From positions 1 through 54,445 of the IMG/VR virus record IMGVR_UViG_3300037462_000386: DNA of 54,445 bases. One strand, written 5' to 3'. Positions 1-54,445 of this stretch are shown piece after piece. Within the stretch, counting starts at the first letter, position 1. The number at the start of each line of letters is the position of its first letter. The DNA is from a virus. Its lineage: Duplodnaviria; Caudoviricetes. The notes under the pieces were generated by a model. It did no database searches. It was not told the DNA's origin and saw only the letters and a program-made list of their open reading frames with translations. The position numbers and the translations under genes were made by a program.

Positions 1-126
1 AACACTGTGGGGCTTGGCGTATAGCCAGGACAGTTTCAGCCGCTTTTACTATCTGGCTAATCTACTATCTGGCCAAACCTACGTACTGGCAGTGGTTCCC
101 AAAAATATTCGCCCCTGTCCACCCCC
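1..126. repeat. terminal direct repeat (circular assembly overlap), left copy
   Basis: 1-126 is identical to 54307-54432; an ORF reads in frame across the junction. Confidence 0.95.
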
Positions 127-1045
127 ACCCAACGACCCACCCCCACCCAATGACCCACCACCGCCGCAAGACCCAGACGCGCCCTGGTATCTACACGTTT
201 GGATAAAAACCACAGGCTTCACGGCTACGTTGCCCCGTTGCGTGGGATTTGCACCAATCTCACCGAACAATGTTTCCAGCAACCTGAACGACGTGCTGAT
301 CGATGTGATCGAGACGGATTATCAGGTCTGGCAATATCGCCAAGCACGGGGGCAAGACGCCAATTTCAACGAGTGGGTTGGCACCGCAATCTCCACCTAC
401 ACCCAATCGCCAACGCCCCCAACCATCCCGCAGTATCCGTTGCGCGTGATCCGCACAGGCTTTGTCTCCGACTGGGAGGGCGGCGGCGCGATCGAACTTG
501 GTACAGGCTGGACCTACGCCTCAACTGGTTGTGCTCCAGTGGATGAGCCGCAACCACCCACGCCGCCGAAACGCGACACCAACCCGAACAACCCCGACAT
601 CCCGAACACGATCGAGGCATCCATTTCGCTCGATGCCGCCAACCAACCGATCGCCTATATCCAACATTCGCCATCCTGCCTACTGGGTGGCTGGGGCTAC
701 GCCAAATCATTTCGGATTGTGAGCGGAGCGGTGAAGAGTTATCAGGGCAAACTCACCACTGATTGGCGTTACGGCGATCCGTTTGATTGCCGCGACACCT
801 GGCAGGGCGACAACTACGCCAACCTGGACAAGCTGGGAAAAATCTGGACAATCCCGACCAACGATCGGCCCGCGACACTCGCCCCCAACGTCACCACCCC
901 CAGCAAAATCACCCCAGGCAGAATCGACTCCGGTAACTGTGGCACCCCAATCAACAGTGCCGATAAATCGGTGCAAATCAGGATTGGCGGCTTCTCAACC
1001 CTGACGATCGTGGGCATGGCTGCTGCCATCAAGAAACGTCGATGA
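1..1045 (+). CDS. 3' part of a ~465-aa tail/baseplate-region protein spanning the circular junction (starts at 53954)
   Basis: ATG at 53954 reads in frame through the overlap into ORF 14..1045; Pro-rich PPPPND repeats; lies among tail genes. Confidence 0.75.
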   Translation, partial: TLWGLAYSQDSFSRFYYLANLLSGQTYVLAVVPKNIRPCPPPPNDPPPPNDPPPPQDPDAPWYLHVWIKTTGFTATLPRCVGFAPISPNNVSSNLNDVLIDVIETDYQVWQYRQARGQDANFNEWVGTAISTYTQSPTPPTIPQYPLRVIRTGFVSDWEGGGAIELGTGWTYASTGCAPVDEPQPPTPPKRDTNPNNPDIPNTIEASISLDAANQPIAYIQHSPSCLLGGWGYAKSFRIVSGAVKSYQGKLTTDWRYGDPFDCRDTWQGDNYANLDKLGKIWTIPTNDRPATLAPNVTTPSKITPGRIDSGNCGTPINSADKSVQIRIGGFSTLTIVGMAAAIKKRR

Positions 1046-1086
1046 ACCGAACCGGGCTGGACGGAACCCCGCCGCCGCTTGATATT
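1043..1086 (+). promoter_or_regulatory. putative activator-dependent late promoter (copy 1 of 4)
   Basis: TGAACCGAACCGGGCTGG with GATATT 38 bp after the motif start; same motif and spacing at 30151, 33561, 39594. Confidence 0.6.
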
Positions 1087-1111
1087 AGCGACAGGGAACG
1101 AGCATTACGGC

Positions 1112-1723
1112 ATGGACACAAGGCAGGTTACAGGCCAAATCTTCCGACCAGACAGCAGTCCATGGGTGGAGGCTGATGTCTGGTTTACGCTGTTTGCTGG
1201 CAGCTACACAGCCAATCGGCATTACCCCAAAGATTCATTTCGGTTCAAGACCGACGCAGATGGCAACTTCGTGGCTAATTTGTGGCCGAATGAGGCTGGG
1301 AATACCTCGACATACTGGATTTGCCGACTGCCCTCCGGCGAGGTTTTCAATTTCTCCCTACCTGTGGGAGATACGCCAATCTCGATCGAACTGTTGCGGT
1401 CGATCGGGGTGCCACCTGTTCCGCCTGACCCAAATCTTGGGGCGCAACTCAGTGCGCTAATCTCAGAGCACAACAGTGATCCAGAGGCGCATTTGAATCA
1501 AGGCCATGGGAATTACCGTGGTGAAATCCTGCCCTCTGATTTGATTGGCCCTTACGCAATCGTGCCGCACAATCTTAATCAAGAGATTGTGGACGTAACT
1601 GTTTTTGACGACGAAGGGGCGCTGGCACTACCTTGGGCACCGTTTGACCTGAACCGAGTGCAAATAAACTTTTCGGGGCTGGTCCCAATCACAAAAACGT
1701 ACAAAATCTTAGTTGAGGTCTAA
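1112..1723 (+). CDS. tail fibre-associated/adaptor protein
   Basis: ORF; C-terminal HNLN..VDVTVFD domain paralogous to the C-terminus of the next ORF; HNSDPEAH fibre-type motif; ATG 1112 preferred over TTG 1079. Confidence 0.55.
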   Translation: MDTRQVTGQIFRPDSSPWVEADVWFTLFAGSYTANRHYPKDSFRFKTDADGNFVANLWPNEAGNTSTYWICRLPSGEVFNFSLPVGDTPISIELLRSIGVPPVPPDPNLGAQLSALISEHNSDPEAHLNQGHGNYRGEILPSDLIGPYAIVPHNLNQEIVDVTVFDDEGALALPWAPFDLNRVQINFSGLVPITKTYKILVEV

Positions 1724-1725
1724 TC

Positions 1726-2772
1726 ATGTCGATGCGCGGCGCAATTTTAAAGCTTTTGTCTGGGACGTTTGGCCTTACAATCACCGTCAACGATTTGAGC
1801 GCCGATCGCGCGTTGGCTCTCAAAGGCAACTGGACGGCAGGCCAAATCCCCCGAATCAACACCACCAACCCCACCCAGTTGGACTGGGTAGACCCAAGCA
1901 CATTGGGCGGCGGAACTGTAACCAACGTATCGATCGGCGCTAATGCGACATCGGTGCTTGACGTTGCAAACGGTACCTCAACCCCGACCATTACATTTGA
2001 CAACCAGGCAATCAACCTTGTTTTTGCCGGACCTTCCTCCGGCGGGGCAGCGGCTCCAACCTTCCGACCCTTAGTCGCTGCTGATATACCGAATTTAGAC
2101 GCCGGAAAAATCACCTCTGGAACTTTTAATATTGCGCGGTTGCCAGTTGGCGTAACCTCCGGCACAGTCGCAGCCGGGAATGATAGCCGCTTCCACACGC
2201 AAAATACCGACACCGGAACAACTGCTGCATCGTTTTTAATCAACTCTGGCGGGACTGGGGTTAGGGTGAAAGACGAGTCTGGAGCCTTAGCCGTCCGTAA
2301 CGCCGCCGACAACGCTTATGCCGATTTGGTATTGCGCAACCTGATCGTTCAGGGGACGACAACGACAATCAACACCGAAACGGTCACGATCGCCGATAAC
2401 GTTGTTGTACTCAATAGCGATTACGCTGGGGCAACGCCAACCGAAAACGGGGGGATTGAGGTTGAACGGGGCACGCAAACAAATGCGTCGGTGCTTTGGG
2501 ATGAGTCCGCCGATCGATGGAAGGTTGGGCTGGCGGGTGCGGAAGAACTGCTGGCACGGCAAAAAGTTGTCACATTTACCAGCGCATCTTTGACCAGTGG
2601 TGTGCTGACCGTATCACACGGCCTCAATAATCAATATCCGCAGTACACAGTATGGGACGGCGGGAACGTTGAAATCAGCCCGATCGGAACGGCTGCCGAT
2701 GCGAATACTCTAACCCTTGATTTCGGTAGCGCAACGATTACGGGCACAGCGCGGGTGGTAATTACAGGCTAA
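1726..2772 (+). CDS. tail fibre protein
   Basis: G/T/A-rich; fibre motifs PTFRPLVAADIPNLDAGKITSG, GTVAAGNDSRF, GIEVERG..NASVLWDE. Confidence 0.75.
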   Translation: MSMRGAILKLLSGTFGLTITVNDLSADRALALKGNWTAGQIPRINTTNPTQLDWVDPSTLGGGTVTNVSIGANATSVLDVANGTSTPTITFDNQAINLVFAGPSSGGAAAPTFRPLVAADIPNLDAGKITSGTFNIARLPVGVTSGTVAAGNDSRFHTQNTDTGTTAASFLINSGGTGVRVKDESGALAVRNAADNAYADLVLRNLIVQGTTTTINTETVTIADNVVVLNSDYAGATPTENGGIEVERGTQTNASVLWDESADRWKVGLAGAEELLARQKVVTFTSASLTSGVLTVSHGLNNQYPQYTVWDGGNVEISPIGTAADANTLTLDFGSATITGTARVVITG

Positions 2773-3443
2773 TGAGCAAACGATTTACTGATTTCATCGA
2801 CATCCTGCGGGGGAGCTTCCGATCGCGCATCCAAGCAGCAACCCTTACCGCAGATCGAACCCTGACGGCCCCGGATAAAACGGGCACGATCGCGCTCCTA
2901 CAGGATATACCGGGCGCAGGTAGTACCACACCGCCAAGCAATCCTGCTGCTGGAGATCTGTGGACTCAGATCGATAGCAATGGTGGATGGGTGGCTGACT
3001 GGGTGTATTTGACCGGATCGACGCTGGTGGGGCAAAACAATACCACCCCAATCACATACGACGGTTGGTATAGTCGGGATACCCAAATACTGGGGCCGAT
3101 CGGCGACGACTGGCTATATCAGCAATCCGGCGGCGTGGGGCGGAATATGGCCACACCGGTTGCTGCGCAATACGGTAATCTCTGCCGATTGTCGCTAAAA
3201 ATCCACTACACCACGAGCAATAGCGGGCAGTGGCAAATATACCTGAATCGCCGATCTGCGAGCAGCACCAGTGATAACTGGGTACTACTCGGGTCAAACC
3301 CGCCCGCCGGGGATAGCAGCTATATGTTTTTCGCTTCGGCGGATTTAGCAAAAATCCGGATCGAAATGAATGGATCGAATTTACCGACGCTTAATGGCCA
3401 GATTTGGGTCGAGGCGCGGAAGAGCTATCAGTTTATCGCTTGA
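2772..3443 (+). CDS. tail fibre/receptor-binding protein
   Basis: ATLTADRTLTAPDKTGTIAL and PSNPAAGDLW fibre motifs; coupled to upstream gene (TAATG). Confidence 0.65.
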   Translation: MSKRFTDFIDILRGSFRSRIQAATLTADRTLTAPDKTGTIALLQDIPGAGSTTPPSNPAAGDLWTQIDSNGGWVADWVYLTGSTLVGQNNTTPITYDGWYSRDTQILGPIGDDWLYQQSGGVGRNMATPVAAQYGNLCRLSLKIHYTTSNSGQWQIYLNRRSASSTSDNWVLLGSNPPAGDSSYMFFASADLAKIRIEMNGSNLPTLNGQIWVEARKSYQFIA

Positions 3444-3711
3444 CACTCCCCGGCCAACAACACCCGCGAGGGGTATCGGCGTGAAAACGGTGCGTGGGTA
3501 CCGATCGACCCGCAGGAAGGCCATTACTACGAGCGATCGGACGGCTCTACCGACGTACTACCTCTGGATATACAAAAGCTACCAGATAACCCCTACGGCG
3601 ATCGTGGCTACTGGGACGCCGTAGCGGGCGAGTGGCAGGAGTTAGTGCAGCCGGAGATGCCAGACCCAATAGGGATTTCGGCCAGTATTGTTTCTTTCAG
3701 TATCGTCTTCA

Positions 3712-4857
3712 TCAGAATTTTTCCTCTGGATTAATCAGTTGGCCATCCTCCCGAATCTCAATATGGAGATGCGGCCCGCTGCCAGTGCCCTCACTCCCAC
3801 ACTCCGCGATCGGTTGTCCATGCTGTACTACTTGGCCATCTTTTACGAGTAATTTTCTCGTATGTCCGATCGTGACCTCGTAGCCGCTACCTGCTACGGT
3901 ACCCCATGAGTTACCGAATCCCTGCGGGTCGCTGTTGCCCTTCCTGAAAGTGCCAGAGATCGGGCTTTTAACCACGTCACCCGCGTTACAGGCGTAATCA
4001 GTGCCATTGTGCGGCCTCACCTCACCAGTAGTAGGATGAGTGCGAGATGCGGACATAGGGCTGGTTACAGTGAGATTTGGCAGGGGTTTGGCAAACTCCC
4101 CATTGCCGAGGCTGCGATCGCGCTGAAACTCCGCGAATTTCCGTGCCAGTATGTCCGCGCCATAGGACTTCTGCCGAGCATCCAGCTTTTTGCCGCTACC
4201 GCTTTGGAGCGAGGCCCAGGTAATCCAACATCGATCGGTAAAGGCTTGAACATCTCCACGCACCGCCGCACCATAGCCGTTGCACTGCTTGATCAGTTCG
4301 ATCGCGGCTTTGTCCTGTGATGCGGGCGAAAAATCTGGCAGCTTTAACTGGGTTTGCAATTTATTCCATGTCGGCGTGAGGAACTGGTATCGGCCCGCTG
4401 CACTGCTGCAAATGCCACCGGAGCAAAGCACCCGATCGGGATGCCGAGAAAAGTCGTCAAACCGAGCGCCAGTGTAAATCATGTTGTAGTGGTTGTCAGT
4501 ACCCTCAGCCCAGGCAATCAGGTCAAGCATGGCAGCGACGTTGCCCTCTGGTGAGGCGGTGATATTCCAAGCGGGGCCGGGGACTTTGCCGCGAATGCAA
4601 TCCCAGGGCTTTGATTTGCAGCTATCCCACCATTTCGTGAGTTGGGTGTAGTTGTAATGGGCGCTGTAGACAGTCCGCGCGATCGCGGTGGAGCTATTCG
4701 CCAAGACAACACAGACAGCACACACAACGCAGAACTGAATGAACTGCCGACGTTCTTCGCGGGCTTTCAGGATCGAGTTGTTCCCACGCAGCAGTTTGAG
4801 CGCTTCGGCGATTTGCTCGTCTGAGAATCGGGGTTTGTCAGTCGCCGAATTTGTCAT
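3712..4857 (-). CDS. membrane-anchored peptidoglycan hydrolase: lambda-type lysozyme plus M23 peptidase
   Basis: N-terminal TM; LDLIAWAEGT..SSAAGRYQFL..DFSPASQD (lambda R-like); HNGTDY and GPHLHIE (M23); ATG 4857 preferred. Confidence 0.85.
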   Translation of the reverse strand: MTNSATDKPRFSDEQIAEALKLLRGNNSILKAREERRQFIQFCVVCAVCVVLANSSTAIARTVYSAHYNYTQLTKWWDSCKSKPWDCIRGKVPGPAWNITASPEGNVAAMLDLIAWAEGTDNHYNMIYTGARFDDFSRHPDRVLCSGGICSSAAGRYQFLTPTWNKLQTQLKLPDFSPASQDKAAIELIKQCNGYGAAVRGDVQAFTDRCWITWASLQSGSGKKLDARQKSYGADILARKFAEFQRDRSLGNGEFAKPLPNLTVTSPMSASRTHPTTGEVRPHNGTDYACNAGDVVKSPISGTFRKGNSDPQGFGNSWGTVAGSGYEVTIGHTRKLLVKDGQVVQHGQPIAECGSEGTGSGPHLHIEIREDGQLINPEEKF

Positions 4858-5005
4858 TGTTGCCGATCGTGGTGCGTTGCTCAGTGGGCTTAGTTTGAGC
4901 GGGTTTGGATTGGTCGCGGAACAGATAGTCAAACAGCGCCAGGTCGTGGCTGATGGCTACCAGAGTGACGGCGACGATAAACAGGGAGAGGGTCTTGTAC
5001 CACAC
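4838..5005 (-). CDS. 55-aa membrane protein (not in ORF track)
   Basis: GTG overlapping the ATPase stop; MWYKTLSLFIVAVTLVAISHDLALF..., one TM. Confidence 0.6.
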   Translation of the reverse strand: MWYKTLSLFIVAVTLVAISHDLALFDYLFRDQSKPAQTKPTEQRTTIGNNDKFGD

Positions 5006-6567
5006 TACAAACCCTCCGTGCGTCGCAGCAGTTCAACGGGATTGATTTTGCCGCTGGCTTCCGACTGGGCAAGGTCACGCAGCAGACAGTAATGAGGATC
5101 GGATTTTTCCCGGCGTCGTCCCCAGCCATCATGTTTAGCGGTGGCTTTGAACGTGGTGAAAAATTCGGTGACGGAGTAATCCCGATCGTCAAATTCAGCT
5201 CGCCGGCGGCGGAGAAAATGGACAAATTCTTGGGCCAGGACTTCGCCGGAATCCGTGCTAGGGGGAGTCGCTTCAACTGGTAAATTTTCGGGTTGGGGTA
5301 GCGCTGAAAAATCATGTCGAACTTGCAATGCGGCGCGGTAATCCGGGATGCGGACGATATGCGCCCCGGCGGCGAACTCGGTGCCATCGGAGCTGGTGAA
5401 CGCATCGACCAAGTGAACCACTCCGAGCATCTTGGCGCTGGCTTTTGGCCCGTAGCGGATGTCGTAGTCGCGGCGCTTGGCCTCTAGCCTGTCCAGGAAG
5501 TCATTACTAAAGCGGCTGCGGCTGTTGCGGATGGTGTTGTCAGTGCGGATGCTATCCAGAACTGAACCAAGCATGAACAGATTCACGCCTGCGAGGTTGG
5601 TAGTGTCAAGGCCGTCCGTGGCTTTGTCGTTGTGGCAGATTGGGTAGAAAAATATTTTGTACTTAGCCGCTCGAATCAAGTCGCCCAGGAAACCGTTGAC
5701 CCGGCTCAGGCCATCGGGGGACAGGCTACCGAGGAAAGTCTGAAACTCATCAACGAAGTAGTAAACAGGTGCGAACTTTTCTGGGGGTTGTCCTTGAGCC
5801 ACACGATCGGCGTTGATTTGCATCCGTCGGTGGTACAGGTCATTCAACGCGCACATCGCGGCGTAGATGTCTTCATTGGCCGCAAATAGGCGGTGATGGG
5901 CGACGATCGACTCGGCCTTATCCCGGCGTCGATCGTACACAGGTAATCCGGCCCAAGCAGGGGGTGGCCCGTCGTCGTTGCCGGTGCCGTAGTTGGGGTC
6001 GCCAACCAGGACAATATTTTTGCTTTGACTGGATAGCAGATTGTGCAACAAGCCATGGGTGAACGTGGTTTTGCCGGACTGTTTGCGGGCAATGTACAGC
6101 GTGTTCATGGGGTTGCGGACGGAGCCAATCACTAACTCCAGGACGTGCTGTTCAACCACAACTTCACCGCCCGCCGAGGCCGATATCGCCTCCTGTTCTG
6201 CCTCACTGAGCAAGCCCGCCGATCGTTGGATTTCTTTGGCCGATCGTGCCAGTACAGGCCGGACTTTGTGCTCCAGGATTTGCGTGCCACCTGTACCGAG
6301 GTCGGACAGCACCTCGAAAACCGCGGCTCCAGCCAATGCGCTGGCCTGGACCAGAGTTTGTCCCCGTAGTCGGATTGAGGCGGTGGTGCCCGCGACAAAA
6401 ACTCCCCCTAGCACGCCGAGGATGACCAAGCCGTAAAACGCGGCCATATAAACTACCGAGCCAGACAGCAGCAGCAAAAAATACTTGGCAGCGAGGTGGG
6501 TCGAGCTGGCGTAATCCGGCTCCACGATTTCGGCTTCGACAGGAATGGCCTCGGTAGTGACAATCAT
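5005..6567 (-). CDS. membrane-bound FtsK/HerA-superfamily P-loop ATPase (TraB/VirD4-like)
   Basis: N-terminal TM helices; Walker A ARKQSGKTT; LVGDP; ALNDLYHRR helix; Walker B PVYYFVDE; C-terminal domain after a Pro/Thr linker. Confidence 0.75.
   Translation of the reverse strand: MIVTTEAIPVEAEIVEPDYASSTHLAAKYFLLLLSGSVVYMAAFYGLVILGVLGGVFVAGTTASIRLRGQTLVQASALAGAAVFEVLSDLGTGGTQILEHKVRPVLARSAKEIQRSAGLLSEAEQEAISASAGGEVVVEQHVLELVIGSVRNPMNTLYIARKQSGKTTFTHGLLHNLLSSQSKNIVLVGDPNYGTGNDDGPPPAWAGLPVYDRRRDKAESIVAHHRLFAANEDIYAAMCALNDLYHRRMQINADRVAQGQPPEKFAPVYYFVDEFQTFLGSLSPDGLSRVNGFLGDLIRAAKYKIFFYPICHNDKATDGLDTTNLAGVNLFMLGSVLDSIRTDNTIRNSRSRFSNDFLDRLEAKRRDYDIRYGPKASAKMLGVVHLVDAFTSSDGTEFAAGAHIVRIPDYRAALQVRHDFSALPQPENLPVEATPPSTDSGEVLAQEFVHFLRRRRAEFDDRDYSVTEFFTTFKATAKHDGWGRRREKSDPHYCLLRDLAQSEASGKINPVELLRRTEGL
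5254..5295 (-). repeat. dispersed motif, 42-bp long form
   Basis: CAACCCGAAAATTTACCAGTTGAAGCGACTCCCCCTAGCACG on the minus strand; near-identical to 16806-16847 and 39113-39154. Confidence 0.9.
6401..6415 (+). repeat. dispersed 15-bp motif ACTCCCCCTAGCACG
   Basis: exact copy. Confidence 0.85.
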
Positions 6568-7124
6568 TGGATGGTTTCGGGTTGCTGTGGGGTGGGCTGG
6601 ATGGTGGTTTGCTCCAGTAGATGTTGTTCGGCCCGTCGCCAGAGTTCGAGTTCCAGCAACAGGGCGTCATACTGACTTGCGATCGGTGAGCCTGGGGGGA
6701 TGATGCGATTTTTCGCCAGGAACTGCCGGAGGGCTTCCTCTTGGTTGCGGATATTTTTGTCCAAGAACTCGGTGGGCTGCGGTGACTGACGGGCTTTGGT
6801 CGCAATCTGCGCAAGGCGATTGTTGTGAATGCGGAGACGCTCAGCCCCGAGGGCAAATATGCGGGCTGTCTCTGGGCCGCGCCCTTCGGCATCGCGTACC
6901 GCCTCGTAGTGATTGATCAAAGTCGTGAGGCGGAACGGGGTCTGCTGGTATCGGTTCAGGGTCTCCTGAGCGATCGCTTTGGTCTGTTCTTCGGTCAACT
7001 GCTCGGCTTGGGCCTGGTCCACATGGGCGCGATGCCAGCGGGCGGCCCCAGCCGTCGCCAATATCGCCAGCATCACGATCACTGACTGAGTAAACACTGG
7101 ATTGCGTAGGCGCTTAAGTTTCAT
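6564..7124 (-). CDS. single-TM coiled-coil protein
   Basis: N-terminal hydrophobic helix, Q/E/R-rich helical body; 4-nt overlaps with both neighbours. Confidence 0.7.
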   Translation of the reverse strand: MKLKRLRNPVFTQSVIVMLAILATAGAARWHRAHVDQAQAEQLTEEQTKAIAQETLNRYQQTPFRLTTLINHYEAVRDAEGRGPETARIFALGAERLRIHNNRLAQIATKARQSPQPTEFLDKNIRNQEEALRQFLAKNRIIPPGSPIASQYDALLLELELWRRAEQHLLEQTTIQPTPQQPETIQ

Positions 7125-7315
7125 CGGCGGGGCTTAACGATTTTGTCGTATGGCTGCGTATTTGCTTCGACCGTCTCCCCGATCGACTGCATCACAACCT
7201 TCGGCTTCACTACGTAGCCGTCACCCGATTTTTGGATTGCGCCATTGACGACGCTTCCCACGATCGCGGGTAGGACGACAAGCCAACCAATGATGGCGAG
7301 AGGTTTTGAAAACAT
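7121..7315 (-). CDS. small membrane protein
   Basis: LAIIGWLVVLPAIVGSVV TM; GAGGT RBS upstream. Confidence 0.65.
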   Translation of the reverse strand: MFSKPLAIIGWLVVLPAIVGSVVNGAIQKSGDGYVVKPKVVMQSIGETVEANTQPYDKIVKPRR

Positions 7316-7318
7316 GAA

Positions 7319-7465
7319 TCACCTCAGAATCAGTGCGAGAACGAAGCCGATGAACATCAGGGAAGTAAAGCCGATCACAACGCTGCCCAGTACCGCCTGA
7401 ACCGTCCGCAGGGCTTGGGGGAGCAGCACGATCAAGGCAATGATTTTTAGGGTTTTGTCCAGCAT
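7319..7465 (-). CDS. 48-aa highly hydrophobic protein (not in ORF track)
   Basis: MLDKTLKIIALIVLLPQALRTVQAVLGSVVIGFTSLMFIGFVLALILR; stop 3 nt before the next start. Confidence 0.65.
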   Translation of the reverse strand: MLDKTLKIIALIVLLPQALRTVQAVLGSVVIGFTSLMFIGFVLALILR

Positions 7466-7632
7466 TTCGGGAGCCTCTGTGTACAGGTTTATGGGCCGAT
7501 ATTAGCTGAAAGCCTTGGTCTAGCGGTAGTCCACGCGGTTTTGTGCGGTTGTACCAGTACAGAGTGAGCGGCTGAGCTGTACGCTGTGCGGGCTGTACTG
7601 GCACGGGTTCGATCGAGCGGCCTGAACATCAA

Positions 7633-7809
7633 TCAGGGCGGGGATGCACGGCGGCTCAAGTGGGGCAGTTGCACAGCGTTTTTAGGAGCAAAATCCGGGA
7701 TTTTGGCTTTTCCACCTTGGCTCAGAAGTAGCCCGATCGTGCAGCCCACGCAAAGCAGGATGACGGCCCCGGTTAACCGCCAGTAGCTCCGGGGACGGGA
7801 GGCTTTCCC
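7633..7809 (-). other. candidate -1 programmed frameshift site and extension frame encoding a TM helix
   Basis: in-frame G_GGA_AAG at 7809-7803, CCCCGG/CCGGGG hairpin 8 nt downstream; -1 frame GKASRPRSYWRLTGAVILLCVGCTIGLLLS... has no start codon ahead of the TM segment. Confidence 0.6.
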
Positions 7810-8324
7810 ACGGTGGAAACCTGGCCATTGAGTGTATTCATCCCTCGCGAGATGCCGTTAGCTCCAGCTCGGACAACCTTTTGGGCTACCTGCTCTTCTA
7901 TCCCAGCACAGAGGGCATCCAGCCCTCGATCGAAGGTAGCAAACTGCTGGGCCAGCGATTGCTCGATCTCAGCCAGCTCGGCCTGACTCTGCTCACGGAT
8001 TGCCAAAGCGGCGTCCATGGGTCTAGGCGTATCGTTGTACAGAACCAACTCACCGTTGTACACAGTTTCGGTGCCGAGTTGCGGTGTTGCGGTGTTGTGT
8101 TGCGGTGTTGTGTTGCGGTTCAGTTCAGCCCGGATGCGCTCCTGTTCCGCTGTACTGAGCAGCTTGCGCGATTTGTTGTGCGGGTCGGTGTATCCCTTTA
8201 TTTGCAGGTGTGAGCGCTTGCACACCTTTCGCAGGTACGCGGGGGTGATGTTGAGCGTTTTGGCAAACTCGCCCATGGATGGATCGGTCTCAGTTGCGGT
8301 GTTCAGTTGCGGTGTTGCGGTCAT
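7773..8324 (-). CDS. HTH/wHTH DNA-binding protein with coiled coil
   Basis: SMGEFAKTLNITPAYLRKVCK HTH; heptad-rich C-terminal half; NTATPQ repeats. Confidence 0.7.
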   Translation of the reverse strand: MTATPQLNTATETDPSMGEFAKTLNITPAYLRKVCKRSHLQIKGYTDPHNKSRKLLSTAEQERIRAELNRNTTPQHNTATPQLGTETVYNGELVLYNDTPRPMDAALAIREQSQAELAEIEQSLAQQFATFDRGLDALCAGIEEQVAQKVVRAGANGISRGMNTLNGQVSTVGKPPVPGATGG

Positions 8325-8355
8325 AGTTGCGGTGTTTTAGTTGCGGTGTTGCGGT
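8078..8355. repeat. cluster of ten 8-bp repeats GTTGCGGT
   Basis: copies at 8078, 8086, 8099, 8112, 8293, 8306, 8314, 8326, 8340, 8348; the last three lie upstream of the start codon. Confidence 0.9.
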
Positions 8356-8373
8356 GTTTCGCACTTGCATACT

Positions 8374-8402
8374 AAAAGAGCCAGCCCGCGTGGGACTGGC
8401 TC
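8374..8402 (-). terminator. hairpin with T-tract (terminator/attenuator)
   Basis: GAGCCAG-N11-CTGGCTC followed by TTTT on the minus strand. Confidence 0.5.
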
Positions 8403-8425
8403 AAGGGAAGGGATATTTGTAAAAA

Positions 8426-8692
8426 TTACAAATTCTCGAGAGTTTCACCGCTGAGGGCTTCGGCGATCGACGGTGGCATGTAGGCGCGGATATGATAAAT
8501 CCACAGCAAGGCCATATCTCCCCGCGAGGGCGACTGCCGACCGCTGAACCAACCGTTTACAGTATCGATCGACCTGTCTGTGATTGCGGCGATTTGAGCA
8601 CGGCTTAACTCTGGGTAGAGTTCGGTGAATCGCTCGATCGATAGGATTGATTGGTCCATGCTCTGGATTATTTTGCGCGGGTGTGATTTCAT
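8426..8692 (-). CDS. XRE-like HTH regulator
   Basis: LSRAQIAAITDRSIDTVNGWFSGRQSPS. Confidence 0.75.
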   Translation of the reverse strand: MKSHPRKIIQSMDQSILSIERFTELYPELSRAQIAAITDRSIDTVNGWFSGRQSPSRGDMALLWIYHIRAYMPPSIAEALSGETLENL

Positions 8693-8770
8693 TTTGGCAG
8701 CTCCTGTCGATGCGCGTCGGTGGGAGTTAGAAGCTGTTGCCGAGTTACTGGTTCGGCAACAGCTTTGATT

Positions 8771-9217
8771 TTAACGAACGCCAGCCCCAAGGGTTGTCTT
8801 GGGCGGCTGTTGTCGGCATTTTCGAAGCCTTTTGTCGTTGTACATTTTTGCGTCGGCCACCCGAATCGCGGCCTCCAAATCGGTGGCCAGGTTGCTCCGA
8901 CCAGCACTCCAGTATTTCAGCGGGGGCAGTTCGCCCCGATCGCTGAAGGCTAGGAGCTCGTCGCCACCCCAGTGGATTAGGTAGTCGGTGGAGCGGCGAA
9001 AATGTTGGTACAGCTCGGCGATCCCGGCCTGGATATGCCGATCGCCTGCCTCGTGGCCCTCTTTGTCGTTGATTTGCTTTAACCCGTCCAGATCGAAATA
9101 CCACACGTAGCGGTATCGGCGGGCAATGCGTCGATCGAAGGCAGTGCGAGTAATTAATCCCGTGAGGGGATGGGTCGTAATTTCTTGGTATCGACGAGCA
9201 GAGACGATGCGGAACAT
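8771..9217 (-). CDS. stand-alone GGDEF (diguanylate cyclase-like) protein
   Basis: HPLTGL, FDLDGLKQINDKEGHEAGD, WGGDEL, ADAKMY motifs; ATG 9217 preferred. Confidence 0.85.
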   Translation of the reverse strand: MFRIVSARRYQEITTHPLTGLITRTAFDRRIARRYRYVWYFDLDGLKQINDKEGHEAGDRHIQAGIAELYQHFRRSTDYLIHWGGDELLAFSDRGELPPLKYWSAGRSNLATDLEAAIRVADAKMYNDKRLRKCRQQPPKTTLGAGVR

Positions 9218-9266
9218 GGTGGTGTGTGGTGTGTGGTGGACACCGAGCATCAACAGGGGGATCGGT

Positions 9267-9539
9267 TTAACGCTTTGGCTGTTTTTCTGGTTTTGGTGCG
9301 TCCGGTAGCTTGCCGCAGTTCGCAACCTGTTTCTTCCATCTCAGATTGGTTGCCCGGGAGTCATGCCCTTGCCTGATCCGCTGATCCCTGATCCGGTGGG
9401 CATCTTTTAGGCACTGGCTGTACGTGTAAACTGCCTGCCCACTGCGCGGTGGGTTGGGGATTTTGATCTGTGCCTGAGCCGAGACAGTCGAAAATCCCAG
9501 CGCTGCAAAACCCAGCGCTACTGCAATAATTGGTTTCAT
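9267..9539 (-). CDS. small secreted protein
   Basis: signal peptide MKPIIAVALGFAALGFSTVSAQA; two Cys. Confidence 0.65.
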   Translation of the reverse strand: MKPIIAVALGFAALGFSTVSAQAQIKIPNPPRSGQAVYTYSQCLKDAHRIRDQRIRQGHDSRATNLRWKKQVANCGKLPDAPKPEKQPKR

Positions 9540-9946
9540 GGTTTGAGCGTGTCTGGTGGACTGACTCAACCAGCTAGCCGCCCGATCGTTGGCAGTGTGC
9601 AAGACTCCCAGCGATCGGGCCGTCAACAACAAGGGGTACTCTTACTGGTAGTCGCATCCACATCGATCGAAAATATCAACGGCTCCGCCGCAGTCTTCGC
9701 ACCAAGCGATCGCGGATTCTTCTAATACGGCGGCGGTGAATTGGCTGAGGTTATTCATCTTGATTGTGGACTTAGAACGATTCGACGATTTCCCAGGCCC
9801 GATCGGGTTCGATGGCGCGTACCGCTTTCGCCATTGCGGCAAAGCCCATCGGACGGGGGAGTTTGATTGATTTCGATGCGTCCAACTTGCGATTTTCGAG
9901 AATTACGGTCATATTGAAGGAACTCCAAAGTAGCTATTGGTGAACT

Positions 9947-9986
9947 AAAGCGATCGGGCAGCCGTGAGAAGTGGCCCGATCGCTTT
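9947..9986. promoter_or_regulatory. 13-bp stem hairpin built on HIP1-like sites
   Basis: AAAGCGATCGGGC...GCCCGATCGCTTT, intergenic. Confidence 0.5.
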
Positions 9987-10024
9987 TGATTTGCGGCCCC
10001 TGGCTATGGGGCAAAGCGCGAGAA

Positions 10025-10432
10025 TTACAGGCCGATTCGCAGATCCGGCCATGCGCCAACGAAGGCCCATACCTCCGAGTGGATGCGGCCCGATACCCGA
10101 TGCCGGAATGGGGCTGATGCCTGCCATCCCAATTGGACGACCTTGGCGGTGAGCAGGAATGTGGCGAATACCACAAGGGCGATGCAGTACATCGCACCGT
10201 AGAAGACCTTATAGGAAAGGTCAGAGTAAACCGCGTCAGTCACCGCTTGGGCCGTATCCCGCGCAGGCTGTTGGGCATCGGCGGCGGCATCGGCAGCAAG
10301 GGCGATCGCTTCCGAGCACTTGTCGTAGGCGGCTTCCCAAGTGGAGCGCAGCCGGAGGTCGCCATATTCGGCGCGGATTTGGTCGTCGGTCATGTGGGCA
10401 CGGACAGCGGACTTAATGGTGGTGAGTGTCAT
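10025..10432 (-). CDS. hypothetical membrane protein
   Basis: GGAG RBS before MTLTTIK; YGDLRLRSTWEAA motif; C-terminal TM. Confidence 0.65.
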   Translation of the reverse strand: MTLTTIKSAVRAHMTDDQIRAEYGDLRLRSTWEAAYDKCSEAIALAADAAADAQQPARDTAQAVTDAVYSDLSYKVFYGAMYCIALVVFATFLLTAKVVQLGWQASAPFRHRVSGRIHSEVWAFVGAWPDLRIGL

Positions 10433-10466
10433 TTGATTGGCTCCAGTTGAAATAGTTGTGAGTAGT

Positions 10467-11374
10467 GGATTGAGCGTCACCAGTCCGCGTCGGTGCATTT
10501 GTTGGTGCGGTGCCCGTCCGCTCGTCGGCGCTGGTGAGTGGCTCAATCCGGTGTGGGCGGCAGCACCATGGCCGTAGCGGATGCGTGCCACCCAAATACC
10601 CACGCCCGGAATCGAACCGGGCCGCGTCGCCTGAGTGGGGAGGTTAGGGCTAGGCCCAACCGTGGAACATACAGAACTCTTCCCAGAGCGCGCCGGGGAA
10701 GAGTGTTTCGTCGTCCTGGCACTGCTGGTAGTAGTCCCAGAACGCATCGCCCTCCTGCGTGGAGAGGGTGAGCAATTTGGCTTGAGCGACTTGTTGTTGT
10801 GCGTTGAGTTGCATGGCTTGAGTAAGTAGCTTGTACGGCCCTTGGCGGGCGATGCCCCATGCCCGAATCGAACGGGCGTCGCCAGGTGGGACGTGAGGCA
10901 CGGTAGGACCCAAACGTGATGGGTGCCAGATGGTGCCAGCACAGTTAACGACTGGTGCCATTGTCGGGGCAGTTGTAACGCCACTCCGAGCGGCGGGAAC
11001 TTGTTGATAGCGCAGAATCCCGCTTTTATGCTGCGTCGCCTCCCGCACCCACCGCCGCCGCCCGTCTGCCCTTTTGATGGGGCCACCCTACACCGCAGTG
11101 CGGGCCATGACCTGACGTTTTATCGGCTGATGAGGTGCGCTCATCGGCAAAACCCCCGGCTGGGAATCGAACCCAGCACCGACGCCGTGCGCCGAAACCA
11201 AAGGGGGTATGTCGTGTGTGGCGGTCGCTTCCGCCCCAACCGTGTCGCTGCTGTCACCCAACCCACGGTGCCTCGTTTCTCGCGTCGAGGGTGAACGCTC
11301 CGCCAGTACAACCCGCTGGTCCCGGTGCGGCCCCGTGGCCTAGAGGGCTTCCGGGTTGTCTCCCCCCGCCTCAT
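10467..11374 (-). ncRNA. long structured leader/ncRNA region with three tRNA-like T-arm elements
   Basis: T-loop UUCGAUU hairpins stacked on closing stems at 10599-10639, 10856-10890, 11152-11208; long stem 10467-10549; downstream of a consensus promoter. Confidence 0.5.
10650..10814 (-). CDS. small acidic hypothetical protein
   Basis: MQLNAQQQVAQAKLL...FWDYY...; sits between two T-arm elements. Confidence 0.5.
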   Translation of the reverse strand: MQLNAQQQVAQAKLLTLSTQEGDAFWDYYQQCQDDETLFPGALWEEFCMFHGWA

Positions 11375-11380
11375 GTATCT

Positions 11381-11425
11381 AATATATATCGCTCTAACCG
11401 ATATGTCAACCCCTTAGAGCGATAT
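11381..11425 (-). promoter_or_regulatory. sigma70 promoter overlapped by an inverted-repeat operator
   Basis: minus strand TTGACA (11409-11404), 17 bp, TATATT (11386-11381); IR ATATCGCTCTAA 11386-11397 / TTAGAGCGATAT 11414-11425. Confidence 0.75.
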
Positions 11426-11507
11426 TTTTTGCCTTGATTTTAATATTATGTCGGTTTAGACTGTGGATTGTATCGGTATAGGCGACGTTCTATAGTGTGG
11501 GAGCTGT

Positions 11508-11756
11508 GTGATGGCTGTTGTTGTGCCAACAAAATGGAAACTGTCCGAGCTGATGGCTCGACATAAAATCAAAAACAAAGAGCTGGCTGAAGAGCTTCAG
11601 GTCAGGCCGAACACCATATCCGATATGAAGAGGACGGATACGATGCCTCGGATAGATGGGAGTCGGCTTGACGAAATTGCGGCAGCGCTCACCAAGCTGT
11701 CCAAGATCGGCGAAGTTGTGCGCGGGGTTGATTTGCTGGAAGACCGCAACGAATAA
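11508..11756 (+). CDS. Cro/C1-type HTH repressor divergent from the leftward operon
   Basis: WKLSELMARHKIKNKELAEELQVRPNTISDM..PRID..LDEIAAAL. Confidence 0.85.
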   Translation: MMAVVVPTKWKLSELMARHKIKNKELAEELQVRPNTISDMKRTDTMPRIDGSRLDEIAAALTKLSKIGEVVRGVDLLEDRNE

Positions 11757-11768
11757 CACCGATCGGGA

Positions 11769-12098
11769 GTGCCAGAATGGAGAAACCAGAATAGGAGCGA
11801 TCTGGCCACCATCACCCGCGATATGCCACCGCCCCGGCTACTGGCGGAAGTGGTTTCCCCTGGAGATGAAGATTCCGACAACTACCAGCGCGATTATGTC
11901 CAGAAGCCCCAACAGTACGCCTCGATCGGGGTAGCAGAATACTGGATTATCGACCCCCACCGAGCATGGGTGATGGTTGGCACCTTGGCCGATGGGGCGT
12001 ATCAGTACCAGGCATTCCAAGGGGATGCAGTGATTCAGTCGCCGACCTTTCCTGGACTGAAGCTGACGGCGGCGCAGGTTTTGCGGGTGGGGAGCTAA
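11769..12098 (+). pseudogene. N-terminally truncated Uma2 (DUF820) endonuclease
   Basis: PPRLLAEVVSPG..RDYVQK..YASIGVAEYWIIDP..SPTFPGL; N-terminal part absent, weak start. Confidence 0.7.
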
Positions 12099-12276
12099 CT
12101 TGAATCAGGATTTACCCGTTGCGAAAATCTCGTTGGAGCGCCTATATCACCACCGCTGCTCTCGCTGCGACAAGTGGTGGTCGGTCGCAGATATTAGGCC
12201 GACTGAATTCGTTTGGTGCCCACACTGCGGACAACAGCATCAGGTGGGCACGATCGAGCTGGAAGACTTGGCGTGA

Positions 12277-12789
12277 TCAGCGGTTTTGGTTGAGCTGCTG
12301 TTTTAGATACTCGTTTTCAAGCCGAATCCGATCGGTGCTGGTGGTCGTCTCGGCGATCGATCGGCAGCTACTGCGGATGGATTGCTGTGTGGAAAGGGAG
12401 CCTTTCATGCCCTCACTATAGCGATTGAGACAGTCCTGGTAGCGTTGACCGACTTTGTCTTGACGGTTCCACTCAGTCATCCGGGCTGCGTCGTTAGAAT
12501 TTACCTGCTGCTGGCAGATGGCAGCAAGGACTTGGGCCGAGGTCTTGCCGTCGTTGCGGGCTGACAGGCAATCACGCAGGGCTTTGCCATTATCCTCAGA
12601 TAGACGCGGCGTCCGGTTCATGTAGATCGCGGTGTAGGTGGAGTTCTTGCCGCTGCCGCCACACAGGGCTGACAGGTCGATTCGACTGTCGCCCATCTCC
12701 ATGTAGCAAAGCGGCGTCGCTACAGCAGGGGCCACAGGGGTGAGGAGGGGCATGGCGACGAATGCGGCCAGAAGCACAAATATTTTCAT
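12277..12789 (-). CDS. secreted Cys-containing protein
   Basis: signal peptide MKIFVLLAAFVAM...; CYMEMG..IDLSALCG motif. Confidence 0.7.
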   Translation of the reverse strand: MKIFVLLAAFVAMPLLTPVAPAVATPLCYMEMGDSRIDLSALCGGSGKNSTYTAIYMNRTPRLSEDNGKALRDCLSARNDGKTSAQVLAAICQQQVNSNDAARMTEWNRQDKVGQRYQDCLNRYSEGMKGSLSTQQSIRSSCRSIAETTTSTDRIRLENEYLKQQLNQNR

Positions 12790-12949
12790 GGTTAAAGTGT
12801 TGGATTGCCACCCGTTCCTTCTAAGGTCGCCCGCAAAATCCGGGCAATTTCGTGGTCTCTTCCCTTTTTCTTTCCTTTTCTCTTCGATTTCTAAAGGCAC
12901 GGGTATCAGGGGATACTGGGAATTGAACAACTTGACCCCTGATTTCGTT

Positions 12950-13396
12950 ATGTATACAGCCGAAGGTTTGAAGCAGCAGTTTGGCAAGCTGTCTGTGGCG
13001 AAGGCTGAGTTCGGTTTGAAAGCGCGTGGCTGGCAGGCTCTTGCTGACAAACTGAATCAGCCTTCTGGTGAGGATGCGACCAAGCAACTGGAGCAATTAC
13101 GGCAGGAAAATGCCGCATTGAAACAAGAGCTGGCAGCACTCAAAGCTCAAGTGGGTAACTCTGACCCTGTTGGGTTCTGGCTCTTAGATGGCAACTTCGA
13201 TCGGTCCCGTTTTTCAGATTTCGGGGTGCCGGATGCGGCATTCAAGAAAGAATCAGTGGCGAAGCAATTCCACAAAGAACTATCTCGACGTTATCACCCA
13301 GATAAGGGTGGGACACCAGAGCAGATGGCAAATCTGAACAAGTTGTTGGATCAGATTTTAGCCTTGGTGGAAATGAACTACGGCGTGGGAGTGTAG
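12950..13396 (+). CDS. coiled-coil protein with C-terminal J-domain-like HPD motif
   Basis: FHKELSRRYHPDKGGTPEQMANLN; ATG 12950 preferred. Confidence 0.7.
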   Translation: MYTAEGLKQQFGKLSVAKAEFGLKARGWQALADKLNQPSGEDATKQLEQLRQENAALKQELAALKAQVGNSDPVGFWLLDGNFDRSRFSDFGVPDAAFKKESVAKQFHKELSRRYHPDKGGTPEQMANLNKLLDQILALVEMNYGVGV

Positions 13397-13399
13397 CAC

Positions 13400-14122
13400 A
13401 TGGCCGCAATTCAACTGGGTCAAGACTCAACCCTGGTTTTTGAAACGGTGCTTTCCCAGACGCAGGTGTCGAAGTTTAATCGATTAGTCCAGCGGCTCAT
13501 CGTCATTGGGGCAACCCCATATTTGCGCTTAGATGAGCTGCACGGAGTTCTTCTCACGCGCAGTCGGCAGGATGCGACTGATTTGGTGCTACACCACCGA
13601 GACCTGATCAAAAATTACTTGGTGACGGATAAGGTGCTGCTGAGGCCTGCTGGCGTTCAATCGGCGATCCGTCCGATGGGTGTCTATTTGCTACTAGAAC
13701 ACCTGGCGGAGGTGAACCCCAAGAAAGCTATCCAGTATCGAGCAAGCCTATCCTTGCTGTCGTTGATTCTGTCGAACAACTCGCAGTTGCTACTGGCGGC
13801 GATGAATGCCTCGGCGGAGCTGGACAGCAAAATCAAAGCGGTGATGAAGAAGCTCAAGCAGGCACACCCAGTTTGTCAGCTAACTGGCGAGGTGTTTAAT
13901 ACCACCAACGAGAAGCATGTGCATCACATTGAGTCAGCAGCGTTGAACCCGAAATTAGTGGCTGAAGAGTCTAATTTGGTCGTGATTCATGGCTGGGCGC
14001 ATGACCTGTACCATGACTGGGCGGCTAAACGGAATCTACCCATATGCCGTCAATCACTGGGCTTATTCGCTGTCGAAAAGGGCTACTCAACCCCCTTTGT
14101 TGAGTCGCTTAAAGCTGGCTGA
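13400..14122 (+). CDS. protein with C-terminal HNH endonuclease domain
   Basis: CQLTG..HVHHI..NLVVI...HDLYH. Confidence 0.7.
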   Translation: MAAIQLGQDSTLVFETVLSQTQVSKFNRLVQRLIVIGATPYLRLDELHGVLLTRSRQDATDLVLHHRDLIKNYLVTDKVLLRPAGVQSAIRPMGVYLLLEHLAEVNPKKAIQYRASLSLLSLILSNNSQLLLAAMNASAELDSKIKAVMKKLKQAHPVCQLTGEVFNTTNEKHVHHIESAALNPKLVAEESNLVVIHGWAHDLYHDWAAKRNLPICRQSLGLFAVEKGYSTPFVESLKAG

Positions 14123-14158
14123 CTAGATACGATCGTGAAGTTGTTTTGAGGGCCATAC

Positions 14159-14347
14159 ATGAATCAGACAGATCGTGAACTAATGGAAAGCATCTTGACT
14201 GCACAAGTTTTGCTGTTGTCAGACAGGATTGAGCGGGAACAAAAGGCAAAAGGCGTGACACGGGTAGGCGGCGACTACACCGCCGAAGCCGTGCGTCAAA
14301 TCAAACAAAGGAAATCTGCTGTTGTGCAGATGTTTCTAGCCGATTAA
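14159..14347 (+). CDS. small hypothetical protein
   Basis: GAGG RBS, helical 62-aa ORF. Confidence 0.5.
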   Translation: MNQTDRELMESILTAQVLLLSDRIEREQKAKGVTRVGGDYTAEAVRQIKQRKSAVVQMFLAD

Positions 14348-14581
14348 TAGCTTCGCCTTGAACAACATGGGCCGATGCCAGCAAGTGAGGGGCGACATCC
14401 CTCAAGATGCGATTGGCCTGTGTTAGATTTACGCCCTCCAAGCAATGCAAAATTTTGAGGGCGATCGTGTACTCCTCTAACTCAGTTTTGATGGGCGAAC
14501 ATACCGGATTTTGCATTTTATTAATTGTTCACTTCGACTCAATACTACCGCAGATTAATCAGTGCGCTTAACCATTCGACA

Positions 14582-14596
14582 ACTCCCCCTAGCACG
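14582..14596 (+). repeat. dispersed 15-bp motif
   Basis: exact ACTCCCCCTAGCACG. Confidence 0.85.
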
Positions 14597-14792
14597 TCTT
14601 CTCTGAACTTTCACTTTGCGCCAGGAACCCCCTGGCTACTGGATCCGAAGCGCGGAGATCGAGACGGTGTGGTTGCTGTCGGGGAAATGGTTCTGATTGA
14701 TTGCTTAACAAACTGTGATTACACGGCGGTGCTGCTGGCGCAGTGCCAGATTCAGCATGATTTGGACAGGTTGCGGATTGATAGCCCAGAGA

Positions 14793-15491
14793 TTATTTGG
14801 GCGGCTCTGGATCCGATGCGGCTGCGGCCTTGCTGTCTGGAGGTGCGGTTTGTGGAGTTTTATTGCCAGGGAGTGTTTTGCTTTGAGGCGGAGATTGGGT
14901 TTTGGATTGGGTATAGAGCTTTTTAACCCAATCCGCCTTGCTGTCCCAGTAGCGCGATAGCATCCCCATCTCCTTCGCCGTTGGCTCCGCTCCCCGCCCG
15001 ATCGCGCGTACCCGATCGGGCGGCATTTCCGCGCGCGCGGCAACGGCTTCGGTGTCGGATAGCAGGATGCGCGTGAACTCGGAAAACGTGCTAGGGGGAG
15101 TTCGGGTTTCGGGGCGCGACAGCAGTTCCTTTAGGCGTTCTGCGGCCCACATTTGGATCCTGACAAGTTCAAGGGGATCCGATACTCGCGCTATCTGCTC
15201 ATGCGTCACGGGCGATGTGTCAGCACTGCCAGACTCCCCCAATTCAAGCCAAGCCCTTACATCATCAACCGTCTGGGACTTGTAGGCGGCAATCATTTCA
15301 AGCATATCGATCGACAAATCGCGGACAAAGTTCTGACGATGCCACAGGCGCAGCGTGTCCTTTGTAATGCCCTTCCCCGCAGCGATCGTGATTGCGGTAG
15401 CCAGGTTGCCATAGCTGCCGTGTTTATTTTTCTCGCCTTCGACCCAGTTAGCCAAACGCTGTTTGTACGCTTCGGAAACCATATAAAGCAT
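14793..15491 (-). CDS. probable prophage (CI-like) repressor with two HTH-like regions
   Basis: SYGNLATAI..ITKDTLRLW and EAVAARAEMPPDRVRAIGRG; divergent from the early lytic operon. Confidence 0.65.
   Translation of the reverse strand: MLYMVSEAYKQRLANWVEGEKNKHGSYGNLATAITIAAGKGITKDTLRLWHRQNFVRDLSIDMLEMIAAYKSQTVDDVRAWLELGESGSADTSPVTHEQIARVSDPLELVRIQMWAAERLKELLSRPETRTPPSTFSEFTRILLSDTEAVAARAEMPPDRVRAIGRGAEPTAKEMGMLSRYWDSKADWVKKLYTQSKTQSPPQSKTLPGNKTPQTAPPDSKAAAASDPEPPK
15087..15101 (-). repeat. dispersed 15-bp motif
   Basis: exact copy on the minus strand. Confidence 0.85.
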
Positions 15492-15574
15492 TGAAACCGC
15501 CGTCAGAATTTACCGCAAACCCCGCGATACAAGGGCTTAGATATTAGACGAGACAAATCGTTGTAGATAATCGC

Positions 15575-15624
15575 TAAAGTTTTCGTCGAAAGTTGTTGAC
15601 GAAAACTTTATTCGGTGCAAGAAT
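15575..15624 (+). promoter_or_regulatory. lysis/lysogeny switch operator and rightward promoter
   Basis: 13-bp IR TAAAGTTTTCGTC/GACGAAAACTTTA overlapping TTGACG (15596), with TGcAAGAAT at 17-bp spacing. Confidence 0.6.
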
Positions 15625-15674
15625 CAAAACATCAGAGAAGCGACTGCGCTTCCTACTCCAAAACGAGGCAAACC

Positions 15675-15884
15675 ATGTCCCGCTTTACTGCAACTGGCGA
15701 ATACGCCAAACAAACCGTGCAAGTCCGAGTTCACAGGGCCTTCGCGAAGCAAATCGCGATCGTGCGTGATTGGATGCACGCCTTCCAGGATTTGGAGATT
15801 GAGCTAATTGCCCGCAACTCCGACAACAAAGTCGTGGCGCGGCAAACCTTTCTCCCCGGCGAATACCACCAAGACGCCGCCTAA
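15675..15884 (+). CDS. Cro-position small DNA-binding protein (RHH-like)
   Basis: GAGG RBS; TVQVRV strand followed by a helix; first gene of the early operon. Confidence 0.55.
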   Translation: MSRFTATGEYAKQTVQVRVHRAFAKQIAIVRDWMHAFQDLEIELIARNSDNKVVARQTFLPGEYHQDAA

Positions 15885-16016
15885 GTTTTCTGGCAGGCAA
15901 TCCCGCCAGAAAACGCCCCGAGTGAGGCCGACCAGCCGCGAGGTGGATTCCCCAATCCGGCCTCACTCAAAAGGGTGACACCACCGTCCGTCCAAAACTT
16001 TTTTCAGGAACTAACC

Positions 16017-16304
16017 ATGCTGACAAACGCTTCAAGTCCCTCGATCGTGGCGACATTGCAGGCCACCTACGGTTACGGGTTCAGCGAACTGACCCAAGGG
16101 CAGCGCATCGACTTACTGCGCTTGGTCGCCCACTGGCTGATGAACTACGGCGACTTCGACAACCAACCCAGCGTTGACTTACCTGGCGACCTCTGGACGC
16201 TAACGCTGCAAATGTCCCCGATCGAACTGGCCCAAACCGCCAAGGCCGTCGCCCGCAGCATTCGGCCCGACACATTCATCCGATCGCTGCCCCAGGCCGC
16301 ATAG
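16017..16304 (+). CDS. hypothetical protein
   Basis: AGGA RBS, in operon. Confidence 0.55.
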   Translation: MLTNASSPSIVATLQATYGYGFSELTQGQRIDLLRLVAHWLMNYGDFDNQPSVDLPGDLWTLTLQMSPIELAQTAKAVARSIRPDTFIRSLPQAA

Positions 16305-16370
16305 AACTGTCCACCTACAAACAAAAAACGGAGCAACTAACCACAGCGCTCCGTCCAAAACTTTTCAATT

Positions 16371-17126
16371 ATGCGCAATTATACCGAAATCCCTGAAAAC
16401 GGGCATCCGTCTGAGGATAGACCGACCGAATCGCTCGAAGCGCAAATGCTGCGCATCCTCAGCCACCACAAAGGCATCCACCGCGACTCCCTCTACATCC
16501 GCACAGGCCGCGATCGTGAGGCTTGCGTCGCGGCCCTCAAATCGTTACTCAACCAGGGCCGCGTGGTCGAAATCATCCAGTGTGATCGGGCCAGCCTCTA
16601 CCGGAAGGGAGAGCAACCCAAAAACTGCAAGGTCGTGCATTTCCATCAGCCACCGATGAAGGTCTATAGCGATCCGGCCTTAGCCGAACAGTGGAAGCGC
16701 GATGGCCGACGACAGCCCGACAAAAACACCGTCATCCACAAAGCCCCGGCGACAAAGCCCGTCAGTGCTACCCGAGAAAGAACCCTCAAGGTTGCACCCA
16801 AACCTCAACCCGAAAATTTACGAGTTGAAACAACTCCCCCTAGCACGTCAGCAGCTCCCCCCGCGCCTAATCGTCGCACTGGGAACAAAATCGCCAGCGA
16901 CATCGCCGATCGGGTGCCGTTGACGGGGTGGGTGCCCCTGTCTACCAAGGAACAGGTCCGCCGCGTTGCTGAGAGTCAGGGCGTCTCCGTCTCATCCCTA
17001 CTGACCGAAATCATCACCGAATGGCTAACGAACCAAGCAGGCATCAATGAGCCAACGCAACTGGCCACCGTGCTACGGCATGTCAATGCGGCCCAGGCAG
17101 TGCTCGATCGGTTGGCAAAAACATAG
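16371..17126 (+). CDS. DNA-binding protein: N-terminal wHTH, C-terminal ribbon-helix-helix
   Basis: ILSHHKGIHRDSLYIRTG..LKSLLNQGRV; VPLTGWVP..KEQVRRVAESQGVSVSSLLTEII. Confidence 0.65.
   Translation: MRNYTEIPENGHPSEDRPTESLEAQMLRILSHHKGIHRDSLYIRTGRDREACVAALKSLLNQGRVVEIIQCDRASLYRKGEQPKNCKVVHFHQPPMKVYSDPALAEQWKRDGRRQPDKNTVIHKAPATKPVSATRERTLKVAPKPQPENLRVETTPPSTSAAPPAPNRRTGNKIASDIADRVPLTGWVPLSTKEQVRRVAESQGVSVSSLLTEIITEWLTNQAGINEPTQLATVLRHVNAAQAVLDRLAKT
16806..16847 (+). repeat. dispersed motif, 42-bp long form
   Basis: CAACCCGAAAATTTACGAGTTGAAACAACTCCCCCTAGCACG. Confidence 0.9.
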
Positions 17127-17212
17127 CCCGACCAGTGCATCTACTCACCGATCGGGCTTGCCCGAAAAACCAGTTATCCAATCAAGCAATAGTGAATTCA
17201 ACTATTGAACTA

Positions 17213-17509
17213 ATGAGCAACACATTAACACAAAAATCGCCAGAGAAGCTAGAGGCCAAGGCGTTACAGCTAACGACAGACCAAATCAAAGAACTTTGGC
17301 GACTGCGAATCCTTACAGCAAGCGGCTATCTGTACCTGCTACTGCAAGCCCTTGGCCCGATAACCGTCCAGTCGAATGAGCAGTTTTGCAAAGAATGGGG
17401 CCTCACTCTGAAGACTTTTTATAAGGCGCGTAATCGACTACTAGAAGCCGGGATCGAAGTCCGAGTCGAGAAGAAAGCCCCAACCTTCATCGTCAAGGGG
17501 GTTGAGTAA
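17213..17509 (+). CDS. wHTH protein upstream of the initiator
   Basis: QFCKEWGLTLKTFYKARNRL. Confidence 0.6.
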   Translation: MSNTLTQKSPEKLEAKALQLTTDQIKELWRLRILTASGYLYLLLQALGPITVQSNEQFCKEWGLTLKTFYKARNRLLEAGIEVRVEKKAPTFIVKGVE

Positions 17510-18402
17510 TGTACACCTACTCAGAACGGCAGACAATCATCTGGCAGGCATCACTCCCCGGCAACGAGAAACTGGTGTTACTGGCAATCAACTCTTTTGT
17601 TGATGGTGACGGGAAATGCTGGCCTTCGTTAAATCGCCTCGCCCAAATGACAGGGTTCTCCCGCCGCACCATTCAGAGATCAATCGATTCGCTGACCGAT
17701 GTGGGTTTTGTTGATAAAAAATGGCGGAGCGACGACACCGGGAGGCAAACCTCAAGCCTTTACGCAGTGAACTTTGACGCATTGACACGGGGAGGGTGTC
17801 AGATTGACACGGGGGAGGGTGTCAGATTGACACGGGGAGGGCGTCAGATTGACACGGGGGAGGGTGTCAGATTGACACGGGGAGGGTGTCAGATTGACCT
17901 ACAAACAGATCCATTTAACAGATCCATAGGAACAGATCCACTGAACCAAGCGCGCGCGCGATTTGAAAATCGATTACCACCGTGGAAAACGGGCCGTGGC
18001 CCCAACGACTGGAACGAAGACTTCCTCCGCTACCTCCAGCAAAAATGGACCACCCCACAGATAGAATTTGGCCGTGCCGACGCGATCGCGTACATCGCCA
18101 GGCGACAGCATCCTGATCACCCAGATCACCCGGCACTGATCGCGCGGTTTTCCGATTTCGAATCTGCCCCGCGTCAAAACGTGCCATCAGCCCCGCGAGA
18201 ATCACCCCAGGACGAATTTCTTGCCGAGTGGCGGACATTGTCCAACGAAGAGAAAGACAAGCGCCTTAAAGCCATGTCTGAGGCGCGGCACAAAAAAGAG
18301 CGGCGTGAATTCGAGCGGCGGTTCGGCAAAACGGAGAACAGCCGCTATGCCGAAATGGCTGCCCGGATTGCGGCCCGAATGGACGATGGAGGTGTCGCAT
18401 GA
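17509..18402 (+). CDS. replication initiator (HTH_36/O-like) with internal iterons
   Basis: EKLVLLAI..CWPSLNRLAQMTGFSRRTIQRSI; iterons inside; followed by DnaB. Confidence 0.85.
   Translation: MYTYSERQTIIWQASLPGNEKLVLLAINSFVDGDGKCWPSLNRLAQMTGFSRRTIQRSIDSLTDVGFVDKKWRSDDTGRQTSSLYAVNFDALTRGGCQIDTGEGVRLTRGGRQIDTGEGVRLTRGGCQIDLQTDPFNRSIGTDPLNQARARFENRLPPWKTGRGPNDWNEDFLRYLQQKWTTPQIEFGRADAIAYIARRQHPDHPDHPALIARFSDFESAPRQNVPSAPRESPQDEFLAEWRTLSNEEKDKRLKAMSEARHKKERREFERRFGKTENSRYAEMAARIAARMDDGGVA
17781..17940. repeat. replication origin: five 22/23-bp iterons and three AACAGATCCA repeats
   Basis: ATTGACACGGGG(G)AGGGTGTCAG x5 (17781-17892, one copy with a single change); AACAGATCCA at 17904, 17917, 17931. 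Confidence 0.85.
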
Positions 18403-19790
18403 ACGCCATCCCCACCCCGATCGTCAACCGCGCCATCAAATTTGCCGCCCCCGATCGGTCACTACCGAGTTCGATTGATCTCGAATCCAGCATCCTCGCG
18501 GCGGTGATGTTTGATCCAGAGAACGTGGCCCCCGCCTGCTTAGAGCTGGGCCTCACCGTCGAGCACTTCTATTTGCGCCGCCACCAGGCGATTTACGCCA
18601 CCGCCCTGGACCTACATCGCCAGGGTCTCGCCGCCGACCTGATGCAAATTGCCACCCGACTGCAACAATCCGGCCAGCTTGACCAAATCGGCGGGCAAGC
18701 CTCCCTGGTCGCCATGCTGGACAACTTCGTCAGCGCCGCATCGCTCCCATCCTGGGTGCGCAAGGTGATCGAAGACGCCACACGGCGGGAGGGCATCCGC
18801 CTCCTCACCGACGGCATCGAGCAGCTCTACGACCCCCAGACCCAACCCGAAACCGTATTCGAGCAATCCGCCCGGTCTACCTACGACCTCACCCAACGAT
18901 CGGGCCAGCGCTACGTCATGTCGCCGCTGTCCGAAGTTGCCGCCGCCGCGATGGCCGAGCTGGATTCCCAGATCGACGATACCGCCGCCTCCACCGAGCT
19001 ACCGGACTGGGACGCGGTGACAGGTGGCTTCACCCCTGGCTACTGGCTGATCGCCGGACGCGCCTCCATGGGTAAGACGCAGCTTGCTCTGCACTTTACC
19101 CGCGCCATGGCCCGGACGGGCGGGCCAGTGCTGTTCATTTCCTGCGAAATGACCAAGGTCAAATTGTTCCGTCGCCTGCTCTCCCGTGAGGCGCGCATCC
19201 CCGCCACCCGCCTGCGCGATCGGCAGATTGCCGCGTCTGAGTGGGAGACGATCGGGCACGCCATGGCTGCCCTGGCAAAACTGCCGATCGAAATCTACGA
19301 CTGTCCCAATCCGTCCGAGACCGACCTACGACAAAAAATCAACCGCATCAGCTCCACCTATGGCCAGCCGCCCAAGCTGATCATCCTGGACTACATCCAG
19401 AAGTTGCGCTGGGGCGATAGCCAAGTGCGGGCCTACGAGCTGGAGGCCATCTCCAACAAGCTGTTTGAGTTCCACAAGGACTACAACGCAACGGTCATCG
19501 CCCTGGCGCAAATTGGGCGCGGCGTCGAATCGCGCACCGACAAACGCCCCGGCATGGCCGACCTGAAAGACTGCGGCGCGTTTGAACAAGATGCCGATTA
19601 CGTGTTCACCCTCTACCGCGACGACTACTACAACCCATCCGCAAGCACCGATCGGAACGTGCTCGAAGTCGGTGTCCAAAAAGCCCGCGACTCGCAGACC
19701 GGGACGATCAAGCTACTGACGGACTTCGCGATTTCCGACATTTTGCCAATCCACAAAACACCACCACATGACGACGATGAAGATTTCTAA
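18399..19790 (+). CDS. dnaB: replicative DNA helicase
   Basis: AGRASMGKT, FISCEM, IILDYIQ, LAQIGRGVESRTDKRP..DLKDCGAFEQDAD. Confidence 0.95.
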   Translation: MNAIPTPIVNRAIKFAAPDRSLPSSIDLESSILAAVMFDPENVAPACLELGLTVEHFYLRRHQAIYATALDLHRQGLAADLMQIATRLQQSGQLDQIGGQASLVAMLDNFVSAASLPSWVRKVIEDATRREGIRLLTDGIEQLYDPQTQPETVFEQSARSTYDLTQRSGQRYVMSPLSEVAAAAMAELDSQIDDTAASTELPDWDAVTGGFTPGYWLIAGRASMGKTQLALHFTRAMARTGGPVLFISCEMTKVKLFRRLLSREARIPATRLRDRQIAASEWETIGHAMAALAKLPIEIYDCPNPSETDLRQKINRISSTYGQPPKLIILDYIQKLRWGDSQVRAYELEAISNKLFEFHKDYNATVIALAQIGRGVESRTDKRPGMADLKDCGAFEQDADYVFTLYRDDYYNPSASTDRNVLEVGVQKARDSQTGTIKLLTDFAISDILPIHKTPPHDDDEDF

Positions 19791-19895
19791 ACCGGACTGG
19801 ATGAGCGATTGGTTTTGGCGACGCGCTATCCAGCAACGCGAACACCTCGCGAAACAATACCCCCATCTTTACCAGGGGCGGAAGGAGCGACGCGA

Positions 19896-20156
19896 ATGAA
19901 CTACGGTCCCATCCCAAAAAAACGTGCTAGGGGGAAGCATCGCAAATCCCCGAGCGGCTGGATTGAGCACCGCAACGTCAAGCGCAAAAACAAACGTGGC
20001 GACTATCGCCACTACGAGCAGTGGTTCTACTGCTGGCACGATGGCGAATCGCAGCAGTTCTACCTCAGTCAAGCCAAGCGCCAAATCTGCTATCAAGCCC
20101 TCGCCGCTGGGCAATCCGTCACCCAAATCAAAGCGTTATTAGGAGTGAACAAATGA
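19896..20156 (+). CDS. basic hypothetical protein
   Basis: AAGGAG RBS; PSGWIE..WFYCW motif; contains a 13/15 motif copy at 19923. Confidence 0.55.
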   Translation: MNYGPIPKKRARGKHRKSPSGWIEHRNVKRKNKRGDYRHYEQWFYCWHDGESQQFYLSQAKRQICYQALAAGQSVTQIKALLGVNK

Positions 20157-20536
20157 CATATACCATGCCCGTCAAAGTGGCTCCCATCACCGATTTTATC
20201 CCCGGTTTCTTTCCGGTCCCTACGGGGCGGCCTGACGCCCATCGCATCCGCGAACTCAAGGAAGAAGACCTGAAGCCGCTTTGCGATTTGCTCAACCAGG
20301 CCGGGATTGATTGCTACGTCAGAAAATGCACTTTCACGGAAAAGGGTAAAGCCGTTTACCGATCGGCGGTGATCCAAATCCTCACCCCTGGATGGGCGTA
20401 CATCCTCACGCTCACCGCCGAAGGTTACGCGCTCTTACCTCGCAACACCAGTCCGCGATACGTCGATTTGGTCGGGGAGATTATGGGCTGCCTTTGGGTG
20501 TTTCAACATCGCCCACCCACGAAGGCGGCGGCATGA
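20153..20536 (+). CDS. hypothetical protein
   Basis: AGGAG RBS, ATGA coupling. Confidence 0.55.
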   Translation: MTYTMPVKVAPITDFIPGFFPVPTGRPDAHRIRELKEEDLKPLCDLLNQAGIDCYVRKCTFTEKGKAVYRSAVIQILTPGWAYILTLTAEGYALLPRNTSPRYVDLVGEIMGCLWVFQHRPPTKAAA

Positions 20537-20638
20537 GTACCTGGCAGGAAGTTCGCATCGCCCACGCCGATCGCATCATCCCAAAGCTCAAGCACGATCC
20601 ACGCTACGAATCCGTCATCAAACAACTCGAAAAAGCCT

Positions 20639-20914
20639 ATGACATCCCTGGATCAAGAACTTGTTCAACAAGCGATCGTGACCCCGATCCCACTGAAGGA
20701 TTTGCTCACGGAAGTGCAGCGGGAAGCTCGCAAACGTCGCGAAGTCTACCCGAACTGGGTGAACAACCGGAAACTGTCAGCTCGATCTGCGGCACACCGA
20801 ATCGCGGTGATGGAGCAGATCGCCGTAATGCTGGGACGGCAAATAGCGGAACAGGAATCCTTGCAGCCAGCACAGATGCCATTATTCACATCGACCCCAA
20901 CGAACAATGCTTAA
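20639..20914 (+). CDS. conserved phage hypothetical protein
   Basis: EVQREARKRREVYPNWV..HRIAVMEQI motif. Confidence 0.6.
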   Translation: MTSLDQELVQQAIVTPIPLKDLLTEVQREARKRREVYPNWVNNRKLSARSAAHRIAVMEQIAVMLGRQIAEQESLQPAQMPLFTSTPTNNA

Positions 20915-21164
20915 TCCCTTCGCCCAAACTCCAAGCCCCGCCGAAACCAACCCCTACGACTTCAACTTTGGCAAGCGCCTATTCCGAGAGCGAAGCCAAC
21001 TGCCCACCGACGGCGACGCCTGCAACATCAACGTCAGCAGCGGCTACTTCTGGCAAATGGGCTTCGAGCACGCCTACGACGGCGTCTACGCCAAAAGCTC
21101 GGACGCCAACTACCGCAGTGGCTACGCCTCCGGACTCCAAGCCCGTCAACGTTACCGCGACTAA
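20907..21164 (+). CDS. hypothetical protein
   Basis: coupled ORF with YRSGYASG motif. Confidence 0.5.
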   Translation: MLNPFAQTPSPAETNPYDFNFGKRLFRERSQLPTDGDACNINVSSGYFWQMGFEHAYDGVYAKSSDANYRSGYASGLQARQRYRD

Positions 21165-21167
21165 ACC

Positions 21168-21398
21168 ATGCACACAACCACAAAAACACCCCAAGCCGAA
21201 ATCGACTTCGAAGCTGGGAAGCCGCTCTACCGCCGCAACGGAACTCCCACCGCCGAGCAAATGCGGACCCGCCCCATGCTCTACAACGGCTGGCTCTGGG
21301 CGATCGGGTTTAGCCACGGCTGCCAAGGCCGCGCCGCCCGCTTTATCGACGAACCCTGGTACGAAGCCGGTCGGCAAGCAGGTAAATCACTGCTCTGA
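21168..21398 (+). CDS. hypothetical protein
   Basis: coupled ORF, aromatic-Gly motifs similar to the previous ORF. Confidence 0.5.
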   Translation: MHTTTKTPQAEIDFEAGKPLYRRNGTPTAEQMRTRPMLYNGWLWAIGFSHGCQGRAARFIDEPWYEAGRQAGKSLL

Positions 21399-21491
21399 TT
21401 GTCGGCACGATCGGCTTATCCCCGGCTTAGACCATGTCCTCTGCGCCGATTGCCACGAATCCTTTCTGATCAACTCACCGCTGTACAAACA

Positions 21492-21737
21492 ATGCCACGG
21501 ACAAAACGACAACCCCTAAAAATCAATCCCGGCGACCTGGTCCCGATCGGGCAAGCCCACAAGTATTTTGGCTCTGGATTCAGCGTCAGCACCATCAAGC
21601 GCCGCATTGCCGATGGCGAACTGATTGAGGGTAAGCACTGGCTCGACACCGCGCCTGCAACGGCCAAATATCGCCGCATTCACCTGTACAAACCCGGCAT
21701 CGAAGCCCATCTATCCCTTCCGGCGGGAGCGCGATAG
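21492..21737 (+). CDS. excisionase-like wHTH protein
   Basis: VPIGQAHKYFG..SVSTIKRRIADGELIEGKHW. Confidence 0.6.
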   Translation: MPRTKRQPLKINPGDLVPIGQAHKYFGSGFSVSTIKRRIADGELIEGKHWLDTAPATAKYRRIHLYKPGIEAHLSLPAGAR

Positions 21738-21832
21738 TGATTTGGGCTGTGTTGGCACTGCTGGCCTGTCTTCCATTGCTGGCAGTCATCGCCGCTTGGG
21801 CGCTACGCATCAAATATTCCGACGAATTTAAC

Positions 21833-21906
21833 GACTCCGAACATTAACTCCGAACATAACCACCATGACTCCGAACATTAACTCCGAACATAACCACCAT
21901 GACTCC
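21833..21906. repeat. 34-bp tandem duplication containing four ACTCCGAACAT units
   Basis: GACTCCGAACATTAACTCCGAACATAACCACCAT x2, including the start of the next gene. Confidence 0.85.
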
Positions 21907-22717
21907 AGACATTGAGCGACTGAAAGCAGTCTTGACTGAGCTTAAAAAGCCATTCCAGCCAGAGGACCACCAAGAACGCAAAATTCCCGGTGGTGGCACC
22001 TGGTTTTTTATCCCCTGGCAAACCATCCGCGAACGCATCGAAACCGTTGTGCCCGATTACGAATTTGAGTTCGCCGACCCAGTTTTTGTGGCTCACCTTT
22101 GCACTGTGCGCTGCAAAATGACCATCTGCGGCGTATCTCGCACCGCGATCGGGAATGCCGAGCTTGACGGTAACGGCGGACGGGGGACACCAGTCGAAGT
22201 GGCAGTTGCCGACGCCTACAAAAATGCTGCCGAAGCCTTTGGTGTTGCGGCCTACCTGGATGACCAATCCGAGAACAAGCGTGAGTTTACGGTGAACTAC
22301 CTTCACCGCCGGGGTGACGGGCGCGCCTTCAAAAACGCCAAAAACAATAATTGGCTGAAACAGCGTCCTGAAACCAAACCCGTCGAAAAGCCTGCGGCTC
22401 AGACCCAACAAACTAAGCCCAAAACGCGCTTGAAGTCGTCTCTGGATACCTCCGCTACTGCCGATAACGTCACCCCGATCGAACCCCCTGATCCCAACTG
22501 CGTCAGCGCGGCCCAGATCAAGCGATTTTTCACGATCGGGCGGGCAGCGGGCTACACCACCGAAGGGTTAAAGCTGCTGTGCAAACAGAATGGGTTTGAA
22601 TCCTCAAATCAAATCACCAAGCTGCTTTACGAGGATCTGTGTGAGGCCGCTGGGTGTGAGCAGCAGGCGAAATACTGGAATGAACAAGCCCTAGGAGCCT
22701 GGGAGGCCTCTGCATGA
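21899..22717 (+). CDS. Rad52/Sak-family single-strand annealing protein
   Basis: LKKPF..WFFIPWQTIRERI..VRCKMTICGVSR..AVADAYKNAAEAFGVAAYL. Confidence 0.8.
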   Translation: MTPDIERLKAVLTELKKPFQPEDHQERKIPGGGTWFFIPWQTIRERIETVVPDYEFEFADPVFVAHLCTVRCKMTICGVSRTAIGNAELDGNGGRGTPVEVAVADAYKNAAEAFGVAAYLDDQSENKREFTVNYLHRRGDGRAFKNAKNNNWLKQRPETKPVEKPAAQTQQTKPKTRLKSSLDTSATADNVTPIEPPDPNCVSAAQIKRFFTIGRAAGYTTEGLKLLCKQNGFESSNQITKLLYEDLCEAAGCEQQAKYWNEQALGAWEASA

Positions 22718-23403
22718 ATCCGAAAGAAAAGCCTATTTTATTCAAGGCCGATATGGTGCGGGCAATATTGCGCGGCCAAAAGACCCAGACAAGGCGGTTT
22801 CACGATAACGCGAAATATGCTGTCGGCGATACCCTGTGGGTCCGTGAAACCTGGCGTCCGACTCACTGGGGACAAGATTTTGAATTCATGGGGATTGAGT
22901 ATGCGGCGACCCAGGGCCAACCCAATTCAATCCTCTTTACCGAAGATTTATGGCCGGATGATTTTCGGCGCGAATCGGTTTGGGAGCAACTCTCGATCGA
23001 ATGCGAAAAGGCTGGAATGAAAACCGATGCGAATGGCAATTTTTGTTGGAGTGACCAAAATCCATTGAAATGGCGACCCTCAATTTTTATGCCAAAGGCC
23101 GCTTGCCGATTGTTTCTCCAGGTGAACGCGGTGAGGCAAGAAAAGTTGCAGGATATTTCGCCTGCTGACGCGATCTGCGAGGGGGTTGAGCCTATATCTG
23201 CCGTAATCCCTGGGATCGATCGTCGATGGTGGAAAAACTATTTTGATGAATCTTCTAGGTATTCCTTTTCGGACCCTAGAGCGTCTTTTGCCAGCCTGTG
23301 GGACAGCATCAACAAGCAGCGCGGATTGGCCTGGGAAGAAAATCCCGCTGTGTATGTTTACAGTTTTAGCTCAATCGACTCGCTCACAGAGGTATCCGCA
23401 TGA
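22714..23403 (+). CDS. ASCH/PUA-like phage protein
   Basis: PILFKADMVRAILRGQKTQTRR, GDTLWVRETW, WRPSIFMP, LQDISPADAICEG. Confidence 0.75.
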   Translation: MNPKEKPILFKADMVRAILRGQKTQTRRFHDNAKYAVGDTLWVRETWRPTHWGQDFEFMGIEYAATQGQPNSILFTEDLWPDDFRRESVWEQLSIECEKAGMKTDANGNFCWSDQNPLKWRPSIFMPKAACRLFLQVNAVRQEKLQDISPADAICEGVEPISAVIPGIDRRWWKNYFDESSRYSFSDPRASFASLWDSINKQRGLAWEENPAVYVYSFSSIDSLTEVSA

Positions 23404-23633
23404 TTTACCCCTGCAAATCACTTGACCAATTCGACCTCCCCGCTGAAGGCCTCGACAACGGCAAACTCAAGACCCATGCCCTGTGGGTGATGGAAAACAT
23501 TGATGCGATCAACGCCAGCTTCACCAGGTCCGTCGATGGCGCTGATGGTATCGAATATTCCTGGGTGTGGATCGCTCTGAAGTATCTGGAAGAGGTCGGC
23601 GCGATCGTGGTTGATCACGAACCTCAAGACTGA
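23400..23633 (+). CDS. hypothetical protein
   Basis: GAGGT RBS, ATGA coupling. Confidence 0.5.
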   Translation: MIYPCKSLDQFDLPAEGLDNGKLKTHALWVMENIDAINASFTRSVDGADGIEYSWVWIALKYLEEVGAIVVDHEPQD

Positions 23634-23641
23634 CCTATTCA

Positions 23642-23679
23642 CCCGATCGATAATAACGCTGCCGTTGTTATCGATCGGG
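23642..23679. promoter_or_regulatory. 17-bp stem hairpin upstream of the ParB-like gene
   Basis: CCCGATCGATAATAACG-CTGC-CGTTGTTATCGATCGGG. Confidence 0.55.
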
Positions 23680-23711
23680 CTACCAAACCGATAACAACCA
23701 ACACGAAAACT

Positions 23712-25484
23712 ATGGCGACAAAATCTAAAGCAACAAAATCCCTCAACAGTTTCCCCGACCCGGTCGGCCCCACTTGGGTGGACGCAACCCAAATCAACAC
23801 CACCTCCGGCACCCAAACCCGTCCCGGTGGCACCGACCCCGAATTCGTCACCACCTTCGCCGAGCAAATGCAGGCAGGCGATTGGGGCTGGATGGAGCAT
23901 CCACCCTGCAACCTGTTCCTGGATAAACGCGGCTCCGACAATCCATCGGACTGGGTTTACTACCCCGGCGACGGACACACCCGCTCCGAAGCGGCCCAAA
24001 TCTCCGGCGATGCCGTCTATGCCTACTACCGTGAGGGTGACGCCCGCGACGCCAAGCGCTGGAGCCTAACCAGGGCCAACAAACGCCAAGGCCAAGGTCT
24101 GACCAAATCCGACCTCAAGCACCATGCTCGATTGCTGCTGCAAGACCCAGAGTGGAGCAAGTGGAGTAGCCAAGCCATTGCCGATGAGGTTGGCCTATCT
24201 CGGCCAACGGTCGAAGAAATCCGCCAGGAACTGATTGCCGAGGGCACGATCGACGATACGGACGAGCGCATTGGACTCGACGGCAAAACCCGCAAAGTCG
24301 AGAAAAACGCGGCCCCGCAGGGCATCAAAGTTGGCGACTGGATTGAGGGGACGCTGATCCAAGGGCATGGCAATGCTCAAGGATACCTATCCTCGATCGG
24401 GCGCAAATACCTCAAGGTCAAACGTGATGGGCGTGAATTTTCAGTGTTAGCCCGCGATGCCAAGGTGCTGTGTCGCTTGCCGCAGGACTTGTCGGACCTT
24501 GCCCCGTTTTTCGGCCTGAGCCGTAACGATTTAGCCTTGAAGGTGATCCAGATCGAGGGGAGCGGCTGGGATGACGCCGGACTCTACAACGATGCGGCGC
24601 TATATCCCGATTTTGCAGACAGCCAGGAAACTTGTTACGACTACAACGGCTGGCAGGTGCTCTACGGCTTGGCTCCCGCCAATGGCAAGCAGCTCATCTA
24701 CTTGGGTGTTCGCCGCCCTGACTACGCTTGCCATTTGCTCTATCCCTCAATCAACACAGCCACCACGATCGGGCGGATTGTTGGGGTTGAATTGGCCGAA
24801 AAGACGATCGATACGATCGAAGCCACCCTATCCCGCATCCCCATCAACCCCGTCGAAGCGGGCAAGCTCCAGCCTGCCTACGCAACCGATGAAAATGCAA
24901 CTCCCCCTAGCACGGATTTTGATGCAGGGTCAAAGCCTGAAGCAACTGCCCGACCCGATCCTCAGTCGCACGATCGGCAGATCAAAGAAGTCGATAATGA
25001 GGACCTTAAGAAGTCCAAAGACCGCAAGGAAATCCCCGTCAACGCCGACGAAACAGAGCTAAGGCTCCGGCTGCTATTGAAACAGGTGGACGAAGAAAGG
25101 CTACTCGAAATTTTACGGGATGAAATCGGCGCTCCTCGAATTTGGGAGAATTATGTGATCAACGTCGGCGTTGCTGAAATGGCTCGCTGGCTGGTCGATG
25201 AATGCAACGGCAGCGCCGAATTTATGGAGCTTGTCGATGCCGTTGTGGAAGCACACGGCCATGTCGTACCGATCGTTAAGCGGGCGATCGCTAGCCATGC
25301 CAGCGATCGCGACCTGGCTGCGATCTGTGATTGGCTAGTCAAGGATGGCGGATTCTGGGTTGACTTTGTCAACGTGGATCGCTTTGCGGACATTTTTGCC
25401 AATCAGCCGAAATCCACGATCGATGCACTTGTCGCCGAGGCTGACTCCCGTCGCAAATCCGTGCTAGGGGGAGTTGCAGGATGA
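23712..25484 (+). CDS. ParB/Srx-like N-terminal domain plus HTH, with long C-terminal extension
   Basis: FAEQMQAG, YYPGDGHTR (DGxHR-like), ANKRQG, WSSQAIADEVGLSRPTV. Confidence 0.7.
   Translation: MATKSKATKSLNSFPDPVGPTWVDATQINTTSGTQTRPGGTDPEFVTTFAEQMQAGDWGWMEHPPCNLFLDKRGSDNPSDWVYYPGDGHTRSEAAQISGDAVYAYYREGDARDAKRWSLTRANKRQGQGLTKSDLKHHARLLLQDPEWSKWSSQAIADEVGLSRPTVEEIRQELIAEGTIDDTDERIGLDGKTRKVEKNAAPQGIKVGDWIEGTLIQGHGNAQGYLSSIGRKYLKVKRDGREFSVLARDAKVLCRLPQDLSDLAPFFGLSRNDLALKVIQIEGSGWDDAGLYNDAALYPDFADSQETCYDYNGWQVLYGLAPANGKQLIYLGVRRPDYACHLLYPSINTATTIGRIVGVELAEKTIDTIEATLSRIPINPVEAGKLQPAYATDENATPPSTDFDAGSKPEATARPDPQSHDRQIKEVDNEDLKKSKDRKEIPVNADETELRLRLLLKQVDEERLLEILRDEIGAPRIWENYVINVGVAEMARWLVDECNGSAEFMELVDAVVEAHGHVVPIVKRAIASHASDRDLAAICDWLVKDGGFWVDFVNVDRFADIFANQPKSTIDALVAEADSRRKSVLGGVAG
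24896..25478. repeat. 24-bp perfect inverted repeat pair containing the dispersed motif
   Basis: TGCAACTCCCCCTAGCACGGATTT at 24896-24919 and its reverse complement at 25455-25478. Confidence 0.9.
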
Positions 25485-25912
25485 AGCAGCGTGACAAAAT
25501 CTTTCGTGGCCGGGTGGCCTACCAGCGCAAAGCCGATCGGGAGATCGCTCGCTACCTGAAGCGTTGCAATATCACCCTCAGCATCGATGCCCCGGACTCT
25601 GCTCCGGCCCTAGTCGCCGAAATGGACCACCACCTCGCTGTCACTGGCCGCGTCAAGCTAATCCCCTTTTTCCGGCACCGATGCACTAACTACGATGCCA
25701 TCCTCGAACATGTCATCCAGCGGTGGCAGGTGATGACCCCAGACAATTTGCGGTTTGAGGTTTTGCACCCCAAGGTCCGGCAGTTAGCCACCGCCTACTT
25801 TCGCGAAATCAATGCCGCCCACTTGTTTTACTCCCCCTACGCCGAAGGCCTCACGATCGACCCAGCTTCGCGACCAGGGCCTCAAACAGTCGATCGTCGT
25901 CGCCCTCTGTAA
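25481..25912 (+). CDS. hypothetical protein
   Basis: FFRHRCTNYDAIL motif; ATGA coupling. Confidence 0.55.
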   Translation: MKQRDKIFRGRVAYQRKADREIARYLKRCNITLSIDAPDSAPALVAEMDHHLAVTGRVKLIPFFRHRCTNYDAILEHVIQRWQVMTPDNLRFEVLHPKVRQLATAYFREINAAHLFYSPYAEGLTIDPASRPGPQTVDRRRPL

Positions 25913-27020
25913 TCCACCGCTGATAGGTTTCTTCGTGGACCTTGACTGAGTGGCCCATCATCTTCGCCGCCAATGTCGCCGGGAGCAATGCCTCCCGGCA
26001 TCTGCGTGCGTAGCAATGTCGGAGGTTGTAGGGCTTCTCAATGCCGCGTCGTTTAAAGCCGCGATTAATCCACATCCCGTAGCGACTGTTCGACGACTCA
26101 CGCACCCGCTCCAGTCCAAACTTGTGCGGCGGCATATTTGCCAAGTCCCACCGCGCAAACCACTCCGGATACATGGGCCGCACCACCCGATAACCCGTCT
26201 TGGCCCCCGCCCCAATCCGCAACTTCGACCCGTCGAACTCGCAGTGAAATAGTTCGTGATTCCGCAGCCCATAGGTCGCCATCATCCGATAAGCCCAAGC
26301 CCACCACGGATCCAAAATACTTTCTGCTACCGCTTCGATCTCCGCATCGCTCGGTAAATCACGCGGCTCCAACCGCACTGGTGAGTAGCGCCCCTTCCAT
26401 TCAGATAAGTCCACTGGCATCCCGGCGAAATCGCAGAGCTTCGAGTAGGCCAGCACCAACGCCCTGCGCGTGCGACTATCCGGGTTCTCCGGCGTAATTC
26501 CCTCAATCGTGCTCACCAGCACAAACTGATCCAAAACCACATCCTGGGGCAGCCGTCGAAAATGCCGCAAATAGCTCGACTCTAAGGTCGATTCGGCCTT
26601 GAAAGTCTTGCGCCGCCGCTTCCACCAATTCGCCTCAAAGCGCTCAACCCACTCCCCGATCGTCAGCGTCTCCACCTCCGACTCCCAGCCCCAATTTCGC
26701 CAGTCAAACGACTTGTCGGACAGCTCTCCCCCCAGCCGCTTTGCCTGATTCTCAGCCGCCTTTAACCCCCGGCTGTTCGCCTTCAGGCCCAGGTAAATGC
26801 GTTGCTGATAGGCCCGCCGCGTCGAACCCGGCTTCGGTGGCATCGTCGCCCGCAAAGCCAGTCGCTCACCCACCTGCTCGATCGTGCAACCAAGACGCGC
26901 GAACCTCAGTCGATCGTTCACGGCGCTCAATTCTTGCTCAAAATTCAAGACTAAAATTTGGCCTAAATCCGTGGCCAAGTCTAAACAATTTTGATTGATT
27001 TTGACTGAATTGTTTTGCAC
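25851..27020 (-). CDS. int: tyrosine integrase (cyanobacterial type); true start uncertain
   Basis: ATYGLRNHELF, K, PYNLRHCYARR, MMGHSVKVHEETY catalytic set; LALRATMPPKPG N-terminus. Confidence 0.92.
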   Translation of the reverse strand: MQNNSVKINQNCLDLATDLGQILVLNFEQELSAVNDRLRFARLGCTIEQVGERLALRATMPPKPGSTRRAYQQRIYLGLKANSRGLKAAENQAKRLGGELSDKSFDWRNWGWESEVETLTIGEWVERFEANWWKRRRKTFKAESTLESSYLRHFRRLPQDVVLDQFVLVSTIEGITPENPDSRTRRALVLAYSKLCDFAGMPVDLSEWKGRYSPVRLEPRDLPSDAEIEAVAESILDPWWAWAYRMMATYGLRNHELFHCEFDGSKLRIGAGAKTGYRVVRPMYPEWFARWDLANMPPHKFGLERVRESSNSRYGMWINRGFKRRGIEKPYNLRHCYARRCREALLPATLAAKMMGHSVKVHEETYQRWITEGDDDRLFEALVAKLGRS

Positions 27021-27064
27021 GGATAACCCTCTTAAGAGCTATGCCGCGAGCTGGATTCCCCCCA

Positions 27065-27106
27065 AGGCGACACCCGGATTCGAACCGGGGAATGAGGGTT
27101 TTGCAG
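27065..27106 (-). other. attP core: 3' half of tRNA-Cys(GCA)
   Basis: CTGCAAAACCCTCATTCCCCGGTTCGAATCCGGGTGTCGCCT; 5' half absent; adjacent to int; flanked by arm-like repeats AGACTRAAATTYGGCCTA at 26948-26965 and 27169-27186. Confidence 0.85.
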
Positions 27107-27351
27107 GCTTTGGGCAAGTTTCTAAAGCCTGGGCGCTGTCGATGTCATCCGGCTATGGGTTGATCACTAGACTGAAATTCGGCCTAGCTGAGGCAGTGAG
27201 ACGAGCGGATCTCGTGGACGGTCTGGGGCGAATTGCTCAGATCTGAGTAATCATTGTCCCGCAAAAGTTTCAGGGTTTTCGGGATTGTTGCCAAAGCACT
27301 TCACCTGCCCTACACTGGATCGTTCAAAATGCTTCTCCTACGAGGTTTTAG

Positions 27352-27636
27352 ATGAATAAGGCGGAATTAGTTGATGCGGTAGCCGCAAAAGCGGGCATTA
27401 CCAAAAAGGATACGGAGGCGGTGATCACGGCCACGATCGACGTCATCATGGAAACAGTGGCCAGTCAAGACAAGGTGACTTTGGTCGGCTTCGGTACGTT
27501 TGAGGCCCGCGATCGGCAGGCGCGGGAGGGGCGCAATCCTAGCACCGGGGAGGCAATCAAAATCCCGGCAACGACCGTACCTGCTTTCTCCGCAGGCAAA
27601 GGATTCAAAACGCTGGTTCAGCCCCAAGCCGCGTGA
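27352..27636 (+). CDS. hup: HU family DNA-binding protein
   Basis: MNKAELVDAVA..VTLVGFGTF..REGRNPSTG..VPAFSAGK. Confidence 0.95.
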   Translation: MNKAELVDAVAAKAGITKKDTEAVITATIDVIMETVASQDKVTLVGFGTFEARDRQAREGRNPSTGEAIKIPATTVPAFSAGKGFKTLVQPQAA

Positions 27637-27661
27637 AAATAGCTACGCCGTCAAGTTGTTT

Positions 27662-27685
27662 GCCGCCTACATGGGCGGTTTTTTC
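27662..27685 (+). terminator. intrinsic terminator
   Basis: GCCGCC-TACATG-GGCGGT followed by a T-run. Confidence 0.65.
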
Positions 27686-27788
27686 GTAGCCAGTCGTCCG
27701 TGTTTCCACGCAGTCCAGTCAAGCCAAGCGGTAGTATTTTTCGTTTATTGTTAGAGTACAAACAGTCTTACCTCAAACAATTGCCCAG

Positions 27789-28136
27789 ATGAATACGATC
27801 GATGAAATTGGCGATTTGCTCGGTCCTGAAGTTGCGGAATCCTTGAAGCAAAAATATCCGGGCCAGCGAATTTGGGTGCCTGGGACGATTACAACCTCGC
27901 ACAAGTTGGCGGGCTTGGGGCTTGAGGTGGCGAAGCGGCTGAGTTATTACTACGGCGGTTGTCGCTTTCGGGTGCCGCCCGTAAATCACACGGTCGATCG
28001 GGATGAGCAAATTTATCGGGACTGGGAGCGGGGGCTGTCACCCCGTGAGATGAAAGAGATTTACGGCATATCGGAGCGATCGATATACAAGGCGCGTGAA
28101 CGTCATCGTGCTCGCATGGAGGCAGATCGGTGCTGA
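27789..28136 (+). CDS. Mor/C family transcriptional activator
   Basis: YYGGCRFRVP..RDEQIY..GLSPREMKEIYGISERSIY. Confidence 0.8.
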   Translation: MNTIDEIGDLLGPEVAESLKQKYPGQRIWVPGTITTSHKLAGLGLEVAKRLSYYYGGCRFRVPPVNHTVDRDEQIYRDWERGLSPREMKEIYGISERSIYKARERHRARMEADRC

Positions 28137-28244
28137 TTATTAATAATTATTGGTTTTTGTATAATTGGCCTAATTAGCTGGCTTTCTTGGCATTGGACGA
28201 TGCCAGTTAAGGGAGATCGTTCTTAGCGTGAAGGGTTATCAATA

Positions 28245-28820
28245 ATGGCTAGAGGGAGAGGTAAGCCCCCTGCGATGGGCAAGGTGCCTGCGGCGGTACA
28301 GGTCGAAATGGCCGAGTTGGTCCAGCAGGGGTTAACGGCCAAGGAAATAACGAAGTGGGTTAACGATCGGGGCTACGATGTGGGCTATCAGCCGATTAAT
28401 CGGTGGGTGCGGTCGATCGAGCAGAAGCCGACCTTGCGTAAAGAGCTGCTCAACATTGCTTCGGATGATGATGAGGCGTTTGCGACCAAAAAAATGGCCT
28501 ACGTGGTGGGGTTCACGGACACCGGAGAAGACCTGATTGAAATAGCGAAGGGGAAAGTGGCGGCGGCGGTAAAGGCGTTGTCCATGGCGGAGTGGTCGGA
28601 TTTGTCGGCGGAGGCCCCCGATCGGGTGATTACGGCATTGTGTCGATTACTCTCGATCGAGCTGCAACGGGAGAAGCAACGGTTTGAGATTGAGCAGAAG
28701 CGGGCCGAATTGATTAGCCAAGTGCAGGCGGGGCCGGACATCAGCGAAGAAACCTTGCGCTTAGTGCGTGAGCGGATTTACGGGATTTTTGATGTAGTAG
28801 AAGCTGATGCCAGCAATTGA
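28245..28820 (+). CDS. Mu gp27-like (DUF3486) small terminase
   Basis: N-terminal HTH; ISEETLRLVRERIYGI C-terminus; precedes TerL. Confidence 0.7.
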   Translation: MARGRGKPPAMGKVPAAVQVEMAELVQQGLTAKEITKWVNDRGYDVGYQPINRWVRSIEQKPTLRKELLNIASDDDEAFATKKMAYVVGFTDTGEDLIEIAKGKVAAAVKALSMAEWSDLSAEAPDRVITALCRLLSIELQREKQRFEIEQKRAELISQVQAGPDISEETLRLVRERIYGIFDVVEADASN

Positions 28821-30147
28821 GCTATTGCCCTATCAGCAGGCGTGCTTCCGCGATCGCTCCCGATTCAAAAGTGTGATGTGGAGTCGTGGGGCACGCAAAA
28901 CGTTCACGGTGACGCTCGAAATTGTTGATGATTGCTTTGCGGTGGAGGCCGCAGGTAAGCGCACCACCTGGGTGATTCTGAGCCGAGGGGAACGGCAAGC
29001 CAAGGAAGCGATCGAGGAAGCGAAGCGGCATTGTAATGCTTACCTGATGGGGGCGGCGGCAGTGCAGCAGTCGGAGTTTGTGAGCGAGGATGGGTTGCGG
29101 CGGTTCACGCAGTTGGAGATCCGTTTCCCGAATGGCAGCCGGATTATCGCCCTGCCTGCCAACCCGGATACGGCACGGGGCTACACGGCAAACGTTTTCC
29201 TCGACGAATTCTGCATCCATGAGCATGATGTGGAGATTTGGCGATCGCTGCTGCCAGTGTTGCGGGGTCGGTTCCGGGTGATTGTGGCCAGCACGCCGAA
29301 GGGTGGCCGCACCCGCAAGTTTTACCAAATCATCAACGACGACTCGGGGCTGTGGTCAAAGCATATTGTTGATGTCTACGAAGCGGTACGGCAGGGATTG
29401 CCGCTGGACATTGAGCAAGAGCGCAAGGCTATGGCTGATCCGGATGGCTGGGCGCAGGAATTTGAACTGCAATGGCTGGATGAAGCCTCGGCGTGGTTGC
29501 CATTTGAACTGATTGAAAGCTGTGAGCATGAGGCCGCTGGTGATCCTCGCCTGTACGATCGGCGCAATAATCGCCTTTGCTTCATCGGCAATGACATCGC
29601 CCGTCGACGCGATTTGTGGGTGGCCTGGGTACTGGAAAAAGTCGGGGATGTGCTGTGGACGCGGGAGATTGTAGAGCTGGCCCGCGCCAGCTTTGCCGAG
29701 CAAGATGCGGCGATGCGGCGACTAATGGAAACCTATCGCGTGCAGCGGCTGTGCATGGACCAGACCGGCATGGGCGAAAAGCCTGTCGAGGATTACCAAC
29801 GGTGGTTTGGCCGCAATCGAGTCGAGGGGCTATTGTTCACGGCCCAGAACAAGCAGGGGCTAGCCACGATCGGGAAGCAGGCGTTTGAGTCGCGGACTGT
29901 CCGAATCCCCGATCGCTCCGAGGTGCGAGATGACCTCTACAAATTAAAGAAAACCGTGACGCTGGGTGGCAGTGTGCGGTTTGATGCGCAGCGGGATGCT
30001 GATGGGCACGCCGATCGGGCCTGGGCTTTGTTCCTGGCGCTGAACGCGGCAAATCAAGGCGGGGTTGAGATTGAATATGATTCGATCCCGCGCCCCAAAT
30101 GGGATGAAGAAGCGACGATCGAGCGGACTTCTTTCGCTGGATATTGA
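28807..30147 (+). CDS. terL: terminase large subunit (Mu gp28-like)
   Basis: WSRGARKT, ANPDTARGY, VFLDEF, ASTP, GNDIARRRD, MDQTGMG, HADRAWA. Confidence 0.93.
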   Translation: MPAIELLPYQQACFRDRSRFKSVMWSRGARKTFTVTLEIVDDCFAVEAAGKRTTWVILSRGERQAKEAIEEAKRHCNAYLMGAAAVQQSEFVSEDGLRRFTQLEIRFPNGSRIIALPANPDTARGYTANVFLDEFCIHEHDVEIWRSLLPVLRGRFRVIVASTPKGGRTRKFYQIINDDSGLWSKHIVDVYEAVRQGLPLDIEQERKAMADPDGWAQEFELQWLDEASAWLPFELIESCEHEAAGDPRLYDRRNNRLCFIGNDIARRRDLWVAWVLEKVGDVLWTREIVELARASFAEQDAAMRRLMETYRVQRLCMDQTGMGEKPVEDYQRWFGRNRVEGLLFTAQNKQGLATIGKQAFESRTVRIPDRSEVRDDLYKLKKTVTLGGSVRFDAQRDADGHADRAWALFLALNAANQGGVEIEYDSIPRPKWDEEATIERTSFAGY

Positions 30148-30150
30148 GGG

Positions 30151-30194
30151 TGAATCAAGCTGGGCTAGTGAAGGCGGCTAGGGCTGTCGATACT
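30151..30194 (+). promoter_or_regulatory. putative late promoter (copy 2)
   Basis: TGAATCAAGCTGGGCTAG...GATACT at +38. Confidence 0.55.
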
Positions 30195-30234
30195 GGAGAT
30201 CCTGAAATAAGGCGCTGGATTTGTTTTAACCGTC

Positions 30235-31074
30235 ATGCCGCAAGCCATATTTAATCTATCGATCGCCCTGGCCATCCTACTGATGATTGCGCTGGCCTTG
30301 GTGATCTGTGTGCGGGCATTGCTGGCGATGTGGCAGCGACGACGGAAACGGGATGCGCAGTTCATTGGAGAAATTCGCGATCAGTTGCCAGCGACAGGGC
30401 TGAATAGTGCGCAGCAATGGTGGATCGAAAAGGTGGTGTTGCCAAGATTGCTGGACTATCGCCGCCGCAGTCAGTTTGCGGGTGGTTTATTTCAAGCCAG
30501 ATCGAAATCCAGCATCATCTATATGTTTTTGGGTGGGGTGATCTCAACAGCCATCGGCTCTGTGCTGCAAGGGTTTTGGCAATGGGGATTGATTGTGCTG
30601 GCCATGCTTCAGGCCGGGGCCGGGATCTCCACGGCATTCGATCGGGTTGAGGGTAACAGTGCCCGCTGGCGGGATTATGCGGTGCTATCGGCGGCGATCG
30701 AGGATGCGCTCAGAGAGTTGCTCACCGAAGACGATCTGCCAATTGAGCAACGGTGGCAGCGGTTTTGTGATGAATGGGAAGCGATCGGGCGGCTGGAACA
30801 GGAGTTATTTGCACGGCGGGTATCGGAATCACAGGCGGCGGCGTCAAGGGAGGTCACAGCAGCCCATGAAAACCTGCAACAAATCCGGCAGGAATACCGA
30901 GATAGTAAGCCCGCTGTTGTTGGTGATTATGGTCGTCGTGGTGATGTCGATCGTATTGTTTTACCCCAGGCGGTGAGTGCGCCGGAGTATATCGAGGGCA
31001 CCAATATCACCCCGGCGGAGTATGTGCAGAGATCGATGGTGGCGGATGAAGTTGAAAGCTCGGAGGCGTGGTGA
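30235..31074 (+). CDS. membrane protein with SLATT/DUF4231-like domain (holin position)
   Basis: N-terminal TM, a two-TM hairpin followed by RWRDYAVLSAAIE, then a coiled coil. Confidence 0.55.
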   Translation: MPQAIFNLSIALAILLMIALALVICVRALLAMWQRRRKRDAQFIGEIRDQLPATGLNSAQQWWIEKVVLPRLLDYRRRSQFAGGLFQARSKSSIIYMFLGGVISTAIGSVLQGFWQWGLIVLAMLQAGAGISTAFDRVEGNSARWRDYAVLSAAIEDALRELLTEDDLPIEQRWQRFCDEWEAIGRLEQELFARRVSESQAAASREVTAAHENLQQIRQEYRDSKPAVVGDYGRRGDVDRIVLPQAVSAPEYIEGTNITPAEYVQRSMVADEVESSEAW

Positions 31075-32771
31075 TGCCCTGGATTAATCCAACCCACAAC
31101 ACGCGGTTAAAGCTACGCCCGATCGATTCGTCGCAGTTGGGCGCGAATGAATGGCGAGATCGGGCGAAGGGGGATAAGTTGGGCGTGATCAATGCGCGGC
31201 CCGCCGACGCCCAGCACTGGGAAATCAAGATGGCGGGGCCACTAACCATTGGCGGCAAGCAACACCAAACCTGCTTCATTTATGCACCCCACTGGACTGG
31301 GGTGGCGGAGATTGCGGCCAAGGCTCAATCGATCGCGCGTTCCACGGCGTTGAACACGGCGGTATCGGCTCCCACGGCGATCAATGGTGGTTATCGGCTC
31401 GATGTGCGCTACCGATCGCAGATGGACAATGCCAATAACCCATCCGGCAGTTGCAATGTGACATCGGCGGCGATGTGCTTGGACTATTGGGGGGTGGCAG
31501 CGAAGGGGGCGGGGCAGTTAGAGGATGAGCTGTATGTTGAGATGCAGCGGCGCGACTGGAGCCGCCACGATCCGCGTGATCTGAAACGGATTATTGAGGT
31601 CTATGGCTGCAAGGATTACTACTCCTCAAATGCCTCACTGGATGATTTGAGGCAGGCGATCAAAAACGGCTATCCCTGCATCATCCATGGGTATTTCACC
31701 ACCTTTGGCCATATCGTTGCGGCGGTGGGTTACGACGACACCGGGGTGATTGTGCATGACCCCTATGGTGAATGGCACAGTTGGGGGTATGCCCGCAATG
31801 ATTCTGTCAAGCCCGATCGAGGGAAATATCTGCATTACAGTTATGGCTTGATTGAGAGCACCTGTTTACCCGATGGCAATTTGTGGCTGCACATCGTTTC
31901 CCGCCCTGGACAAACACCGCAGACTGTCGCCACCGCGCCGCAATCAACGCCAAAGCAATCAAACCTCAGCACAGTAACCGCAACAGTCAACACGGCCCTG
32001 AAAACCGATTGGCGCTACCAATCAAAGGATTTGCCGCCGAATCAGGTATCAGCGATCGCCGCCGGCACAGAAATCGAGTGCGTGATCACCAAAGCGCCCA
32101 ACCAAAATGGCCACATCCTGATCACACTGCCGGACGATAAATTGATCGCTGGGCAAAACACCTGGTACGTGTTTGAGCAGCATGTAAAGGTGATCAACCC
32201 AAACCGTACAATCACCGCTGCTGATATCGATCGAGCCGCCGCAGAGATTGGCATAGAACCGCGCGTGATGTGGGCAGTGATGGAGGTTGAGGCCGCTGGC
32301 TCCGGGTTCTTCCCGTCGGGCCGCTGCAAAATCCTATTCGAGGCTCACTGGTTTAGCGATTTTACCCAGGGCAAATACGATCGTTCCCATCCACAGATCA
32401 GTAGCGCTCGCTGGAATCGCGATCTCTACTATGGCGGAGAACGCGAGTGGGATAGATTGGAGGCCGCAGCCGCATTGGATCGCGACGCCGCCTACCAGTC
32501 CGCCTCATGGGGCCTGGGACAAATCATGGGCTTCCACTGGCGCGATCTTGGCTACAAATCAGTGGCCGACTTCGCCGATTCGATGGGGAGATCGGAGGGC
32601 GAACAATTGCTGGCCATGGCACGGTTTATTAAGCGCGATCGGCGGTTAGTGCGGGCATTGCAGGCTAAGGATTGGGCCGGGTTTGCCGAGATCTACAACG
32701 GCCCCGGTTTTGCGCTCAATCAGTACGACAAAAAGTTGGCGGATGTATACGCCAGTGCATCTACCGCATAA
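31074..32771 (+). CDS. modular endolysin: C39-like peptidase plus N-acetylmuramidase (DUF3380)
   Basis: YRSQMDN..SCNVTSAAM..GHIV..VHDPYG; AVMEVEAAGSGF..ILFEAHWF..SASWGLGQIMG..YNG; two SH3-like repeats. Confidence 0.85.
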   Translation: MPWINPTHNTRLKLRPIDSSQLGANEWRDRAKGDKLGVINARPADAQHWEIKMAGPLTIGGKQHQTCFIYAPHWTGVAEIAAKAQSIARSTALNTAVSAPTAINGGYRLDVRYRSQMDNANNPSGSCNVTSAAMCLDYWGVAAKGAGQLEDELYVEMQRRDWSRHDPRDLKRIIEVYGCKDYYSSNASLDDLRQAIKNGYPCIIHGYFTTFGHIVAAVGYDDTGVIVHDPYGEWHSWGYARNDSVKPDRGKYLHYSYGLIESTCLPDGNLWLHIVSRPGQTPQTVATAPQSTPKQSNLSTVTATVNTALKTDWRYQSKDLPPNQVSAIAAGTEIECVITKAPNQNGHILITLPDDKLIAGQNTWYVFEQHVKVINPNRTITAADIDRAAAEIGIEPRVMWAVMEVEAAGSGFFPSGRCKILFEAHWFSDFTQGKYDRSHPQISSARWNRDLYYGGEREWDRLEAAAALDRDAAYQSASWGLGQIMGFHWRDLGYKSVADFADSMGRSEGEQLLAMARFIKRDRRLVRALQAKDWAGFAEIYNGPGFALNQYDKKLADVYASASTA

Positions 32772-32800
32772 ACAGCAGATACAGCAGATACAGCAGATAC
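32772..32800. repeat. ACAGCAGAT x3 tandem repeat
   Basis: directly visible, intergenic. Confidence 0.8.
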
Positions 32801-32815
32801 GCATAGGAACAGCAA

Positions 32816-33559
32816 ATGCTACAGCTCACAGAAACGGACAAGAATGGCCGGGTGATCCGATCACGGGTGATTGATTTACCCGATCGACCAATTACGATCG
32901 GGCGATCCAAAGATTGTGATTATCAACTGCGCAATGTACACCACCTGTCGCGAGTGCAATGCACGATCGAGCCGGATGGCGATCAGTGGGTATTGCGCGA
33001 TGGCAATGGCAAGCGATCGGAGTACGGGCTTTGGTCAAAACATGGTCGTGTGAAAGAACTGATTTTGTCGCCCGGAGTCGAAGTCGAGTTATTCAAGTCG
33101 CCTGAATACGTTGTCAAACTTGCTATGAACGACGAGGTTTACATCGATCGGGATACGGCTGAGTACCCTGTGCAAGACCTGCATGAGCAAGTGCGGGGGC
33201 TGAGAGAGGGATTAATCGACCTAAAAAACGAGGTTGCGGCCCTGGTCAATCGTCAAGCCGCCCACGAATCAACGTTCGACGGTCAGGTTTTGGGGGCGAT
33301 TTCCGACCTCAAACACCAGGTCGAAGCCCTACGCGCCGAAAATCAAAGCCAAGACTGCGCGATCGGGGAAACCGATAAGCGGGTCAAGCGCGTGCTGGCG
33401 GGCATGGCCGCAGCCATGTTGGCGACGGGTGGGTACACGATCGGGCTGAAGGAAGACGTGATACTGAAAACAGTGGGAATTTTTGAGGTGGCGGTTGGCT
33501 TGGGCGGTGGCGCATGGGCGACGGCTCAACGTCAGAAACAGCCCACCGGTACCCCGTAG
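32816..33559 (+). CDS. FHA domain, coiled coil and C-terminal TM protein
   Basis: ITIGRSKDCD..LSRVQCTI..WVLRDG..SEYG. Confidence 0.75.
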   Translation: MLQLTETDKNGRVIRSRVIDLPDRPITIGRSKDCDYQLRNVHHLSRVQCTIEPDGDQWVLRDGNGKRSEYGLWSKHGRVKELILSPGVEVELFKSPEYVVKLAMNDEVYIDRDTAEYPVQDLHEQVRGLREGLIDLKNEVAALVNRQAAHESTFDGQVLGAISDLKHQVEALRAENQSQDCAIGETDKRVKRVLAGMAAAMLATGGYTIGLKEDVILKTVGIFEVAVGLGGGAWATAQRQKQPTGTP

Positions 33560-33560
33560 C

Positions 33561-33604
33561 TGAACTCATCTGGGCTAGACTCGCCCAAGTCAGGCACCGA
33601 CACT
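33561..33604 (+). promoter_or_regulatory. putative late promoter (copy 3)
   Basis: TGAACTCATCTGGGCTAG...GACACT at +38. Confidence 0.6.
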
Positions 33605-33605
33605 G

Positions 33606-36600
33606 ATGGTCATGCCTGACACTACCGCTCCACCAAAGCCAACCACCCGCGAAATTGCCTCGATCGTCGGTTACGGTCGGGACATTACCCGATCGTACCT
33701 GGGCAAGCTGCTTGACCCACAGGACAAGGTCTTGCGGCGCTGGTGGTACGACTACGAGGTTTACGAAGATTTACTGCGGGATGACCAAGTTAAGGCGACG
33801 TTTCAGCAGCGGCGCAGTGCGGTCATCAGTCGTGAGTGGGAGGTTAAAGCCGGGGGCGAGAAGAAGCTCGATAAGGACGCTGCCGACTTTATCCGCAAAA
33901 CCCTAGAAGAAATCCGGTGGGACAATATCGCCGACAAAATGCTGTTCGGGGTCTACTACGGCTATGGCATCGGTGAGTGCATCTGGGTGGTGCGCGACAA
34001 TCAAATCCACCTCGACACAATCAAAGTGCGGAAGCAGCGGCGCTTTAAGTTTGACTGGGAGATGAAACCCCGGCTGCTGACCTGGCAAGCCTATACCGAT
34101 GGCGAAGCGCTGCCAGATCGGAAGTTTTGGCATTATTCCACGGGTGCGGACAACGACGATGAACCCTATGGTCTGGGTTTAGCGCACTGGCTGTACTGGC
34201 CTGTGTACTTCAAGAAGAACGGCATTAAGTCCTGGTTGAAATTCTTGGAGCGGTTTGCTCAGCCGACGGTCAAGGGAGCCTATGGGCCGGAGGCGGGGGA
34301 CAAGGAGCGGCAGGCGTTGAAGTCGGCGCTCCAGGCTTTTGGGGAAGATGCGGCGGTGATGGTGCCGGAGGGAGTGGAAATCGACCTGATTGAAGCTGCC
34401 CGATCGGGCCAGGCGGACTATGGAGGCCTGTGCGATCGGATGGATGCCGCGATCGCCAAGATTGTCTTGTCCCAGACGATGACCACGGACAACGGTAGCT
34501 CGCGTTCCCAGGCCGAAGTTCACAGTGGGGTGAAGCTGGAAGTCATCAAGTCGGACGCTGATTTGATTGATGCGTCGGCGAATGCAACCTGGGTGAAGTG
34601 GCTGGTGGATTGGAACTTCCCCGGTGCGGCTTACCCCAGTATCAGCCGTGTGTTGGATGACGCGGAGAACTTGAATGAACGCGCCGATCGGGATAAGACG
34701 CTCTCTGATTTGGGTTTCAGGCTTACGCCGGAGAAGGTGGAAGAAATCTACGGCGACGGCTATTATGACCCGGCGCAAATTAAGGAAGAATCCGGTGAGA
34801 AGCCACCGCTGGTCAGTGTCCTGGGTGTCGGTGGTACGGAAGCATTGGTCAACTTCCTCCAACAATTGAGCCAGATGGCTTTGACGCGGGAGAATGCCAT
34901 TTCAACCCTGGTTACTGTATTTGGCATTAGCCGGGTTGATGCTGAGGCAATGGTGCCAGAGGATGCGCAGTTGGAGGGGGCGGCCCCGATCGAGCCAGTC
35001 GCTAGCCTTGACCAAGCGGCGGCTTTGTTCAGTGATTCAGTTGAGTTTGGCGCAATCATCGATCGGGTGATTGATTGGAATGGCCTGAAGCTGGGGGTGG
35101 AATATCTGCCTGGGCAGGTGCGATTCCCTGGTCGCAAGAACAGTAAGAAGCTGCGATCTGGCTATGGCCATATCCGCAATTACAAAGGGGCGGATGGTGA
35201 GGCCCTGGACTGTTACTTAGCCCCCGCGTTCTTTGGTGAGGCTGAACCCAGTCAGTTGATTTTTGAGGTGACGCAACTGGCGGATGATGGCGACTTTGAT
35301 GAGCATAAGTTCATGCTGGGCTATGGCTCGATCGAGGATGCTGAAGCGGCCTACCAAAGGGAGATGCCAGCGGAGTTCTTTGGCGGGATTCGGGCCGTCG
35401 ATCGGGATGAGCTGGAGCAATACAGCAAGGATGTTCAATTTGCGGAGTCGCAACGGTTATTTGCTGTGCTGCAAGTTTTAGACCAATCAGTTGAGGTGGA
35501 TATGCTGACGTTTGCAGAAACTCAGTCGAATGCGGCAATGGAGGCCGCGATCGGGCGGCGATTCTTGGCCTTATTGCAGCCTGGAGCGGTGGATTTTGCC
35601 AGTGGTGGCGGGAAGAAATGCACCACGGGGCTGAGCTGTGGCAGCAGTTGTATCAGTAAGGCGAAGGTGTGTGTTAAGACGCTGTCGCCGGAGCAGCAGG
35701 CTCAATACAAGGCGTTGGTCAAAAAGGTCAAGGCTGGAGATACGTCGGCTCAGGCGGAGATTGACGGAATCCGGAAGCAACAACAGGGGGGAGAGTCCAA
35801 CCCGGAGCAATCTCCCCTGTCGCCAAATCAATTTATTGCCCCCTCAAAAAACGTAGAACGCTCTTATAAAATCCCCGCAACGGGCAGGTCAGAGGTAAGT
35901 GCCCAGGATGTCGCGATCCCGTTTGGCCCAAATGCGTTGCGTGAGATGGCAGGTCGGCGAGTGCTGTGGAGCACGAGTGTCTCTCTGTTGGACGACATTC
36001 CAGCAGAAGAATTAAGTGGAGCGATCGGGGCAATAATTGATTCGGATCCTCAGGCGAGGACGGGCAAAGGCGAAACACTTGTCGCGGTCCATAAAGGATT
36101 CGATCCTAAAATGGCGGCGAAATTTAGATCGCTGGGGGCTGAACCAATAGACGATGCTGGGACGTACGTGGCACTGCGTTGGGATGGCGAAGATCTGAAA
36201 CCTATTACTGCTGCTGACAAGACAGAGATCGCTGCGGCCCAAGATAGGTGGAATCGGCACAGGGAAGCGTTCCGCGACGTTGAATCAATGTCTGTTGATG
36301 TGAGTATTGCCAGTATTGTTTACAAGGGCAATAAAAATAAAATGTTGGCGCTGATTGAAGAGCCGCTGAAAGCTCATCGGGAAGCCACCAAAAAACTATG
36401 GGCGGCGGAAGACAAAGATTTAAGCCGATCTCCCACAAAACAAAGCCGCAAAAAATTAGAAAAAGCACTACAAGCCGAGGCTCAGGATTGGGCGAAATCG
36501 ATGGGCTTTACGGGGGAGGGCGTGAATGGATTCTCCGCCGATGCGACGAAAGCCCACGACATTGCCCACCCAGCGACTCACCGCCTTGCCGGGATGAATT

Positions 36601-36959
36601 CCCAGCAAATCAATCGCGCATTCGGTGATCTGAAGGATGCCAATGGCAAGCCCTCACTATTGGCGGAAGAGGCACTTGTCAACGCGGTTGAGCATTTGAG
36701 CCGAGGCGATACCAAAGAAGCCTCAATCCAGAATGGCCTACGTCTCGCCAAGGTCCTTTCTCGGAATGCGACGGAGGCGGAACGGCAGTACGTACGATCG
36801 GAGGAGTTTGCTCGTGGGCTGATCGATGTGATTGAAAACCGCATCTACAAAAACAATGAATATAGCAACTTGATGCCGATCGTGCGGGATTACAATGTGA
36901 TTTCTGGCACCGTCACCACGTCGGGGGCAGACTTCACCAATTCAGCATCGGGAGGCTAA
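33606..36959 (+). CDS. Mu gp29-like portal (DUF935) fused to PPase-like, Cys-rich and unknown C-terminal domains
   Basis: PYGLGLAHWLYWPVYFKK..FLERF..IAKIVLSQTMTT..QAEVH; YGHIRNYKGADGEALDCY..FDEHKFMLG; KKCTTGLSCGSSCI. Confidence 0.88.
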   Translation: MVMPDTTAPPKPTTREIASIVGYGRDITRSYLGKLLDPQDKVLRRWWYDYEVYEDLLRDDQVKATFQQRRSAVISREWEVKAGGEKKLDKDAADFIRKTLEEIRWDNIADKMLFGVYYGYGIGECIWVVRDNQIHLDTIKVRKQRRFKFDWEMKPRLLTWQAYTDGEALPDRKFWHYSTGADNDDEPYGLGLAHWLYWPVYFKKNGIKSWLKFLERFAQPTVKGAYGPEAGDKERQALKSALQAFGEDAAVMVPEGVEIDLIEAARSGQADYGGLCDRMDAAIAKIVLSQTMTTDNGSSRSQAEVHSGVKLEVIKSDADLIDASANATWVKWLVDWNFPGAAYPSISRVLDDAENLNERADRDKTLSDLGFRLTPEKVEEIYGDGYYDPAQIKEESGEKPPLVSVLGVGGTEALVNFLQQLSQMALTRENAISTLVTVFGISRVDAEAMVPEDAQLEGAAPIEPVASLDQAAALFSDSVEFGAIIDRVIDWNGLKLGVEYLPGQVRFPGRKNSKKLRSGYGHIRNYKGADGEALDCYLAPAFFGEAEPSQLIFEVTQLADDGDFDEHKFMLGYGSIEDAEAAYQREMPAEFFGGIRAVDRDELEQYSKDVQFAESQRLFAVLQVLDQSVEVDMLTFAETQSNAAMEAAIGRRFLALLQPGAVDFASGGGKKCTTGLSCGSSCISKAKVCVKTLSPEQQAQYKALVKKVKAGDTSAQAEIDGIRKQQQGGESNPEQSPLSPNQFIAPSKNVERSYKIPATGRSEVSAQDVAIPFGPNALREMAGRRVLWSTSVSLLDDIPAEELSGAIGAIIDSDPQARTGKGETLVAVHKGFDPKMAAKFRSLGAEPIDDAGTYVALRWDGEDLKPITAADKTEIAAAQDRWNRHREAFRDVESMSVDVSIASIVYKGNKNKMLALIEEPLKAHREATKKLWAAEDKDLSRSPTKQSRKKLEKALQAEAQDWAKSMGFTGEGVNGFSADATKAHDIAHPATHRLAGMNSQQINRAFGDLKDANGKPSLLAEEALVNAVEHLSRGDTKEASIQNGLRLAKVLSRNATEAERQYVRSEEFARGLIDVIENRIYKNNEYSNLMPIVRDYNVISGTVTTSGADFTNSASGG

Positions 36960-36962
36960 TGT

Positions 36963-37175
36963 GTGGATAACAAGTTTGTGCAAGGCGTGATCGAAGAAGC
37001 ATTGGCAGACAAACTGCCAACCAATCAATTCCAACGGTTTTTGATGGATTGCTTAACGTCGGGGATTACTTACAAGCGTGGCAATGCGCCGGATTTAGTC
37101 GCAATCCTGAATGACGCCGATCAACTGCAATCGATCGTTGATCTGTATAAGGGGAAATTTGAAGCGGAGAAATAA
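36963..37175 (+). CDS. small protein, candidate immunity protein for the portal C-terminal domain
   Basis: GGAGG RBS; directly follows the variable-looking domain. Confidence 0.5.
   Translation: MDNKFVQGVIEEALADKLPTNQFQRFLMDCLTSGITYKRGNAPDLVAILNDADQLQSIVDLYKGKFEAEK

Positions 37176-54445: not shown

Follow-up and report, generated by a model that had tools for sequence, protein, structure and literature searches.

The window analyzed here is the whole 54,445-nucleotide stretch of IMG/VR record IMGVR_UViG_3300037462_000386 (positions 1–54,445). Its minus strand carries a gene for a 183-amino acid protein (7773–8324), the 3′ end of which is overlapped by a second open frame in the −1 register. 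The locus is organized as follows.

8378–8402, minus strand: terminator-like hairpin and T-run, upstream of the gene 7773–8324
8293–8357, minus strand: five exact direct copies of ACACCGCAAC, candidate binding sites that extend from the 5′ leader into the first codons
7773–8324, minus strand: 0-frame ORF of 183 amino acids in which a repeat linker joins a predicted winged-helix DNA-binding domain to a long helix, with a short Pro/Gly tail at the end
8078–8108, minus strand: three exact ACACCGCAAC copies inside the gene, encoding the disordered NTATPQ linker
7809–7803, minus strand: putative slippery heptamer G_GGA_AAG in the X_XXY_YYZ register, codons 173–174 being GGA AAG
7767–7794, minus strand: CCCCGG/CCGGGG stem (arms 7794–7789 and 7772–7767), 8 nt after the heptamer
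7775–7773, minus strand: 0-frame stop TAA, overlapped in the −1 frame by the TTA (Leu) that opens the hydrophobic segment
7633–7803, minus strand: −1 frame extension of 56 codons plus TGA (7635–7633), beginning by re-reading G7803
7723–7776, minus strand: hydrophobic helix LTGAVILLCVGCTIGLLL of the −1 product, with SRPRSYWR directly before it and a maximal Kyte-Doolittle mean (15 residues) of 2.78
7319–7465, minus strand: hydrophobic small ORF of 48 amino acids, downstream
7121–7315, minus strand: small ORF of 64 amino acids with a hydrophobic N terminus
6564–7124, minus strand: ORF of 186 amino acids, hydrophobic in its N-terminal stretch and then charged and rich in Gln/Glu, without a family match
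5005–6567, minus strand: P-loop protein of 520 amino acids, hydrophobic in a segment at its N terminus; a HerA/FtsK-like nature is suggested by Atlas leads only
3712–4932, minus strand: cell-wall hydrolase (Peptidase_M23 and an endolysin-like part), the true start of which may lie downstream of 4838

Because of the terminator-like hairpin and T-run upstream, 7773–8324(−) probably opens a new transcript. The gene caller starts this ORF at 8276, giving 167 amino acids. On the minus strand the sequence around the putative slip site reads ...ACC GTG GGA AAG CCT..., and nine sense codons remain between AAG, which is codon 174, and the stop. The −1 frame is open from 7857, its preceding stop occupying 7860–7858, and contains no start codon between that stop and the slip site; the first ATG, GTG, or TTG is a GTG midway through the hydrophobic stretch. 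A shift at the heptamer would append the 56 residues ASRPRSYWRLTGAVILLCVGCTIGLLLSQGGKAK...SPP to the first 174 residues and yield a fused product of 230 amino acids. Scored with a 3-periodic Markov model, the extension fits the −1 frame best (−1.3 versus −10.8 and −17.0 for the other two frames). The sequence is carried by one DNA sequencing run, and no RNA run is among those listed. On these points the locus agrees with the original prediction, which had placed an in-frame G_GGA_AAG nine codons ahead of the stop, described a −1 frame with no start codon ahead of it, and expected products of 183 and about 230 amino acids. The openness of the −1 frame is likewise confirmed, whereas its length is 56 rather than the predicted 58 codons.

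The AF2 model of the 183-amino acid protein comprises a winged helix (residues 12–71, pLDDT about 79–89 in 10-residue blocks), a disordered linker (residues 72–96), and a single long helix (residues 103–168). The best structural match of the winged helix is the DNA-binding domain of pSK1 Par (8csh_A; Z 8.4, rmsd 1.1 Å, 53 of 53 residues). RacA (5i44_B) follows with a Z of 7.8. Since Z values under 8 are common, we treat the fold assignment as a lead with good domain coverage. Foldseek E-values for the winged-helix matches are 0.04–0.2, and the protein has no MerR or DUF536 match in Pfam at E ≤ 0.1 and no PHROG family at E ≤ 0.01. The model supports a MerR-type winged helix at the N terminus, at the fold level only, and DNA binding is predicted from it, in line with the earlier designation as a DNA-binding protein.

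All eight exact copies of ACACCGCAAC in the window are confined to 8078–8357. When up to one mismatch is allowed, the motif has 16 matches, a number reached by 0 of 100 shuffles. The homologous locus L002 has the variant ACACCGGAAC in the same two places, and 11-bp repeats lie upstream of the gene of L020.

Downstream of the gene, the order of a homologue, one or more hydrophobic proteins, and a P-loop protein of 500–590 amino acids recurs in the window, L002, L018, L020, and L021. An M23 hydrolase comes next in three of these five Walker A ATPase loci (window, L018, and L021). The ATPase of the window (5005–6567) has no sequence match in Pfam, PHROG, or PDB; its Atlas leads are a cluster in which 40% of the members carry DUF87 (feature score 0.93) and FtsK clusters with TM values of 0.43–0.48. 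The window, L002, and the L018 group have neighboring ATPases without detectable homology to one another, so that the common gene order reflects a shared architecture rather than shared sequence. Homologues of the 183-amino acid protein also occupy chromosomal loci of cyanobacteria. No tRNA genes were found in the window.

Heptamers of this kind are not rare enough for the locus to be convincing by itself. XXX(AAA/TTT)N occurs at 24 of the 14,872 in-frame codon positions of the window, and the −1 frame stays open for at least 56 codons behind 5 of its 49 in-frame XXXYYYZ heptamers. The single-sequence evidence for a frameshift site is weakly beyond chance; once relatives are compared, it is clearly so. 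A second heptamer leading into a hydrophobic −1 frame, GGGTTTG at 5014–5008, was rejected as a frameshift site, because that frame can start at a GTG of its own, preceded by GGAGG. The ORFs 42931–43401 and 43376–44164 were likewise ruled out as a chaperone-type pair, the second having its own ATG.

A word-indexed protein search returned only the window's own protein, and blastn against phage records found nothing. No relatives were found in viral contigs searched with the 183-amino acid protein, the ATPase, P0003, P0006, and the tail alignment A5, nor in metagenome contigs scanned with A2 and A5. The tail peptide alignment A5 had no match at E ≤ 1 among 5.8 billion protein clusters, at near or longer lengths. 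In a phylum sample, 3 of 401 genomes matched A1 and 1 of 401 matched A7; a class sample gave 3 of 401, the order of G001 gave 3 of 90, and the order of G563 gave 8 of 173.

Ten loci with winged-helix homologues could be compared at the DNA level, namely the window, L002, L006, L009, L010, L011, L012, L013, L014, and L017. The weak matches L004, L005, L007, L015, and L016 (E 7.9e-6 to 7.5e-4), which match the helical part only and lie within frames of 314–724 amino acids, were left out of this count. An alignment of homologues for GGGAAAG and a −1 transmembrane frame had been named as a check of the original prediction, and 9 of the 10 loci keep the heptamer and a hydrophobic −1 frame. In these nine, the window and eight loci in seven cyanobacterial genomes, GGGAAAG lies in frame 6–10 codons before the 0-frame stop. 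The exception is L006, which reads A_GGA_AAG and has a −1 frame closing after two codons. All nine come from two cyanobacterial orders and one virus record and therefore do not represent nine independent events. Sequence identity is 21–32% between the two subfamilies and 53–83% inside one subfamily. Three of five homologues available as protein only end with ...GGK (one) or ...GGKP (two) at the aligned position; the other two, P0003 and P0007, end in residues other than GK.

Across the nine loci, 21 alignment columns hold one invariant residue with degenerate codons, and 19 of them use two to five codons. The only two columns that keep a single codon in all nine loci are the GGA and AAG of the heptamer. 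The codon before GGA is GTG, CTG, or TTG and always ends in G.

The −1 tails are 20–60 amino acids long and differ in sequence. Each of the nine begins with two to four Arg/Lys residues, followed by a hydrophobic run. The maximal Kyte-Doolittle mean over 15 residues is 2.19–2.78 in eight tails and 1.43 in the ninth; of 245 −1-frame pieces taken from 33 window genes, none reaches 2.19 and 10 reach 1.43. In the window, the basic flank and hydrophobic segment are thus well beyond this null, which favors the predicted transmembrane helix. The hydrophobic residues in the tails of L009, L010, and L017 number only 12–14, which is short for a spanning helix. In an ungapped block of 25 codons shared by the window and L002, 12 codons are identical in the −1 frame, 7 differ synonymously, and 6 differ non-synonymously, whereas the synonymous to non-synonymous ratios of the other two frames are 2:10 and 1:11. 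No ATG, GTG, or TTG lies between the preceding −1 stop and the slip site in any of the nine loci. Five (window, L002, L010, L011, and L017) are free of starts up to the hydrophobic segment, and the other four have a start at codon +10, just before or at the onset of the hydrophobic run. By computation, the heptamer, the frame layout, and a hydrophobic −1 tail are conserved among the compared sequences, and the heptamer is constrained at synonymous sites.

No conserved stimulator accompanies the heptamer. At sites of the X_XXY_YYZ type, a structure 5–9 nt downstream or a Shine-Dalgarno-like sequence upstream occurs commonly but is not obligatory. The original prediction had pointed to the CCCCGG/CCGGGG stem 8 nt downstream. 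Both arms are present, but a stimulatory role is not borne out: the stem is missing from the minimum-energy fold of the window, the region downstream of the heptamer has a folding z of +0.74 (150 of 200 shuffles are at least as stable), and L002, the closest homologue, lacks the stem. Across the nine loci, no shared stem or pseudoknot follows the heptamer; the z-scores over 70 nt lie between −3.0 and +0.7, with L012 alone standing out. These z-scores and the lack of a shared stem rule out the predicted stem and all alternatives as a conserved stimulator. No shared Shine-Dalgarno-like element is evident upstream of the heptamer in the nine loci, and Rfam has no match at E ≤ 1 in 7300–8500. In the absence of a conserved stimulatory RNA structure, the anchored form is probably a minor product. 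G_GGA_AAG is described among the most shift-prone heptamers in Escherichia coli in two studies (PMC5009743 and PMC4066793). In an E. coli reporter, the best V_VVA_AAG heptamers reach about 0.3% without a stimulator, according to one of them (PMC4066793), so the yield could be very low.

A programmed −1 frameshift at the GGGAAAG of 7773–8324(−) is, on this comparative evidence, highly likely. Very probably, the protein of this cyanobacterial phage gains a membrane-anchoring tail by such a slip, as do its relatives in seven cyanobacterial genomes, and the conserved heptamer, its synonymous sites, and the start-free −1 tail support the soluble and membrane-anchored forms originally proposed. Most ribosomes would stay in the 0 frame and make the soluble 183-amino acid protein, and a minority would slip by −1 on G_GGA_AAG through tandem slippage of tRNA-Gly and tRNA-Lys. 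The slipped ribosomes would produce about 230 amino acids, the last 56 of which would begin with a basic stretch, cross the membrane once as a helix, and end in a tail of ∼29 residues. The positive-inside rule would leave the DNA-binding part in the cytoplasm. Judging from the architecture, the long helix common to both forms could allow mixed oligomers. Such a complex might bind the candidate ACACCGCAAC repeats that lie within its own gene and immediately upstream. Architecture and gene order suggest that the bound DNA would be held at the membrane beside the products of the downstream genes, namely the membrane proteins and the P-loop ATPase.

The hydrophobic ORF might instead encode a separate small membrane protein that is made by a restart near the 0-frame stop (translational coupling) with no frameshift involved. 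In all nine loci the 0-frame stop lies at the N-terminal edge of the hydrophobic segment. A start overlaps the 0-frame TGA in L013 and L014 (ATG, as ATGA) and in L012 (GTG, as GTGA), so that a separately started small membrane protein is possible in these three, and L009 has a TTG two codons past the stop. The window itself contains an example of coupling at 5005–4838, where a GTG overlaps the stop of the ATPase gene and GGAGG is present. However, the codon at this place is TTA in the window and L002, GTA in L011, and CTG in L010 and L017, and these five loci have none of the three starts ahead of the hydrophobic run. Coupling also leaves unexplained both the single-codon GGA and AAG (2 of 21 columns) and the two to four basic −1-frame residues between heptamer and stop, and no called protein of the −1 frame exists among the 5.8 billion clusters. 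We regard a restart as improbable. Slippage at GGGAAAG could also be real but regulatory or incidental, for example by tuning the amount of the 0-frame protein, with a −1 peptide devoid of function. The missing stimulatory structure, a yield possibly below 1%, and the wide variation of the tails in length (20 to 60 amino acids) and sequence would fit this explanation. Its probability is nevertheless slightly lower still than that of a restart: a functionless tail would not remain hydrophobic in nine loci (eight at 2.19 or above, a level unmatched in the null) or retain its basic flank, and the 7:6 ratio of the −1 frame argues against it when set beside the ratios of the other frames.

Two further explanations were considered. 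If Gly-Lys were simply needed in the 0-frame protein, the −1 frame could be open and hydrophobic by coincidence; open −1 frames are common at 56% G+C, and the per-window chance expectation is not negligible for a single sequence. Conservation of amino acids leaves codons free, as the other 19 invariant columns demonstrate, and the hydrophobicity of the tails (2.19 and above) occurs in none of the 245 null pieces, which makes coincidence very unlikely already. Alternatively, the true gene might be one continuous ORF, broken by a sequencing or assembly indel or as a recent pseudogene. The window is indeed a metagenomic virus record, and short homopolymers occur in the overlap. Against this, 7500–8400 is reproduced without differences and with 0 gaps by a Logan contig of run X1 (depth about 20), although this contig counts as a second assembly and not as independent reads because X1 may be the source sample. 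The identical break occurs at the same heptamer in eight other loci from seven genomes, and no fused homologue joining both parts was found among 1.84 billion representatives or in the search of longer proteins. An indel or pseudogene is the least probable explanation of all, close to negligible.

The preferred reading, a programmed slip into an anchoring tail, can be compared with the G/G-T genes of phage lambda. The heptamer G_GGA_AAG is the same, the −1 shift would likewise occur shortly before the 0-frame stop, and two proteins, one short and one extended at the C terminus, would again result in a presumably fixed ratio. Lambda G/G-T, too, is not known to use a stimulatory RNA structure. 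Frameshift analogues of lambda G/G-T are found in most tailed phages. In contrast to these, 7773–8324(−) is not a tail gene but belongs to a minus-strand module away from the tape-measure gene, for which a 1666-amino acid ORF of suitable size lies at 44724–49724(+). This position and the lack of a PHROG family speak against a tail assembly chaperone. Moreover, the extension would be a membrane anchor and not a tape-measure-binding domain, and the present family is also found in cyanobacterial chromosomal loci. Frameshifting outside tail chaperones had been called unusual in the original prediction, and this agrees with the SEA-PHAGES survey, where tail assembly chaperones account for 2397 of the 2476 annotated frameshift genes (PMC10885494).

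The dnaX gene (tau/gamma) and the IS3/IS911 elements also combine a −1 shift on an X_XXA_AAG-type heptamer with two products that have a common N-terminal part. Frameshifting is highly efficient in these systems and is driven by strong stimulators, namely a Shine-Dalgarno-like element together with a hairpin or pseudoknot (as stated in part in PMC4066793), whereas no conserved stimulator is found here. In dnaX the shifted product is the shorter one; here it would be the longer one. Recoding that decides on a transmembrane region is described for Ebola GP/sGP (transcriptional slippage) and arterivirus nsp2TF (−2 frameshift) (PMC5009743). Both concern animal RNA viruses, other mechanisms, and unrelated proteins. 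Within the literature searched, no bacterial or phage frameshift that adds a membrane anchor was found.

At the protein level, the closest parallels are RocS of Streptococcus pneumoniae, Par of the Staphylococcus plasmid pSK1, and RacA of Bacillus subtilis. Their common plan of a winged helix, a coiled coil, and a C-terminal membrane or pole anchor is outlined in one study (PMC11500499). Similar to these proteins, the anchored form is predicted to combine an N-terminal MerR-type winged helix (at the fold level), a central long helix, and a C-terminal attachment element, and direct repeats at or upstream of the gene offer candidate binding sites. In contrast to RocS and pSK1 Par, there is no DUF536 match and the anchor would be a hydrophobic rather than an amphipathic helix; in contrast to RacA, this hydrophobic helix would take the place of a DivIVA contact. 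Some of the repeats lie inside the coding sequence, and the neighboring genes encode a P-loop ATPase and a cell-wall hydrolase besides membrane proteins, neither of which is the case for RocS, Par, or RacA. Two isoforms would exist, unlike in the three known proteins, because the anchor is reached only by frameshifting. By analogy, the coupling of DNA to the membrane would resemble that of RocS, pSK1 Par, and RacA.

Tentatively, and with rather less confidence than the frameshift itself commands, we propose that a fixed-ratio frameshift produces a soluble and a tail-anchored form of a Par/RacA/RocS-like DNA tether. Its gene might be the first of an undescribed module of cyanobacterial phages and integrated elements, which besides the DNA anchor would encode small membrane proteins, an FtsK/HerA-like P-loop ATPase of the membrane, and a cell-wall hydrolase. 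Such a module would hold or move the repeat-marked DNA of the element at the membrane. If so, this would be the first recoding event in bacteria or phages to supply a membrane anchor, and the number of membrane-bound DNA-binding oligomers would be determined by the ratio of the two forms.

If confirmed, the frameshift would define a new recoding family that gene callers have missed, as the absence of the −1-frame protein from 5.8 billion clusters illustrates, and would provide a simple natural system for stimulator-free slippage in cyanobacteria. It would also draw attention to a conserved module in cyanobacterial mobile elements that combines a DNA anchor with a membrane ATPase and a cell-wall hydrolase. 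In this conserved family outside the tail chaperones, the shift is predicted to decide between a soluble and a membrane-anchored DNA-binding protein. The coupling of DNA to the membrane, provided by an amphipathic helix in RocS and Par, may thus also be set at the level of translation.

The 183-amino acid protein is encoded on the minus strand:

8324 to 7773, minus strand, 0-frame ORF of 183 amino acids

The codons around the slip site read ...ACC GTG GGA AAG CCT..., which places G_GGA_AAG (7809–7803) in the X_XXY_YYZ register, with nine sense codons between the heptamer and the 0-frame TAA. When G7803 is read twice, translation enters a 56-residue frame (ASRPRSYWR-LTGAVILLCVGCTIGLLL-SQGGKAK...SPP) that is closed by TGA 7635–7633. 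The −1 frame is open from 7857, and its first ATG, GTG, or TTG is a GTG midway in the hydrophobic run. The original prediction had this layout right, with an in-frame G_GGA_AAG nine codons before the stop and no start codon ahead of the −1 frame; the frame is open as proposed, with a length of 56 codons instead of 58.

A single sequence cannot decide between a frameshift and chance, because comparable heptamers and open −1 frames occur in the window. Across 45 window ORFs, XXXYYYZ lies in frame at 49 of 14,872 positions (24 of the 49 with AAA or TTT). The −1 frame is open for at least 56 codons at five of these heptamers, and two run past the 0-frame stop. The second of these two, the in-frame GGGTTTG 5014–5008, was considered as a frameshift and rejected, as it is explained by an ordinary gene start with GGAGG and GTG:

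4838 to 5017, minus strand, uncalled 55-amino acid ORF with an N-terminal hydrophobic helix (GTG start 5005–5003, GGAGG 7 nt upstream)

This GTG has one base in common with the ATPase stop TAG 5007–5005. The TTG listed as the start of the M23 peptidase (4932) falls within this ORF, so the peptidase probably begins downstream of 4838. With 30 long ORFs as the training set, a 3-periodic Markov model scored the extension best in the −1 frame (−1.3 versus −10.8 and −17.0), with scores similar to those of the adjoining small hydrophobic genes. By sequence comparison, the frame break is not an assembly error. A Logan contig from the only public run found to contain the stretch is identical over 7500–8400, with 0 gaps and a depth of about 20; this run may be the source sample and thus a second assembly, not independent reads, whereas the other loci are independent.

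A word-indexed protein search matched only the window's own protein. An exhaustive search of 1.84 billion representatives (E ≤ 0.001) returned seven proteins, namely the window's own, P0003–P0007 (157–193 amino acids), and the weak, unused P0008 (433 amino acids), and a fused ∼230-amino acid form was not among these seven. Three of the five protein-only homologues (P0004, P0005, and P0006) end in ...GGKP, ...GGK, and ...GGKP, aligned to the VGK of the window; the C termini of P0003 and P0007 are not GK. At the DNA level, L002 (from a cyanobacterial MAG; 53% identical to the window protein) came from GTDB species genomes, L006 and then L008/L009 were detected with profiles in cyanobacterial genomes, and the widened profile A7 added six loci from the order that includes the cyanobacterial genome G563 (8 of 173 genomes matched, two weak ones being dropped). 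Ten loci encode a winged-helix homologue; L004, L005, L007, L015, and L016 were left out as weak matches to the helical part only, inside much longer frames. The cyanobacterial genome G888 carries two family copies (L011 and L017; 66% identical), each with GGGAAAG and a hydrophobic −1 tail (60 and 24 amino acids).

An in-frame GGGAAAG is found 6–10 codons upstream of the 0-frame stop in nine of the ten loci, representing the virus record and seven genomes (window, L002, L009, L010, L011, L012, L013, L014, and L017). The same nine have a hydrophobic −1 frame, so the homologue alignment proposed as a check supports the original prediction. The exception, L006, has A_GGA_AAG and a −1 frame that closes at once. 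The extensions of the nine loci comprise 20–60 amino acids, starting with Ala, followed by 2–4 Arg/Lys and then a hydrophobic run. Identity between the two subfamilies is 21–32%. All nine loci share 21 invariant columns of degenerate residues, 19 of which use two to five codons; the two single-codon columns are both in the heptamer (GGA and AAG). Because GGA and AAG alone keep one codon, the heptamer, as judged from codon usage, is conserved by selection on nucleotides and not on Gly-Lys. The codon ahead of GGA is GTG, CTG, or TTG, ending in G in every locus. The maximal Kyte–Doolittle mean of the tail (15 residues) is 2.19–2.78 in eight loci and 1.43 in L009; among 245 −1-frame pieces of 33 window genes, none reached 2.19 and 10 reached at least 1.43. 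The tail core GCTIGLLLSQGGKAK is identical in the window and L002, and a 25-codon block compared between them shows seven synonymous and six non-synonymous differences in the −1 frame, versus 2:10 and 1:11 for the two remaining frames. At the level of sequence, the signal and the coding of the tail are both shown to be conserved, and a programmed −1 frameshift is very probably real and used.

The ∼50 nt coding for GCTIGLLLSQGGKAK (window 7725–7760(−); L002 6558–6606) are >90% identical, whereas the proteins are otherwise 53% identical. This nucleotide identity goes beyond the need of the peptide, and no conserved RNA fold accounts for it.

Alternatively, ribosomes could restart at the 0-frame stop and make a separate small membrane protein. 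This stop is overlapped by a GTG or ATG in L012, L013, and L014, where such a product is possible. Coupled restart cannot apply to the window, L002, L010, L011, or L017 and does not account for the heptamer. None of the nine loci has a −1-frame start codon ahead of the slip site, and five have none before the hydrophobic run. Frameshifting remains the preferred reading.

No conserved stimulatory structure was found in single folds of the 70 nt past the heptamer (nine loci; z −3.0 to +0.7). The CCCCGG/CCGGGG arms noted earlier are present; a stimulator role is not borne out, as they lie outside the minimum-energy fold, the stability of the region does not exceed that of shuffled sequences (z +0.74), and L002 lacks the stem. 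The two closest sequences give a weak consensus fold. The lambda G-T frameshift has a yield of a few per cent. According to PMC5009743 and PMC4066793, G_GGA_AAG ranks with the most shift-prone heptamers of Escherichia coli, and the best heptamers of this type give about 0.3% without a stimulator in a reporter (PMC4066793). Given this value and the lack of a conserved stimulator, the anchored form is probably a minor product.

In the window, a terminator-like hairpin precedes the 183-amino acid gene. Downstream on the same strand follow two small hydrophobic ORFs, a 186-amino acid protein with a hydrophobic N terminus, a 520-amino acid protein (hydrophobic N terminus, P-loop; HerA/FtsK-like by Atlas leads only), the 55-amino acid hydrophobic ORF, and the M23 peptidase. 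The order of homologue, hydrophobic protein(s), and a Walker A protein of 500–590 amino acids recurs in L002, L018, L020, and L021, and an M23 or lysozyme protein comes next in L018 and L021. The ATPases form three groups with no detectable sequence relationship between them; the module is therefore a common architecture. The conserved order (window 3712–9325(−), L018, L020, and L021) occurs both in a phage record and on chromosomal contigs of cyanobacteria.

With genes for terminase, portal, minor tail, and integrase-like proteins and for a DnaB helicase, the record (54,445 bases, linear, estimated completeness 75%) looks like a temperate tailed phage. The 183-amino acid gene has its nearest relatives in cyanobacterial genomes. 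Just upstream of the module, a 184-amino acid ORF (8771–9325(−)) contains a partial GGDEF domain (Pfam E 1.2e-11, profile positions 5–86 of 161). A small Cys-rich protein (window 9642–9842(−); L002 1483–1812(−); 42% identity over 48 amino acids) with the common motif ...DCG...D.CxCDY is the only further gene linking the two loci by BLAST.

Pfam and PHROGs gave nothing significant for the 183-amino acid protein. The AF2 model (six-row alignment A1) consists of a confident small domain (residues 12–71), a disordered linker (72–96), and a single long helix (103–168). Foldseek ranked MerR-type winged helices first (weak, E 0.04–0.2), and re-alignment was best with the pSK1 Par DNA-binding domain (Z 8.4, rmsd 1.1 Å, 53 of 53 residues), with RacA at Z 7.8. 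RocS, Par, and RacA are described in PMC11500499 as sharing a winged helix, a coiled coil, and a C-terminal anchor, which is an amphipathic membrane helix in RocS, the same by prediction in Par, and DivIVA at the pole in RacA. The modeled protein would follow this plan, and its anchor would come from the −1 tail.

The window contains eight exact copies of ACACCGCAAC, all within 8078–8357(−), as candidate binding sites of the protein; five are spread over the leader and first codons, and the other three fall within the sequence coding for the linker. L002 (5962–6239) has ACACCGGAAC, one base off ACACCGCAAC, at the same two places, a difference suggestive of co-variation between protein and site. 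In L020, 11-bp repeats (8628–8813) lie just upstream of the homologue gene. The window, L002, and L020 each have short direct repeats of their own kind at the gene start or ahead of it, and the intragenic repeats of the window and L002 encode a disordered NTxTP linker.

Both the mechanism of slippage and the heptamer are textbook knowledge. The gene family, the membrane-anchor outcome, and the module appear new, with no earlier description found in a full-text literature search. The same full texts yielded no bacterial or phage frameshift that adds a membrane anchor, and the accessible text of a review mentions such switches for Ebola virus and arteriviruses only (PMC5009743).

From these features we infer a frameshift yield, oligomers, DNA binding, membrane insertion, and a link to the ATPase. 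Most ribosomes would complete the soluble 183-amino acid protein, and in a small fraction a slip on G_GGA_AAG would append the basic flank with the hydrophobic helix. As the basic residues are N-terminal to this helix, the DNA-binding part is expected to remain cytoplasmic. The long helix common to both forms may allow mixed oligomers, which would bind the repeats and tether this DNA to the membrane, next to the ATPase and the membrane proteins encoded downstream. Since the phage has a separate replication module (HTH_36/DnaD-like protein and DnaB), a role of the 183-amino acid protein in partition or tethering would fit better than one in initiation of replication.
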